Shown here in pieces: positions 1 to 64,000 of a stretch of DNA of 64,000 nt. Source of the DNA: an uncultured Verrucomicrobiae bacterium (lineage in GTDB: Bacteria; Verrucomicrobiota; Verrucomicrobiia; Chthoniobacterales; JAATET01); the NCBI GenBank assembly GCA_963719495.1, contig CAVRCI010000007.1, forward strand, positions 64,001 to 128,000, in the 5' to 3' direction. A program made the translations under genes and the position numbers. How positions within the stretch are numbered: the first letter of the stretch is position 1; the number at the start of each line of letters is the position of its first letter. The notes below the pieces were generated by a model, which was not told the origin of the DNA, did not search any database, and was given only the letters and a program-made list of their open reading frames with translations.

Positions 1-245
1 GTCTTCTTCTTGGCGCTGATCCCCTCGGGCAGCGCACCGACGAACTTCGCGTTCAACCCCGCCTTGTTAAAAAGGGATTTCAGCGAAGACACGGAAGGCG
101 ATTTGTCGTCGAACTCCATGTAGACGATGTCGTGGTTCGTATCGACCTTGTAGCGAAGGCCGTTGAGCGTATCGAGTTCGAGCGCCAGGCCCATCATCTT
201 GTCCGCGTGGCGGACGCCGGCTGCGTAAACTTCCAACTCGATCAT
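1..245 (-). CDS. Small hypothetical protein, runs off window start
   Basis: Own translation from ATG at 245: MIELEVYAAGVRHADKMMGLALELDTLNGLRYKVDTNHDIVYMEFDD...; open to the edge; not in ORF track. Confidence 0.7.
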   Translation of the reverse strand, partial: MIELEVYAAGVRHADKMMGLALELDTLNGLRYKVDTNHDIVYMEFDDKSPSVSSLKSLFNKAGLNAKFVGALPEGISAKKK

Positions 246-360
246 GCGCGTTATGATCCTCCCCCGACCGATCCCAAGCAAGTGAGAAATGGGCCGAAGC
301 GGGAGTCCCCACACTTTCGCGAGACACGCCCGCCGCCCCGCGTTATTCTCCCGGCACACT

Positions 361-2193
361 ATGCGTTTTCTCATCTCCGACACCACGTCCGCCCCCGCGA
401 AAAAGACCCCGCTCCGCTCCGAAGTCGCCTCCGCCGACACCTGGGACCTCACCCCGCTCTTCGCGGACGACGCGGCTTGGGAGTCCGAATTCCAAGCCCT
501 CCAAGCCGACTACCCCACGATTGCGAAATTCCGCGACCATCTCGCCGAAGACGTCACCACCCTCCTCGAAGCTCTCGAATTCGAAAAGTCCGTCGATCTC
601 CGCATTGAATCTCTCAACCAATACGTCGCCCTCCGCACCACCGAGGACAGCTCCGACTCGACCGCTCTCTCGCGCGAAGCCCGCTTCCAATCCGTCCTCG
701 TCCAGCTCGCCGAAGCCTTCTCCTTTCTCGCTCCCGAGCTACAGGCCATCGACGACTCGCTCTTCGACCAATGGCTCGCCGACCCCGCGCTCGCCGACTG
801 GCAGATCCCCCTCCGCAAGCTCCGCCGCCTCAAGCCGCACACGCTCTCACCTTCCGAAGAGCGTCTCCTCGCCCTCGGGTCCGCCGCCCTCGCCGGACAT
901 CAGGAGACCTTCTCTCAGCTCACGAACGTCGACATGAAATTTGGCACCGTCCGCGACGCCAGGGATCGCGAGATCGAGCTCACCCAAAGCTCCTTCTCCT
1001 CGCTCCTCAACAGCAAGGCCCCCGCCGTCCGCCGCGACACCTTCCATCAATTCTACGAGGAATTCGAAGGCCACAAGTTCACCCTCGCCTCGTCGCTGGC
1101 GAATTCCGTCCGCACCGACGTCTTCCAAGCCCGCGCCCGCAACTACCCGAGCGCCCGCGAAGCCGCTCTCTTCCGCGACGACGTCCCGGTCACCGTCTAC
1201 GACAACCTCATCGCCTCCGTGCGAAAGAACCTCCCCGCCCTCCATCGCTACTACGACCTCCGCCGCCGCGTCCTCGGCCTCGACGAGATCCACCACTACG
1301 ACACCTACGTCCCGCTCGTCTCCGAGATCGACACCGACATCCCGTGGCAGGGCGCCGTCGACCGCGTCCTCTCCGCCGTCCGCCCGCTCGGCGACGACTA
1401 CGCCGCCACCCTCGGTCACGGCCTCACCGACGGCCGCTGGTGCGACCGCTACGAGAACAAAGGCAAACGTTCCGGCGCCTTCAGTTACGGCACCTTCACG
1501 AGCCCGCCTTACATCATGATGAACTACAAGGCCGACGTCTTCTCCGACGTCTACACCCTCGCGCACGAGGCCGGCCATTCCATGCACACCTGGTTCTCGA
1601 CCCGTGCCCAGAGCTACCAGAATTACCACTACCCCATCTTCCTCGCCGAGGTCGCGTCCACCTTCAACGAAATGCTCCTCACCAAGCACCTTCTCGACGA
1701 AAACGCCGACGACCCGCGCATGAAGGCCTACCTCATCAGCCGCCAGATCGACGACCTCCGCGGCACCCTCTTCCGGCAGACGATGTTCGCCGAGTTCGAG
1801 CGCGAAATCCACGCCATCGAGGAACGCGGCGACGCCCTCACCCTCGACACCATGCAGGAGACCTACCAGAGCCTGCTCACCGCCTACTTCGGCCCGAACT
1901 TCGCCCTCGACGACCAACTCCGCTTGGAATGCCTCCGCATCCCGCACTTCTACAGCGCCTTCTACGTTTACAAATACGCCACCGGCATCAGCGCCGCCGT
2001 CGCCCTCAGCCAGCAGGTCCTCGAGACGGGCGACGCGACCGACTATCTCGCGTTCCTAAAAAGCGGAGGCAGCCGTTTCCCGATCGAAACCCTCGCCGCC
2101 GCCGGAGTCGACATGAGCACCCCCGCCCCCATCGACGCCGCCCTCAAACTCTTCGCCACCCGAGTCGAAGAACTCGAGACCCTCATGGAGTGA
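361..2193 (+). CDS. pepF: Oligoendopeptidase F (M3B)
   Basis: TWDL N-terminus, GKRSGAFS, zinc motif TLAHEAGHSMH, AEVAST, RIPHFY..FYVYKYATG; start approximate. Confidence 0.93.
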   Translation: MRFLISDTTSAPAKKTPLRSEVASADTWDLTPLFADDAAWESEFQALQADYPTIAKFRDHLAEDVTTLLEALEFEKSVDLRIESLNQYVALRTTEDSSDSTALSREARFQSVLVQLAEAFSFLAPELQAIDDSLFDQWLADPALADWQIPLRKLRRLKPHTLSPSEERLLALGSAALAGHQETFSQLTNVDMKFGTVRDARDREIELTQSSFSSLLNSKAPAVRRDTFHQFYEEFEGHKFTLASSLANSVRTDVFQARARNYPSAREAALFRDDVPVTVYDNLIASVRKNLPALHRYYDLRRRVLGLDEIHHYDTYVPLVSEIDTDIPWQGAVDRVLSAVRPLGDDYAATLGHGLTDGRWCDRYENKGKRSGAFSYGTFTSPPYIMMNYKADVFSDVYTLAHEAGHSMHTWFSTRAQSYQNYHYPIFLAEVASTFNEMLLTKHLLDENADDPRMKAYLISRQIDDLRGTLFRQTMFAEFEREIHAIEERGDALTLDTMQETYQSLLTAYFGPNFALDDQLRLECLRIPHFYSAFYVYKYATGISAAVALSQQVLETGDATDYLAFLKSGGSRFPIETLAAAGVDMSTPAPIDAALKLFATRVEELETLME

Positions 2194-2201
2194 GATTTTG
2201 A

Positions 2202-2283
2202 TTCTCACGCAAAGACGCAGAGGCGCAGAGAATTTCAGGTCCGGAATGCATTCCCTCTGCGTCTCTTCGCCTCTGCGTGAGAA
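2202..2283. repeat. Imperfect inverted repeat of CGCAGAG units between convergent genes; possible bidirectional terminator
   Basis: ttctcacgcaaagacgcagaggcgcagag ... ctctgcgtctcttcgcctctgcgtgagaa. Confidence 0.7.
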
Positions 2284-2286
2284 AAA

Positions 2287-4197
2287 TCACTCGTCCAACT
2301 TCAGATAGGTGTAAGACCCGAGCACCTTCTCGTAAGTCTTGAGAAGCCGCATCGCCTCCTTCGGCTTCAGCCGATCGCTCTTGATCGCCGCATCCGTCTG
2401 AGCCTTCACGCGTCGGATCAACTCGTTCGTGTCCCACTGGGTCAGCGAAAGCACCTGCCCCACCGTGCTCCCAGCCAGGGCCTCCTCGACGTAGTAACCG
2501 CTGTCCTCATCCTCATCGAGGAACACGTGCATCTCGTTCACGCGCCCGAACAGATTGTGCAGGTCTCCCATGATGTCCTGATACGCCCCGGTCAGAAAGA
2601 ACCCGATGTAATAAGGCTTTCCCGCCTCCCAACGGTGCAGCGGAAGCGTCTCCTTCACGTCCTGGAGGTCGATGAATTTGCTCACCTTCCCGTCCGAGTC
2701 ACACGTGATGTCGACCAGCGTCCCGTTGCGATCCGGCATCTCGTTCAACCGATGAATCGGCATCACCGGAAACAACTGCCCCAGCGCCCAATGGTCGAGC
2801 AACGACTGAAACACCGAAAAATTGCACAAATACTGATCGCCCAACGCGACCTCCATTTCCTTCACTTCCTCCGGCACGTAGCGCATCCCGCGAAATCCCT
2901 CGACGATCCTCACCGCGATTTCCCAGTAGAGCGTGTCCACCTTCGCCTTCGCCCGCAGGTCCAGCAGCCCCAGATCAAACATCGACTGCGCCCGCTCGCG
3001 GATCTCCAGCGCGTCGTGCAAATTCTCCAGCCGGTTCTTTTTCCCGAGGTTCGCGTGGATTTCCACCATGTCGTGCACCGGCGGCGGATCCCCGTCCTCC
3101 GGCACCACCGGCTCGTGCTCCGCGCTCTTCTCGATCGACCCGAACGCCTCGACCACCAGCACCGAATGGTGCGCCACCAGCGCCCGCCCACTCTCGCTCA
3201 CGATCGTCGGATGCGGCACCTCCTCGGCGTCGCACACGGCCTTGATGCTGGCCACGATGTCGCGCGCGTATTCGTCCAACGAATAGTTCGTCGAACTATC
3301 GAACGTCGTCCGCGACCCATCGTAATCCACGCCCAAGCCACCCCCGACGTCCAGATAGCCCAACTCGTGCCCCATCTTCTGAAGCTTCGAATAAAACCGC
3401 GCCGCCTCCCGCGTCGCCCGCTTGATCGTCCCGATGTCCGGCACCTGCGAACCGACGTGAAAATGAATCAACCGCAACGCGTCCGCCATCCCCTCCGCGT
3501 GCAGCATGTCGCTCGCCCGCACGAGGTCCGCCGTCGACAACCCAAACTTCGCGTTCTCCCCGCCGCTCGTCGCCCACTTCCCCGCGCCCTTCGAAAGCAA
3601 TCGCACGCGAAGCCCAATGAGCGGACTCCCGCCGAACGCCTTCGCTACCTCGAGGATGTGCTCGAGCTCCTCGAGCTTCTCGACCACGAGGATGACCATC
3701 TTCCCCAGCTTCCGCCCCATCAACGCGATCCGGATCAATTCGGAATCCTTGTAGCCGTTGCAAATGATCAGGCTCTCCGGATCGGTGTGCATCGCGATCG
3801 CCGCCATCAGCTCCGGCTTGCTCCCGGCCTCGAGGCCAAAATGATATTCCTTCCCGCCGTCCAGGATCTCCTCCACGACCTCGCGCAGCTGATTGACCTT
3901 GATCGGGAACACCCCCTTGTAGCAGTTCCCGTAGCCCTCCCCCTTGACCGCGTCGGCAAAAGCTCGGTTCACCGTCGCCACCCGGTGGCGCAACAAATCC
4001 TGAAAACGCAGCACCATCGGAAACGCCAGATCCCGCTCCTTCGCCTCCTCGACCAACTCCATCAGGTCGATCGATTCCTTCTTCCTGCCCGTCGGCAGCG
4101 CCGCCACGTGACCCTTGGAATTGACGGCAAAATACCCCCCCCCCCAACGGTCGACGTTGTAAAGAGCGGTAGCGTCGGCGGGGCCAAAATCAGACAT
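2287..4197 (-). CDS. speA: Biosynthetic arginine decarboxylase
   Basis: VFPIKVNQ (PLP Lys), GLEAGSKPEL, HFHVGSQ, DVGGGLGVDYDGS, TCDSDG, GAYQDIMGDLHNLFG. Confidence 0.96.
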   Translation of the reverse strand: MSDFGPADATALYNVDRWGGGYFAVNSKGHVAALPTGRKKESIDLMELVEEAKERDLAFPMVLRFQDLLRHRVATVNRAFADAVKGEGYGNCYKGVFPIKVNQLREVVEEILDGGKEYHFGLEAGSKPELMAAIAMHTDPESLIICNGYKDSELIRIALMGRKLGKMVILVVEKLEELEHILEVAKAFGGSPLIGLRVRLLSKGAGKWATSGGENAKFGLSTADLVRASDMLHAEGMADALRLIHFHVGSQVPDIGTIKRATREAARFYSKLQKMGHELGYLDVGGGLGVDYDGSRTTFDSSTNYSLDEYARDIVASIKAVCDAEEVPHPTIVSESGRALVAHHSVLVVEAFGSIEKSAEHEPVVPEDGDPPPVHDMVEIHANLGKKNRLENLHDALEIRERAQSMFDLGLLDLRAKAKVDTLYWEIAVRIVEGFRGMRYVPEEVKEMEVALGDQYLCNFSVFQSLLDHWALGQLFPVMPIHRLNEMPDRNGTLVDITCDSDGKVSKFIDLQDVKETLPLHRWEAGKPYYIGFFLTGAYQDIMGDLHNLFGRVNEMHVFLDEDEDSGYYVEEALAGSTVGQVLSLTQWDTNELIRRVKAQTDAAIKSDRLKPKEAMRLLKTYEKVLGSYTYLKLDE

Positions 4198-4296
4198 CGG
4201 ACCGCGAATAAACTACGCTTCGACCGAATGTCCAACCCCACAAACAAACAAAATCCGACCGACCACCCGCGCCAAAGCCACCCCCCATCCAAAACC

Positions 4297-4330
4297 CTGT
4301 CATGCCGAGCGAAGCGAAGCATGTCTGGCT
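4297..4330 (+). repeat. Dispersed repeat family A (TGTCATnCTGAGCGAAGCGAAGnATCT)
   Basis: ctgtcatgccgagcgaagcgaagcatgtctggct; 8 related copies in window. Confidence 0.85.
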
Positions 4331-4398
4331 TCTCACCTCACCACCCGCCTCCGCACACTCGACGTTGACGCCAGGCGCCGCATCGTCGACAGAACACC

Positions 4399-5631
4399 AT
4401 GTTTCTCAGACACCTTCTCACCGTCACCCTGCTGACGGTCGCCGCCTCCAGCACCCGCGCCAGCCAATTTAGCGGCATCATCGCGTTCGGCGACAGCCTC
4501 AGCGATCGCGGCAACACGGTGGCGGAATTCGGTTTCCTCCTCAACGGCACCGACAGCTACAACTCGAACTTCTACGCCGACGGGCGCTGGTCGAACGGTC
4601 CAACGTGGATCGAAGTCGTCAACGACCAACTCGGCAACGGCACCTGGGCCCGGAACAACGGAAACGCGCTTTCCACCGGCACCAACTTCGCCTGGGGCGG
4701 CAGCACCAGCGGCTCCGGCCGCACCAACGGCGTCCTCGCCAATCTGCAAACCCAGATCCTCTCCTACCGCCTGAATGCCGTGGTCGGACCGCTCATCAGC
4801 TCACCCGGCTCGAGGCTCTTCGCCATCTGGAGCGGCGGCAACGACGTGATCAACGCCGTCCAGGGTGACTCGTCCGTCGACGTCGACGCCCTGTCGACCA
4901 CCATGGCCAACAATATCGCCCAGGCGATCACGACCCTCTACGACCTCGGCGGCCGGCAGTTCATCGTTCCGAACCTGCCCGATCTCGCCCAGAAGCCAAA
5001 TTACCTCACCAACAATTCTTTCGCCCGCCAATCCCGGGCCATTGTGAAAGCGTTCAACGCGAAACTCGCCACCCAGTTCGCCAACCTGCGCGCCGACCTC
5101 CCGGGCATCACGATCCACGCCTTCGATACGTTCGGCATCCTCAACGAGATCTTCGCCAGCCCCCGGCAATTCGGTTTCACGAGCATCGACCTCCCGGCTT
5201 ACGTCTCGGATCGCTCGCTGCCCCTCCGAGGCTACGTCCGCCCCCTCGCCGACGACTACCTCTTCTGGGACACGACCCACCCCACGCAACTCGGCCACTC
5301 CATTCTCGGGATCAACGCCCTCCAGCTCATCGCCGGCGGCGGACCCACGCTCGGCCGCGACGTCACCGATCCCACCGTCAACTTCAACCGAAAGAAAACC
5401 CGCGTCCGCGGCAAAACCCTCCGGCTCGTCGGAAACGCCCGCGACAACCGGTCGATCGATCGGGTGGAATACAAAGTCGGCCGCCGTGGCTATCGCACCA
5501 CCCGAAGAACCGAACGCTGGCGCGTGAGAATCCCGCTAGAATCAGGTAAGAACGTCATCCGCGTCCGAGCCTTCGACTTCGCCGGAAACGTCTCCCGAGT
5601 CAAACGCTACGTGGTAAAGCTAAAGCGATAG
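4399..5631 (+). CDS. Secreted SGNH/GDSL hydrolase with basic C-terminal Ig-like domain
   Basis: Signal peptide, FGDSLSD, GRWSNG, GGND, WDTTHP; tail DVTDP...DFAGN. Confidence 0.9.
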   Translation: MFLRHLLTVTLLTVAASSTRASQFSGIIAFGDSLSDRGNTVAEFGFLLNGTDSYNSNFYADGRWSNGPTWIEVVNDQLGNGTWARNNGNALSTGTNFAWGGSTSGSGRTNGVLANLQTQILSYRLNAVVGPLISSPGSRLFAIWSGGNDVINAVQGDSSVDVDALSTTMANNIAQAITTLYDLGGRQFIVPNLPDLAQKPNYLTNNSFARQSRAIVKAFNAKLATQFANLRADLPGITIHAFDTFGILNEIFASPRQFGFTSIDLPAYVSDRSLPLRGYVRPLADDYLFWDTTHPTQLGHSILGINALQLIAGGGPTLGRDVTDPTVNFNRKKTRVRGKTLRLVGNARDNRSIDRVEYKVGRRGYRTTRRTERWRVRIPLESGKNVIRVRAFDFAGNVSRVKRYVVKLKR

Positions 5632-5669
5632 GCAGCCAAGGAGGCGACAGCCTCCTTCCATCCAACAAC

Positions 5670-5770
5670 CTGTCATGCTGAGCGAAGCGAAGCATCTCTG
5701 GCTTACACTCCTCACCTCACCTCACCTCACCTCACCCACCCATCACCAGTCACCCATCACTCATCACCAG
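5670..5770 (+). repeat. Family A copy followed by (CTCAC)x5 and TCACCAG-type heptamers
   Basis: ctgtcatgctgagcgaagcgaagcatctctggct; ctcac x5 at 5711-5735. Confidence 0.85.
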
Positions 5771-5775
5771 CCAAG

Positions 5776-7047
5776 CTACCAGTTCACCACCGTAAACTGC
5801 CCCTGACTGATCGCGTTCGCTTCCTCCAAGGTAATCCACCGCTCCGCGTAGCTCGGCCCCCACGAATCCGAAATCGCAATCTCATCGGTCTCGTCATTGT
5901 AGCCAATGATCATGCACATGTGCCCGTTCTCGCGATCCGGACGAATGCTTCGCGCCGCCTTCCGATAAGGCTGCAACAGCTTTTTGTAAGCCTCCCAATC
6001 CGACACCGACTCCCGCTGCGCCGACCGCTCGGTCACGCTTTTGTCGACCGACCGCTCGACGAACATCGTCCACATGATCGGCAGCCCGTCGTCGATCTCC
6101 CGGGCCACGCTCTGGATCGTGATCCGACCGCCGCTCGTGTTCATCCGCCGACCGTATTGCCGCACCAGATCGTTCACCCCCGCCTGCATCGCCCGCACCG
6201 AAGTCCCGCCGCCCACCTCCGTCGACCCCGCCATCGCCAGCGAATACATGTCCGCCTCGACGCCGAGGTAGCGCAGCGCCCGTTCCCAGGTCGCCGGCAC
6301 GCAGTAGCCCTTCGGTCCCTGGTCCACCATGGGGATTTCGGAAAGAACCACGTCGCCATTTTCCCGACGGACGACCCGACCCGCCAACCGCTCCTTGAGC
6401 ACCGTGTCTTTCACCCGCTCGATGGCGACCCCATCCGCAACCACCGTCGGCACGATGCGCAGCGCGACGTATTCCCCGTCCGGAGCCGCGAGCAGGATCG
6501 CGTGGCCATTCCAATCCCACCGCAACACCCGCTCACTCGCGTTGCGTCCCTGACCGAACGTGTCATTCCCAGGTTCGCCCAACGTTTCCGTGAGCCGCTT
6601 GGCGAGCGCGTTCGCGTCCGCCTCGATCAATTTTTTGTAGTCCCGAAGCTGCCGCTGCAGCTCCGTCCGAGCCCGCGCCTCGCTCAGGCCCGGGTCGATC
6701 TCGATCATCGCGGCCACGTCACCCTTGTTCGCGAAGATCATGGAAATCCGATCCGCTTTGCCATCGTCGCCGTAGAGCGCCAACGAAAACGGCCGCGATC
6801 CCAGCACCCGCTCCTTCGCCCCGGAATAGCGCCGGAAGCTCGCGCTCGCCGTCGTCCGCGACTCCATCGGCCACTCCAACCGCTCGGCCACGTCCGCGTC
6901 CGGGTCATCCCAAAGGTTCGCGTCGGCCCAGATCTTGATCCCGAAAGCATCGTTCATTTCGTCGACGCCGACCTCCTGCGCGTCCGCCGGGAGGACGGCG
7001 AAAGCCGCGATGACGTTGCCGACGATCAGAGCGTGTGTCAGTCTCAT
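5776..7047 (-). CDS. Secreted C39-like cysteine peptidase
   Basis: Signal peptide; DQGPKGYCVPA, GHMCMIIGY, ISDSWG. Confidence 0.8.
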   Translation of the reverse strand: MRLTHALIVGNVIAAFAVLPADAQEVGVDEMNDAFGIKIWADANLWDDPDADVAERLEWPMESRTTASASFRRYSGAKERVLGSRPFSLALYGDDGKADRISMIFANKGDVAAMIEIDPGLSEARARTELQRQLRDYKKLIEADANALAKRLTETLGEPGNDTFGQGRNASERVLRWDWNGHAILLAAPDGEYVALRIVPTVVADGVAIERVKDTVLKERLAGRVVRRENGDVVLSEIPMVDQGPKGYCVPATWERALRYLGVEADMYSLAMAGSTEVGGGTSVRAMQAGVNDLVRQYGRRMNTSGGRITIQSVAREIDDGLPIMWTMFVERSVDKSVTERSAQRESVSDWEAYKKLLQPYRKAARSIRPDRENGHMCMIIGYNDETDEIAISDSWGPSYAERWITLEEANAISQGQFTVVNW

Positions 7048-7076
7048 GCTTCCGAAGCTAATTGATCCCAAGACCC

Positions 7077-8306
7077 ATGCGCACCCTTTTCCTCGACTGT
7101 TTTTCCGGCATCAGCGGCGACATGAGCGTCGCCGCGCTCCTTGACCTCGGCCTCGATCCCAAGGCCCTCGAAGCCGAACTCGCCAAGCTTGGCCTCACCG
7201 CCGAATACCGCCTCCGAGTCCACCGCGCCGCCCGCCAAAACATCGCCGGAACCAAATTCGACGTCCTTCTCACGCCGTCACCGCGCTCCCACCAATCACT
7301 CCTCACCAGTCACCAATCACACACCCACGGCCGCGACCACGCCCAGATTAAGAACCTGCTCACCGCCGCCGACCTACCACCCGAAGTCAAGAAGCGCGCC
7401 CTGGCCACCTTCCAACGCGTCGCCATCGCCGAAGGAAAAATCCACGGCATGCCCCCCGACGACGTCCACTTCCACGAGGTCGGAGCCATCGACTCCATCG
7501 TCGACATCGTCGCCTTCTGCGTCGGCGTCCACCTCCTCGGCATCGAACGAATCCTTGTTTCCAACCTCTTCGAAGGCACCGGCTTCATCACTTGCGCGCA
7601 CGGCCGATTCCCGCTTCCCGCCCCCGCCACCCTCGAAATCCTCGCCGGCATCCCACTCTCGCAGATCGACGAACCGTTGGAATTCATAACCCCCACCGGC
7701 GCGGCCCTCGTCGCCGAGTTCGGTGAATCCTTCGGCCCCATGCCCATTCTCCGCGTCGAGCGGATCGGCTACGGCCTCGGCACCCGCGACACCTCCCCCC
7801 GCCCCAACGTCCTCCGCGCCGTCCTCGCCGACGCCGACGCCGTCGACCCGGAGCGCGACACCATCACTCGCATCGAAACGAACCTCGACGACTGCACCGC
7901 CGAGATCATCGCCGCCTGCACCGAGAGCCTGCTCGCCGCCGGAGCCCTCGACGTCTTCACGACCGCGGCCCAAATGAAAAAAAACCGTCCTGGCGTCCTC
8001 CTCACCGTCCTCAGCGAACCCGCCGACGCCGAGCGCCTGGCCACGATCATCCTCCGCGAAACCACCGCCTTCGGAGTCCGCCTTGACGAGACTCGCCGGA
8101 TCAAGCTCCGCCGCGAAATCCGATCGGTCGAAACCCCCCACGGCCCGATCCACGTCAAATTCGGCTACCTCGGCAACGAAGTCATCCAAGCCACCCCCGA
8201 ATTCGAGTCCTGCCGGGAAGCCGCCAAGAAAACCGGCCAACCCATCCAGGAAATCTACCGCCAAGCCACCCGTGGAATCGGCTTCCAGCCGATCACCAAC
8301 CCCTAA
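7077..8306 (+). CDS. larC: Nickel pincer cofactor biosynthesis protein LarC
   Basis: DCFSGISGDM, VHFHEVGAIDSIVDIV, CAHG..P.PAPAT, ETNLDD, MKKNRPG, PEFE. Confidence 0.93.
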   Translation: MRTLFLDCFSGISGDMSVAALLDLGLDPKALEAELAKLGLTAEYRLRVHRAARQNIAGTKFDVLLTPSPRSHQSLLTSHQSHTHGRDHAQIKNLLTAADLPPEVKKRALATFQRVAIAEGKIHGMPPDDVHFHEVGAIDSIVDIVAFCVGVHLLGIERILVSNLFEGTGFITCAHGRFPLPAPATLEILAGIPLSQIDEPLEFITPTGAALVAEFGESFGPMPILRVERIGYGLGTRDTSPRPNVLRAVLADADAVDPERDTITRIETNLDDCTAEIIAACTESLLAAGALDVFTTAAQMKKNRPGVLLTVLSEPADAERLATIILRETTAFGVRLDETRRIKLRREIRSVETPHGPIHVKFGYLGNEVIQATPEFESCREAAKKTGQPIQEIYRQATRGIGFQPITNP

Positions 8307-8376
8307 TCGGCCCAAGCCGATTCACCCCTCCCCACCATTCACCATTCACTATTCACTGTTCACCAACACCACCCCG

Positions 8377-9081
8377 TCACATCATCCCATTCTCACGAAA
8401 GCTGTAATAAGGCTGCCGCCCCCCGTCCGCCGTCCCCATGATCACGTGATCCAGGAACCGCAACCGCAGCAAATCCGCACACTCCCGCAGCCGAGTCGTC
8501 AACCGCCGATCAGCGTCACTTGGCGAAGGATCGCCCGAAGGGTGATTGTGAATCAGCAAAAACCCGAAAGCCCCGCGCAACAAAACGGGCCGCAGAATCT
8601 CGCGCGGATGCGCGATGCTCTCGGTCAACGACCCAATGGAAACCAGCTCGTTCCAAATCATCTCGTATCGCGTATTGACCACCAGCACGTGAAGCCGCTC
8701 ACGGTCGAACGTCGCGAAATCCGCGCCGAGCAAATCGAAAACCCGTTCCGGCGTATCGACCTTCGGCTTCCGGTCCCCACCCCGCGCCAATCGCCGCCCG
8801 ACCTCGAATACCGCCGCCAATTCCGCCGCCTTCGCCGGCCCGATCCCCTTCGCCGCCGACCGGATCTCGTCGACCGAACACCGCGCCAACGTCGAAAGAT
8901 CCCCCGTCGTCTTCAGCAGATCGCCCGCCACCCGGATCGCGTTCCGCCCCGGAATCCCCGTTCGCAGGAAAATGGCCAGCAACTCCGCGTCCGTCAGACT
9001 CCCCGCCCCCCGCGCCGCCAGCTTCTCGCGCGGACGGTCGCTCTCGGGTATTTCGCTGATCCGCGCCGGTTCGTCGTCCAT
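8377..9081 (-). CDS. radC: RadC (JAB domain) family protein
   Basis: RPREKL, LLAIFLRTG, HhH GIGPAKA, HNHPSGDPSPSDAD, LDHVI. Confidence 0.92.
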   Translation of the reverse strand: MDDEPARISEIPESDRPREKLAARGAGSLTDAELLAIFLRTGIPGRNAIRVAGDLLKTTGDLSTLARCSVDEIRSAAKGIGPAKAAELAAVFEVGRRLARGGDRKPKVDTPERVFDLLGADFATFDRERLHVLVVNTRYEMIWNELVSIGSLTESIAHPREILRPVLLRGAFGFLLIHNHPSGDPSPSDADRRLTTRLRECADLLRLRFLDHVIMGTADGGRQPYYSFRENGMM

Positions 9082-9250
9082 CGGCGGAGACTGCCAGCTT
9101 TGCCGCCAATCAATCAAGGCGTCCGCCGCTCTCGGCCTTGCCCCCAACTTCCCTTTGCGCGCCACCGCTTTCGGCTTCATAGCAGAGTCGAGGATTGCGA
9201 CACTCCGCACCGTCACCTTTGAAACTCGACCCAATGACAACCGCACCGCT

Positions 9251-10033
9251 ATGGACCGTTTCTGGCTAGTCGCCGCCGCCTTCTGCTACCTCGCCAGCTT
9301 CGGCCACACGCTTTACGCCCTCGGCGCGCGGAAATTTCGCCCCGCCCGCTTCAACCTCGTCGCGATGATCGCCGGGTTCGCCTTCACGAGCGCATTTCTC
9401 TTCGTCCGCGGCGAACAGGTTGGTTCCTGCCCGATCACGAACCTCTTCGAAGTCCTCGTCTTCCTCAGCTGGTCCATCGTCCTCATCTACCTTGTCGTCG
9501 GTCCCGCCTACCGCCTCTCGCTCATGGGAGCGTTCACGAGCCCGCTCGTCCTCGCCATTCTCCTCATTGCCCTCCTCGCCCCCGCCGACTCCACCCATCA
9601 CATCGCCTTCCACAACGCCTGGGTGGAATTCCACGCCGCCCTCTCCATCATCGCCTACGGAGCCTTCGGCCTCGGAGCCATCGCGGGCCTCATGTATCTC
9701 GTCCAGGAGCGCCAACTCAAGCGCCACACCACCAACGAGCTCCTATACAACCTCCCACCCATCACCGACCTCAGCCGAGTCAACGGCCGCCTCCTCTTCG
9801 TCGGATTCCTCCTCCTCACCGTCGCCTTCGGAGCCGGAATCGCCGCGGGCCTCCCCGTCGCCAACGTTAAATCCGCCACGTCCCTCGTCATCTGGGGCGT
9901 CTACGGCGTGATCCTCGTCGTCCGCCACGCCAACCGCCTCCCCCCCCGCCTCACCGCCACCCTTTCCATCGCCGTTTTTACCGTGGCGCTCGTAACGCTT
10001 CCCGTGATCCAGGCCCTCTCCGTCCGAACGTGA
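9251..10033 (+). CDS. CcsA/HemX-like cytochrome c assembly membrane protein
   Basis: About 8 TM helices, CPITNLFE, H-containing helix, MYLVQERQLK...LPP; overlaps hemA start. Confidence 0.82.
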   Translation: MDRFWLVAAAFCYLASFGHTLYALGARKFRPARFNLVAMIAGFAFTSAFLFVRGEQVGSCPITNLFEVLVFLSWSIVLIYLVVGPAYRLSLMGAFTSPLVLAILLIALLAPADSTHHIAFHNAWVEFHAALSIIAYGAFGLGAIAGLMYLVQERQLKRHTTNELLYNLPPITDLSRVNGRLLFVGFLLLTVAFGAGIAAGLPVANVKSATSLVIWGVYGVILVVRHANRLPPRLTATLSIAVFTVALVTLPVIQALSVRT

Positions 10034-11103
10034 ACGTCCTCTGCGCCGGCCTCAATCACCACGTCGCCAGCGTCGACGTCCGCGAGCGTTTCGCCGTCCG
10101 CGACACCGACCTGCCCGGCCTCTTCGCCGACCTTCGCGCCATCGACGGCCTCGACGAAGCCGTCGTCCTCTCCACCTGCAACCGAGTCGAATTCTACGCC
10201 GCCACCCTCTGCCCCGAGCGGACCCTCGCCGACCTCCGCGCCACCCTCGCCAACCGCTCCGGCATCGACGCCCCGCTCTATCACCACGTCGGCCCCACCA
10301 GCGTCCGCCACCTCTTCCGCGTCGCCAGCGGACTCGACTCCATGGTCCTCGGCGAAACCGAAATCCTCGGCCAGGTGAAGACCGCCTACGCCGCCGCCGC
10401 CACCCACGGAGCCACCCGCCGCACCCTCAACCGCCTCTTCCAACACGCCTTCCGCGTCGCGAAATCCGTCCGCACCGAGACCAACATCACCCGCGGTGCC
10501 ACGTCCGTCGGAGCCGTCGCCGTTGAAATGGCCGGCCGCATCTTCGGCGACCTCGACCACCGCCGGGTCATGATCCTCGGAGCCGGCGACACCAGCGAAC
10601 GCACCGCCCGCGCCCTCGTCTCCCGCGGCGTCCGCACCGTCATCGTCTCCAACCGCACCTACGAACGCGCCGCCACCCTGGCCGCCGACATCGGCGGCAT
10701 GGCCATCCACTTCGACCACTGGCACAAGGAATTCCGAGACGTCGACATCCTCATCAGCAGCACCCACGCACCCCATTTCATCCTCACCCCCGAGAAACTC
10801 GCCCCCGTCGTCAAAGCCCGCAACGGACGCCCCCTCTTCCTCATCGACCTCGCCGTCCCCCGCGACATCGACCCCGCCGTCAACGCCCTCGACGGCATCT
10901 TCCTCTACGACATCGATTCCCTCCAAACGATCGCCAACCGATCCATAGCGAACCGCCAGCAGGAAGTCGAACGCTGCGAAACCCTCATCGACGACCAGGT
11001 CAAAACCTTCCTCACCTGGCTAACAAAGGCCCCCTTCAAGGAGCGGCGGCTTCCAGCCGCCGAAATCCAAGAATCCAAAGCGGCCCCAGCCGCTCACACC
11101 TGA
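10030..11103 (+). CDS. hemA: Glutamyl-tRNA reductase
   Basis: LSTCNRVE, GLDSMVLGETEILGQVK, DLAVPRDID. Confidence 0.95.
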   Translation: MNVLCAGLNHHVASVDVRERFAVRDTDLPGLFADLRAIDGLDEAVVLSTCNRVEFYAATLCPERTLADLRATLANRSGIDAPLYHHVGPTSVRHLFRVASGLDSMVLGETEILGQVKTAYAAAATHGATRRTLNRLFQHAFRVAKSVRTETNITRGATSVGAVAVEMAGRIFGDLDHRRVMILGAGDTSERTARALVSRGVRTVIVSNRTYERAATLAADIGGMAIHFDHWHKEFRDVDILISSTHAPHFILTPEKLAPVVKARNGRPLFLIDLAVPRDIDPAVNALDGIFLYDIDSLQTIANRSIANRQQEVERCETLIDDQVKTFLTWLTKAPFKERRLPAAEIQESKAAPAAHT

Positions 11104-11122
11104 CCTTCAGACTTTCAAGACA

Positions 11123-11977
11123 TTGGACCTTCCGACCCACCACCTCACCCTCGGCACCCGAGGCAGCGCCCTCGCCCTCACCCAATCCCGCCTCGTTGCC
11201 GCCGCCCTCGTCGCCGCCCACCCGGCGCTCGAGATCACCGAGCAGATCATCCGCACCGTCGGCGACAACCGCCTCGACGCCCCCCTCCACGCCCTCGCCC
11301 CCCTCGACAAAGGCCTCTTCACCAAGGAACTCGAAAACGCCCTCCTCGCCGGCACCATCGACTTCGCCGTCCACAGTCTCAAAGACCTGCCGACCGAAAA
11401 CCCACCCGGCCTCACCCTCGCCGCCATCCTCGAGCGAGCCGACCCCGCCGACCTCCTCATCAGCAAAACTCCCGGTGGCCTCGCCGCCCTCCCGCCCCAC
11501 GCCACGGTCGCGACCTCCAGCCCCCGCCGCCGCAACCAGCTCCTCCACCTCCGCCCCGACCTCGAAATCGTCGACATCCGGGGCAACGTCCCGACCCGCC
11601 TGCAAAAGCTCGCCGACTCCGACGTCGTCGCCGCCACCGTTCTCGCCAAAGCCGGCATCGACCGCCTCGGCCACCACATCATCCCCACCGGCCTCCACGC
11701 CACCCAGGTCGCCGGCATGCTCCCAGCCCCCGGCCAGGGAGCCATCGCCGTCCAAACCCGAGCCGACGATCAAGCGACCATCGCTCTCCTCGCCCCGCTC
11801 CACCACGAAGCCACCGCCCGCTGCGTCGAAGCCGAACGAGACGTCCTCCGCCGCCTCGGCGGCGGCTGCCACCTCCCCCTAGGCGTCCTCGCAACCGTCA
11901 GTCCCGACGGTCAACTAAAAGTCCAAGCCACCCTCTTCGAACCGGGTGCCAAACCGGTCACGATCCCCCAAACGTAA
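11123..11977 (+). CDS. hemC: Porphobilinogen deaminase
   Basis: GTRGSALALTQ, KGLFTKELE, VHSLKDLP, RGNVPTR, GGGCHLP; start uncertain. Confidence 0.95.
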   Translation: MDLPTHHLTLGTRGSALALTQSRLVAAALVAAHPALEITEQIIRTVGDNRLDAPLHALAPLDKGLFTKELENALLAGTIDFAVHSLKDLPTENPPGLTLAAILERADPADLLISKTPGGLAALPPHATVATSSPRRRNQLLHLRPDLEIVDIRGNVPTRLQKLADSDVVAATVLAKAGIDRLGHHIIPTGLHATQVAGMLPAPGQGAIAVQTRADDQATIALLAPLHHEATARCVEAERDVLRRLGGGCHLPLGVLATVSPDGQLKVQATLFEPGAKPVTIPQT

Positions 11978-12041
11978 CCTCGCACCACAGGTTAGGCGGC
12001 GCAGCGGATCCGGCGGCGCAGCCGCCCCATCCACCAACCAG

Positions 12042-12074
12042 CTGTCATCCTGAGCGAAGCGAAGGATCTCTGGC
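12042..12074 (+). repeat. Dispersed repeat family A copy
   Basis: ctgtcatcctgagcgaagcgaaggatctctggc. Confidence 0.85.
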
Positions 12075-12117
12075 AGACACTTTCACCAAAACGCGACAAC
12101 CACGCCGCAAGACACCC

Positions 12118-12774
12118 CTACCCCGTCCAGTCCGCCGCCGAGCCGCGCGTATCGATGTGCGTAAAATTCGAATACCGCCCGATCCCCCCAACATATTTTC
12201 CGCGAGCCCGCACCTCCTTCGCCGCCGCGGCCACCTCCCGCGGCGACGCCTTGAAAACCAAATCCAACGCCACGTTCCGCTTATGCTGCGACCCACTCGC
12301 CGCCCCCGGACACTTCGCGTTGTATTCCGGCGAACGGTAGGCCGAGATCACCTCCTCGACATCCTCGTCCAGCAACTTACCGATCTCGTCGACCATCAGC
12401 AAAGTTGGCCTCATATTTTTCCAGAGTGCCGTCGGGGGCAATCCACACCGCACGTCCCCCCGCACCTTGAGATGCGGAGCCATCACCTGCCGCACGGAAA
12501 CGTGCTTCAGTTGCAGCCCACCCACGAACGCGGAATAACCGATCAGAGGTTGCCCCAAAGTCGGCAGCCACTCCTCCGGCACGCCAAGCGCCAGTTTCTT
12601 CGGACCAAAGACCGACGCCAGCCAGCTGAAAATCGTTCCGCCGGACCCACTCGCGCCCGCGGCCAGCAAACCAACTCCACCGAGCCCCATCATCCGAACG
12701 AACTCCCGCCGCTCCAGCCCGGAGGCCTCCTCGAGCCCGCCCAAAACGTCTTTAGTTCCCAACGGCATTCCCAT
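12118..12774 (-). CDS. M15A-type zinc peptidase with Tat-like signal
   Basis: ERREFVR plus hydrophobic stretch; SAYRSPEYN, SQH...ALD, FTHIDTRG. Confidence 0.82.
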   Translation of the reverse strand: MGMPLGTKDVLGGLEEASGLERREFVRMMGLGGVGLLAAGASGSGGTIFSWLASVFGPKKLALGVPEEWLPTLGQPLIGYSAFVGGLQLKHVSVRQVMAPHLKVRGDVRCGLPPTALWKNMRPTLLMVDEIGKLLDEDVEEVISAYRSPEYNAKCPGAASGSQHKRNVALDLVFKASPREVAAAAKEVRARGKYVGGIGRYSNFTHIDTRGSAADWTG

Positions 12775-12814
12775 CGCGGCAAACCGATAGCGAAAAACTC
12801 GCCAACCGAAAGGA

Positions 12815-13021
12815 TTATTTCTCCTTTTCCTCTCCCTCGTCCGCGTCCGTCATCGGCCCCGGATACTCCTCCTTCTTCGCACCCTCCGGAGCGTCCGCCA
12901 CTTCACCCTCATCGTTTGCCACCGCCTCATCCGACTCGGCCGGCTTCGTGTTGCCAGTCGCCTCCATCCGGGGATCGTCTTCCTGCTCGCCGTCGTAGGC
13001 CTGCTTCGCTTCGTCACTCAT
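12815..13021 (-). CDS. Small acidic low-complexity protein
   Basis: 68 aa, very D/E-rich, fills the gap co-directionally after doc. Confidence 0.6.
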   Translation of the reverse strand: MSDEAKQAYDGEQEDDPRMEATGNTKPAESDEAVANDEGEVADAPEGAKKEEYPGPMTDADEGEEKEK

Positions 13022-13060
13022 AATTTCAATATCGCACCCTACCCGCCCATCAGCCGCCCC

Positions 13061-13456
13061 TCAACCCACCAATTTCCGCAAAACCGCGGTCGCCGCCATC
13101 CGATCCAAAGAGCCGGAAGCCACTCCCAAGGTCAGCTCCTGCCACGCGTCGACATCGAGATCTTCATCGGGCAAAAGATCATTCTCCGAGAGAAAAACCA
13201 GACAGGTCGCCAGCGCACACCGCTTATTGCCGTCGACGAATGGATGATTGTTACAAAGATAAAAGAAGTAGGCCCCGGCCACCTCGAAAGGGTCCGACAA
13301 CATCGGCACACCCATCATGCTGGCTTGCGGAGCGGCGACAGCAGATTCCAAAAGCGCCTGGTCCCTCAATCCCGCCGATCCTCCGTGAGCGGTCAACACC
13401 TCGGCGTGGATCGCCTTGACCGCCTCGACGGTCGGGTGAACCAGAATCCCGCTCAC
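13061..13456 (-). CDS. doc: Doc (death-on-curing) family toxin
   Basis: HGG..GLRD..LLESA, HPFVDGNKR. Confidence 0.9.
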   Translation of the reverse strand: MSGILVHPTVEAVKAIHAEVLTAHGGSAGLRDQALLESAVAAPQASMMGVPMLSDPFEVAGAYFFYLCNNHPFVDGNKRCALATCLVFLSENDLLPDEDLDVDAWQELTLGVASGSLDRMAATAVLRKLVG

Positions 13457-13680
13457 GAGAGCCTCCGAAACAGCTCGGAATTCTTCGAAATCAATCGCCG
13501 CGCCGCTGCCGCGGCCGCCGGAGCCTCGATCTCCTCCCGCACCGCCGCCACCGTCATCGTCCCGCCTTCGTGAATCTCCACGTTGAGATCATCCCCCGCC
13601 TTCAGCCGCATCAAACCCATCAACGTCGAATCCAAAATCAGCGCGTGCGAATTCCCAACCTTGGTAACTTTCTTGATCAT
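13453..13680 (-). CDS. AbrB/MazE-type antitoxin
   Basis: MIKKVTKVGNSHALIL; ends ELFRRLS; 4-bp overlap with doc. Confidence 0.85.
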   Translation of the reverse strand: MIKKVTKVGNSHALILDSTLMGLMRLKAGDDLNVEIHEGGTMTVAAVREEIEAPAAAAAARRLISKNSELFRRLS

Positions 13681-13687
13681 GCGTAAA

Positions 13688-13715
13688 ACAATATATGACT
13701 CTTCCCCGCGGTCAA
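13688..13715 (-). promoter_or_regulatory. Putative sigma70 promoter of the TA pair; probably leaderless
   Basis: TTGACC-N16-TATTGT-N7-ATG. Confidence 0.5.
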
Positions 13716-13790
13716 TCGCCCCGTCACGCCCCGTCACGCCACTCACCCATTTCTCATTCCGCATTTCAAATTTCTCATTACCGTGACTCC

Positions 13791-15302
13791 ATGCATGGCA
13801 CCTGTTATCTCGTCGGCGCGGGCCCCGGAGACCCCGGCCTCCTCACCCTCCGCGCCAAAGCCCTCCTCGAACGCGCCGACGTCGTCATCTACGACTACCT
13901 CAGCAATCCCGAATTCCTCCGCTTCGCCCCCGCCGCCGCCGAGACCATCTACGTCGGCAAAAAAGCCGGCGCCCACACCCTCGAGCAGGGCGAAATCAAC
14001 GCCCTCCTCGTCGAAAAAACGAAAGCCCACCCCACCGTCGTCCGACTCAAAGGCGGCGACCCCTTCGTCTTCGGCCGCGGCGGTGAGGAAGCCGAAGCCC
14101 TCGTCGCCGCCGGCCTTTCGTTCGAGATCGTCCCCGGCATCTCGTCCGTCATCGCCGGCCCCGCCTACGCCGGCATCCCCGTCACCCACCGCGGCCACAA
14201 CACCACCCTCACCATCTTCACCGGCCACGAAGACCCGACCAAACCCGAGACCAACCTCGACACCGCCGCCATCGCCCGCACCCCCGGCACCAAGGTCATG
14301 CTCATGGGCGTCGAGCGCATCCGCTCCCTCGCCGACACCCTCATTCACGACGGCCTCGCCGCCGAGACTCCGACCGCCCTCGTCCGCTGGGCCACCACGG
14401 GAAAACAACGCACCCTCTCGGCGACCCTCGGCACCATCGCCGACGAGGTCGAGCGCACCGGATTCAAGGCCCCCGCCGTCTGCGTCATCGGCGACGTCGT
14501 CACCTGCCGTGACCAACTCAACTGGTTCGAAACCCGCCCACTCTTCGGCCAGACCATCGCCGTCACCCGCACCCGTCAACAAGCCGGCTCCCTCATCGCC
14601 CAGCTCCGCGACCTCGGCGCCGACGCCTACGAACTCCCCACCATCCGGATCGAACCCGCCCCCGACAAACGCGAGTTCTACGAATCCGTCGCCGTCGCCC
14701 ACACCTACGACTGGCTCGTCTTCACCAGCCCCAACGGCGTCGACGCGTTCTTCGAAGCCTTCTACTCGATCTACAAGGACGCCCGCTCCCTCGGCGGCGT
14801 CCGCATCGCCGCCATCGGCCCCGCCACCGCCGCCCGCGTCCACGCCAATCGCTTCGAAGTCGACCTCCAGCCCGAAAAATACGTCGCCGAGGAAATCGTG
14901 AAAGCGTTCCAAAAAGAAATGGACGTCGAAAATCTCAAAATCCTCCTCGCCCGAGCCGAGGGCGCCCGCGAAATCCTCGCCACCGCCCTCACCGACCTAG
15001 GCGCCATCGTCGACGAAACCGTCGCCTACCGCACCGTTCCCGAAACCGGCGACCCCACCGGCGGAGTCGAGCGCTTCCGCACCGAAGGCGCCGATTGGAT
15101 CACCTTCACCAGCAGCTCGACCGCCGAAAACTTCGTCGCCCTGAATCTGCCCCTACCCGAGCGCTTAAAGACCGCCAGCATCGGCCCGATCACGACCGCC
15201 ACCATGAAAACCCTCGGCCTCGACGTCGACATCGAAGCCCAAGTCCACGACATCCCCGGCGTCGTCGCGGCGCTAATGAAGGCCGCGGCCGCGCGAAAAT
15301 AA
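13791..15302 (+). CDS. cobA-hemD: Uroporphyrinogen-III C-methyltransferase / uroporphyrinogen-III synthase fusion
   Basis: LVGAGPGDPGLLT, RLKGGDPFVFGRGGEE, then VTR, FTSPNGV, FTSSST, SIGPIT. Confidence 0.94.
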   Translation: MHGTCYLVGAGPGDPGLLTLRAKALLERADVVIYDYLSNPEFLRFAPAAAETIYVGKKAGAHTLEQGEINALLVEKTKAHPTVVRLKGGDPFVFGRGGEEAEALVAAGLSFEIVPGISSVIAGPAYAGIPVTHRGHNTTLTIFTGHEDPTKPETNLDTAAIARTPGTKVMLMGVERIRSLADTLIHDGLAAETPTALVRWATTGKQRTLSATLGTIADEVERTGFKAPAVCVIGDVVTCRDQLNWFETRPLFGQTIAVTRTRQQAGSLIAQLRDLGADAYELPTIRIEPAPDKREFYESVAVAHTYDWLVFTSPNGVDAFFEAFYSIYKDARSLGGVRIAAIGPATAARVHANRFEVDLQPEKYVAEEIVKAFQKEMDVENLKILLARAEGAREILATALTDLGAIVDETVAYRTVPETGDPTGGVERFRTEGADWITFTSSSTAENFVALNLPLPERLKTASIGPITTATMKTLGLDVDIEAQVHDIPGVVAALMKAAAARK

Positions 15303-15353
15303 TGCGGGACATGTGAGATGACGGGGCCGTGAGTTCGGACGATGGTGTTCGCC

Positions 15354-16214
15354 ATGACCCGAAAAAACCTCACTCGGACCGCCACCACGCTGGCACTGGT
15401 CGTCACCCTGCTCCACAGCGCCGCCCAGGCCGCGCCCCCCTTCACGACCACGCTGCTCGAGCAGCCGCTCTGGGCCGACGGCAAAGCCGAATACAATTTC
15501 TACGACGCCGTCGAAGTCCGCTACGGTGTCCCGCGCGACACGGAGGTCCGCCACATCATCGTCCGCGAAAACTTCCTCCCCAACGACAAGGTCAAAGCCA
15601 ATGACTGGAGGACTCCCGGAGCGTATCCCATCATCAAGCTCAATCAGATCATCCGCGTTCCCACCGGCGTCTACCGCTACGACCAGATGCACTCCTCGTT
15701 CTGGAACGCGGGCGACGGCAACCTCGAGAAATTCTCCCTCGCCAGCATCGACAGCTGCGGCAACAGCTACAAGGAAGCCCGCCTCGCCGGCCAATCGCTC
15801 GCCTACCAAGCCCACACCTACTGGCAGGGCCAGGACAACGTCCAACGCGACGTCCCCCTCCCCGAAGGCGCGCTCTTCTACGACGAACTCCCCTTCAAGC
15901 TCCGCCTCCTCGATTGGGAAAACGTCGAGACCTTCGCCGCCCCGCTCACCGGATCGGTGATCGGCAGCCAGGCCGACGCATTGGAATTCAGCCCCGCCAC
16001 CTTCACGGTCGGGAACTCGCCCGATGGCAGGATCGTCACCGTCGAGCACCTCGGCGGCACCGACAGTCTGACCTTCGCCACGGACTCCCCCTACGTCCTG
16101 CAATCCTGGAAACGCGCCGACGGTAGCTCCCTCGTCCTCACCGGCACCACCCGCCTCGACTACTGGAACCACAACTCTTCCGGCGACGAAAAGCTCATCG
16201 AGAATCTGCACTGA
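15354..16214 (+). CDS. Secreted hypothetical protein
   Basis: Signal peptide ending AAQA; host-like codon use; WADGKAE, DSCG, DYWN. Confidence 0.8.
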   Translation: MTRKNLTRTATTLALVVTLLHSAAQAAPPFTTTLLEQPLWADGKAEYNFYDAVEVRYGVPRDTEVRHIIVRENFLPNDKVKANDWRTPGAYPIIKLNQIIRVPTGVYRYDQMHSSFWNAGDGNLEKFSLASIDSCGNSYKEARLAGQSLAYQAHTYWQGQDNVQRDVPLPEGALFYDELPFKLRLLDWENVETFAAPLTGSVIGSQADALEFSPATFTVGNSPDGRIVTVEHLGGTDSLTFATDSPYVLQSWKRADGSSLVLTGTTRLDYWNHNSSGDEKLIENLH

Positions 16215-16472
16215 TCTCTCCACGGAGCAACTCGTTGTCGTCGCCCACCTCCATCCGAAGCCCATCGCGACCGGAGGGCGAGGCTCCGCCGGGCCGTCAC
16301 CCCGCGCTCCAACCTCCCGATCCTCGCTCGGCGAGTCGATGCGCAACTTGATCGACCGCCTCACGAGGCGAATCGGGAATCTGTCTTCGCCGGCCATGAA
16401 CCTCTTCTCGCTTCCGGGCATTTTCGTTTCAGATTGAAATCACCCCGCTTGGGTCGCAAAACTATTCGCCCA

Positions 16473-18515
16473 ATGACGACCCGTCCGTTCGATTTCCCGC
16501 ACCACCTCCGCTTCCGGCAGGTCCACCTCGATTTTCACACCAGCGAAGCGATTCCCAACGTCGGCTCGCGGTTCTCGAAAGAGCAATTTCAGGCAGCTCT
16601 CGAGCGCGGTCGGGTCGATTCGATCACCCTCTTCTCGAAGTGTCACCACGGCTGGAGCTACCACCCAACGGAGGTCGGAAAACCGCACCCGCACCTCGAG
16701 CGCGACCTTCTCACCGAACAAATCGAGGCCTGTCGCGAGGTCGGCGTCCGTTGTCCGATCTACCTCTCCGCCGGCGTGGACGAACTCGCCGCCGCCACGC
16801 ATCCCGAATGGCAGGTCAAGGATCGCAACGGCCGGACCGACGCGCCCGACTTCGAGGGCAACGGATTCTGGTTCAAGCTCCTGCGCTTCGATTCCCCGTA
16901 TCTCGATTACCTCTGCGCCCAGATCGAGGAGGTCGTGCGCCGCTGGCCCGACAACGACGGCATCTTCCTCGACATCATCGCCGAGCGCCACGACTACAGC
17001 CACGACAGCCTCCTCGCCATGCGGACCGACGGGCTCGATCCGGCCAACCCGGCGGACGTTAGCCGGCACGCCCAGCGGGTTTTGCTGAATTACTACCGCC
17101 GCACCACCGCGTCCGCGCAGAGCGCCCGCGCCGACACCCCCGTCTTCCACAACGGCGGTCACGTCCCGATCGGCGCTCACGAGTTCAATTTCTTCAACAC
17201 CCACTTCGAGCTCGAATCCCTCCCGACCGGTGGCTGGGGCTACGACCACTTCCCGCTCTCCGCCCGCTACGCCATCACCCAGCCCCGTGATTTTCTCGGA
17301 ATGACCGGAAAATTCCACACCACGTGGGGCGAGTTTGGCGGCTTCAAACGCCCCGAAGCCCTCCGCTACGAATGCGCGTCCATGCTCGCCCAAGGAGCGA
17401 AGTGCTCGGTCGGCGACCAGCTGCACCCCTCGGGAGAAATGAATCCCGACACCTACGCGCTCATCGGCGCCGCCTACGCCGACGTCGAAGCCGCGGAGCC
17501 CTGGTGCCGCGACGTCCGCCCTACCGCCCGCATCGCGCTCGTGAGTACCGAACGCAATCAACGGAGCGCGCGCGGCCACACGGGCGCGTCGCTCGCCGAC
17601 GAAGGCACCTCCCGCATGCTGCTGGAACTTCACCAACCCTTCGTCATACTCGACGAGCAGGCCGATTGGGACGGATTCGACGTCGTCGTCCTGCCCGACG
17701 GCGGTCAGCTCGGCTCCGCCGCGTTGGCCAAAGCCCAGGCCTTTCTGGCCGCCGGCGGGCGCATCGTTGCCGCCGGTTCCGCGCTCCTCGACGAGGCGCG
17801 CGAGAAATTCCTCATCGAGCCCGGCGCCAACCTCGTCGGACGCTCGACGTTTGATCCCGATTACCTCGTCGCGACCGACCTTTCGCCGAAGGTCCCCGTT
17901 CGCACGCCCATCACCGTCGGCGGCGGTGCCTACGAGCTCGCCGCAACCGACGGCGAGATCCTCGCCACCCGCCGCAACCCCTATTTCAACCGCACGTGGG
18001 AGCACTACTGCTCGCACCAGCACGCGCCCGACGCGCCAGAGGACGCCGGTCCGGCGATCGTCGTCGGTCACAGCGTCGCGTATTTCGCCCACGACATCTT
18101 CAGCGAATACCGCCGCGGCGGCCAACCGCTCCTTCGCGACTTCTTTCGTGCCGCGCTCGAGCGACTCCTCGGCGACAGCCTCCCGGTCGAGACCAATCTC
18201 CCCACCGTCGCCCGATTCAACCTCCTCGAACAACCCGGCCACAACCGCTTCATCGCCCACCTGCTCTACGCACCCATCACGCACCGCGCCGACATCACGC
18301 AACACGGGAAATCCTCCCCGATCGAGATCATCGAGGACCTCATCCCGCTGCACGACATCGAGGTCTCTCTGCGCCTCGATCGACGAGTCACCGCCGTCCG
18401 CCTCGTGCCCGGCGACGAAACCCTCGAGTTCGAATCCCACGAAGGCCGGACCCGCTTCACCGTCCCGTCCTTCACCGCTCACCAGATGATCGCCCTCGAA
18501 TCCGACGCCGCCTGA
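16473..18515 (+). CDS. Putative glycoside hydrolase (GHL6/GH151-like barrel plus beta-galactosidase trimerisation-like domain)
   Basis: RQVHLDFHTS, FSKCHHGWSYHPT, ELESLPTGGWGY, MTGKFHTTWGEFGGFK. Confidence 0.8.
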   Translation: MTTRPFDFPHHLRFRQVHLDFHTSEAIPNVGSRFSKEQFQAALERGRVDSITLFSKCHHGWSYHPTEVGKPHPHLERDLLTEQIEACREVGVRCPIYLSAGVDELAAATHPEWQVKDRNGRTDAPDFEGNGFWFKLLRFDSPYLDYLCAQIEEVVRRWPDNDGIFLDIIAERHDYSHDSLLAMRTDGLDPANPADVSRHAQRVLLNYYRRTTASAQSARADTPVFHNGGHVPIGAHEFNFFNTHFELESLPTGGWGYDHFPLSARYAITQPRDFLGMTGKFHTTWGEFGGFKRPEALRYECASMLAQGAKCSVGDQLHPSGEMNPDTYALIGAAYADVEAAEPWCRDVRPTARIALVSTERNQRSARGHTGASLADEGTSRMLLELHQPFVILDEQADWDGFDVVVLPDGGQLGSAALAKAQAFLAAGGRIVAAGSALLDEAREKFLIEPGANLVGRSTFDPDYLVATDLSPKVPVRTPITVGGGAYELAATDGEILATRRNPYFNRTWEHYCSHQHAPDAPEDAGPAIVVGHSVAYFAHDIFSEYRRGGQPLLRDFFRAALERLLGDSLPVETNLPTVARFNLLEQPGHNRFIAHLLYAPITHRADITQHGKSSPIEIIEDLIPLHDIEVSLRLDRRVTAVRLVPGDETLEFESHEGRTRFTVPSFTAHQMIALESDAA

Positions 18516-18606
18516 GCGGAATCAGACCCGCTCGACTCCGGTAAGAATCCCCGGACGATCGGGATTAATTTGAACAAAGCACGACCGACCGACGTCACAC
18601 CATGCG

Positions 18607-19053
18607 ATGAATATTCCCCTGTCCCGCTTAGCCGCCCTCGCCACCCTCGCCGCCGCCATCCTTCCATCGTCCAGTTGGGCCGGGGAAAATTGGAACACCG
18701 ATTACGAAGCCGCGCTCGCCACCGCGGCTTCCGAAAAGAAGATGGTCCTCCTCGATTTCACCGGATCCGACTGGTGCCCCCCTTGTCAGATGCTCGAGGA
18801 AGAGGTGCTGACGAAAGATGAATTCAAGACCTTCGCCGAAGAGAAACTCGTCCTCGTGGAGCTGGATTATCCGAACGAGAAAACCCAATCGGACGAATTG
18901 AAGCAGCAAAACGCGAAGCTGGCGGAGACCTACGGCATCGAAGGCTACCCGACCCTCATCGTCCTCGACAGCGAGGGCAACGAACTCAAGCGCGAAGTCG
19001 GCCTCGCCTGGAGAACGCCCGAAGAACTGATCGCCTGGATTCAGGAGAGCTGA
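18607..19053 (+). CDS. Exported thioredoxin-family protein
   Basis: Signal peptide, DFTGSDWCPPC, GYPT. Confidence 0.92.
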   Translation: MNIPLSRLAALATLAAAILPSSSWAGENWNTDYEAALATAASEKKMVLLDFTGSDWCPPCQMLEEEVLTKDEFKTFAEEKLVLVELDYPNEKTQSDELKQQNAKLAETYGIEGYPTLIVLDSEGNELKREVGLAWRTPEELIAWIQES

Positions 19054-19106
19054 CCCAACAATCGAGAAGCCGCGCCCGCAAAGCGTCGGCCAGCCACCTT
19101 CACCCG

Positions 19107-19131
19107 AAGCGGCGCTCATTGAGCGCCGCTT
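19107..19131 (+). terminator. Hairpin after thioredoxin gene
   Basis: aagcggcgctca-t-tgagcgccgctt; weak U tail. Confidence 0.5.
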
Positions 19132-19168
19132 ACCGTCTCGCCGGATCTCGCGGCAAAGGGGTCAGCGA

Positions 19169-19288
19169 AGGGGTCGGTCATTCATATTGACACATTCGCA
19201 AATTGCACCGGTTGGTCGAAGTGTTTCGCAACCTTTAAATCGAACTTCCTCAGAATCCCAAATATGCCCATATCAATGACCGACCCCT
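19169..19288. repeat. 120-bp MITE/REPIN-like element, copy 1
   Basis: TIRs aggggtcggtcattcatat / atatcaatgaccgacccct (18/19 match). Confidence 0.8.
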
Positions 19289-19431
19289 GTTATGTTCGAC
19301 CGACCCCTGTTCGCGCTTTTCCCTGCCCTGATTTTACCCATTGGGCGCTTTCTTCTGCGTTCCCCGCCCCACTCGGGCCAAGAACCCTCTAAATTAGACC
19401 CTTGACAGCCCTTCGACCCTTTTTTCAGAGA

Positions 19432-19544
19432 GGTCATTCATATTGACACATTTGCAAATTGCACCGACCGGTTGAAGTATTTCGCACCCTTTGAATCGAA
19501 CTTCCTCAGAACCCCAAATATGCCCAAATGAATGACCGCCCCCT
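19432..19544. repeat. Same element, diverged copy 2
   Basis: ggtcattcatattgacacatttgcaaattgcacc...aatgaccgccccct, 256 bp from copy 1. Confidence 0.8.
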
Positions 19545-19612
19545 TTTTGTCGCGCGTCTAAGTCCGACGGGCTGCTAGGAAGATTAAAATATAGCACCAG
19601 TCCAAACTTTTT

Positions 19613-19777
19613 CTATCGCGATCCTTTTTGACGCGTCGGTCCTGGCTCCGCCATCCCCTCGGGTTGTCCGGTCCCAGCGAGCTGAAACGCGCTCTCAAGT
19701 AAATCGCGTAATGGCGAGATGCGATCGAACGTCGACCAAGCCGCCGGGTAGTTCTGATTGTAGCGAATGAGTTTCAT
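19613..19777 (-). pseudogene. Truncated small heat-shock protein (Hsp20) N-terminus
   Basis: MKLIRYNQNYPAAWSTFDRISPLRDLLESAFQLA resembles an Hsp20 N-arm; no alpha-crystallin domain follows. Confidence 0.55.
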
Positions 19778-19826
19778 TGGATCTGTTTTTTTCGGTTGAA
19801 GGTTCAAGTGACAATCGATCCCTCCC

Positions 19827-19843
19827 GCTTTGCCCGTGCCAAA
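19827..19843 (-). promoter_or_regulatory. Putative sigma54 -24/-12 promoter
   Basis: TTTGGCACGGGCAAAGC, GG-N10-GC, about 50 bp upstream of ATG 19777. Confidence 0.5.
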
Positions 19844-19988
19844 CCCCCAAAACCGAACATATAAACGACCCGAAAACGTTATAGTCCAATTGTTTATAGA
19901 GGTTGTTGGTTGCAAAAACGCGCTATTTAATAGCGTCCTTATGACTCATAAATAGACAAAACCCGCGCAATTAACCTGCGCCAATCTG

Positions 19989-20972
19989 CTACATTTGCTC
20001 GAGCAGACGATTCACTTGGTCGAGGTAGCCGACGTAGAACGTGACGATCCGGTAGCCGATGAAGATCGCGATTCCGGAATAGATGATCTTGGGAGTCCAT
20101 GCCGCCAGCGCGGCTAATCGATCCTTGAGCTGCTCGTCGTAGCGGGTCGCCAACCGCTCCATTTCGTCGTCCAAACGTCCCGAATCTTCACCGATTTCGA
20201 ACCCACGGATCACGTCTTCCGGGAATGCCCCGCTCGCCTCGACGGCCTCGCCGAGGCGCTCGCCCCTTCGCACGTCCTCGGTCACCGAGCCCGCCCCCTC
20301 GCGGAAAAGAGCGCTGCCCCCCACCTCTCCGGCGCGGTCGATCGACCCGAGAATCCCCGCGCCGGACCGAATGAGAATGTTGAGCGTCTGGCAGAATCGC
20401 GACGCGACGAGCGCCCGACGAGCGCCTCCGATGATCGGAATTTTCATCACGATCCGATCCGCGAGCGCACTGCGCTGAACCGCTCGACTCACGACGGCGA
20501 CCAGGAGCCAGACCACGATGAGCGCCGCGTAGAAGACACCCAGCACCTGGGCGACCGCCCAACCAAATGCCTCCGGCCCGTCGCTCACGGCCTTCGGCAC
20601 CGCCAGCAGAACCGCGGCGACGTGCAGAAGAACGATGGGATACGTCAGTCCGCCAATGATGCGCCGCCGCGTGCGGGCCAGGGATTCGTAGTAGCTCGAG
20701 AGGTATCCGGTGACCGCGTCCAGGCGTCCCCCGGACGCTCCGGCGACGACCATTTCGCAATCGAGATTGGAAAACGTCCGCGGAGCTGCGCCGAAGTATT
20801 CCGAAGCCGACCCCTCCCCCGAACCGGCGACCATCTGACGCGACAGCTTCGGGATGGTGCCGAACCGCTTCTTCGCACTTCGCTCCAGTGTTTCCGGCAG
20901 CGACTTGCCGCTGCGCAGGGATTGCGTCAGCTCATGAAAAAATTGCTCCTTCTGGGCGAAACTCAGCTTCAC
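19989..20972 (-). CDS. Type II secretion / type IV pilus platform protein (GspF/PilC family)
   Basis: Two GspF repeats (AGASGGRLD; IGEDSGRLD), LTYP, 3 TM. Confidence 0.85.
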   Translation of the reverse strand: MKLSFAQKEQFFHELTQSLRSGKSLPETLERSAKKRFGTIPKLSRQMVAGSGEGSASEYFGAAPRTFSNLDCEMVVAGASGGRLDAVTGYLSSYYESLARTRRRIIGGLTYPIVLLHVAAVLLAVPKAVSDGPEAFGWAVAQVLGVFYAALIVVWLLVAVVSRAVQRSALADRIVMKIPIIGGARRALVASRFCQTLNILIRSGAGILGSIDRAGEVGGSALFREGAGSVTEDVRRGERLGEAVEASGAFPEDVIRGFEIGEDSGRLDDEMERLATRYDEQLKDRLAALAAWTPKIIYSGIAIFIGYRIVTFYVGYLDQVNRLLEQM

Positions 20973-21020
20973 CCCGGGACGATGCTCGTGAAAGGGTTCG
21001 AGCACAAGCCAAGCCACAAA

Positions 21021-21073
21021 GTAGCGCAAGCGGGGTGCCCGCTCGAATGATGCAAGCAGGATGCCTGCGTCAC
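21021..21073. repeat. Degenerate GTAG-type REP doublet
   Basis: gtagcgcaagc...gcaagcaggatgcctgcgtcac. Confidence 0.5.
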
Positions 21074-21083
21074 GGGATGCGAT

Positions 21084-21848
21084 CTACCGCTTCCGCATCA
21101 GCCAGTAGACCTCGCCCGGCCACCACGGGAACGTGGCGCCCCAGCGGAGATTCCAACGCATCCACCCCGGGGAATTCTCCAGCGGGCTCCCCTTGCTGCG
21201 CATGAGGAAGGCCCCGGAGAGAAATTCCGTCGTGCAACCCGCCGCTTCGCCCATCGCGACGACTCGCTCGGGCGAGAAAATGCTCACGTGGCCCATCGGC
21301 CCCGCCGTTTTTCGGACCGCGACCTCGCGCTGCTTGATGAGCGCGTTCGGCAGCACGGGAAAGCCGCCGATGAGCACGCCGCCGGGCCGGATTTTTTCCG
21401 CCACCCGCGCCAGCACGCGCTCGGGCTCGGACAAATGCTCGAGAAGGTGGAGGAGCACGGCGACGTCGTATTCTCGTGGCAAATGAAAGGAATCGTCTTC
21501 GAGGTTGGCCTCGCAGAAATCGTCGTAACCCGCCTTGCGAAGTTTTTCGGTCAGCATCACGGCGTCCACCGCCGTCCAGGCTCCAAGCGCGGGCACGACG
21601 GGAGCCGAGCGAACGAACTCGAGGAATTGCCCGGTGTGCACGCCGATTTCGGCGACGTCGACCGGACGCCCCAATCGCTCGGCCTCGACACGGAGCAAGT
21701 GGTAGCCAAACCAATAACGCAGCAGGCGAATCGGGTATTTGACGCCCTTGGCTTCCTTCGGCATCCCGAAGCGCTTCGTGCGCACGACGGGGTTGGTCGA
21801 CAGGAAGTCGATGTCCCACTTCTGGTGCTGGTAACTGGAGCCGATCAA
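21084..21848 (-). CDS. Class I SAM-dependent methyltransferase
   Basis: VAEIGVHTG, YDVAVLLHLLEHL..P, IRPGG. Confidence 0.85.
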   Translation of the reverse strand: MIGSSYQHQKWDIDFLSTNPVVRTKRFGMPKEAKGVKYPIRLLRYWFGYHLLRVEAERLGRPVDVAEIGVHTGQFLEFVRSAPVVPALGAWTAVDAVMLTEKLRKAGYDDFCEANLEDDSFHLPREYDVAVLLHLLEHLSEPERVLARVAEKIRPGGVLIGGFPVLPNALIKQREVAVRKTAGPMGHVSIFSPERVVAMGEAAGCTTEFLSGAFLMRSKGSPLENSPGWMRWNLRWGATFPWWPGEVYWLMRKR

Positions 21849-21915
21849 GGTCGCGAATCCTGCGAATCGGCCCGCCCGAGGTCAAGCTCGCTCGGACCGC
21901 ACGGCGGTGCCAAAA

Positions 21916-21973
21916 GTAGCGTAAGCTTCCAGCTTTCGAGTGCCCGTTCGTGCAAGCTGGAAGCTTGCGCTAC
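21916..21973. repeat. GTAG-type REP doublet (REPIN-like)
   Basis: gtagcgtaagcttccagctt ... aagctggaagcttgcgctac inverted pair. Confidence 0.8.
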
Positions 21974-23070
21974 CCTCCCGGTGAAGGCGCCGCCTCGCGC
22001 AGCTCAGTCACCACCCGGCGCACGTCCTCGCCGGTCACCGCGTCGGACACGAACGCGCTGCCGAGCCGCTCGGTCAGCACGAAACGAATCGCCCCGGCTT
22101 CGAACTTCTTGTCCCGCCCCATCGCTTCCAGAATCGCGTCGACCGAAAGATCCGCCGGCACCCGCGTCGGCAATCCAAACGCGCTCAACTTCGCCACGAC
22201 CCGCTCGCAAGCTGCTTCGGTGAGCCCGGCGTGATCGACCGACAGCCGGAGCGCGGCGTGCAACCCGATGGCGATCGCTTCGCCGTGCAGAAAACGACCG
22301 TAGCCCGCCGCCTGCTCGACGGCGTGCCCCACGGTGTGCCCGAAGTTCAGCAGCGCCCGCTCACCGGTGCGTTCCCGCTCGTCCGCGACCACCACGCCGG
22401 CTTTGATTCGGACGTTCCGCGCGATCAGTTCGTCGAGCCCGCCGCGCCGATTGGGGTCGAGCTCGCCGAGCATGTCGGCGTCGGCGATGACCGCGTGCTT
22501 GATCACCTCGGCAAAACCCTCGCGGAATTCCCGGTCCGGCAGACTCAGCAAAGCCCCCGGGTCCGCGAGAACGGTGAGCGGTTGGTGGAAAGCGCCGACG
22601 AGATTCTTCCCACCCCGGGCGTTGATGCCCGTCTTCCCACCCACCGAACTGTCCACTTGGGCCATCACCGAAGTCGGCATCTGAACGAAGGGAATGCCTC
22701 GAAAATAGACCGCCGCCGCGAAGCCCGCGAGGTCTCCCACGACTCCCCCACCCAGCGCGACGAGCAGCGTCCCACGATCGAGTCCCGCCGCGATCATCGC
22801 GTCACAGATCGCTTCCACGCACTCGAACCGCTTCGACTGCTCGCCCGCCGCGACCGTGACGAGGGTCACCGCGAAGCCCGCCGCCTCGAGCGACTCCCGC
22901 ACCGGTTCGCCGTAGATCGGCCCGACGTTCGAATCGGTCACCAGCGCGACCGACCGGCCCGCGAAAAGCCCCGCAACCCGCGCCCCGCACCCGCTCAGCA
23001 CGCCATCGCCGATCCACACGTCGTAAGCGTTCGCGGCCAACGCCACCTCCACCGATACCAAACTCGCCAT
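21970..23070 (-). CDS. aroB: 3-dehydroquinate synthase
   Basis: GGGVVGDLAGF, AQVDSSVGGKTG, KNLVGAFHQP, LNFGHTVGHA, LHGEA. Confidence 0.96.
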   Translation of the reverse strand: MASLVSVEVALAANAYDVWIGDGVLSGCGARVAGLFAGRSVALVTDSNVGPIYGEPVRESLEAAGFAVTLVTVAAGEQSKRFECVEAICDAMIAAGLDRGTLLVALGGGVVGDLAGFAAAVYFRGIPFVQMPTSVMAQVDSSVGGKTGINARGGKNLVGAFHQPLTVLADPGALLSLPDREFREGFAEVIKHAVIADADMLGELDPNRRGGLDELIARNVRIKAGVVVADERERTGERALLNFGHTVGHAVEQAAGYGRFLHGEAIAIGLHAALRLSVDHAGLTEAACERVVAKLSAFGLPTRVPADLSVDAILEAMGRDKKFEAGAIRFVLTERLGSAFVSDAVTGEDVRRVVTELREAAPSPGG

Positions 23071-23125
23071 CGCGATATTCTGCATTTCTCATTCCCCATT
23101 TCCCATTTCTAATTTCTAAAGAACC

Positions 23126-24553
23126 GTGTTCGTCGAATCCCTCCTCGCCCTTGTCACCATCCTCTTCCACGTGGCGGGTGGTTTTTTTGCCCTCCAGGGC
23201 GTGCTCATTTCCCGCACTCCGCAGGCGGCGATCGGCTGGGCGCTCGCGCTTATCACCTTCCCCTACGCGGCGATCCCGCTTTTTCTCGTCTTCGGCGAAT
23301 CCCGCTTCTCGGGCTACGTGCACGCGGGCTCCGGCGACGTCGAGGCTCTCGACCGAGCCCTCGCGAATGCCCGCGCCGCACTCGAACCCCACCGGGCGGA
23401 CTTCAACGGGATCTACCGGGAAATTTCCGAGCTGGTCGAACCCCTCTCGCGCCTCCCGACGACGCGCGGCAACGACGCGCAACTCCTCGTCGACGGCGAC
23501 GCCACGTTCGACGCGATCTGCGCGGCGCTCGACCGGGCCACGGAGTTCGCACTCATCCAGTTCTTCATCTTCCGCGACGACGCTCTGGGTCAGCGCATCA
23601 AACGCCACGTGCTCGCCGCCCGCGCGCGCGGCATCCGCATCCACCTGCTCATCGATCAAGTGGGTTCGCGGAAGCTCTCGAAGGCGTATCGATCCGAAAT
23701 CGAAGCCGCCGGGGTCCATCTCCAGGTCTTCATGACGAACCGCGACCGGGGCCGCCGCTTCCGGATGAATTTCCGGAATCACCGCAAGCTCGTGATCGTC
23801 GACGGCCGCGAAGCCTTCCTCGGCGGTCTGAACGTCGGCGACGAATACCTCGGCCTCGATCCGAAGTTCGGCCCGTGGCGCGACACGTTCGTCCGGCTGA
23901 CCGGTCCCGTCGTGCGAGCGTTGCAGATGCCGTTTCTGGAGGATTGGTATTTCAACACCCGCGAAGTGCTCGACCTCCCGTGGGACATCGAGCCGCCGAC
24001 CGGCGAAATGCTCGCCCTGCCGGTGCCGACCGGACCCAACCGACCGTGGAAAGCCGGCCCGGCCGCCTACCTCGAGATCATCCAATCGGCCCGCCAACGC
24101 CTGTGGTTCGCGTCGCCGTATTTCGTGCCCGAGAACGCGTTGGTCACGGCGATTGCCCACGCCGCGATCCGCGGCGTCGAGGTCCGGCTGCTCCTCCCGC
24201 AGATGGCCGACCACCTGCTCCCCTGGCTCTCATCGTTCACGTTCTACCCGGGAATGCGCGCCGCCGGAGTGAAGATCTACCGCTACCAACCCGGCTTCAT
24301 GCACCAGAAGGTCGTGCTCGCCGACGACGACCTGGCGGTCATCGGGTCGATCAACGTCGACTACCGCTCGTTCATGCTGAACTTCGAACTCTCGACCGTG
24401 ATCGAGAGCAAGCCCTTCGCCGCCGAGGTCGAGAAGATGCTGCTGGCCGACTTCGCCAACGCCGCCCCCGCGGACATGTATGCTTATGAGAACGCGAACG
24501 TTTTCTTCAAATTGAAGTGCCGGGCGGCCGCGCTGCTAAGCTCGCAGCAGTGA
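23126..24553 (+). CDS. cls: Cardiolipin synthase
   Basis: N-terminal TM pair; two HKD motifs RNHRKLVIVD and MHQKVVLAD. Confidence 0.93.
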   Translation: MFVESLLALVTILFHVAGGFFALQGVLISRTPQAAIGWALALITFPYAAIPLFLVFGESRFSGYVHAGSGDVEALDRALANARAALEPHRADFNGIYREISELVEPLSRLPTTRGNDAQLLVDGDATFDAICAALDRATEFALIQFFIFRDDALGQRIKRHVLAARARGIRIHLLIDQVGSRKLSKAYRSEIEAAGVHLQVFMTNRDRGRRFRMNFRNHRKLVIVDGREAFLGGLNVGDEYLGLDPKFGPWRDTFVRLTGPVVRALQMPFLEDWYFNTREVLDLPWDIEPPTGEMLALPVPTGPNRPWKAGPAAYLEIIQSARQRLWFASPYFVPENALVTAIAHAAIRGVEVRLLLPQMADHLLPWLSSFTFYPGMRAAGVKIYRYQPGFMHQKVVLADDDLAVIGSINVDYRSFMLNFELSTVIESKPFAAEVEKMLLADFANAAPADMYAYENANVFFKLKCRAAALLSSQQ

Positions 24554-24610
24554 TGGCAAGCGGCGGCTCGGGCCGCGACTACCTCGGCGAAGCCGATCCA
24601 GATCCTGCTC

Positions 24611-24783
24611 CTGTCACTCTGAGCGAAGCGAAGATCCAACGACCGCCTTTCACTTCTGCATTCCTCTTCAAAGGGGCAATCTCTGGCTTCTCCTCATACG
24701 CACAAACAGACAGCGCGCCACCGTCAATTTAGGACGCTGAACAAAGTGTAAGCCAGAGATACTTCGCTTTGCTCAGCATGACA
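24611..24783. repeat. Inverted pair of family A repeats between convergent cls and gcvP
   Basis: ctgtcactctgagcgaagcgaag at 24611; reverse copy 24751-24783. Confidence 0.8.
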
Positions 24784-24826
24784 TCGGGGGCTTTGCGAAC
24801 TCTTGTCCCGCGCCCCCCCAAAAGGA

Positions 24827-27699
<2,873 letters not shown>

Positions 27700-27700
<1 letters not shown>

Positions 27701-28077
27701 CAGGAGATCTGCTCCCGGTAAGCTTCGGGCGATTTGAGCGCATCGAGCTCCGCCGCATCCGACAGCTTCACCTTGTAGATCCAGCCTTCACCGAAGGGAT
27801 CCGTATTCAGCAAAGCCGGATCGGCATCGAGTGCCGCGTTCGCTTCGACGATCTCGCCGCTCACCGGCGAATAGATGTCGCTCGCCGCCTTCACCGATTC
27901 GACCACCGCGCTGGCCGCCGTGGCCTCGACCTTGTCCCCAACCTTCGGCGGCTCGACGAACACGATGTCCGTCAACTCCGCCTGCGCGTGATCCGTGATT
28001 CCCACGGTCCCAATCCCATCCGCGACCCGCACCCACTCGTGCGACTCCGCGTATTTCAAATCATCCGGCACGTTCAT
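27700..28077 (-). CDS. gcvH: Glycine cleavage H protein
   Basis: [20 protein letters not shown]. Confidence 0.97.
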
Positions 28078-28174
28078 ACTTCGAGGGTGTTATTGGTTGT
28101 TGGTTATTGGTGATTGGACAGGAAGGAACCCCTGGCGTTCTTCGCGACCTTGGCGCGAGGCCGCATTCCAGACG

Positions 28175-29272
28175 CTACGCCGGGCGCACGTAAAGCGGTT
28201 TCTTCCGCACGCTCGCGCGGTAGAGTTTCCCGCGCACCTCGATCCCGACTTCCTGCCCCGGTTTCGCGAGCGCGGGCGGCAAATACGCCAACGCGATCCC
28301 GTAACCAAGCGAAGGCGAAAGCGCCCCGCTGCACGTCTCGCCGACCTCCTCCCCGTCGAGCATCACGCGGTAATGCGGACGAATCGGCGGCGATTTTTCC
28401 TCCACGGCCAGCGCCACCAACCGCGAAGGAGCCCCGTCGATTTTGTGTCGCTCCACCGCGTCCTTCCCCACGAAATCGTCCTTCGTCAGATCGACGAAAT
28501 ACCCCAGACCCGCCTCCATCGGCGACCGCTCCGGCGACAAATCCGACCCGTTGAGCGGATAGCACATCTCGAGCCGCAAAGTATCCCGCGCCCCCAGCCC
28601 ACAAGGCACCGCCCCGGCCCCCAGCAACGCGTCCCACAGCGGCACGATCACGTCCGCCGGAGCCACCACTTCGAAACCATCCTCGCCCGTGTAACCCGTC
28701 GTCACCACGAACACCGCCGACCCCGCGAAGACCGACGACACCACCCGGTTCCGCGCCTCGGCCAAAGTCTCGTTGAAGACGCAGGCAAACAATTCCCGCG
28801 CTTTCGGCCCCTGCACCGCCAACGCCGCGAAATCATCGCTCCGATCCGCGAATTCCACGCCGTCAACGAGCCGGCCCCGCAGCCATTCCCGGTCCTCGTC
28901 GATTTTCGCCGCGTTCACGATGAGGAGAAACGCCGCCTCGCCCGTGCGATACACGATCAGGTCGTCGATCACCCCACCCGCCTCGTTCAGCATGAGCGTG
29001 TATTGGGCCTCGCCCTCCGCCAGTCGCGCCACCCGGTTCGTCAGCAACCCGTCCAACCACGCCACCGCCCCCGGCCCGTGCACCGTAAATTCCCCCATGT
29101 GCGAAATGTCGAACACCCCCACGGCTTCCCGCACCGCCCGGTGCTCGGCCATGATCCCCACGTATTGCACCGGCATCTCCCAACCCGCAAAATCCACCAG
29201 CCGCCCCCCGGCCTCCACGTGCTTGTCGTAGAGCGGCGTCCGGCGGGGTGGCGAAGCGAGTGAAATTTCCAT
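28175..29272 (-). CDS. gcvT: Glycine cleavage aminomethyltransferase
   Basis: FAGWEMPVQY, FDISHMG, TGYTGEDGFE, GLGARDTLRLE. Confidence 0.97.
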   Translation of the reverse strand: MEISLASPPRRTPLYDKHVEAGGRLVDFAGWEMPVQYVGIMAEHRAVREAVGVFDISHMGEFTVHGPGAVAWLDGLLTNRVARLAEGEAQYTLMLNEAGGVIDDLIVYRTGEAAFLLIVNAAKIDEDREWLRGRLVDGVEFADRSDDFAALAVQGPKARELFACVFNETLAEARNRVVSSVFAGSAVFVVTTGYTGEDGFEVVAPADVIVPLWDALLGAGAVPCGLGARDTLRLEMCYPLNGSDLSPERSPMEAGLGYFVDLTKDDFVGKDAVERHKIDGAPSRLVALAVEEKSPPIRPHYRVMLDGEEVGETCSGALSPSLGYGIALAYLPPALAKPGQEVGIEVRGKLYRASVRKKPLYVRPA

Positions 29273-29419
29273 CGCGGCAATGAGTAATTCACCCGCAATC
29301 CCCGCGCGACGGAAAAATCAGAAGAGACCGAGTTCCGTCCATCGAGTTTCCCAGTTCGCCGCCAGATGATACGCAGATTATTCTTGCAAATAAATGCATC
29401 CGGCTTCGTAATCGCCGCG

Positions 29420-30301
29420 ATGAAAACGAAATGCCTTCCGATCCCCCCGCTTGCTGCCCTGGTTGCCGCCCTCGCCCTCATCGCCGCACCGAACCTCGCT
29501 CACGCCCAAAATGGATCTCTGACCACCACCTTTGGTGGCGTGAACTCGGCGGATGGATTCATGTTCGACGTGATTGCCGCTCGCCCCCTCCAGATCACCG
29601 GAGTGCAGTTCGCTTTTGCTTCCTTGCCGCTGACTGACACCTTCGAGGTCTACGGAAAGTCGGGCACTCACGTTGGCAGCGAGCTGGTTGCCGCGAATTG
29701 GACCCTAGCCGGGGCCGGTTCGATCACTACCTCCGCGCTGAACGTTCCCACTCCGATCTTACTTCTTTCGAGCCCAATCACGATTCCCGGAGGAACCGGA
29801 GCGGCCATCTACGTTCGCCGGGTCGATGTTAGTGAGGCCATCCGCTACTCGAACGGGGTTGGAACTGGAACCGTCCAGGCCGCCGATCCGAACTTATTCA
29901 TTCTCGAAGGTAAGGGAATCAACGGACTTTTTGGAAGTACTGACGTCTATGGAAACCGCATCCCGAACGTCACCATCCACTACACCCTCGCCGACGTCAC
30001 CGCCCCGTCAGTCTCCGTCATCGGAGCCAATCGCATCCGCACGACCGAGCAACGCGTTCGAATCGACGGCATCGCCTCCGACGACGTCGGCGTTGCCAGC
30101 GTCAAGGTCCGCTTCAAGCGGCAGCGCAACAACGGCACCACCCGCAACGTCACCCGCTTCCTGCCCTTCGATCCTGCCACGGGTCTCTTCCGCATCAACG
30201 TCCGCACCTTCGTCGGTCGCAACCCCGTCCGCTTCAACGTCACCGACACCGCCGGAAAAGGCTCCGGCGTCGCCCGCGCCGTCATTATTCGCAAAGAGTA
30301 G
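29420..30301 (+). CDS. Secreted protein with basic C-terminal Ig-like domain
   Basis: Signal peptide ending AHAQ; beta-rich N-domain; tail DVTAP...DTAGK. Confidence 0.8.
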   Translation: MKTKCLPIPPLAALVAALALIAAPNLAHAQNGSLTTTFGGVNSADGFMFDVIAARPLQITGVQFAFASLPLTDTFEVYGKSGTHVGSELVAANWTLAGAGSITTSALNVPTPILLLSSPITIPGGTGAAIYVRRVDVSEAIRYSNGVGTGTVQAADPNLFILEGKGINGLFGSTDVYGNRIPNVTIHYTLADVTAPSVSVIGANRIRTTEQRVRIDGIASDDVGVASVKVRFKRQRNNGTTRNVTRFLPFDPATGLFRINVRTFVGRNPVRFNVTDTAGKGSGVARAVIIRKE

Positions 30302-30382
30302 CGGTGTGCCCGGGTCGGCAAAAGCCGACGTCATCCCGTAGAAACGGAGGTCACGACGCTCCTGCCCCAGCGCCTCGCCCCC

Positions 30383-30868
30383 CAGGGCAATTGCATCTAA
30401 AAGCCGAGAAGGTTCAGGAGATAAGAGTGATCCCAGGCGGCATTCTTCTGTTTGCCTTCGATGCCGCGTTTTTTTGGAGGTATCGAGTTTGAGGACGTTG
30501 AGGGTGATGTGGCGCAAGATGGCGAGGTTTTCGGCGACATAGCCGCGGCGGACGCGGCAGGAGCGCCTCGGCGAAGGCGACGTCCAGAGTCCAATGGAGG
30601 GAGGTCTCCACGGCCCAGTAACCACGCACGGCATGGGCGAACTTTTTGGCGGCGGCAGGTAAACTGCTCAGATAAAAGCGAACCTCGCGAGCGTTCGCAC
30701 CATTGATCTCACGCTGGCTCTCGACCATTCCAAAACTGCGCAACCCTTCCCAGAGATCGGTATCGGCAAACCAGTCGATGGACTCGGTGATCCGATAGCG
30801 ACGAATCTCGATCCGCCCGTGGTCTTTTTCGATGGTCTCGTGGAAGGCATGGGCGGTGTGGGCAAACC
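30383..30868 (-). mobile_element. ISAs1-family transposase 3' remnant, frameshifted
   Basis: EKDHGRIEIR, VRGYWAVETSLHWTLDVAFAE, then other frames ENLAILRHITLN and AAWDHSYL; end GATGCAATTGCCCTG. Confidence 0.88.
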
Positions 30869-31507
30869 CAGCAGTTCTCATTTTGGGGTAGCGGCAGACA
30901 GGGGGGAGATGTGAGAGGGTTGGAGCAAAGGGATGAGCGTGGAGTGGCCGCCGGGATTGATGGGCGGCGGGTGGGGACGGTTACAGGCTGCGCCAGCGCG
31001 GCAGGCTGACGCGCGATTGGCCGCAAAAAATGGGGCTCAGTTTCGAAGCGAGGCGTAGGGGCCGATTTCCAGACCCCGGAGCATGAAGTCCATGAGATGG
31101 TCCCAGCTTTCGAAGTGCAGGTAGGTGGTGAGCGTGCGGATGTGCTCGAAGAACTTGCGCCGAGCGCCCACGGCGGAGCGAACGAGGCGGTAGTTGCCGT
31201 CGGTGAGTTCGAGCAGGGTGTGCAGGCCGTTGCCTTCCTCCAATTCCCCGACCCACTGGGAGTGTCCGGGGCTCACCACGACCGGGGTCAGCGCGCTGTG
31301 GTAATGCGTCGTGCATCCATTGGTGTGCTCGATGCGCGAGCAGTGCGGGCAGTGGATGTTCTCGGACTGGGAGGAAAAATACCAGGTGCCGTCCAAGGCT
31401 ATTTCGTAACATTCGCGCCCCTTCCAGCGCCGCCCTCCAATTCGCCTCCCCTTCGAGTCAGCCGACCGCCCTCTGGCACTTCAACAATACCAAAATGAAA
31501 ACTGCTG
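30869..31507 (-). mobile_element. Internally deleted IS (ISNCY-like DDE) with both TIRs
   Basis: TIRs cagcagttctcattttgg / ccaaaatgaaaactgctg (17/18); fused fragments DGTWYFSS..IHCPHC and FFEHIRTLTTYLHFESWDHLM. Confidence 0.78.
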
Positions 31508-31742
31508 GGATGACTCGATCAACGGCAGCGAACCCCATTCTTCCAAATCTTTGCGACCTTTGCGGCCTTCTGTTCAAAGCCGCGTTTGTATTCGCATTCC
31601 CCTTCGTTCCCTTCGTTCCGTTGACTCGCTCGCTCCCGCTCGTCTCGCCCTTCTGGCACCATCGCAGAGCCGATGGCGTCTGCCCCGAGCCTTCCCAGGC
31701 TCCGGTGCTCCCAGCCGCCGGCGCTCTGTTCAAAACAATCCG

Positions 31743-31775
31743 TGTCATTGGCAGCGAAGCGAAGCATCTCGGGCT
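31743..31775 (+). repeat. Dispersed repeat family A copy
   Basis: tgtcattggcagcgaagcgaagcatctcgggct. Confidence 0.75.
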
Positions 31776-31801
31776 TTTCACCTCGCCCGCGACCTTCGCC
31801 G

Positions 31802-32959
31802 TCAGTCCTCCCGCGTGACCATTCGCACCTCGAGCGACTTGAACCCAACCTGCCGACGGTAATCCGCCGCGCTCGCCTCGTTCCGCTCGCACCGCACCAG
31901 CTCGATCGACCCCACGCGCTCCGAAAGCTCCCGCAGCACCGTCCGAATGATCAACCGCGCGTGCGGCGCGCCGAGGCAAAAGTGTGGCCCGCTCCCGAAT
32001 CCGACGTGCGCATTCGGCTTCCGATCGAGCCGGACGTCCTCCGGGGACTCGAAGACGGTCTCGTCGTAATTTGCCGAAGCCCAATTGAGCGACACCCGTT
32101 CCCCCGCCTTCACGTCGAGGCCTTGAACCTTCGTGTCGACCGGACACGTCCGCCCGATGTGGGTGAGCGGCGAAATGGCCCGCACGAATTCCTCCCCCGC
32201 CAGAGCGATCACCTTCGGATTGATTCGCATCGTGTCGAGCGCCTCCGGGTGCTCGGCGAGGTATCCCACGATCGAAGCCACGGTGTTGATCACCGTATCC
32301 CGCCCCCCCGCAAACGTCAGATTCGCGAATCCGACCATCTCGTCGCGCTTCAGCGCCCGCCCCTGAAACGTCGCCCGCGTGAGCGCGCTGAAAAAATCCT
32401 CCCCAGGCGCTGCGCTCGCCCGGTCCAGCTGGGCGTGAATGTAATTCTCGAGGGCCTCACCCTTCCGCTCACCCGGCTTTCCGTCCCGGAAAACGTGCGT
32501 CCCCCAGCCGATCCAGATCTCCGCCTCGGCCTCCGGCACGTTGAGAAGATGCGTCAGTGCCCGGGACTGGAGCGGCAGCGCGAACTCCCGCACGATCTCG
32601 ACCGAAGCCATTTTCGACGCGGCGACGACAAGCTCCGCCACGAGCGCGGAGATGCTCGCGGCAAACTCCGGCTTCGACGGTCGCTTGAAGAATGGCTCGA
32701 CGATCTTTCGGTATTCCGGGTGCTCCGGCGGGTCGGTTTCGATGGGAAGCTGGCGCACGCCCCGCGCATCCTCTTCGGAGGGAATCGGCACCCGAAACGG
32801 CGCGTCCGAACTGAACGTCCCGGTGTCCCGCGCCGCTTCCCTCACGTCCTGATAGCGCAGGATCATCGGGATCGTCTCGCCGTCGAACTCTCCAGCGAGC
32901 ACCCCGGCGTCCCGCCGCTCGCCTTTGAATGGGTCGTGGAAGGGGCAGGTTTTGGACAT
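31802..32959 (-). CDS. Cytochrome P450
   Basis: DPPEH, AGGRDT, EEFVR, FGSGPHFCLG. Confidence 0.95.
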   Translation of the reverse strand: MSKTCPFHDPFKGERRDAGVLAGEFDGETIPMILRYQDVREAARDTGTFSSDAPFRVPIPSEEDARGVRQLPIETDPPEHPEYRKIVEPFFKRPSKPEFAASISALVAELVVAASKMASVEIVREFALPLQSRALTHLLNVPEAEAEIWIGWGTHVFRDGKPGERKGEALENYIHAQLDRASAAPGEDFFSALTRATFQGRALKRDEMVGFANLTFAGGRDTVINTVASIVGYLAEHPEALDTMRINPKVIALAGEEFVRAISPLTHIGRTCPVDTKVQGLDVKAGERVSLNWASANYDETVFESPEDVRLDRKPNAHVGFGSGPHFCLGAPHARLIIRTVLRELSERVGSIELVRCERNEASAADYRRQVGFKSLEVRMVTRED

Positions 32960-33334
32960 TGGATCGGGGGCCTCAGGGTTCCGGGCCGTCGCGAAATTCG
33001 CCGAACGGTCGCGGGAGGCTACGAATTGTCTCCGAGAGTTTCAATTCGAGATCGGCGGGAAAGGTGAGTGCCGAGTCGAACCAGATTCCAATCTCCTCCC
33101 ACTTGCCATTGCCGATCACACCATCCCACCCGATCCTGCGCCGCCGCCCTTCCTCCGCAGCCGCCCCCGCGTCGTAGGCCATGTCGGGCGCGATCGATTC
33201 CGGACCTCGGCTCCAGACCGGGTAATCCCTGAGCCTCGGTGGCGAACAGGACAGTCCGCGACGGCCGCAAGATCGTCGACATCTTCACGCCCGTCATCGA
33301 CTTATCGCGAGAGAGCGGCGGCCGGCACGGCTTT

Positions 33335-33363
33335 TTGACATCCCGCCGGTCCGCCCCTACCCT
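33335..33363 (+). promoter_or_regulatory. Putative sigma70 promoter for the DUF2911-PIG-L-symporter-bsh run
   Basis: TTGACA-N17-TACCCT, 19 bp before ATG 33383. Confidence 0.6.
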
Positions 33364-33382
33364 CACCGCAACCAAGACCGAT

Positions 33383-34237
33383 ATGAAAAAATCCCTCCTC
33401 ATCCTCGCCACCGCCGTCCTCGCTGTTTCCACCTCCCTGCAAGCCGAGGTCAAGACCGCTCAGCCCAGCCCCTACTCCGAACTCGATCAAGTCGTCGGCG
33501 TCACCAATTTCACCGTCCAGTATTCGCGCCCCGGCGTGAAGGACCGCACGATCTACGGCGACCTCGTCCCCTACGGCGAAATCTGGCGCACCGGCGCAAA
33601 CGCGACGACCAAGCTCAAATTCGACACCGAAGTCACCTTCGGCGACAAGGCCGTTCCCGCCGGCGAATACGTCCTGTTCACGATCCCCGGCGAGGACGAA
33701 TGGACCGTCGTCCTCTACGGCGACACCGGGATCGCCAACGCCGGCCTCTACGACGAATCCAAGGACGTCGCCCGCGTCACCGTGAAGCCCATCGCGCTCG
33801 ACCAGTCCGTCGAGACCTTCACGATTGGCTTCGACGCCCTCCGCGACGACTCCGCGACGCTCTACCTCGACTGGGCCGACGTCCGCGTCCCCGTGCCGAT
33901 CAAGCTCGACACCAAAGGCCTGTCCGCCGCCGGGATCGAAAGCGCCATGACCGATCAGGATTCTTGGACCGCCCGTGACTACGCCAACGCCGCGGAGTTT
34001 TATTCGGAGAACGACGTGGATCTCGATCAGGCCGCCACTTGGATGGAAAAGGCCGTCGCGATGAATCCCGACGCCTTTTGGTGGCAGCACGGCTACGCCC
34101 AAATCCTCGCCAAGCAGGGTAAAACCAAAGCAGCCAAAGCCGCCGCCGAGAAGTCCATCGCGACAGCCGAAGCTTCCGAGGGCGGTGACTTCGGTTACGT
34201 CCAGCGGAACGAGGACCTTCTCGCCAAGCTGAAGTAA
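33383..34237 (+). CDS. DUF2911 family secreted protein with TPR-like tail
   Basis: QPSP, YSRPGVKDRTIYGDLVPYGEIWRTGAN, GEYVLFTIP. Confidence 0.88.
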   Translation: MKKSLLILATAVLAVSTSLQAEVKTAQPSPYSELDQVVGVTNFTVQYSRPGVKDRTIYGDLVPYGEIWRTGANATTKLKFDTEVTFGDKAVPAGEYVLFTIPGEDEWTVVLYGDTGIANAGLYDESKDVARVTVKPIALDQSVETFTIGFDALRDDSATLYLDWADVRVPVPIKLDTKGLSAAGIESAMTDQDSWTARDYANAAEFYSENDVDLDQAATWMEKAVAMNPDAFWWQHGYAQILAKQGKTKAAKAAAEKSIATAEASEGGDFGYVQRNEDLLAKLK

Positions 34238-34277
34238 CCGCGCCGTCCTGCCGTCGGAACGAGTTCGTTCAAATTCC

Positions 34278-36737
34278 ATGCGTGCGTTCGCCTCGGCGAT
34301 TTTGCTGTCGATGCTCACGCCTTCCCTGGCTACCGCCCTCGAACCCTGGCCGAGCGGTCGGCTCGAGTTGGAACTCGAGAAGCTCCGCGTCCTCGGCAGC
34401 GTTCTCTACGTCGCCGCCCACCCGGACGACGAGAATACCACCCTCATCGCCTACCTCGCGAACGAGGCGAAAGTCCGCACGACCTACCTCTCCCTCACCC
34501 GCGGCGATGGCGGCCAGAATCTCGTCGGCGCCGACCTCGGCGAGAAGCTCGGTCTCATCCGGACGCAGGAACTCCTCGCCGCGCGGGAAATCGACGGCGG
34601 GCAGCAAATCTTCGGGCGCGCCATCGACTTCGGCTATTCGAAGACCTCCGCCGAATCACTGGAGATCTGGGGGAAAACCGAGGCGCTCGCCGATGTCGTC
34701 TGGGCGATTCGCTCGACCCGGCCCGACGTGATCATCACGCGCTTCTCGCTCCTCGAAGGCTTCACCCACGGCCACCACACCGCCTCCGCCCTCCTCGCCA
34801 GGGAAGCCTTCACCGCCGCCGCCGATCCCAAATCCTTCCCCGAGCAACTCGCGTTCGTCGAGCCTTGGACCGCCAAACGCCTCCTCTGGAACACCTCGTC
34901 CTGGTTTTACAAACGCCGCGAGATCGAATTCGACCCCACCGGCCTCCTCCGAGTCGACGTCGGCGGCTACAACCCACTCCTCGGCGAATCCTACCCGGAA
35001 ATCGCCGCCCGCAGCCGCAGCGCCCACCGCTCCCAAGGCTTCGGCACCACCGCCGAGCTCGGCGAGTCCTTCGAATACTTCACCCCGCTCGCGGGCGACG
35101 CCACCACCGACGCCCTCCTCGCCGGCGTCGACACGACGTGGACCCGCGTCGCCGCTTCCGCCCCGGTCGCCGCCGCGATCGATCGAGCCATCGCCGCCTA
35201 CTTGCCCGCCGATCCGTCCCGCGCCATCCCCGACCTCATCGCCGCCCACCGGGCCCTGACCGCTCTCCCCGACCAATTCTGGCGCACCGAGAAACTTCGC
35301 GACCTCGAGCGCGTCATCGCCGCCTGCCTCGGCCTCGACCTCGAAAGCCTCGCCACCACCCCCTCCGCCGTCGCGGGCACCGAAGTCTCCGTCACCCTCC
35401 GCGCCGTCCAGCGTTCGCCTTTCGACGTGAGCATCGCGTTCGATTTTGCCGATCCAGTTTTCCTCCCCTCGAACCAACTCGTCGAAACCACCCGCACCGT
35501 CAGCGTCCCGGCATCACCCGCCACGACTCAGCCCTACTGGCTCACGGAGCCTGCCGGACGCGGAAGCTTCACCGTTACCGACCAGCAACTCATCGGTCGC
35601 CCGGCAAATCCGCCCACCCTCCCGCTCACCGCGACCGTCACCGTCGACGGAACGCCATTCACCCACACCCTCGCGACCACCCACAACTTCACCGATCCCA
35701 TCCGCGGCGAGGTGAAAGAGCCGTTCATCGTCACCCCGCCCGCGATGATCAAAATCGGAGAAAATACCGAGATTTTCGGCACCGCCGAGCCCCGTCCAAT
35801 TTCGGCCCGCATCCTCGCCCGCTCCGCCATCACCGGCGGCCAGCTCCGCTTCGTCACCACCGACGGCTGGAAGATCGAGCCCGCCACCTTCGACTTCGAC
35901 GCCCAGCCCGGCGACGAGATCCCAATCACCGCCACCCTCACCCCACCGCCCTCACCGAGCCAATCCACCCTCACCGCGGAACTTGTGATCGACGGCCAGA
36001 CCACCAACCGCGGCTACGAGCGCATCGACCCCGGCCACATCCCGGCTCAAACCCTCTTCCCCATCGCCCAGGCCAAACTCGTCGCCCTCGACGTGAAACT
36101 CGCCGCCACCCGCGTCGGCACCATTCCCGGCGCGGGCGACGAGATCCCCGAAGCTCTCCGCCGCATGGGAGCCACCGTCGACACCCTCGGCGAATCTGAC
36201 CTCACCCCCGCCAACCTCGCCCGCTACGACGCCGTCGTCCTCGGCATCCGCGCCGTCAACACCAACGACCGCATCACGTTCCACCTCCCCGCCCTCTTCG
36301 ACTACGCCGCCAACGGGGGCGTCGTCATTTCCCAATACAACACCAGCCAAGGCCTCCAGACCGAGGCCTTCACCCCCGCCCCACTCACCCTCTCCCGCGA
36401 CCGCGTCACCGACGAGACCGCCCCAGTCGAAATCCTCGCACCCGACCACCCGGCAATGACGTTTCCCAACGCCATCACCGCCACCGATTTCGAAGGCTGG
36501 GTGCAGGAGCGCGGCCTCTACTTCGCGTCGAAGTGGGACCCCGCCTTCACCCCCATCCTCGCCATCGCCGACCCCGACGAACCCGCCTCTCAAGGCAGCC
36601 TCCTCATCGAGCGCCACGGCGAAGGATGGTTCGTCTACACCGGCCTCTCGTTCTTCCGCCAACTCCCCGCCGGAGTCCCCGGAGCCTACCGCCTCTTCGC
36701 CAACCTGGTCTCCCTGGGCCACTCCAACGATGAATGA
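34278..36737 (+). CDS. Large secreted PIG-L/LmbE-family deacetylase with Ig-like and GATase-like C-terminal domains
   Basis: Signal peptide, AAHPDDE, TRGDGGQN, HGHH, HRSQGFG, WVQERGLYF, FRQLPAGVPGAYRLFAN. Confidence 0.9.
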   Translation: MRAFASAILLSMLTPSLATALEPWPSGRLELELEKLRVLGSVLYVAAHPDDENTTLIAYLANEAKVRTTYLSLTRGDGGQNLVGADLGEKLGLIRTQELLAAREIDGGQQIFGRAIDFGYSKTSAESLEIWGKTEALADVVWAIRSTRPDVIITRFSLLEGFTHGHHTASALLAREAFTAAADPKSFPEQLAFVEPWTAKRLLWNTSSWFYKRREIEFDPTGLLRVDVGGYNPLLGESYPEIAARSRSAHRSQGFGTTAELGESFEYFTPLAGDATTDALLAGVDTTWTRVAASAPVAAAIDRAIAAYLPADPSRAIPDLIAAHRALTALPDQFWRTEKLRDLERVIAACLGLDLESLATTPSAVAGTEVSVTLRAVQRSPFDVSIAFDFADPVFLPSNQLVETTRTVSVPASPATTQPYWLTEPAGRGSFTVTDQQLIGRPANPPTLPLTATVTVDGTPFTHTLATTHNFTDPIRGEVKEPFIVTPPAMIKIGENTEIFGTAEPRPISARILARSAITGGQLRFVTTDGWKIEPATFDFDAQPGDEIPITATLTPPPSPSQSTLTAELVIDGQTTNRGYERIDPGHIPAQTLFPIAQAKLVALDVKLAATRVGTIPGAGDEIPEALRRMGATVDTLGESDLTPANLARYDAVVLGIRAVNTNDRITFHLPALFDYAANGGVVISQYNTSQGLQTEAFTPAPLTLSRDRVTDETAPVEILAPDHPAMTFPNAITATDFEGWVQERGLYFASKWDPAFTPILAIADPDEPASQGSLLIERHGEGWFVYTGLSFFRQLPAGVPGAYRLFANLVSLGHSNDE

Positions 36738-36831
36738 GAAAGCCAGCTGGCGCGCCATCTACGCCACCGTCCTCATCTGGCTGGCAGCCCAGATCGCCCT
36801 GATGACCTGGTTCACCAGAATCCACCAGTGA
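36730..36831 (+). CDS. 33-aa single-TM protein upstream of symporter
   Basis: Own translation MNEKASWRAIYATVLIWLAAQIALMTWFTRIHQ; overlaps PIG-L stop. Confidence 0.7.
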   Translation: MNEKASWRAIYATVLIWLAAQIALMTWFTRIHQ

Positions 36832-36881
36832 CGCCAAACCCGACCCGGCAAATCGAGCAAAGCGAGAGAGCCGCCCGCATT

Positions 36882-36947
36882 TCAAGGAGCGGCGATTTGC
36901 AATCGCCGAACCAACCCAATCCGGCCACCGCCGGACACTTTCCCCCC
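36882..36947 (+). repeat. GGAG-type REP with double hairpin, copy 1
   Basis: tcaaggagcggcgatttgcaatcgccg...ccggccaccgccggacactt; similar at 41362 and 11037. Confidence 0.8.
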
Positions 36948-36949
36948 GC

Positions 36950-38620
36950 ATGACCCCCGCCGACTGGACAGTCCTCCTGGTCACAGTAATCGGCATCGTC
37001 GCCTACGGCCTCCACACCGCCCGCCGCGACCACACCTCCAGCGACTACCTCCGCGGAGGCAACGACCTCAAATGGGGCACCATCGGCCTCTCCGTGATGG
37101 CCACCCAGGCCTCCGCCATCACCTTCCTCTCCACCCCCGGCCAGGGCTACACGCAGGGCCTCGGCTTCGTCCAAAACTACCTCGGCCTCCCCATCGCACT
37201 CATCGTCATCGCCGCCGTCTTCGTCCCGATCTACTACCGGCTCAAAGTCACCACCGCCTACGAATTCCTCGGCCAGCGCTTCGACCAGAAAACCCGCCTC
37301 CTCGGCGCCGGCCTCTTCCTCCTCCAACGCGGACTCGCCGCCGGGATCACCATCTACGCCCCCGCCATCATCGTCTCCAGCATCCTCCACTGGCCGCTCG
37401 GCCCCACCATCTTCTTCACCGGCTTCCTCGTCATCCTCTACACCGTCACCGGCGGCACCCGCACCGTCAGCCTCACCCAGCGCACCCAGATGCTCGTCAT
37501 TCTCCTCGGCATGACCATCGCCTTCGGCTACGTCGTCGCCGGCCTCCCCGCCGACGTCTCGTTCGACGACGCCCTCTACCTCGCCGGCATCAACGACCGC
37601 CTCCAGGCCATCAGCTTCTCCGTCGACCCCGGCGAACGCTACACCATCTGGACCGGCCTCATCGGCGGCACCTTTCTCGCGCTCTCGTATTTCGGCACCG
37701 ACCAATCCCAGGTCCAACGCTACCTCGCCGGCAGCTCCGCCACGTCCAGCCGCCTCGGCCTCATGTTCAACGCCGTCCTCAAGATCCCGATGCAATTCGC
37801 GATCCTGCTCCTCGGCGTCCTCCTCTTCGTCTTCTACCTCTTCCAACCCCCACCCATCTTCTTCAACGAAGCCGCCGTCGCCCAGGTCGCCGAATCCGCG
37901 CCCGCCACCCTCGCCCCGATCGAATCCCGTTTCAAAGCCGCCGCCACCGCCCGCGAAACCGCCGTCCGCACCGCCCTCGCCACCCGCACCCCCGCCACCG
38001 AAGCCGCGATCCACCGCCTCACCGCCGAAATGGACACCGAGCGAGCCGCCTTCCAATCCGCCCTCCTCACCGCCAATCCCGCCGCCGACACCGAGGACTC
38101 CGACTACGTCTTCCTCGGCTTCGTCCTCGCCTACCTCCCCTCCGGTCTCGTCGGCCTTCTCGTCGCCGTCATCTTCCTCGCCGCCATGTCCTCGACCGCG
38201 TCCGAACTCAACGCCCTCGCCTCGACCACCGTCAACGACGGCTACCGCACCCTCGTCCGCCCCGACGCCACCGACACCCACTACGTCTGGATCGCCCGCC
38301 TCCTCACCCTCGCCTGGGGAGCCATCGCCGTGAGCTTCGCCATGACCCTCACCCTCTTCGACAACCTCATCGAAGCCGTCAACATCATCGGCTCCCTCTT
38401 CTACGGCGCGATCCTCGGCCTCTTCCTTATCGCCTTCTTCATCAAACGCGTCGGCGGCACCGCCGCCTTCATCGCCGGCGTCACCGCCGAACTCACCGTC
38501 CTTGCCCTCTACTTCTCCCCCGTCGAGATCGGCTACCTCTGGTTCAACCTCATCGGCTGCGCCCTCACCATCGTCACCGCCCTCGTCCTCCAACCCCTCC
38601 TCGAGCGCCAAACCCGATGA
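36950..38620 (+). CDS. Sodium:solute symporter
   Basis: SVMATQASAITFLSTPGQGY, YEFLGQRF, GTDQSQVQRYL, AAMSS; about 13 TM. Confidence 0.93.
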   Translation: MTPADWTVLLVTVIGIVAYGLHTARRDHTSSDYLRGGNDLKWGTIGLSVMATQASAITFLSTPGQGYTQGLGFVQNYLGLPIALIVIAAVFVPIYYRLKVTTAYEFLGQRFDQKTRLLGAGLFLLQRGLAAGITIYAPAIIVSSILHWPLGPTIFFTGFLVILYTVTGGTRTVSLTQRTQMLVILLGMTIAFGYVVAGLPADVSFDDALYLAGINDRLQAISFSVDPGERYTIWTGLIGGTFLALSYFGTDQSQVQRYLAGSSATSSRLGLMFNAVLKIPMQFAILLLGVLLFVFYLFQPPPIFFNEAAVAQVAESAPATLAPIESRFKAAATARETAVRTALATRTPATEAAIHRLTAEMDTERAAFQSALLTANPAADTEDSDYVFLGFVLAYLPSGLVGLLVAVIFLAAMSSTASELNALASTTVNDGYRTLVRPDATDTHYVWIARLLTLAWGAIAVSFAMTLTLFDNLIEAVNIIGSLFYGAILGLFLIAFFIKRVGGTAAFIAGVTAELTVLALYFSPVEIGYLWFNLIGCALTIVTALVLQPLLERQTR

Positions 38621-39384
38621 CCCCCATCATCTGCTTCGGCCAACAACCCTGCGGCTTCCTGCCCCGCCGTTTCCTCTTCGCAAAAATCCAAACCGCCCGC
38701 CGTCTCCAAGCCGACCTCGGCGACGCCCGCATCGTCCTCTTCTACCACGACAGCGACCACGACCCCCGCGAAACCCAAACCATCCTCATCGAGGCAAAAA
38801 CCGGCGACGAACAACGCCTCAACTTCACCTTCGCGAACAAGACCCAGAAAAAATACTCCCCCCTCTACGCCAAACGCATCCTCCCCGACTGGCAACCCAC
38901 CACCGCCCGCCAACTCCCCAAATACCTCCGCCCCGCCCACGTCGCCGCCTTCGAGTCCATCGAAGCCACCAACCCCGCCGACTTCTGCCTCGCCATGTAT
39001 CGCGCCCTCGGCCTCCTCGACGGCATCGAACTCGCCCGCTCCAGCGACCCCGCCTTCCGCACCGCCGCCTGCGACATCGACGACTACTTCGTCGACGTCC
39101 CCCACGAAGGCGAAACCGTCCGCGCCCGCCGCAAACCCGACGACCGCCTCCGCCTCCACAAAGGTGGCCAAGCCTACGTCGACCTCCCTCCCCAATCCTG
39201 GGAACGCCACCAGATCAGCCCCGCCCGCGACACCCGCCTCCCGTGGATGCAATCCGTCATCCACTGCACGCACTACGTCGCCGGAGCCGGCGAAATGGAC
39301 TACCTCGACCAAACGCAGGCGCCCGAAATCGAATTCGTTCGCCGCGACGACATAGCCAACGCCAGCATCGCCTACCTGCCATGA
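38617..39384 (+). CDS. Short BshC-like protein, 255 aa
   Basis: Internal ATG of track ORF 37072..39384; FGQQP..K..FYHDSDHDPRE and YVAGAGEMDY; ATGA overlaps at both ends. Confidence 0.7.
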   Translation: MTPIICFGQQPCGFLPRRFLFAKIQTARRLQADLGDARIVLFYHDSDHDPRETQTILIEAKTGDEQRLNFTFANKTQKKYSPLYAKRILPDWQPTTARQLPKYLRPAHVAAFESIEATNPADFCLAMYRALGLLDGIELARSSDPAFRTAACDIDDYFVDVPHEGETVRARRKPDDRLRLHKGGQAYVDLPPQSWERHQISPARDTRLPWMQSVIHCTHYVAGAGEMDYLDQTQAPEIEFVRRDDIANASIAYLP

Positions 39385-40079
39385 AAATTCTCGCCCTCGG
39401 CGCCCACCCCGACGACCTCGAGTTCGGCCTCGGCGGAGTCCTCCTCACCGAGCGCGACGCCGGCGCCGACATCACACTCGCCATCACCTCCCGCGGCGAA
39501 TCCAGCAGCCACGGCACCCCAGCCGAACGCGAAGCCGAAGCCCGCGCCGCCGCCAAGCTCCTCGGCGCCGACCTCCACGTCCTCGACTTCGGCGGCGACG
39601 GCTACCAAACCGCCAGCCCGGCGAACGCCACCGCCATCGCCCGCCTCATTCGCGAAGTCCGACCGACCCTCGTCTTCGCCCCCACTCCCCACCCGAACCA
39701 ACACCCCGACCACGCCGCCGTCGGCCAGGCCACCCGCGACGCCTGCCGCCTCGCCCGCTACGCCGGCCTCGAACCCCTCCGCGACCTCCCACCCCACACC
39801 ATAGATTCCCTCTGGTTCTACGCCATCACCCCACCCCTCGATCCCCACCCCGCTCCCACCCTCCTCGTCGACGTCTCCTCCGTCCTCGACCGCTGGCGTC
39901 AACTCATGGCCTGCCACGAATCCCAACTCACCCACCGCAACTACCTCGACCTCCAACTCACCCAAGCCCACCACCTCGGCCTCCAAGCCAACTGCCAAGC
40001 CGCCATCCCCCTCTGGCCCAACGACCCACCGATCGTAAAGAACCTGTCCTCGTTAACGAGAGCAACTCGCGCCTTCTGA
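39381..40079 (+). CDS. bshB: PIG-L family deacetylase, BshB1-like
   Basis: Internal ATG of track ORF 38502..40079; GAHPDDLE, SRGE, HPDH, VDVS, HESQ; next to bshA. Confidence 0.82.
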   Translation: MKILALGAHPDDLEFGLGGVLLTERDAGADITLAITSRGESSSHGTPAEREAEARAAAKLLGADLHVLDFGGDGYQTASPANATAIARLIREVRPTLVFAPTPHPNQHPDHAAVGQATRDACRLARYAGLEPLRDLPPHTIDSLWFYAITPPLDPHPAPTLLVDVSSVLDRWRQLMACHESQLTHRNYLDLQLTQAHHLGLQANCQAAIPLWPNDPPIVKNLSSLTRATRAF

Positions 40080-40161
40080 CCCGGTGGAGCGGGCGCTCCG
40101 CGCACGCTGGCGACCGACTCCGTGGTCCATTGAACCGCAACTCCCAAGCAACGGCGCTTCA

Positions 40162-40217
40162 GACCTTCCGACCTTCCGACCTTCCGACCTTCCGACCTTC
40201 CGACCTTCCGACCTTTC
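40162..40217 (+). repeat. Tandem octamer (GACCTTCC)x6 plus one variant
   Basis: Read directly. Confidence 0.95.
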
Positions 40218-40229
40218 GACCCGCATCCC

Positions 40230-41432
40230 ATGACCCCGCTCCGCATCGGCATCGTCTGCTACCCCACCATCGGTGGCAGCGGCATCGTCGCCACCGAGCT
40301 CGGTCTCCTCTTCGCCGCCGCCGGCCACGAGGTCCATTTCATCAGCTACGAACGACCCATCCGACTCGGCGAGGACACCCCGAACCTCCGCTTCCACCCG
40401 GTCATCGTGAACGAGTATTCCCTCTTCAAATACCCCGATTACACCCTCCCGCTCTCCGTCCGCATCGCCGAAGTCTGCGCCACCCACCGCCTCGACATCC
40501 TCCACGTCCACTACGCCGTCCCCCACGCCACCGCCGCCCTCCTCGCCCTCTCCATGCTCGGCGACGCCCCCCGCCCCGCCCTCATCACCACCCTCCACGG
40601 CACCGACACCAACCTCCTCGGCCAAGACCCCCACTACCGCCCCATCATCCGCCACTCCATCGAGCATTCCGACGGAGTCACCACCGTCTCCGCCAGTCTC
40701 CGCCAACAAACCCTCGAAACCTTCGCCCTCGACCGCCCCATCGAAGTCATCCCCAACTTCTTCGCCCCAACCCCACCCACCCGCTCCCGGGAGGACGTCC
40801 GCCGCGAACTCGACATCGCCGACGACGAAATCCTCCTCCTCCACCTCTCCAACCTCCGCCCCGGCAAACGCGTCACCGACCTCCTCGAAGCCATCGCCCG
40901 CGCAAAAAGCCGCGCCCGCCTCCGCCTCGTCATCCTCGCCGGAGACGACTTCACACCCTACGAGCCCGAAGTCGCCCGCCGCGGCCTCACCGCCCAAGTC
41001 ACCGTCCGCGAAGGCGTCCAAGCCATCGACGACTACCTCCACGCCTGCGACGTCGGCGTCTACGCGTCCGAGCAGGAAAGCTTCGGCCTCAGCATCCTCG
41101 AGACCCTCGCCCACGGCCACCCCGTCGTCGCCACGAACGTCGGCGGCATCCCCGAAGTCGTCCGAGACGGCCACACCGGCCTCCTCGTCCCACCCCACGA
41201 TCCCACCGCCCTAGCGAACGCCATCGACAACCTCGTCGACGACCCAAGTTTCCGCGAAACCCTCGGCACCACCGCCCGCACCGACGCCGCCAACCGCTTC
41301 GACCCCGCCACCATCCGCGACCGCTACCTCGACCACTACCGGACCTTCACCAAAGCGCCCATCAAGGAGCGACGGCTTCCAGCCGTCCACCAACCCAATC
41401 CGGCGACAGCCGGACACTTCCCCTCCCCCTAA
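40230..41432 (+). CDS. bshA: N-acetyl-alpha-D-glucosaminyl L-malate synthase (GT4)
   Basis: IGIVCYPTIGGSGIVATELG, LFKYPDYTL, LHVHYAVPHA, TTLHGTD, ESFGLSILE. Confidence 0.92.
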   Translation: MTPLRIGIVCYPTIGGSGIVATELGLLFAAAGHEVHFISYERPIRLGEDTPNLRFHPVIVNEYSLFKYPDYTLPLSVRIAEVCATHRLDILHVHYAVPHATAALLALSMLGDAPRPALITTLHGTDTNLLGQDPHYRPIIRHSIEHSDGVTTVSASLRQQTLETFALDRPIEVIPNFFAPTPPTRSREDVRRELDIADDEILLLHLSNLRPGKRVTDLLEAIARAKSRARLRLVILAGDDFTPYEPEVARRGLTAQVTVREGVQAIDDYLHACDVGVYASEQESFGLSILETLAHGHPVVATNVGGIPEVVRDGHTGLLVPPHDPTALANAIDNLVDDPSFRETLGTTARTDAANRFDPATIRDRYLDHYRTFTKAPIKERRLPAVHQPNPATAGHFPSP

Positions 41433-41791
41433 CTCAACTTCGAAAACATCCCCCGGTTCCGAGCCACGAAATCATACCCCGCGTCCGCCAACCGCCCAAA
41501 CCCCGGCACCCGCGCGTAAGCCCAGTGCCCCAGCCGCCCCAGCCAATTCCCCACCCCCAGCGCCCGAAACACCGCGTCCGCCCGCTGCGTCCGCGTCCCA
41601 TCGACCTCGACGTATTGGACCGAAGCGTCGAAGTCCCCGTCCGGAATTTCCGGAAACCGTCCCCGCCCCTCGCTCGAAGGAATGTATTCCACCCCATCCC
41701 CCGTCATCACCCGCCACCGGCCCACCCACCGTTTACAGAACGAGCAATCCCCATCGTAGACCATCACTGGCCGTTCGAGCCCACCCTTCAT
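41429..41791 (-). CDS. DCC1/DUF393 thiol-disulfide oxidoreductase family
   Basis: YDGDCSFC, YDFVARNR. Confidence 0.85.
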   Translation of the reverse strand: MKGGLERPVMVYDGDCSFCKRWVGRWRVMTGDGVEYIPSSEGRGRFPEIPDGDFDASVQYVEVDGTRTQRADAVFRALGVGNWLGRLGHWAYARVPGFGRLADAGYDFVARNRGMFSKLS

Positions 41792-41926
41792 TTCCCGTCC
41801 CCTCCGCTCAAAAAACCTTCCATAACTCAAATCGTTACGCCCGCCGAACGCCCCACGCCACCCAGCATTTCCACCAATCACCAGCCACTCATTACCAATC
41901 ACCGAGGCGAAGCCTCCCACCCCCCG

Positions 41927-42556
41927 CTACTCCAGCGCCACCAACCCCCGCCGCACCGCGTAGCGCGTGAGCGCCGTCACCTCCCGGCACCCCAGCTTCT
42001 GCATCACCTTCGAGCGATAGTGCTCCACCGTCTTCGGCGAGAGTTCCAACCGTGAAGCGACCTCCTTACTGCTGCTCCCCTCGGCCACAAGCTGCAGCAC
42101 CACCCGCTCCCGCTCCGTCAGATCATCCCAACCGCACGTCGACTGACCCCGGCGCGCATCGAGCAACCGAGTCGCAAACGGGCAAAAATACGTCCCTCCC
42201 TGCGCCACCACGTCCAGCGCCGCCCGCAGCGTCGCAAACGAATTCCCCCGGTGAACGAACCCCTGCGGCCCCATCCGCAAAGCCTCCACGGCGAGATCCT
42301 CGTTCCGTGAACCCGAAAAAATCACCACCCGCGGCCCCCGATCCAACCCCCGCAAATAACGCAGCACCCCCAACCCACTCGCCTCGGGCAATACGAGATC
42401 GAGAATGACGACAGTCGGCATAATCGTTTGCAGCAACTTCATCGCCTCCACCCCGGTGCCCGCCTCGGCGACCACGCGATACCTTTCACCCAGGGCCGGT
42501 CCCATCATCTGACGAACGGCGGGGTGTCCGTCTACGACCACGAGCGACGCGGTCAT
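41927..42556 (-). CDS. NarL/LuxR-family response regulator
   Basis: Receiver domain plus LTERERVVLQLVAEG...SPKTVEHYR. Confidence 0.92.
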   Translation of the reverse strand: MTASLVVVDGHPAVRQMMGPALGERYRVVAEAGTGVEAMKLLQTIMPTVVILDLVLPEASGLGVLRYLRGLDRGPRVVIFSGSRNEDLAVEALRMGPQGFVHRGNSFATLRAALDVVAQGGTYFCPFATRLLDARRGQSTCGWDDLTERERVVLQLVAEGSSSKEVASRLELSPKTVEHYRSKVMQKLGCREVTALTRYAVRRGLVALE

Positions 42557-42803
42557 CGATCCCGCGTCCTTGCTTGATTCAGTTTGTGAGTAAATACCGC
42601 CATCCGTGTCGCCGCCTCGACCGACCAGAACACAGCTATCCAGACAGTTGCACCCCTGACAAGCTAAAGAAAACCTTCGAGTTGCCCGGCTTCGCATTTG
42701 AATCCGACCCTTCAATCTCCCGGATGATATTCAGGGACTTTCCCCCGCGATCTCGGCATTCTCCCCGTATCCGAGACTCGGACGCCCGACGAGCATTCAA
42801 GCG

Positions 42804-43580
42804 ATGCGAGGCCCATCAACCCACCGCCGACTTGTCCGGATTGTTTCCTACGCTTTCATTACCGTGCTCCTGAGCGCCTGCGCCGCTCACCAACCATTCT
42901 CCTATCGCCAAACGTGGCCCGGAGGCAATCCGGAGATCCTCTACACCTACAACTACGCGGACCCGGCGGCGGAAAATTACTTCCGCACCGCCGTCGACTC
43001 CACCCTCGTTCGGAACAGAGTGCTCTACGAGTTGATGGGGATTTTCGACGACTACTATTACAAGAATACCGTGAACATCCGCGACGGCGTCGTCGGGAAG
43101 AATCTGCTGGTCAGTTTTTCCGGCATCGCTACGAGCTTCGCCGCCGCGCTCGCGGGCGGCGAACAGATCAAAACTGTGCTTTCGGCGATCTCCGGCGGGC
43201 TGCAAACCATCAACGGAACTTTTGACAAAGAGGCCCTCCTCAACACCAGCGTCCAGGCTCTACGCTTTCAAATGGACGCCTCCCGGGCGGTCGTCGCCGC
43301 CGGCATCATCGAAGCCATGGACAAGAACCTCGCCGATTACCCGCTCGAGGCAGGCCTCCGCGACCTGATTCGATACTACGACGCCGGCACCGTGACGTCC
43401 GCGCTCACCGCTCTCGCCCAGACCACCGCTCTGCAAAAAGCGGCCGCGGAACAAATGGAGGCCCGGGTAGCGGGCAAGCCGAGTTTCTACCTCGATCTCG
43501 TTCCCACCGCGCCGGGCAACCTCCCAGCGGTTCAGACCCCCGTCGAATCCTCGTCTCCAAACGCTCCCGGTGGCAATTGA
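42804..43580 (+). CDS. Putative lipoprotein, helical, unknown function
   Basis: Lipobox LLSAC; central hydrophobic hairpin; YPLEAGLRDLIRYYDAGT. Confidence 0.75.
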   Translation: MRGPSTHRRLVRIVSYAFITVLLSACAAHQPFSYRQTWPGGNPEILYTYNYADPAAENYFRTAVDSTLVRNRVLYELMGIFDDYYYKNTVNIRDGVVGKNLLVSFSGIATSFAAALAGGEQIKTVLSAISGGLQTINGTFDKEALLNTSVQALRFQMDASRAVVAAGIIEAMDKNLADYPLEAGLRDLIRYYDAGTVTSALTALAQTTALQKAAAEQMEARVAGKPSFYLDLVPTAPGNLPAVQTPVESSSPNAPGGN

Positions 43581-43605
43581 TGCACGACTTTTTTTGCCAG
43601 ATTCC

Positions 43606-43836
43606 ATGAAGACGAAGACCTACAAACTGCACTTGATCGACGATATCCCCCTGCGTGATTCGACGGGAAAAGCGATTCCCGACGCTCTCGGAGCCCGCAT
43701 CGACCGCATCTACGCCGCGGAGCCCGCCCTCTCGGATTTCCGCCTGGCGACCGCTTTCGAGACGAGCGCGCCGGTCGCCGGGCTGGCTTCATCGCCCCCG
43801 CCAACCCACCTCGTCTTAATCTTCCAAGCTCCGTGA
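43606..43836 (+). CDS. Small hypothetical protein
   Basis: 76 aa filling the gap in a co-directional run. Confidence 0.55.
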   Translation: MKTKTYKLHLIDDIPLRDSTGKAIPDALGARIDRIYAAEPALSDFRLATAFETSAPVAGLASSPPPTHLVLIFQAP

Positions 43837-43843
43837 CCTCACC

Positions 43844-44512
43844 GTGATCACCAAAAAGCAGGCGATCGAGTTGGCGGTCTTTTCCTCCGCGGGAGCTGTC
43901 GGCGGAATCTTCGCATTTCTATCCGGCGTTTCCACCGGCGGCGTCACCGACAGCTCCGCTTTGGGGTTTTTGACCGCAATGCTCGGAGGAGCGATCGCCG
44001 CGGGAATTGGAATTTACCTCCTCACCGCCGCGGATACCCAACGCTTCGTTCACTGCATTTTCTTTGCGATTGTCTGCGGGATATCCTGGGAACCGGTGAT
44101 CAAGGCGGCGCAGACGCTTGTGGTTAATTCCGCCCTTGAGAGCCGCGTCAATTCGGCCAATTTCGCGATCGAGAGCACCCCGGCCAATCCGGATCCGCTC
44201 CAGATAAGTCGTCTCACGCGAGACACCGCCGACGTCATCACCCGCATCCCCTCGAGCGAAAACTCCGCGCTGCGCGTCCGGGCCAACGACACCGCCTCCG
44301 CGGCAGTCGCCGAGCTCGCAACTTCGGCGTCGACCACCCCCGAAGCAATCGAAGCGATTGCGATCCTTGGGCGCACTGCCGCCGAATCCGGCGTGCCCGG
44401 CATCGCTCGACAAGCCCGCTCCGCCCTCGAATCCGTAAGCGGTAGCGAAAGCGACTCGACGCCAGAGATTCGTGACATCGCTTCCGACGCTCTTCAGCTG
44501 ATGCCGCTCTGA
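43844..44512 (+). CDS. Membrane protein: 3 N-terminal TM helices plus helical soluble tail
   Basis: Hydrophobic segments in the first 90 aa; Ala-rich tail. Confidence 0.7.
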   Translation: MITKKQAIELAVFSSAGAVGGIFAFLSGVSTGGVTDSSALGFLTAMLGGAIAAGIGIYLLTAADTQRFVHCIFFAIVCGISWEPVIKAAQTLVVNSALESRVNSANFAIESTPANPDPLQISRLTRDTADVITRIPSSENSALRVRANDTASAAVAELATSASTTPEAIEAIAILGRTAAESGVPGIARQARSALESVSGSESDSTPEIRDIASDALQLMPL

Positions 44513-44552
44513 AATCCCATTCGGCCCAAGCAGACTCGATCCCAACAACCTT

Positions 44553-45839
44553 ATGACCACCCAGGAAGCCCGCGCCCTTCTGAATCTGACCATCGACTTC
44601 CTACCAGTCGGAAGCAGCAATCGTCCGAGCACTCCGCTCCGCCCCGCCCAGATCACCATCCACAACACGGACAACGCCGCCCCCTCCGCCGACGCGAGCG
44701 CCCACGCGAGATATCTCAAAGGTCCCGACGCCCGGCAGCGGCAAGTCTCGTGGCACTTCACCGTCGATGATCAATCCGTTTATCAAAGTCTGCCCGTCTG
44801 GGAGATTGGCTGGCATTCCGGCTCCGGCAATGCGACATCAATCGCCGTCGAAATCTGCGAGAATCACGGCATCGATCAACCCGCAGCCAACGACCGTGCG
44901 GCCCAACTCGTTGCGATACTCGCGAGGGAACACGGCATCTCGCCATCCGGCGGAATCTTGCAGCACCACTACTGGAGCGGGAAAGATTGCCCGAAACTCC
45001 TACGGCGTGGGTCCGGCTGGGACGATTTTCTTGCCACCGTCGCCACGTATCATCGATCCCTCGAAGCCTGTCCCGGTAACGAATGCACCATCCTGGTGGA
45101 ATCGGCTTCTTCGGAAGTCGCTGCATCTCTAAACGCCTCGATCTCCCTCGCTTCAGCGCTCGAGCTCTTTGAGACGCCCCCGTCATCCGCCGCAAATTCA
45201 GCGGGATCGTCGCGCACCACGGGACTCCGCGGGTCCGTTCGAAGGGCGGATGACGGGTCCGTCGTGACCGACGCTTCGGAGACCATCTCGGCGAGGCGCG
45301 AACAAAAAGATTTCGGCTCGAGGACGGCCCGGCAGGTCCGCACCTCCAGAGGTGACTACTCCTCGGTCGACCAATTTGGATACAGTTGGCAGGACCGCGA
45401 TCTGCCTCGAGTGGAACTTCTGACCAATCGGAGTGGCCTTGGTGGCCCTCCCGTCATCGCAGGAAAAGCGACCTACTTTGGCAAATACGATCTCGCGGAC
45501 GAAGGCACCGGAACGCCGGCGCTCAAGATCGTACAAACGAACAGCAGCGTATTCGGGGTCTCGATCCCCAAGGGCAAACTAATTGAACTCGGCCTCGCCA
45601 AAATTTCAGGATCTACCTGGAAAGTTCTCGGAGCGGGTCTCGTCGCGCTGGTGGAGGTTTATTGTCCTGCGACGCGACGGCTCGCACGACTACCGCTCGT
45701 CGACGTTGGTCCCGGATCCTCGTCCGACGCCAAGGCCGATCTCACGGTAGCCGCGGCCGCCTGGCTGCTCGACGACTTCGAAGAAAAGGCCAAAGGCTAT
45801 CGCCTCGCCAATCTCAAGGTAGAAATCCGGATCGTCTGA
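44553..45839 (+). CDS. Amidase_2 N-acetylmuramoyl-L-alanine amidase fused to a possible RlpA-like DPBB domain
   Basis: ITIHNT, SWHFTVDD, WHSG, SIAVEIC, QHHYWSGKDCP; C-terminal GKATYFG...VDVGP...DLT. Confidence 0.85.
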   Translation: MTTQEARALLNLTIDFLPVGSSNRPSTPLRPAQITIHNTDNAAPSADASAHARYLKGPDARQRQVSWHFTVDDQSVYQSLPVWEIGWHSGSGNATSIAVEICENHGIDQPAANDRAAQLVAILAREHGISPSGGILQHHYWSGKDCPKLLRRGSGWDDFLATVATYHRSLEACPGNECTILVESASSEVAASLNASISLASALELFETPPSSAANSAGSSRTTGLRGSVRRADDGSVVTDASETISARREQKDFGSRTARQVRTSRGDYSSVDQFGYSWQDRDLPRVELLTNRSGLGGPPVIAGKATYFGKYDLADEGTGTPALKIVQTNSSVFGVSIPKGKLIELGLAKISGSTWKVLGAGLVALVEVYCPATRRLARLPLVDVGPGSSSDAKADLTVAAAAWLLDDFEEKAKGYRLANLKVEIRIV

Positions 45840-45987
45840 CTCGCGCCGTCGCGCCACGTCCACTCGATGCCCCGGGGCCACCGACCGGGGTCCATCCGCT
45901 GTTCAGCTGCCTACCTCGGTCATTATGCCGCGCCCTCCGGCCCTTGGTGCTCTGTTCAAATCACCCTCCTCGTGTAACCTCCGCCCG

Positions 45988-46749
45988 ATGTCCCTTCTCG
46001 CCACCCTCGAACGCCGCTTCGGCCGTTTCGCCATCCCCGGCCTCATCCGTTACGTCGTCGTCCTCAACGCCCTCGTCTTTCTCCTCGTCAAGCTGGACCC
46101 CCGCTACGTCACCGCCCTCGTCCTCGACCGTGATCTCATTCTCCAGGGCGAGGTCTGGCGGCTGGTCACCTGGATCTTCGTGCCCAATACCCTCGACTTC
46201 CTTTGGATCCTCCTCGTCCTCTACTTCACGTGGTTCCTCGGTGATCTGCTCGAGGGCGCGTGGGGCACTTTCAAGCTGAACCTCTACTACCTCGTCGGCT
46301 ACTTCGGCTGCACCCTCGCCGCCTTCCTGCCCGGAATCCCCTTCGCCAACGGCGCGCTCGTCGCCTCCCTCCTCTTCGCCGTCGGCACGGTGCTGCCGAA
46401 TTTCCAGATCCTGATCCTCTTCATCATCCCGGCCAAAATCAAATGGGTCGCCCTCATCTCAGCCGCCCTCTACGCGCTCACCGCCCTCACCGGCGATTGG
46501 GCCACCCGCGGAGCCATCGTGATCACCTTCGCGAACTATCTCCTCTTCTTCGGCCCCGCCTTCGTCAACCAACTCCGGGATTCCCAAAAAACCGCCACCC
46601 GCCGCGCGAAGTTCGAGTCGGCCAAGGATCGGTCGGAGACCCTGCACCGCTGCGAAACGTGCAACCGCACCGAAGTCAGCGATCCCGATCTCGATTTCCG
46701 CGTCACCGCCGCCGGCCACGAATACTGCACGGACCACCTGCCGAAGTAG
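45988..46749 (+). CDS. Conserved membrane protein (rhomboid/Der1-like) with C-terminal Cys/His motif
   Basis: LERRFGRFAIPGL, GEVWRLVT, HRCETC...EYCTDH. Confidence 0.8.
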   Translation: MSLLATLERRFGRFAIPGLIRYVVVLNALVFLLVKLDPRYVTALVLDRDLILQGEVWRLVTWIFVPNTLDFLWILLVLYFTWFLGDLLEGAWGTFKLNLYYLVGYFGCTLAAFLPGIPFANGALVASLLFAVGTVLPNFQILILFIIPAKIKWVALISAALYALTALTGDWATRGAIVITFANYLLFFGPAFVNQLRDSQKTATRRAKFESAKDRSETLHRCETCNRTEVSDPDLDFRVTAAGHEYCTDHLPK

Positions 46750-46801
46750 GCCCGTTTCCGGGTTTGGATCATCGCGCCCGGGCGACGATCACGATCCGTC
46801 A

Positions 46802-47494
46802 TCACACCTCGAACCCCGCCGCCGACACCGCGGCCCGCAATTTCTCCTTCCCCGCGGATTCGATCACCTCCCCATGGCCGACGATCACCCGGTCGAAATC
46901 CCATTCCAGAATCGCCACCACCGCCGCCTGAAAAGCCGCTCGATCCTTGATTCCAGCCTTCACCGGACGCGAGACGCCCGGATTGTGATCGCTGCCGACC
47001 GCCCCCCACAGCAGCACCTTCGTCCAAAGATCCTCGCCGGGGCCGAAATTGAACAGCAGCTCGGTGACGATCAAAGTCCGCGACGGCACGTGCAGCATCA
47101 CCGTCTCGCGCATCGACGGCATCCCGCCCACCTCCAGCGTCACCAACTCGCCGTCCCATTCCGGCGGAGCCGGGACCAGCGCCCCGGTCTCGAACCCCAC
47201 GATCTCCCCGAATCCCGGCGGAGCCAGATAGGGAATCTTCGGAAACGCCTCCCGCCCGGCGCCGGCGAACGTGTCGTGTCGCAGCACTCCGTCCAGAATC
47301 CAGCCCGGCTCGCCCAGCTCCCGGATCGCCGTCACGTCCGCCGGGGAGAAGGGGCCCGTCGAGTGAATAACGGTCCGCCCCGACCCGAGCCGGATCACGG
47401 TCACGTTCCGCCGGAAATCCGCCCCCAGCAGCCGCAGCGGATAGGCTCGCAACCACAAATTCGCCGCAACCTCTTCGAAAGAATCCTCACTCAT
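46802..47494 (-). CDS. DUF4336-like protein
   Basis: TVIRL...IHS, E.V..H.PSRTLIVT.L, WDFDRVIVGHG. Confidence 0.75.
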   Translation of the reverse strand: MSEDSFEEVAANLWLRAYPLRLLGADFRRNVTVIRLGSGRTVIHSTGPFSPADVTAIRELGEPGWILDGVLRHDTFAGAGREAFPKIPYLAPPGFGEIVGFETGALVPAPPEWDGELVTLEVGGMPSMRETVMLHVPSRTLIVTELLFNFGPGEDLWTKVLLWGAVGSDHNPGVSRPVKAGIKDRAAFQAAVVAILEWDFDRVIVGHGEVIESAGKEKLRAAVSAAGFEV

Positions 47495-47583
47495 CCACCC
47501 CCAATACCCCGCGGGCCGTCCAACCCCAACCCAATCCTTAAAATTCTGTAAATCCTCTCCGCATCTGCATTAGGTTTCGCTCC

Positions 47584-48474
47584 ATGCCCGCCCAATCCGG
47601 AAAAGTCAAAATCGGCCTCGTGCAGAGCCGAAGCAGCTCCGACCCCGCCGAGAATCTCGCCATCGCCGAGCGGGCCATCCGCTCCGCCGCCGAGCGGGGA
47701 GCCCAGATCATTTGTCTCCAGGAGCTCTTCCTCACGCCCTACTTCTGCCAGAACGAAGACCACGCGAATTTCGAGCTCGCCGAGTCCGTCCCCGGCCCCA
47801 CCACGGAATCTCTCTCGGGCCTCGCCGCCGAACTCGGCGTCGTCCTCGTCGCCTCACTCTTCGAGCGCCGCGCGCCCGGCGTCTACCACAACACCGCCGC
47901 CGTGATCGACGCCGACGGCACCTACCTCGGCAAATACCGGAAGATGCACATCCCGGACGACCCACTCTTCTACGAAAAGTTCTACTTCACGCCCGGCGAC
48001 CTCGGATTCCAGGCCTACGACACCAAATACGGTCGCATCGGCGTCCTCGTTTGCTGGGATCAATGGTATCCCGAAGCCGCCCGCCTCACCGCCCTCCGCG
48101 GCGCGCAGATTCTCTTCTACCCCACCGCCATCGGCTGGCATCCATCGGAGAAAAACGATTACGGCGCGCGCCAACACTCCGCCTGGGAGACCGTCCAACG
48201 CGGTCACGCCGTCGCGAATGGCTGCTACGTCGCCGCGCCGAATCGCGTCGGCCTCGAGACGCCGATCGGCGGCGATGGCATCGAATTCTGGGGGCAATCG
48301 TTCGTCTGCGACCCCTCGGGCATCATTCTCGACAAAGCCCCGGTCGACGAGGAAGCCATCCTGGTGACCGAGATCGACCTCGGTTCCGTCGACACGCAGC
48401 GCACCCACTGGCCCTTCCTGCGCGACCGCCGGATCGACGCCTACGGGGAGATCACCCGGCGGCTCATCGATTGA
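47584..48474 (+). CDS. Carbon-nitrogen hydrolase, N-carbamoylputrescine amidase-like
   Basis: LQELF, YRKMHIPDDP, CWDQWYPE, WPFLRDRR. Confidence 0.9.
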   Translation: MPAQSGKVKIGLVQSRSSSDPAENLAIAERAIRSAAERGAQIICLQELFLTPYFCQNEDHANFELAESVPGPTTESLSGLAAELGVVLVASLFERRAPGVYHNTAAVIDADGTYLGKYRKMHIPDDPLFYEKFYFTPGDLGFQAYDTKYGRIGVLVCWDQWYPEAARLTALRGAQILFYPTAIGWHPSEKNDYGARQHSAWETVQRGHAVANGCYVAAPNRVGLETPIGGDGIEFWGQSFVCDPSGIILDKAPVDEEAILVTEIDLGSVDTQRTHWPFLRDRRIDAYGEITRRLID

Positions 48475-48479
48475 TCCGG

Positions 48480-49250
48480 ATGCCCGCACCGCACCCGATC
48501 CGGCACTCCCGATCCCACGATTTCCGACACCTCATCCGGCGTTGGCGCACCGCGATCCGCCCGACGGGACTCGTTCTGCGGAAGTTCGGCGAGGCCTCCG
48601 ATTTCCCACTGCATTACGCGGAGACCCGGCGCCCGCTCCCCGACCGTCCCTGGATCTACGCCTCGGCCGGCATTCACGGCGACGAAACCGGGGCAACCGA
48701 AGGACTACTCACCTGGCTGGAGCGCCATCCCGAGCGGATCGAGCAATTCAACTTCCTCCTCTTCCCCTGCCTCAACCCGTGGGGACTCGTGAACAACGTT
48801 CGCACCGACGAGGCCGGACGCGACCTCAACCGCAGCTACCGCGACGACTCCATCCCGCAGACCGCCGCGCACAGAACCCTCCTGCGGGGACGGCATTTCG
48901 CTTGCGCGCTCGCGCTGCACGAAGACTACGACGCCACCGGGGCCTACGTTTACGAGGTCCAGCGATCCAAACCCTTCTGGGGCGAAGAGCTGCTCGCCGC
49001 CGCCGCCCGGCACGTTCCGATCGACAACCGCAAGTCCATCGAGGGCCGCTCGGCGCGCACCGGCCTCATTCGGCGGCGGGTCGACCCCGAATTGATGCCG
49101 CACCATCCCGAGGCGTTCGTGCTGCACTTCCACCACGCCGACCGGACCTTCACCATCGAGACCCCGTCGGAATATTCAATCGACGTCCGGGTCGAGACCC
49201 ACGTTCGCGTCGTCGAACGAGCCGTCGAACTCTGCGCCGAAGCCACTTGA
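48480..49250 (+). CDS. M14 / succinylglutamate desuccinylase-like zinc hydrolase
   Basis: SAGIHGDE, NPWG, DLNR, LHED, TIETPS. Confidence 0.85.
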   Translation: MPAPHPIRHSRSHDFRHLIRRWRTAIRPTGLVLRKFGEASDFPLHYAETRRPLPDRPWIYASAGIHGDETGATEGLLTWLERHPERIEQFNFLLFPCLNPWGLVNNVRTDEAGRDLNRSYRDDSIPQTAAHRTLLRGRHFACALALHEDYDATGAYVYEVQRSKPFWGEELLAAAARHVPIDNRKSIEGRSARTGLIRRRVDPELMPHHPEAFVLHFHHADRTFTIETPSEYSIDVRVETHVRVVERAVELCAEAT

Positions 49251-49314
49251 AACTCATTGGCGCTATTTACATCCCGCCCAATCTCAATAACGTAAACCGA
49301 GTTTCCAATTCCCT

Positions 49315-50463
49315 GTGCAGCGCACCGCCCTCCTCCTCGCTTTTCTCGTCGGCCTCGTCCCCACCTTCGCCGACACCGTGCTCACCAAGTCCGGTCAGCG
49401 CATCGACGGGAAAATCATCGACGAAACGCCGGAATTCGTGACCATCGAAGTCCCATTTTCCGAGACGATCATGGAGAAAAGGATCATCGCACGCGCCGAC
49501 ATTGCCGCGGTCGAGAAAGTGGCGTCCGAAGACATCGCCTTCAAACGCCTGCAGGCCACGCCCGACCCCGACACTGCCCTTTCCCCCGACGCCATCAACG
49601 CAATGCTCGACGGTCGGCTCCGCCCCTTCGTCGCGGAGCATCCAAATTTCGCCCAGCTACCGGAGCTGAAGAAGCGCATCGAGGCGCTCGAAGCCGAGGC
49701 CGAGCGCCTCGAGGCCGGCGAGGTCAAACTCTTCGGTTGGTGGATCCCGCCGGGCGAACAAACCGCGGAGAAAACCCAGATCGAAGCCACCCGACTCTTC
49801 GTCGCGATGCAAAAATCAGCCGACAACGACGCGTTCGGCGCCGTGTTGAACGAGTTCGCCATTCTCGACGCGAGGTATTCCGGCACCATCGCCTACGTCC
49901 GTGCGGTGCCCCTGGCCCGCGAGGCCGCCGAGAAACTCATCGGGCAGCTCGACTTCGCCATCTCGAACGTCGGCCTCACGCTCGCCGAGCGTCAGCAGAC
50001 TCTGGGTCGCGCCGGGATCGCCGATCGTGCGCAGGTCCAGGCGGCCCTCGATCGGCAGGATGCCTACGCGGTCACGCTCGCCGACCGGGCCCGGACCACC
50101 AAACAGGAGTTTTATCAGATCCTCGCCTACGACGAAAAGGGACTCCAAACGATGCGTGACGCCGCGACCAAAGTCCTGGCCAATCTTCGGAAAGTCGACC
50201 TCGCCCCGCTCGAGCGAGCCGTCCCGGACGTCGTGCGCACGAACGCCTTCATCGCCGACGGCAACCTTGCCGCCGCCCGGACGACCCTCGCCCGCGTCGA
50301 AGACAATTGGCCAAAATACGAAGGTCTCGGTCGGCTAAAACTGCGCATCACCGCCGAAGAGCGAACCATCGCGGACCGGAAAAAAGCCGCGGAAGCCGCC
50401 GCCGAGGCCGCCGCAAAAGCCGCCGCCACGTCACCCAAGCCCACTGCGAAACCCGCGCAGTAA
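49315..50463 (+). CDS. Secreted helical hypothetical protein
   Basis: Signal peptide, ADTVLTKSGQRIDGKI, long helical body. Confidence 0.78.
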   Translation: MQRTALLLAFLVGLVPTFADTVLTKSGQRIDGKIIDETPEFVTIEVPFSETIMEKRIIARADIAAVEKVASEDIAFKRLQATPDPDTALSPDAINAMLDGRLRPFVAEHPNFAQLPELKKRIEALEAEAERLEAGEVKLFGWWIPPGEQTAEKTQIEATRLFVAMQKSADNDAFGAVLNEFAILDARYSGTIAYVRAVPLAREAAEKLIGQLDFAISNVGLTLAERQQTLGRAGIADRAQVQAALDRQDAYAVTLADRARTTKQEFYQILAYDEKGLQTMRDAATKVLANLRKVDLAPLERAVPDVVRTNAFIADGNLAAARTTLARVEDNWPKYEGLGRLKLRITAEERTIADRKKAAEAAAEAAAKAAATSPKPTAKPAQ

Positions 50464-50505
50464 CCCGACATTCCTGCCATCAGCCCCGAGCCACCAGCCC
50501 CGCGC

Positions 50506-51144
50506 GTGGGCATCGTCGACTACGGCAGCGGTAATCTCCGCAGCGCCTTCAAAGCCGCCCAGCGGTGCGGCGGCGATTGCTCGTTCGTCCGGAATCCGTC
50601 CGACGTCGCCGCCTGCGACGCCCTGATCGTTCCGGGTCAGGGTTCGTTCGGCGACTGCGCCCGCAACCTTCTCGCCTCCGGCCTCTGGACCCCGATTCAG
50701 GATTGGATCGCCGCCGACCGGCCCTTCCTCGGCATCTGCGTGGGTTATCAACTCCTCTTCGAGACCAGCGAAGAATCGCCCGACCAACCGGGTCTCGGCG
50801 TGTTCGAAGGCACCGTTCGCCGTTTCCCGCACAACCACCTCAAGGTGCCTCACATGGGCTGGAACCGCCTCACCTGCCAGCCATCCGACCGCCTCTACCA
50901 CGGCCTCCCCGATCCGGTCGAAGTCTACTTCGTCCACTCCTACTACCCCGACCCCGCCGACCCGGCCATCGTCTCCGCCACCTGTGAATACGGCCTCACC
51001 TTTGCCGCCAGCGTCTCGCGCGGCAACCTGAGCGCCACCCAGTTCCACCCGGAAAAAAGTCAGAGAACGGGCCTGGCGATCATGACAAATTTCATCACGT
51101 CAGTCTCGCGACTCGAAAATCGAGAGTCAAAAATCGAAAGTTAA
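50506..51144 (+). CDS. hisH: Imidazole glycerol phosphate synthase glutaminase subunit
   Basis: DYGSGNL, LGICVG, VPHMGWN, YFVHSY, QFHPEKS. Confidence 0.96.
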   Translation: MGIVDYGSGNLRSAFKAAQRCGGDCSFVRNPSDVAACDALIVPGQGSFGDCARNLLASGLWTPIQDWIAADRPFLGICVGYQLLFETSEESPDQPGLGVFEGTVRRFPHNHLKVPHMGWNRLTCQPSDRLYHGLPDPVEVYFVHSYYPDPADPAIVSATCEYGLTFAASVSRGNLSATQFHPEKSQRTGLAIMTNFITSVSRLENRESKIES

Positions 51145-51145
51145 G

Positions 51146-51865
51146 ATGCTCCTCCTGCCCGCCATCGACCTCATGAACGGCGAGGTCGTCCGTCTCCGCC
51201 GCGGCGAGAAGACGGAGAAGACCGTCTACTCCTCCGACCCAGCCGCCTTTGCCGCCAAGTGGGAAGCCGAGGGCGGTGACTGGATCCACGTGGTCGACCT
51301 CGACGCGGCTTTCTCCGGCGAGACGACGAACCTCGATTCCGTCCGCGCGATTTGCTCCGCCGTCGGCGTCCCCTGCGAACTCGGCGGCGGCATTCGATCC
51401 CACGACGCCATCGAAGCCGCCTTCCAAGCCGGCGTGGCCCGCGTCGTCCTCGGCACCCGCGCCAGCGAGTCGATCGACTTCGTCGCGGAAGCGTGCCGGC
51501 GTTTCGGCGGCGACCGCATCGCCGTCGGCATCGACGCCCGCGATGGCCTCGTCGCGGTCAGGGGATGGACCGAGACGACCAACCAGCCCGCCAGCGAACT
51601 TGCCCACGCCGCCCAATCAGCCGGAGTCGGCACGATCATCTACACCGACATCGCGACCGACGGGATGCTGACTGGCCCGAATTTCCCCGAGCTCGACCGG
51701 CTCGTGGCCGGACTCGACTGCCAGGTCGTCGCGAGTGGCGGCGTATCCTCGGCGGACGATCTTCGTCGCCTCGCGAAGAACCCGAAACTCTACGGAGCGA
51801 TCATCGGCAAAGCCCTCTACGACGGCCACATCACCGGAAATCTTCGGGAAATCATCGGAAACTGA
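51146..51865 (+). CDS. hisA: ProFAR isomerase
   Basis: PAIDL..G.VVRL, HVVDLD, GGGIR, YTDIATDG, IIGKALY. Confidence 0.96.
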   Translation: MLLLPAIDLMNGEVVRLRRGEKTEKTVYSSDPAAFAAKWEAEGGDWIHVVDLDAAFSGETTNLDSVRAICSAVGVPCELGGGIRSHDAIEAAFQAGVARVVLGTRASESIDFVAEACRRFGGDRIAVGIDARDGLVAVRGWTETTNQPASELAHAAQSAGVGTIIYTDIATDGMLTGPNFPELDRLVAGLDCQVVASGGVSSADDLRRLAKNPKLYGAIIGKALYDGHITGNLREIIGN

Positions 51866-51910
51866 CGGAGCCCGGCCAACGGTCAGCCGCAAAGCGGCCT
51901 CCACCCCCCC

Positions 51911-52035
51911 GTCATGTTGAGCGAAGCGAAACATCTCCGGCTGACACTTCCTGAACTACCTGAGTGAAGGACCGCGACCGTTCCTCGGAATACGGTGAGA
52001 AATCAGAGATTCTTCACTCCGTTCAGAATGACAGC
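51911..52035. repeat. Inverted pair of family A repeats between convergent hisA and xylA
   Basis: gtcatgttgagcgaagcgaaacatct at 51911; reverse tgtcattctgaacggagtgaagaatct at 52006-52035. Confidence 0.8.
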
Positions 52036-52097
52036 ATTGGACGACTCGTCCGCTTCGCGGGCAATCCGACCGCCGCTCGCGAAGCAGAACCAGTCGA

Positions 52098-53411
52098 TCA
52101 GATCAGCTCGTTCACGATATTCTCGAGCCGCTCCTGCCGTCCGCTCGTGTGTTGGACCGGATCGGGATGGTTGAGCGCGTGCGCCTCCAGCTCCGCGAAA
52201 CCGGCCTTGCCCGCTTCGACGTCCGCTCCGATGCCGCTGTCCCAGGACGAATAGCGATTCTTCACGATCTCGGCGATGCGACCGTCGGCCCGGATCGCGG
52301 CGGCGATCTTGAGTCCGCGGGCGAAGGCGTCCATGCCGCCGATGTGGGCGTGAAAGAGATCCTCCACTTCGAAGCTCTCGCGGCGCGGCTTGGCGTCGAA
52401 GTTCATTCCTCCGGTCGTCAGCCCGCCCATCGCCAGCACTTCCAGCATGATCTCGGTCGTGAGGTAGAGGTTGGTCGGGAATTGATCCGTGTCCCAGCCA
52501 ATGAGTTCGTCGCCGGTATTCGCGTCGACCGATCCGAGCGCTCCCGCGTCCGCGGCGACCCGCATCTCGTGGCGCATGGTGTGGCCGGCAAGCGTCGCGT
52601 GGTTCGTCTCGAGATTCAGCTTGAAGTGCTCGAGCAGATCGAATTCGCGGAGAAAATTCAGGCACGCCGCGGAGTCGGAATCATACTGGTGGGTGGAGGG
52701 TTCGCGGGGCTTGGGTTCAATGTAGAATTGGCCGGTGAAGCCGATGGATTTCTTGTAATCCACGGCCAGATGCAGGAACCGGGCGAGGTGCTCGAGTTCG
52801 CGCTTCATGTCGGTGTTCCACAGGGTCGAATACCCCTCGCGCCCACCCCAGAAGGTGTAACCTTCGCCGCCCAATTCGTGGGTGACCTCGATCGCTTTTT
52901 TCACCTGCGCGCCCGCGTAAGCGAAGACGTCGGCGTTCGGGCTGGTCGCGCCGCCGTGGCAGAAGCGAGGGTTCGCGAAGAGGCAGGCCGTCCCCCAGAG
53001 GAGCTTGATGCCGGTGCGCTCCTGCTCCTCCTTGAGGACCTTGACGACGGCGTCCAGGTTGCGGTTCGACTCGGCCAGGGTCGCGCCTTCCGGAGCGACG
53101 TCGCGGTCGTGGAACGCGTAGTAGGGTACGCCGAGCTTCTCGATGAACTCGAACGCGACGCGCGCGCGGTTGCAGGCGTTCTCGACGGAGTCGGTGCCGT
53201 CGTCCCACGGGCGGACGGCCGTCCCGGCGCCGAAGGGATCGCTGAGCGTGTTGCGGAAGGTGTGCCAATACGCGACCGAAAAACGGAGGTGATCCGTCAT
53301 GGATTTGCCCTCGACCAGCTCGGTGGCGTCGTAGTGTTTGAAGGCGAATGGATTGCGGGAGTCGGCGCCTTCGAAGGCGATCTTGCTGATGTCGGGGAAT
53401 GCTGGGTTCAC
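52098..53411 (-). CDS. xylA: Xylose isomerase
   Basis: [41 protein letters not shown]. Confidence 0.97.
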
Positions 53412-53432
53412 GGTGTGGGAGAGGTTGGATTT

Positions 53433-54161
53433 TTACAGATCGAGCGCGTCGGTGACGCGGTCGAGCACGGTTTTAGCGGCCTTCACCCGGGCGTGCCATT
53501 TGAAATTTCCCGCGATTACCTTCCACGGGGCGCAGCCGGTCGAAGTCTTCTCGAACATGTCCTGCGCGGCCTCGACGTGGACGTCCCACTTCTTGCGGTT
53601 GCGCCAATCCTCGTCGCTGATCTTCCAGTGCTTGTAGGGATCGCCTTCTCTGGCTTTGAAGCGCTCGAGCTGCTCGTCCTTGTCGATGTGAATGAAGAGC
53701 TTCACGAGGATCGCGCCGTCGTCGGTGATCTGGCGTTCGAATTCGTTGATCTCGCGGTAGGCGCGCTTCCACTCATCGTCGGTGGCAAAACCCTCGGCCC
53801 GCTCGACGAGCACGCGTCCGTACCACGACCGGTCGAAGATCGCCGTGTCGCCGTAGGTCGGCAATTTGCTCCAAAAGCGCCACAGATAGTGGTGCTGATA
53901 CTCTTCGGTCGTCGGCTTCACGATCGACCAGACGCGGACGGACCGCGGATCGAGTTTTTCGGTGATCCGGCGGATCGCTCCGCCCTTGCCCGCGGCGTCG
54001 GGACCCTCGACGACGACAATCAGCGAGCGCTTCCGCTCCTGCAGTTCGCCCTGGAGGTTGAGTAGCTTGAGCTGATGCTTCTTGAGCTGGTCCTTGTATT
54101 CGCGGGACTCGAGTGAACGGGTTTGATCGAGGTCTTCGAGGAGAATTTGCTTTTTGGCCAT
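53433..54161 (-). CDS. ppk2: Polyphosphate kinase 2 family
   Basis: EGPDAAGKGG, FDRSWYGRVLVER, DWRNR. Confidence 0.9.
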   Translation of the reverse strand: MAKKQILLEDLDQTRSLESREYKDQLKKHQLKLLNLQGELQERKRSLIVVVEGPDAAGKGGAIRRITEKLDPRSVRVWSIVKPTTEEYQHHYLWRFWSKLPTYGDTAIFDRSWYGRVLVERAEGFATDDEWKRAYREINEFERQITDDGAILVKLFIHIDKDEQLERFKAREGDPYKHWKISDEDWRNRKKWDVHVEAAQDMFEKTSTGCAPWKVIAGNFKWHARVKAAKTVLDRVTDALDL

Positions 54162-54216
54162 GGGAGGCCACTGGGTTGCCCGAAAAATCCCGCCGACGCA
54201 AGCCCCGTGGGGGCGC

Positions 54217-55455
54217 TTAAAGCACGAGCCAGGTCGCGAGGCCCAAAAACGTCCCCATGCTCACCACGTCGGTCGCCGTCGTCAGAAAAATACTCGACGC
54301 CGTCGCCGGATCGGCCCCGACGCGCCGCAGCACGAGCGGCACCAGCACACCCGCGATCCCACTGATCACACAAGACCCGATCATCGCCAGAAACACCACG
54401 AACCCGAGCATCACCGCACTGTGCTCCTGACCGTCGCCCGATCCGAACCATGCAAAGAAAAACATCCCGACGCCGGCCGTCACGCCAACGAGCGCGCCAT
54501 TGAGCAGACCCAGCAGCGCCTCCTTCCAGACGGCGGCGCCGCCTTTCCCTTCGACCAACTCACCGAGCGTCATCCCCCGCAGGGTCACGGCCAGAGCCTG
54601 GCAGCCCGTGTTTCCCGACTGCCCCGCCAGCACCGGCAGAAACACCGCCAACACCGTGATCTGCTGAATGGTCCCCTCGAACACACTCACGATCCCCGCC
54701 GCCGCGAACGCGGTCAGCAGATTCAGCTGCAACCAGGGATGCCGGAAGAGCAGACTCCGCGCCCACGGAGTCGCCAGGCGCTCCTCCTTCGTCACACCCA
54801 CCATGCTACCCGCCTGAGCGCTCAGTTCGACGGCCTGCTGCTCGAACATCTGTTGACCGCGCACGAGCCCCATGAGCGTCCCCTCGTCGTCGCACACGGG
54901 ATAGACCGGATAGTGCCGGTCGAGCGTCTGCTTCATCGCGTCGATCAGCGGCGTCGTCACGTCGAGCGCGAAGACGCCCTTCAGCATGATGTCGTCGAGG
55001 CGCTGATCCCGTTCGGAAAAAAGCAGATCCCGCATCGTGGTCACCCCGACCAATTTCCGGTCGCCGTCGACCACGAAGACGTAGGTGACGAACGCCTTCT
55101 TCACGACCTCGCGAAGCTTCTCGATCACCTCGCCGACGGTATTTCCGGGAGCGAAAACAGCCACCGGCGGCTCCATGAGGCGGCCGATCGAATTCTCCGG
55201 ATACTGCTTGTCAGCCTCCCAGTGGCTCACCCGCTCGGGCGGGGCCGCGGCGAGAATGCGTTCGCGATCCGCGTCCCCCAGCTCCTTCAGAATCTTGCGC
55301 GCCTGCGAGGGAAGCAATTCGACGAGCGTCGCCGCCGCCGCTTCCGACTCCTGATCGGCCAACAATTCCGCCGCTTCCCGAGGTCCCATTGCTTTGCACC
55401 GGGCGAAAAGGTCCCCCACCGCCAAACTTGGATCCTTGTCCGATTGCTCCCCCAT
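54217..55455 (-). CDS. mgtE: MgtE-family magnesium transporter
   Basis: CBS pair, R.PWL..NL, GQSGNTGCQ, DPATAS..LTTATDV. Confidence 0.88.
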   Translation of the reverse strand: MGEQSDKDPSLAVGDLFARCKAMGPREAAELLADQESEAAAATLVELLPSQARKILKELGDADRERILAAAPPERVSHWEADKQYPENSIGRLMEPPVAVFAPGNTVGEVIEKLREVVKKAFVTYVFVVDGDRKLVGVTTMRDLLFSERDQRLDDIMLKGVFALDVTTPLIDAMKQTLDRHYPVYPVCDDEGTLMGLVRGQQMFEQQAVELSAQAGSMVGVTKEERLATPWARSLLFRHPWLQLNLLTAFAAAGIVSVFEGTIQQITVLAVFLPVLAGQSGNTGCQALAVTLRGMTLGELVEGKGGAAVWKEALLGLLNGALVGVTAGVGMFFFAWFGSGDGQEHSAVMLGFVVFLAMIGSCVISGIAGVLVPLVLRRVGADPATASSIFLTTATDVVSMGTFLGLATWLVL

Positions 55456-55607
55456 CGCTGTCATTTTGTCCCCGATCATCGCGCGAAAGGGAAGCCACTT
55501 TCTGCGAAGTTGAATTCGGAGCATCGCGCCAGCACGTGTCGAGCCGCAAGCAAAGCCCACGCCCAGATGGCCACCACCACCCACGCGGCGAAGCGCCCCA
55601 TCTCCCG

Positions 55608-55653
55608 CCATTACCTGTAAAATGTGACGGCCGTCACATTTTACAGGTAATGG
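55608..55653. repeat. Perfect 46-bp palindrome
   Basis: ccattacctgtaaaatgtgacgg|ccgtcacattttacaggtaatgg. Confidence 0.95.
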
Positions 55654-55780
55654 ATTGGCGGCGAAATGCTCGCGGGGGGCCGCGGCTTGCCGCTCGCAAA
55701 TCGGAGCGTACCCTTCAGAAGTCCGCCGATCCAAGGCTACCCGGCCGGAGGGCGGCGACCGAGCGGATGAATCCGCTCCC

Positions 55781-55810
55781 GATAAAACGTAACGGCCGTT
55801 ACGTTTTATC
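55781..55810. repeat. Perfect 30-bp palindrome related to the previous one
   Basis: gataaaacgtaacgg|ccgttacgttttatc. Confidence 0.95.
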
Positions 55811-56082
55811 CGTCGACTCCGCCGGGGCTTGGGAGGGGGGGGATTGGGCTGGAAGGCGCTTGAATGAAGCGGGTGACCCGATGCCACCAGCCTTCGGATC
55901 ACGGCGGTCTCTTACGGATTGGTCGCTGGCTTCCTGACGTCCCCCGGTCGGACGTGGTTGGCGATCACGAGACTCTCCTTCCGATCACGACGCGCTCTCG
56001 ATCACTCCCCACGCCCATACGGATGGAATCCGGATGGAATCCCCGCTTGCGCCCAGCCGAAAGCGGGGCTATCCGCTTACTC

Positions 56083-57216
56083 GTGTTGACCGGTTGGCGA
56101 AAAGCGGCAGTTTTCGGTGCCAGCCTGATCGGGCTCGGCGCGAGCGAAGCCCGGGCGCAGCTGGAATATTTCGGCGTCAATCTCTCCGGCGCGGAGTTCG
56201 GCGACGGGAATCTGCCGGGCTCGGTGCCGACCGACTACTCCTACCCGGGATCGAGCGACATCATCGACTTCGTCAGCAAGGGGTTCAACACCGTCCGCCT
56301 CCCCTTTCGCTGGGAGCGCATCCAGACGTCGACCGGTCTCGCTCTCGACTCCACCGAACTCGGTCGGCTCGATAATTTCGTCAATTTCGCGACGGCGGTG
56401 GGAGCGAACGTCATTCTGGACGTCCACAATTTTGGCACCTACTATGGCGACGTCATCGGCCAGCTGGGATCACCCGTGACGGACGCGCACTTTTCCGATC
56501 TCTGGACGCGCCTCGCCGACCATTACAAGGCCAACGACAAAGTGATCTTCGGCCTGATGAACGAGCCGAAGGGCGTGAATTTCGGCGGGGCGAGGACCGA
56601 GGAATGGCTGACTTCCGCAAACTCCGCCATCGCCGCGATTCGCGGCACCGGCGCGGAAAACCTCGTTCTCGTCCCCGGGAATGGCTTCACCGGCGCGTGG
56701 AGCTGGACGAATCCGCCGGGCGATTTCTACGGCACTCCGAACGCCCAGGTGATGGGCGGCGTCGTCGACAGCTTCAACAACTTCGCCTACGAGGTGCACC
56801 AATACCTCGACGCGGATTCGTCGGGCAGCACGGATGGCATCGTCAGCGAAACCATCGGCGCCGAGCGGCTCGTGGATTTCACCAACTGGGCGCGAGCCAA
56901 CAACGCCCGCGGATTCCTCGGAGAATTTGGCGTCTCGTCCGGGGCACCGCAGCTCGCCGCGCTGGACAATATGCTGGATTACGTCGACGCGAATCAGGAC
57001 GTCTGGCAGGGGTGGACCTACTGGTCGGCCGGTAAGTGGCCGGCCGAATATTCGTTCTCGGTCGCCGACAACGCGGCGAGCGGCCGCCCGCAGCTCGCCA
57101 TCCTTGAGGACCATCTCAACCCCATCCCCGAGCCGCGAATTTGGTGCCTGCTCGCACTGGCGGCACTCATCGGTTGGTGGAGACTCGGCGGCGAGCGTTC
57201 CAAGCGAGCAGGCTGA
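56083..57216 (+). CDS. GH5 endoglucanase with PEP-CTERM-like tail
   Basis: GVNLSGAEFG, RLPFRWER, LMNEP, EVHQYLD, FLGEFG; IPEP-TM-basic tail; start approximate. Confidence 0.9.
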   Translation: MLTGWRKAAVFGASLIGLGASEARAQLEYFGVNLSGAEFGDGNLPGSVPTDYSYPGSSDIIDFVSKGFNTVRLPFRWERIQTSTGLALDSTELGRLDNFVNFATAVGANVILDVHNFGTYYGDVIGQLGSPVTDAHFSDLWTRLADHYKANDKVIFGLMNEPKGVNFGGARTEEWLTSANSAIAAIRGTGAENLVLVPGNGFTGAWSWTNPPGDFYGTPNAQVMGGVVDSFNNFAYEVHQYLDADSSGSTDGIVSETIGAERLVDFTNWARANNARGFLGEFGVSSGAPQLAALDNMLDYVDANQDVWQGWTYWSAGKWPAEYSFSVADNAASGRPQLAILEDHLNPIPEPRIWCLLALAALIGWWRLGGERSKRAG

Positions 57217-60200
57217 GCGCGATCACGACCAGCGCGATGGTCGACGGCTCCGGCACGACCGTCGCGCGGAACGCCAGCTCGATCTGGGCCAGATTCGACG
57301 TTCCCGATCCGTTCGCGCTCGTCGGATCGTAGAAAAGCGACTCCGCGTAGACGCCGTTGCCGAGCGGGCCGGGGTCGATCTCCACGTTGTAGCCCGTCCG
57401 CTCACCGCCGCTCGCCAGTCCCGCAAAGGCGGCGAATCCCGTCGCGTCGAACGCCGTGAGTCCCGAGAGGTCGAAGGTGCCGCCAAGCGCGTCCTGAAAA
57501 ACGGGATCCCTCAGGAAATTCTCCAGCGCCAGATTGATCGAGCGCAAGCTGTCCGCCACGTCGAGCGTCCCGAAATCGATCGTGTAGCGCGTCGCGGAAT
57601 CCATCGTGAAAACGGCGTCCCCGGACGCTTTCGCAAGCACGGGCTCGGCGAAGAAGTTCACCGCCCCGGTGATCGCCAGATCGATTGCCGCCACGTTGTC
57701 GAAATTTGTCGCGACGTGAATCGACTGCCCCGTCAGCGCTCCCGCGGTCGCCGCGGTCAGGGTCACGTCCCGAGCCGCCGTTGCCCCACCCGCTGCGACC
57801 GGGCCGAAGTTTCCCGCCGTCACTCCGCTCCCGCTCAGCCGGGAGTCCGTGAGGTTGCCGCCGTTCACGTTCGTCTGCAGAGCGCCGCGGATCGCCGGGC
57901 CACTCGTACCGGTGTTCGCCAACGCGTAGGACTTCGAGACCGTGTCGCCAACGTGGACCGTCCCGAAGGCGATCGTGCCGCCCGCCGCGTCGACCGTGGC
58001 CACGAGCGCCGCGTCGCCGCCCGCGAGGATCTGTCCGGTGCCGGTGACGTTCGAACGGCGGTCGAAGGCGTTGCCGCTGCCGAAATTCGCGTTCGTGTAA
58101 TCGGCCGAGACGACGACGTCGTTCGCGCCGAGCGCAAGATTCGCGCCCTTGTGCTGGAGCTGGCCAATCTCGCTGGTGTGAACGTTCTCCGAGAGATCGA
58201 GGACGGCGTTCGCGTTGATGTCGACCGTCCCGTTACCCGTGATCCCCGCCGTCGCCGCCAGCGTCCCGGCACCGACGATCACCGTCCCCGTGTTCTCCAG
58301 CACCACGTTCGTCTGGTAGGTCCCCGCGCCCGTCTTGTTGAGGAAGCCCTGATTGATGAAGCGGTTGCCGGGATCCGCTTTCCCGAAACCGACCGCGGCG
58401 ATGCCCGTCGTCACGTCCGCGGTGAAGAACGCCCCCGTCGCGTTGCGAAAGGTCGCGGGCCCGGCCGAGTCCGAGTTAAGAACGAGGCTGCTGAGGCCGG
58501 CCCCGGTCCGCCGCTGGGTGAAGCTCCCGGTATTCACGACCTGCGCGCCGCCCCGGACGTCGATAAATTGATCCGTCGCCCCCGCCGCGATGACCGTCGT
58601 GCCGCTGAACGTTTTGACCCCGCTCCCGCCGAAAACGTAGCTACTCCCGTCGAACGAAGTCGTCCCTGCGAAAGTCGTGGCTCCCGAGCCCGCGACCGTG
58701 CCGCCGTTGGTGAAAGTCGTTCCGGAAAACGCCTTCGCGACGTTCGACTCGAGCGTCCCCCCGGAGATCCGCAACGCCGTCGCGCCGATCGCGCTGCCCG
58801 CGTCGAACGTCGTCGTCCCCCCGTGCAGCTCGAGCACTCCCGACGCGAACGAACTCCCCGCCGCGAAGCTGGTCGTCCCGCCCCGCACGACCACCGACCC
58901 GGCCCCGGTGAACCCGACCGTCGACGCGAACGAATTCGTCCCGGCCAGCCCCAGCGTCGCCCCGCCCGCGACCGCGAAGTCCCCGAAGACCACCGTGTTC
59001 CCGCTCCCGGCGTTGAGATTGAGAATTCCCTGCTGCACGTTCACGTCCCCCCCGTTTCGGAAAATCACGTTCGCGTTGTAGTCCCCGCTCCCGGTCTTGA
59101 TGAACTGGCCATTGTTATCGAACGTGATGTCACCGACGGCATCGCCGAAGCCAACACCCGCCGACCCCACCCGCACGTCCGCGGTGAACGTGCCCGCATT
59201 CGTGAAGCGCGACGAACCGCCCGCCCTGTCGGCGTTGAGAACGATCTGGCTGTCGCCCGCCGCGAGCCGCCGTTGGGTGAACGTCCCGTTGCTCTGAACC
59301 TTGGTCCCGCCATCAACGTTGAAAAATTGATCCGTCGCGCCCGCCTCGATCGTCGCGGAACCCGTGAACACTTTTGCCCCAGACCCACCCAGCGTCGGAC
59401 TACTCCCATCGAACGTCGTCGTCCCCGCGAAGGTCGCCGCCCCACTCCCGGTGACGGATCCGCCGTTCGAAAATGCCGCGCCCTGAAACGTGTGCGCGAT
59501 GTCGAGTTGCAGCGTCCCGCCCGCCACCTGCACGGTGCCGGACCTCAGCGTGCTCCCGGCGGCCATCGTGGTCGTGCCGCTCAGCAGGCGCAGCGTCTGC
59601 GGGTCGAGCGCACTCCCGGAGCTGAAGGTCGTGTCGCCGCTTCTCACCAGCAACGTGCCCGCCCCCGCGACCGAGGAGCCGCTTCCGAACGTGAACGTCC
59701 CGCTCAGCCCGAGCGTCGCCCCGTTGCTGACGGCATAAACGCCGTTCGTCGCCCCGCCGTCGCCCGCGTTGAGATTCAGGGGCCCCTGCTGCACCGAGAC
59801 GTCGGCATTGTTTCGAAACGCCACGTTCGCCGCGTAGGTTCCGGTGCCGGACTTGTTGAACGTCCCGTTGTTGACGAAGACGTTCCCCGCCGTCTCCTCC
59901 GCGAAACCAACGCTCGCATCGCCGTTCAGGACGTTCGCCGTGAAGTTCGCGCCCGGGCCATTCACAAATTGCGAAACCCCACCGGCCTCGTCAGCATTCA
60001 GCACGATCGAACTTGCCCCAAGGCCCGTCTTCGTCTGCGTGAACGTCCCGCCGTTCGTCACGGTCGTTCCGCCGTTGACGTTGAAAAATTGATCCGTCGC
60101 TCCGGCGGAAATCGCCGTGTTGCCGTTGAACGTCTTCCCGCCCGTCCCGCCAAAGGTGTAGCTCGCGCCGTCGAACACGGTCGTGCCCACGAACTCGAGC

Positions 60201-61960
60201 GCTCCCGCGCCCGCAACGGCCCCGCCGTTCGCGAAGCTCGCGCCGCTGAACGTGTGATCGACGTCCGCCACGAGCGTCCCGCCCCGCACCGCCAGGCTCG
60301 TTCCGCTCGCCAGCGTGCTGCCGGAAGCCAGCGTCGTCGTTCCGCTCACGAGCTCGAGCCGGTCCGACCCCAGCGCCGAGCCGGACGCGAACGTCACCGC
60401 GTCGCTGTTCACCCGCAACGTCCCGGAGTCGACCGTCGAACCCGAATCGAACGTGAACCCGCCGCTCAGCCCGAGGACTGACGCGCCCCGGATGATCGCC
60501 GCTCCGGTCGTCGAACCGCCGTCGCCCGCGGTGAGGTTCATCGTCCCCTGATCGACGTCGAGCGTGCCGGAATTCGCGAACGCCCCGTCGACCGAATACA
60601 CGTTTGAACCAAATTTCTGAAAAGTTCCCTCGTTCAAAAATTGATTCCCGGCGTCCGGCAGCGCCCGACCGATGCTCGCGTCCCCGCCGCTCGCGTTCGC
60701 GATGAACGTGCCCGAGTTTCGAAAAACCGACCCACCGCCCGTCGAGTCCGCGTTGAGGACGATCGCGCTCTCACCGCTCCCGAGCCGCGCCTGCGTGAAT
60801 TGCGCGGAATTCACGACCTCCGTGCCGCCGTTCACGTTGAAGTATTGATCGGTCGAAGTCGTCGAAAAGTTCACGTCCGTTGCAAACGTCTTCGTCCCCG
60901 TGCCGCCGAACGTATAGGTCGATCCATCGAAGGTCGCCGCGGTCGCGAACGTCACGTCGCCCGAGCCGAGCACCGCGCCGCCGTTGGTGAACGCCGCGCC
61001 CGAGAACGTGTGGTCGGCGTTGCTCGTGAGCGTCCCACCGTTCACCGCCAGATTGGACGACCCAAACGCCACGCCGTTTTCGACAACGACGTTGCCGCTC
61101 ACCAATTCCAGCGTCGCGACCGACAGATTGCTGCCCGCCGCGAAGGTCGTCGTGCCGCCGTTGTTCGTGAGCTTCCCCCCACCGGACACTCCGGCACCCG
61201 GGGCAAAGTTGAACCCGCCACTCAGCGCCAGCGTCCCGGTGACCGTCTGCGATCCCGTCGTCGAGCCACCGTCGCCCGCGTTCAGCTCGAGCGTCCCGGC
61301 CTGCACCTGCGAGGTCCCCGAATTCACGAAGGCCACGTTCACGTCGTAATCCGCCGCACCCGATTTCACGAACGTCCCCTCGTTGACAAATCGGTTACCC
61401 ACCGCCGCCGCGCCGAAGCCCACGCTCGCCCCCGCCGTCGTCGTGGCCGCGGTGAAGGTCGCCGCCGACGCATTGCGGAAGGTCGACCCGCCGCCGAGGC
61501 CGTCCGAATTGAGAATGATCCCCGTGTCCGTCGACCCGCCCTGCGTGTGCGTGAACGATCCGAGATTCGCCACTTCCGCACCGCCCACGACGTTCACAAA
61601 CGCCGCGCTCGCCCCACCCGAAAGCGCCGCCGAACCACCCAACCGCGTGACGCCTCCCGCGAAGACCGCTCCGTTGCCCAGCGTCGTCGCCGCCGTGATC
61701 GTTTTCGTTCCGACGGAAGCCAACGAGGCCGCCGAGAAGTTCAGCGAGTCGAGCGTGACGTCGACGTCGAGCGTCACGTCCCCGCCGGCGATGATCGCGG
61801 CGTAGGTGTCCGCGGCCCCCGGTTGGCCGTTGTTTGGGTAGACCGGATTCGTGGTCCAATTCAGCGGATCGCTGAAATCACCCGGTCCGCCGAGGAAGGT
61901 AGAGGTCGTCTGGGCACCCGCGGTCGCGGCGAAGGCTAGGATTGCGAGGATCGTTTTCAT
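57167..61960 (-). CDS. Giant repetitive beta-strand surface protein with PEP-CTERM
   Basis: Signal peptide MKTILAILAFAATAGA; about five ~253-aa G/T/N/S repeats; VPEPST-TM-RRR. Confidence 0.9.
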   Translation of the reverse strand: MKTILAILAFAATAGAQTTSTFLGGPGDFSDPLNWTTNPVYPNNGQPGAADTYAAIIAGGDVTLDVDVTLDSLNFSAASLASVGTKTITAATTLGNGAVFAGGVTRLGGSAALSGGASAAFVNVVGGAEVANLGSFTHTQGGSTDTGIILNSDGLGGGSTFRNASAATFTAATTTAGASVGFGAAAVGNRFVNEGTFVKSGAADYDVNVAFVNSGTSQVQAGTLELNAGDGGSTTGSQTVTGTLALSGGFNFAPGAGVSGGGKLTNNGGTTTFAAGSNLSVATLELVSGNVVVENGVAFGSSNLAVNGGTLTSNADHTFSGAAFTNGGAVLGSGDVTFATAATFDGSTYTFGGTGTKTFATDVNFSTTSTDQYFNVNGGTEVVNSAQFTQARLGSGESAIVLNADSTGGGSVFRNSGTFIANASGGDASIGRALPDAGNQFLNEGTFQKFGSNVYSVDGAFANSGTLDVDQGTMNLTAGDGGSTTGAAIIRGASVLGLSGGFTFDSGSTVDSGTLRVNSDAVTFASGSALGSDRLELVSGTTTLASGSTLASGTSLAVRGGTLVADVDHTFSGASFANGGAVAGAGALEFVGTTVFDGASYTFGGTGGKTFNGNTAISAGATDQFFNVNGGTTVTNGGTFTQTKTGLGASSIVLNADEAGGVSQFVNGPGANFTANVLNGDASVGFAEETAGNVFVNNGTFNKSGTGTYAANVAFRNNADVSVQQGPLNLNAGDGGATNGVYAVSNGATLGLSGTFTFGSGSSVAGAGTLLVRSGDTTFSSGSALDPQTLRLLSGTTTMAAGSTLRSGTVQVAGGTLQLDIAHTFQGAAFSNGGSVTGSGAATFAGTTTFDGSSPTLGGSGAKVFTGSATIEAGATDQFFNVDGGTKVQSNGTFTQRRLAAGDSQIVLNADRAGGSSRFTNAGTFTADVRVGSAGVGFGDAVGDITFDNNGQFIKTGSGDYNANVIFRNGGDVNVQQGILNLNAGSGNTVVFGDFAVAGGATLGLAGTNSFASTVGFTGAGSVVVRGGTTSFAAGSSFASGVLELHGGTTTFDAGSAIGATALRISGGTLESNVAKAFSGTTFTNGGTVAGSGATTFAGTTSFDGSSYVFGGSGVKTFSGTTVIAAGATDQFIDVRGGAQVVNTGSFTQRRTGAGLSSLVLNSDSAGPATFRNATGAFFTADVTTGIAAVGFGKADPGNRFINQGFLNKTGAGTYQTNVVLENTGTVIVGAGTLAATAGITGNGTVDINANAVLDLSENVHTSEIGQLQHKGANLALGANDVVVSADYTNANFGSGNAFDRRSNVTGTGQILAGGDAALVATVDAAGGTIAFGTVHVGDTVSKSYALANTGTSGPAIRGALQTNVNGGNLTDSRLSGSGVTAGNFGPVAAGGATAARDVTLTAATAGALTGQSIHVATNFDNVAAIDLAITGAVNFFAEPVLAKASGDAVFTMDSATRYTIDFGTLDVADSLRSINLALENFLRDPVFQDALGGTFDLSGLTAFDATGFAAFAGLASGGERTGYNVEIDPGPLGNGVYAESLFYDPTSANGSGTSNLAQIELAFRATVVPEPSTIALVVIALSLLAWNARRRVSTNR

Positions 61961-63015
61961 GGTTGGCGTGGATCGGGTTGGGCGTAGAAGTCGCGCACGA
62001 CGTCGGCGGCGGGTTTGCCCCGGAATTGGAAATCGGTCGGCGGCTGCGGGTGGTAATCGAGGTCCGAGAACCAATGCCACCAGTAGAAGCCGTAGAACCA
62101 ACCCTGATCCCAAAAAGTTCGGAACAGAACTTCAAAACTCACCCGCTGTTCTTCGAGATCGACCGGCGGCGGCAGGTCGTCCCGCCACGAGTGCGGCTTG
62201 AGACCCGCGCCCGGGATGCTGCGGAACCCGGCTTCGAGGAAGAGCACCGGCTTGTTGAACCGCGCCGCCACCTCCGCCACGTGGTCCCGCGCCTTGGCGG
62301 CTTCCGCCAGCCGATCCTCGAGCGTCCCGCCTCCGATCGGGAAATAGAACGAAACGCCGATGTATTCCAGCAGGTCCCAAAACTCGACGGTGTCGATCTC
62401 CTCCGCCCAGTTCGCCGAGTAGGTGCAGGGCCCCTTGTAGACTCCCCGCACGTCGAGGATGACCTGCCGCCAATCCGCCGGGCGCAGCTCCGTGGACGTC
62501 CGCATCTCGCTGCCGACGCTGAAGAGTTCCACCCCCTCCTCCTGAGCCATCCGCGCCCACGTCAGGATGAATTCGGTGTAGGCCGCGAACCATTCCCGCC
62601 ATTCCCCACCGCTCTTCATCCGCACGTCGCCGCGCCAATCGCCACGCGCGCCATACATGCCAATCCAGATCTGCGGTGCCAGCGTGACCGCCAGACCCGC
62701 CGCGTGCGCCGACCGGATCATCCGTCGGATACTGTCGGGCGTCATCGTGAGATCCTCGCCCGTGTAGCCGAAGATCCTCGGGTCCTCCGTGTTGAAGCTG
62801 TAGCCGAGCGGGATGATCGTCACGCTGTCGACGCCGAGCTTTCTCAGTTCCTCGAGCGACCGCGCCGCCATCTCGCTGCCGTAGCCGCGCTCGACGCTGT
62901 GGTTGTGGGCGAGCACGACGCCGCGTTGGAAACGGGGCTGAAAATCCGCGCCGATGGGTGGGACGCGGCCAATGGAGAACACGGCGAGGGAGAGCATGGC
63001 AACGAGAGCGGTCAT
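61957..63015 (-). CDS. GH113-like TIM-barrel glycoside hydrolase
   Basis: WRGD, SVGSEM, YSANW, IGVSFYFP, KPVLFLEAGF, GKPA; ATGA overlaps at both ends. Confidence 0.8.
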   Translation of the reverse strand: MTALVAMLSLAVFSIGRVPPIGADFQPRFQRGVVLAHNHSVERGYGSEMAARSLEELRKLGVDSVTIIPLGYSFNTEDPRIFGYTGEDLTMTPDSIRRMIRSAHAAGLAVTLAPQIWIGMYGARGDWRGDVRMKSGGEWREWFAAYTEFILTWARMAQEEGVELFSVGSEMRTSTELRPADWRQVILDVRGVYKGPCTYSANWAEEIDTVEFWDLLEYIGVSFYFPIGGGTLEDRLAEAAKARDHVAEVAARFNKPVLFLEAGFRSIPGAGLKPHSWRDDLPPPVDLEEQRVSFEVLFRTFWDQGWFYGFYWWHWFSDLDYHPQPPTDFQFRGKPAADVVRDFYAQPDPRQP

Positions 63016-64000
63016 CGGATGGTGGCAGCGACGGTGTCGGTCACCGGGGGCGAGTTGGCAAGCAACCGCCAGCGCCCGGCCTCGACTTCGGGTTGGAAGA
63101 ACGCGCGTTTGTCGGCGCCGAGCGAGGTCCACGCGCGGGAGATCAATTCGGAATTTCCACCCGTCGCCGACCCACGAAGCAAGGCGTGGGACGCGCAGAG
63201 ATGCGGGTTCTCCAGCGAGAACCGGAACCGCGCCTCGTGGGACAGCACGAAGCGCGAGCCATCGTTCAGCAGCGCAACGAGCCCCGATCCCACCGACGCG
63301 TCGAGCAACACGTTCGTCGCGGCGGGGTTCGCGGCGAGCCGGTCCACGATCTCCCGCTCGTCGGCGAAAGTCGTGACGTCCGCGCCCCGCGCGAGCCGCG
63401 CGAAAACCCGTTCCTCGGACCGGGGCGAATCTGCCAGATCGATCCAGCCGACAGCGGCCACCGCAAGCGTCGCAACGGTCAACGCCGTGAATTCTCGCGG
63501 TCGAAACCGGCCCAGCTGGGCCCCCAGTAAAATCAGCGAGACGGCGAGCAGTGTCGCCAACGACCGCCCCTCCCGCGCCAGCGAACTCCCGCCGTTCCAA
63601 ACCAGCAGAAATTCCACCACGAACGGGGTCGCGCACAACCAAGCCACCGCCGCGTTGCGCAGGCGGATCACCACGTAGATGAGAACCGGTCCGGCCAGAA
63701 GCAGACCCAGCGAGACGTGCGCGAACGCGGCCACCGGCGAGCGCAGTGACCACCGCAATCCGTCGCCCAGCCCCCCGTCGCCCACCTCGAGGGCCGCGAT
63801 CGAAGCGGGCCGCGGAAACCCGGGCCACCCGGCGCCAAACGCCCAGCCCAGCCCAAGAACGAGAGCTTGGATGGTGACCATCGGCAGAAAGAGCAGCAGC
63901 GCGATGGTGACCACCTTGCGAAGATCCCGCCGGTCCCCGGGCGGCAGCAGCAACGGCGACGCGAGGAGAAACAAAGGCAGCGCGACCGCGAGTCCGGGCG
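63012..64000 (-). CDS. Multi-TM membrane protein, 5' end outside window
   Basis: Several hydrophobic helices followed by a soluble tail. Confidence 0.7.
   Translation of the reverse strand, partial: PGLAVALPLFLLASPLLLPPGDRRDLRKVVTIALLLFLPMVTIQALVLGLGWAFGAGWPGFPRPASIAALEVGDGGLGDGLRWSLRSPVAAFAHVSLGLLLAGPVLIYVVIRLRNAAVAWLCATPFVVEFLLVWNGGSSLAREGRSLATLLAVSLILLGAQLGRFRPREFTALTVATLAVAAVGWIDLADSPRSEERVFARLARGADVTTFADEREIVDRLAANPAATNVLLDASVGSGLVALLNDGSRFVLSHEARFRFSLENPHLCASHALLRGSATGGNSELISRAWTSLGADKRAFFQPEVEAGRWRLLANSPPVTDTVAATIR

Follow-up and report, generated by a model that had tools for sequence, protein, structure and literature searches.

A bacillithiol-type operon with a half-size BshC homologue and a putative envelope PIG-L/symporter module in an uncultured Verrucomicrobiae bacterium

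Results

Organisation of the locus

The window (the whole 64,000 nt stretch of DNA that was analysed) contains seven consecutive genes on the forward strand, followed by an eighth, convergent gene (Table 1). Inspection of the open reading frames showed all eight to be present and open, in agreement with the seven co-directional genes of the initial annotation. They had also been described as mostly overlapping, but overlaps occur at three of the six junctions (8 nt at PIG-L/micropeptide, 4 nt at symporter/mini-bshC and 4 nt at mini-bshC/bshB), the others being gaps of 40, 118 and 150 nt. Likewise, the single good sigma70 promoter claimed for the genes survives in part. The -35 hexamer (TTGACA, 33335-33340) is perfect and lies 17 nt from the -10 hexamer, but the latter (TACCCT, 33358-33363) matches at 3/6 positions and a sigma70 consensus scan of the locus returned 0 promoters. 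We regard this promoter as plausible rather than strong. Gene order is identical in 12 of 14 relatives, the remaining two keeping the PIG-L gene elsewhere in the genome, and is therefore not a product of chance.

Table 1. Features of the locus, with positions in the window.
Feature	Position	Strand	Basis
Candidate sigma70-type promoter, TTGACA-17-TACCCT	33335..33363	+	Read by eye
DUF2911 protein, exported, TPR-like helices at the C-terminus	33383..34237	+	PF11138, E 1.3e-50
Giant LmbE/PIG-L metallo-amidohydrolase with signal-like N-terminus	34278..36737	+	PF02585; 819 aa
Single-TM micropeptide, 33 aa	36730..36831	+	Same position in many relatives
Sodium:solute symporter (SSF), anion-carrying NIS/SMCT/SMVT/SiaT side	36950..38620	+	PF00474, TIGR00813
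Mini-BshC, 255 aa, Rossmann (class I aaRS-like) core of bacillithiol cysteine ligase	38617..39384	+	Structure and motifs
Cytoplasmic BshB1-like GlcNAc-malate deacetylase, small PIG-L	39381..40079	+	TIGR04001 best match
BshA, GlcNAc-malate synthase (GT4)	40230..41432	+	TIGR03999
DCC1-like CxxC protein (CSFC), convergent	41429..41791	-	PF04134

The genes at the two ends of the locus differ in their conservation. A DUF2911 gene is found in the loci of all 14 relatives and, in either orientation, in 42 of 80 PIG-L loci; its product is a conserved partner of the PIG-L/symporter module. When searched against the ESM Atlas, this protein had no match outside its own family, and a literature search returned one paper in which DUF2911 is listed; neither gave a lead to its function. 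The DCC1-like gene occurs in 0/14 relatives' loci and in 1/80 PIG-L loci, that of the closest relative, and was rejected as an operon member as it is not conserved with the cluster. Thus the convergent CxxC protein that had been counted in the system is present with its CSFC motif, but lies outside the conserved unit.

Bacillithiol-type synthesis genes

BshA scores above its family cut-off (TIGR03999, 387.2 versus 273.7 bits). The small PIG-L protein has BshB1 (TIGR04001) as its best family, under the cut-off (131.5 versus 182.5 bits), and contains the AHPDD and HPDH motifs; its gene sits between mini-bshC and bshA in 14/14 relatives. Neither a canonical bshC nor gshB was found in the source genome (98.6% complete), the former by a search with the BshC profiles (TIGR03998, PF10079 and PF24850).

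The 255-aa protein encoded upstream of the small PIG-L has no match in Pfam or NCBIfam, and searching the PDB by sequence with the single protein or a 62-sequence profile gave nothing useful. Weak matches to PF10079 were obtained for 17 of 62 homologues (best E 0.002). The top Foldseek match of its predicted model was 4WBD, the BshC of Bacillus subtilis (E 1.7e-9, TMq 0.62), with Z 20.2 and rmsd 2.6 over 238 aligned residues at 14% identity (VIA); the next fold reached Z 14.2, and class I LysRS ranked second among the structural neighbours. In the ESM Atlas the protein falls with a BshC cluster (0.92). Moreover, the BshC core motifs (GxQ, K, DHD..E, RP..Q, Y..G..E..Y and R) are invariant in the 62 homologues and five canonical BshC proteins. 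At the N-terminus GQQ, K23 and DHD..E were aligned with canonical BshC by hhalign, a weak comparison with the five canonical proteins (probability 4.7) in which the N-terminal motif only was aligned; at the C-terminus R207-L..Q212, HY..G.GE..YL and R243 were matched by eye. The protein lacks both the coiled coil of BshC and its N-terminal ~80 residues: its model has no long helix and it has no match to PF24850, which the canonical BshC controls have. According to a 2018 review, the coiled coil is thought to mediate BshC dimerisation (PMC5790435). No match to mini-BshC was found in plasmids. Twelve matches to longer forms were rejected as sporadic fusions or read-through, most carrying symporter, PIG-L or GT4 Pfam domains and none being a canonical BshC. 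The name mini-bshC given in the initial annotation is borne out by the fold, the motifs and the ESM Atlas cluster; the data support the orphan being a BshC homologue, and hence a putative cysteine ligase. Together with the BshA score, this homology supports the reading of the locus as one for bacillithiol-type synthesis, which the operon very probably carries out.

The large PIG-L protein, the symporter and the micropeptide

The 819-aa PIG-L protein comprises an MshB-like domain (residues ~37-287), a helical and beta-sandwich middle and a C-terminal class I GATase/ThuA-like domain (~609-817). It passes PF02585 (52.9 versus 28.2 bits), and its metal-binding motif AHPDDE (H48, D50, D51), H164 and H167 are invariant across 40 homologues. 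Comparison of its predicted structure (pLDDT 88.7) gave Z 20.9 for MshB (4EWL), 18.5 for BshB (6ULL) and 15.8 for STM3548. The fold of the PIG-L domain does not name a substrate, because the domain is about equally similar to MshB, LnmX, chitobiose deacetylases and BshB (Z 18-21). Its best NCBIfam matches are Mca and MshB, far under every cut-off (40.5 bits against 277 for Mca; 21.7 against 195 for BshB2). On these scores, its large size and a signal-like N-terminus in place of a small cytoplasmic architecture, it falls outside Mca/Bca. Both PIG-L enzymes of the initial annotation are present. The export that it assigned to the larger is a prediction from visual inspection: here and in relatives, the N-terminus is hydrophobic and closes with an AxA-type sequence.

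The symporter exceeds the cut-offs of TIGR00813 (215.2 versus 184 bits) and PF00474 (127.3 versus 22.8 bits). Against the PDB, it matched NIS, SMCT1, SMVT and 5NV9, which we take to be SiaT, at E 1e-43 to 1e-37, compared with 1e-24 or weaker for sodium/glucose cotransporters. Its gene is present in 67/80 PIG-L loci, and lies immediately upstream of mini-bshC in 61/80 metagenome loci. Residues W7, Y11 and L24 of the micropeptide are invariant in nine aligned homologues, and it is likely to be an accessory subunit of the symporter.

Co-occurrence with bshA

The large PIG-L was found in 16 of the 17 bshA genomes among 251 Verrucomicrobiota and in none of the other 234. The sets are nested (mini-bshC 15, PIG-L 16, bshA 17), excluding from the mini-bshC count genome G247 (21.6 bits, two stops); two extra genomes have a canonical bshC. 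Within the verrucomicrobial family of genome G252, 27 of 51 genomes contain mini-bshC, PIG-L and bshA, and 24 contain none of them. Among 131 Myxococcota the PIG-L is present in 34 of 35 bshA genomes and 0/96 others, and 33 of the 34 genes lie no more than ~5 kb from bshA; gene order takes several forms at these loci, which have canonical bshC. A sample of 250 Pseudomonadota genomes yielded no close homologue. In Bacteroidota the module is not adjacent to bsh genes, and it is missing from 115 of 192 bshA-positive genomes; the module is therefore not required for bacillithiol, and the test for association has little power here because bshA is present in 192/201 genomes. Because of relatedness among the genomes of each sample, these counts overstate independence. 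Cultured carriers include Coraliomargarita, Opitutaceae, Pedobacter and Myxococcaceae.

Exported hydrolase and symporter genes thus accompany bacillithiol genes in several phyla. The initial annotation had put forward the PIG-L/symporter pair for phylogenetic profiling against bshA; in the samples searched, the symporter-linked PIG-L subfamily is not common in bshA-negative genomes (0/234, 0/24 and 0/96), and the profiling thus did not refute the proposed link. More distant PIG-L relatives, without a signal, do inhabit such genomes, where they adjoin a fumarate-lyase-type gene, a PfkB sugar kinase, an ABC importer and a NagC-like regulator. This neighbourhood is what would be expected for the breakdown of a sugar-malate compound, and the cluster is a candidate route by which non-producers could break down the sugar-malate core.

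Absence of bshB among carriers

A closer inspection of the 27 carriers in the family of G252 found bshB-type genes in only nine; they are missing from the other 18, as they are from 4 of the 11 Myxococcota tested, judged by PIG-L model searches only. In G252 itself the large PIG-L is the sole PIG-L gene. By contrast, bshB is kept in 57/80 metagenome loci and 14/14 relatives. Its removal in the family is clean, with mini-bshC ~25 nt from bshA in 19/27, and the bshB-less genomes have a whole bshA in 17/18 and a whole mini-bshC in 16/18. Split genes occur in 4 of these 18 (G719, G749, G740 and G755) compared with 0/9 genomes with bshB, and BshA scores are 348-384 bits in the former group against 387-414 bits in the latter. 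Among bshB-less Myxococcota, bshC of G855 contains a stop and another genome has gshB. An internal start yielding a cytoplasmic PIG-L was rejected as a general explanation: a methionine follows the signal region in 9/9 bshB-less and 7/8 bshB-positive members aligned from the family, and is missing from both bshB-less Myxococcota aligned. Since many carriers have lost bshB, the module may serve synthesis as well as salvage.

Discussion

On balance, we favour an operon that combines the synthesis of bacillithiol, or of a close derivative, with amide hydrolysis outside the cytoplasm and uptake of GlcN-malate, a branch that may stand in for BshB. By its family assignment BshA would join UDP-GlcNAc to malate, BshB would likely deacetylate the GlcNAc-malate formed, and mini-BshC, from its homology, would add cysteine to GlcN-malate. 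The exported PIG-L could cleave the amide bond at the glucosamine nitrogen in sugar-malate compounds reaching the periplasm, candidates being GlcNAc-malate, bacillithiol, its disulfide and S-conjugates, and the symporter with its micropeptide would return GlcN-malate to mini-BshC. Action of the module on a GlcN-malate scaffold is somewhat better than an even bet, and the module probably recovers the sugar-malate core of the thiol from outside the cytoplasm. As the product of the exported PIG-L would be that of BshB, such an envelope branch could make bshB dispensable, which would explain its repeated loss; that the module does replace BshB is a tentative suggestion, to which we give rather less than an even chance.

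The module may instead be a separate unit that scavenges some other N-acyl-amino-sugar, such as GlcNAc or fragments of chitin or peptidoglycan, to supply the glucosamine pool, its clustering with bsh genes stemming only from shared regulation or co-transfer. Chitobiose deacetylases fit the PIG-L domain as well as BshB does, the Bacteroidota keep the module apart from bsh genes and often lack it, and the distant PIG-L subfamily lives without bshA. However, the module has come together with bsh genes in several arrangements and beside either kind of bshC, it is absent from every bshA-negative genome of the three sets above, the symporter is closer to anion than to hexose carriers, and the distant subfamily accompanies a fumarate-lyase-type gene; we therefore think such a scavenger improbable. 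Slightly more improbable still is a dedicated biosynthetic step in place of salvage, in which GlcNAc-malate would leave the cytoplasm to be deacetylated, or bacillithiol would serve the periplasm or envelope proteins, with the DUF2911-TPR protein as a partner in this envelope chemistry. Carriers without bshB that retain bshA, bshC, PIG-L and symporter would fit this, as would the position of the symporter gene directly upstream of mini-bshC, but most carriers retain bshB, many bshA genomes are without the module and no exporter for GlcNAc-malate or bacillithiol was found. The lack of such an exporter also tells against the favoured reading.

Two further alternatives concern parts of the favoured reading. 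Against the replacement of BshB only, the bshB-less operons may be decaying or using an unrelated cytoplasmic deacetylase, an explanation that we hold to be a substantial minority possibility. It draws on the split genes, the stop in bshC of G855, the search with PIG-L models only and the lower BshA scores of the bshB-less group, perhaps a single clade that lost bshB once; set against these are the mostly whole bshA and mini-bshC genes, the clean removal of bshB and the recurrence of the loss in Myxococcota with canonical bshC and two gene orders. The remaining alternative, that mini-BshC attaches an amino acid other than cysteine, or acts on another acceptor, to give a bacillithiol analogue, has about as small a chance as the dedicated biosynthetic step. 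The low identity to 4WBD with two domains missing, a BshB under its cut-off and the LysRS neighbour would all be in keeping with an analogue, but BshA is canonical, the BshC motifs are invariant and, among the genomes sampled, mini-bshC stands in for canonical bshC on a one-to-one basis.

Taken to its furthest extent, the combined synthesis and recovery that we favour would form an undescribed extracellular bacillithiol cycle. Many Gram-negative producers would export bacillithiol or GlcNAc-malate, and a giant periplasmic PIG-L with a micropeptide-assisted symporter would recover GlcN-malate, as the sole deacetylation in some lineages; non-producers would eat the same sugar-malate via a cytoplasmic sister enzyme, an ABC importer, a fumarate-releasing lyase and a sugar kinase; and the half-size BshC would be a minimal cysteine ligase, supplying the missing thiol of Verrucomicrobia. 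We consider this whole scheme rather unlikely. Verrucomicrobia are listed among lineages without a documented or predicted small thiol by Hiras et al. 2018 (PMC6282198), and the main text of a 2025 survey, in which matches had to be of similar length with 80% coverage, is silent on them (PMC12719100). That Pfam and NCBIfam miss mini-BshC may explain why surveys predict no thiol there, and a half-size BshC would escape length and coverage filters of this type. No description of a short BshC or of the PIG-L/symporter module was found in titles or abstract openings, a coverage that mostly excludes subscription journals. The 2018 review gives the BshC reaction as not yet reconstituted and bacillithiol export or import as not established (PMC5790435); both questions become testable with a compact BshC that has no coiled coil and with a defined pair of hydrolase and symporter.

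Comparison with known systems

The operon shares with the bacillithiol pathway of B. subtilis (BshA/BshB1/BshC; TIGR03999, TIGR04001, TIGR03998) its BshA, a BshB1-like deacetylase and the adjacency of the three genes, but is extended by four envelope genes. Mini-BshC has the catalytic fold and motifs of BshC at 255 aa instead of ~530-540 aa, without the N-terminal part and coiled coil, and is missed by TIGR03998. The large PIG-L resembles MshB, Mca and BshB2/Bca in its AHPDDE and second His motif and its MshB-like fold, and differs in its signal-like N-terminus, its extra beta-sandwich and GATase/ThuA-like domains and its coupling to a symporter. That symporter has NIS, SMCT1, SMVT and 5NV9 as its nearest solved relatives by sequence, but forms a separate uncharacterised subfamily with a micropeptide gene upstream. 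In periplasmic glutathione recycling, the thiol is exported, cleaved by gamma-glutamyl transpeptidase and re-imported. The logic proposed here would be the same, with a thiol broken outside the cytoplasm and its pieces imported, but the enzymes and transporter are unrelated. A parallel between an amide hydrolase and glutathione recycling has been drawn previously (PMC6336425).

Layout of the operon

All eight ORFs of the initial annotation, seven co-directional genes and a convergent CxxC gene, were found (see table). By the naming of its closest homologues, the source organism is a Verrucomicrobium. Its description of these genes as mostly overlapping applies to three of the six junctions, but gaps of 40, 118 and 150 nt separate the others. 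Likewise, its good sigma70 promoter can be read by eye (TTGACA-17-TACCCT, 33335-33363), but a sigma70 consensus scan found none. The DCC gene had been counted as a member of the system, which is not borne out: it appeared in one of the 80 best PIG-L loci, out of at least 591 in GTDB, where the symporter appeared in 67 and DUF2911 in 42. In relatives bshB and bshA lie close together, without the 150-nt spacing seen here. GC skew of the plus strand is strongly negative (to -0.42 over 37-42 kb) because the coding sequence is very C-rich, which produces many spurious repeats in the window.

Features of the operon and its surroundings (window positions), with compared loci (L numbers) that hold distant PIG-L genes
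Feature	Position	Strand	Remark
Short overlapping ORFs	30397-31412	-	by eye resemble a broken-up transposase
Cytochrome P450 gene	31802-32959	-	divergent from operon
DUF2911 gene	33383-34237	+	ORF confirmed
PIG-L, 819 aa	34278-36737	+	ORF confirmed
Hydrophobic peptide, 33 aa	36730-36831	+	ORF confirmed
30-nt element, copy 1	36911-36940		fills micropeptide-symporter gap (these genes overlap in closest relative); both copies in operon, none elsewhere in window
SSF symporter	36950-38620	+	ORF confirmed
Orphan (mini-bshC), 255 aa	38617-39384	+	ORF confirmed
Small PIG-L, 232 aa	39381-40079	+	ORF confirmed
8-mer tandem repeat, ~7 copies	40157-40220		in 150-nt bshB-bshA gap
GT4 (BshA)	40230-41432	+	ORF confirmed
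30-nt element, copy 2	41390-41419		within C-terminal extension of bshA
DCC1-like CxxC gene	41429-41791	-	convergent on GT4 gene
Distant giant PIG-L loci	L304:858-10352; L305:753-10313; L308:58-10268; L306:1-11376; L240; L241		catabolic-looking clusters

Synthesis genes and mini-BshC

The GT4 protein was identified as BshA (TIGR03999, 387 bits against a cut-off of 273.7), and the small PIG-L is nearest BshB1, yet under its cut-off (131.5 against 182.5 bits). The 255-aa orphan had no family match in Pfam and NCBIfam searches. Its relatives are abundant (6807 of 7780 candidate proteins), and 17 of 62 aligned homologues weakly matched the BshC Rossmann domain. Foldseek matched its structure model (pLDDT 96) best to B. 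subtilis BshC (4WBD, E 1.7e-9). The same structure came first when the model was compared with 48,161 chains, at Z 20.2 and rmsd 2.6 over 238/255 residues (chain range 83-512); the runner-up was class I LysRS (Z 14.2). In the ESM Atlas the orphan lies at 0.92 from a BshC-domain cluster. An alignment of low probability (4.7) pairs GQQ, K23 and DSDHD..E with their counterparts in canonical BshC, and the C-terminal motifs agree by eye. Neither a canonical bshC nor a glutathione synthetase match was found in the source genome (98.6% complete). The earlier reading as mini-bshC is thus strengthened by the structural ranking, the retained motifs and the lack of a canonical bshC match; the orphan is a BshC homologue cut down to the catalytic core. 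It would ligate cysteine, and bacillithiol is very probably made through it.

A few longer proteins (P0128-P0139 of those compared) combine mini-BshC with symporter, PIG-L or GT4 domains; these may be genuine fusions or read-through errors. The mini-bshC operon also occurs in records (L128, L113, L090) titled Pseudomonadota, Candidatus Acidoferrum and Methylomirabilota, which suggests whole-cassette transfer, or mis-binning.

Co-occurrence with bshA

Phylogenetic profiling, proposed with the initial annotation, placed PIG-L within the bshA set in the Verrucomicrobiota, G252-family and Myxococcota samples, although the counts rest on related genomes and are not independent. Among 251 Verrucomicrobiota genomes (each at least 90% complete; one weak mini-bshC row dropped), mini-bshC, PIG-L and bshA occurred in fully nested sets of 15, 16 and 17, and two genomes beyond the 15 carry canonical bshC and BshB1. 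Gene order was identical in 12/14 relatives, the remaining two having PIG-L elsewhere in the genome. In the 51-genome family of the verrucomicrobial genome G252, the same 27 carry all three genes and 24 none. In Myxococcota (131 genomes), PIG-L was found in 34, all positive for bshA (35 genomes, 33 over cut-off), and within about 5 kb of it in 33/34; five loci checked had canonical bshC and an adjoining symporter, in tandem or divergent layouts.

In Bacteroidota, PIG-L was found in 77 of 201 genomes (56 close, 21 distant), all bshA-positive, and in 0/9 bshA-negative ones, a test of low power because bshA exceeded its cut-off in 192/201, more than expected. The only close homologue among 251 Pseudomonadota genomes was in the centre genome, with the full operon. 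Of 80 mini-bshC loci from metagenomes, 61 have the symporter as the gene upstream (8 lacked room), and the next gene downstream is bshB in 57 and bshA in 13.

Loss of bshB

A search of PIG-L-type genes gave a BshB-type hit in only 9/27 carriers of the G252 family, at 117-138 bits against 55 for the next best. Mini-bshC abuts bshA in 19/27, and in G252 the exported PIG-L is the sole PIG-L gene in the genome. BshB1 was also absent in 4/11 Myxococcota tested (10 hand-picked from the 34, plus the centre genome). On N-terminal alignment, an alternative PIG-L start codon was rejected as a general account of bshB loss.

A distant PIG-L subfamily

No symporter adjoins the distant relatives of the big PIG-L, which are 27-38% identical where they match, and the two aligned lack its signal-like N-terminus. 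A plasmid search matched 29 records, of which five were examined, one of them unannotated. The Alphaproteobacteria cluster comprises a ROK regulator (nearest Mlc and NagC), ABC importer, ArgH-like lyase and PfkB kinase; on Thalassospira, Aminobacter and Parasedimentitalea plasmids, ROK and PIG-L are divergent from the sugar importer, 'argH' and sugar kinase. A Bacillus plasmid carries a variant with ABC importer, creatininase-family gene, 'argH' and ROK. A fumarate-lyase signature occurred in 5 of 306 loci compared, three on plasmids and two in bshA-negative Pseudomonadota. In Bacteroidota, 21 genomes have the distant giant PIG-L only; at five such loci (L242-L246) neither symporter nor lyase signature was found.

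Fumarate-lyase superfamily enzymes eliminate fumarate from substituted succinates. GlcN-malate is such a compound and hence a candidate substrate; the bacillithiol core would be broken down by import, deacylation, elimination of fumarate and phosphorylation of the sugar, making the cluster a candidate route for such sugar-malates. By sequence the lyase could also be a true ArgH (TIGR00838, 312 bits, slightly over the 279.5 cut-off). The distant-cluster genomes are independent of the operon, and would point to the same sugar-malate substrate.

Proposed function of the envelope module

Gene identities, folds, conservation and co-occurrence were shown here. On balance we favour a scheme in which bacillithiol would be made through mini-BshC, while in the periplasm the big PIG-L would hydrolyse the amide of GlcNAc-malate, bacillithiol or its conjugates, and the symporter would take up GlcN-malate with Na+. 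Less probably, the module would be an unrelated amino-sugar scavenger. Its linkage to bsh genes recurs with canonical bshC and with mini-bshC, in several gene orders; the claimed tie of PIG-L to bshA holds for close homologues, but two distant ones lie in Pseudomonadota without bshA and bshC (2 of 251 genomes). Another, improbable reading makes the product a bacillithiol analogue; the BshB1 score under its cut-off speaks for it, the BshA score over its cut-off against it.

The module could also, though improbably, be a dedicated extracytoplasmic step of synthesis; bshB-less genomes retain it, but 115 bshA-positive Bacteroidota genomes are without it. That it would stand in for BshB where bshB was lost is a tentative reading, somewhat doubtful. 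The bshB-less operons may instead be in decay: split genes occur in 4/18 bshB-less G252-family carriers against 0/9 with bshB, and among the bshB-less Myxococcota a stop interrupts bshC in one genome and gshB is present in another. The 18 may be a single clade.

Comparison with known systems

We conclude that this is a conserved, real system, probably a form of bacillithiol metabolism in which BshC is minimal and a putative, undescribed envelope branch is added. In the titles and abstract openings of the literature searched, neither a short BshC nor the PIG-L/symporter module was described. A passage in Hiras 2018 gives Verrucomicrobia no documented or predicted small thiol (PMC6282198). The Hammerstad 2025 survey applied length and coverage filters; its main text, as available in part, is silent on Verrucomicrobia, and its supplement may bear on the phylum (PMC12719100). 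Excerpts of a 2018 review have BshC unreconstituted as of then and bacillithiol export or import unclear (PMC5790435), and a passage of a commentary likens a transpeptidase to conjugate amidases (PMC6336425).

The N-terminal domain of the big PIG-L shares the MshB fold (Z 20.9; BshB 18.5, chitobiose deacetylases about 19), followed in the model by a middle part of helices and beta-sandwich and, at the C-terminus, by a domain resembling class I GATase/ThuA. Its metal-site residues are invariant across 40 homologues, and its N-terminus, judged by eye, is signal-like throughout. The micropeptide keeps its position and W..xY pattern in relatives. Sequence comparison puts the symporter near anion carriers (NIS, SMCT1, SMVT, 5NV9), with glucose carriers more distant. 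Whereas canonical BshC dimerises via a coiled coil, according to the same review excerpts (PMC5790435), mini-BshC consists of the catalytic core only.
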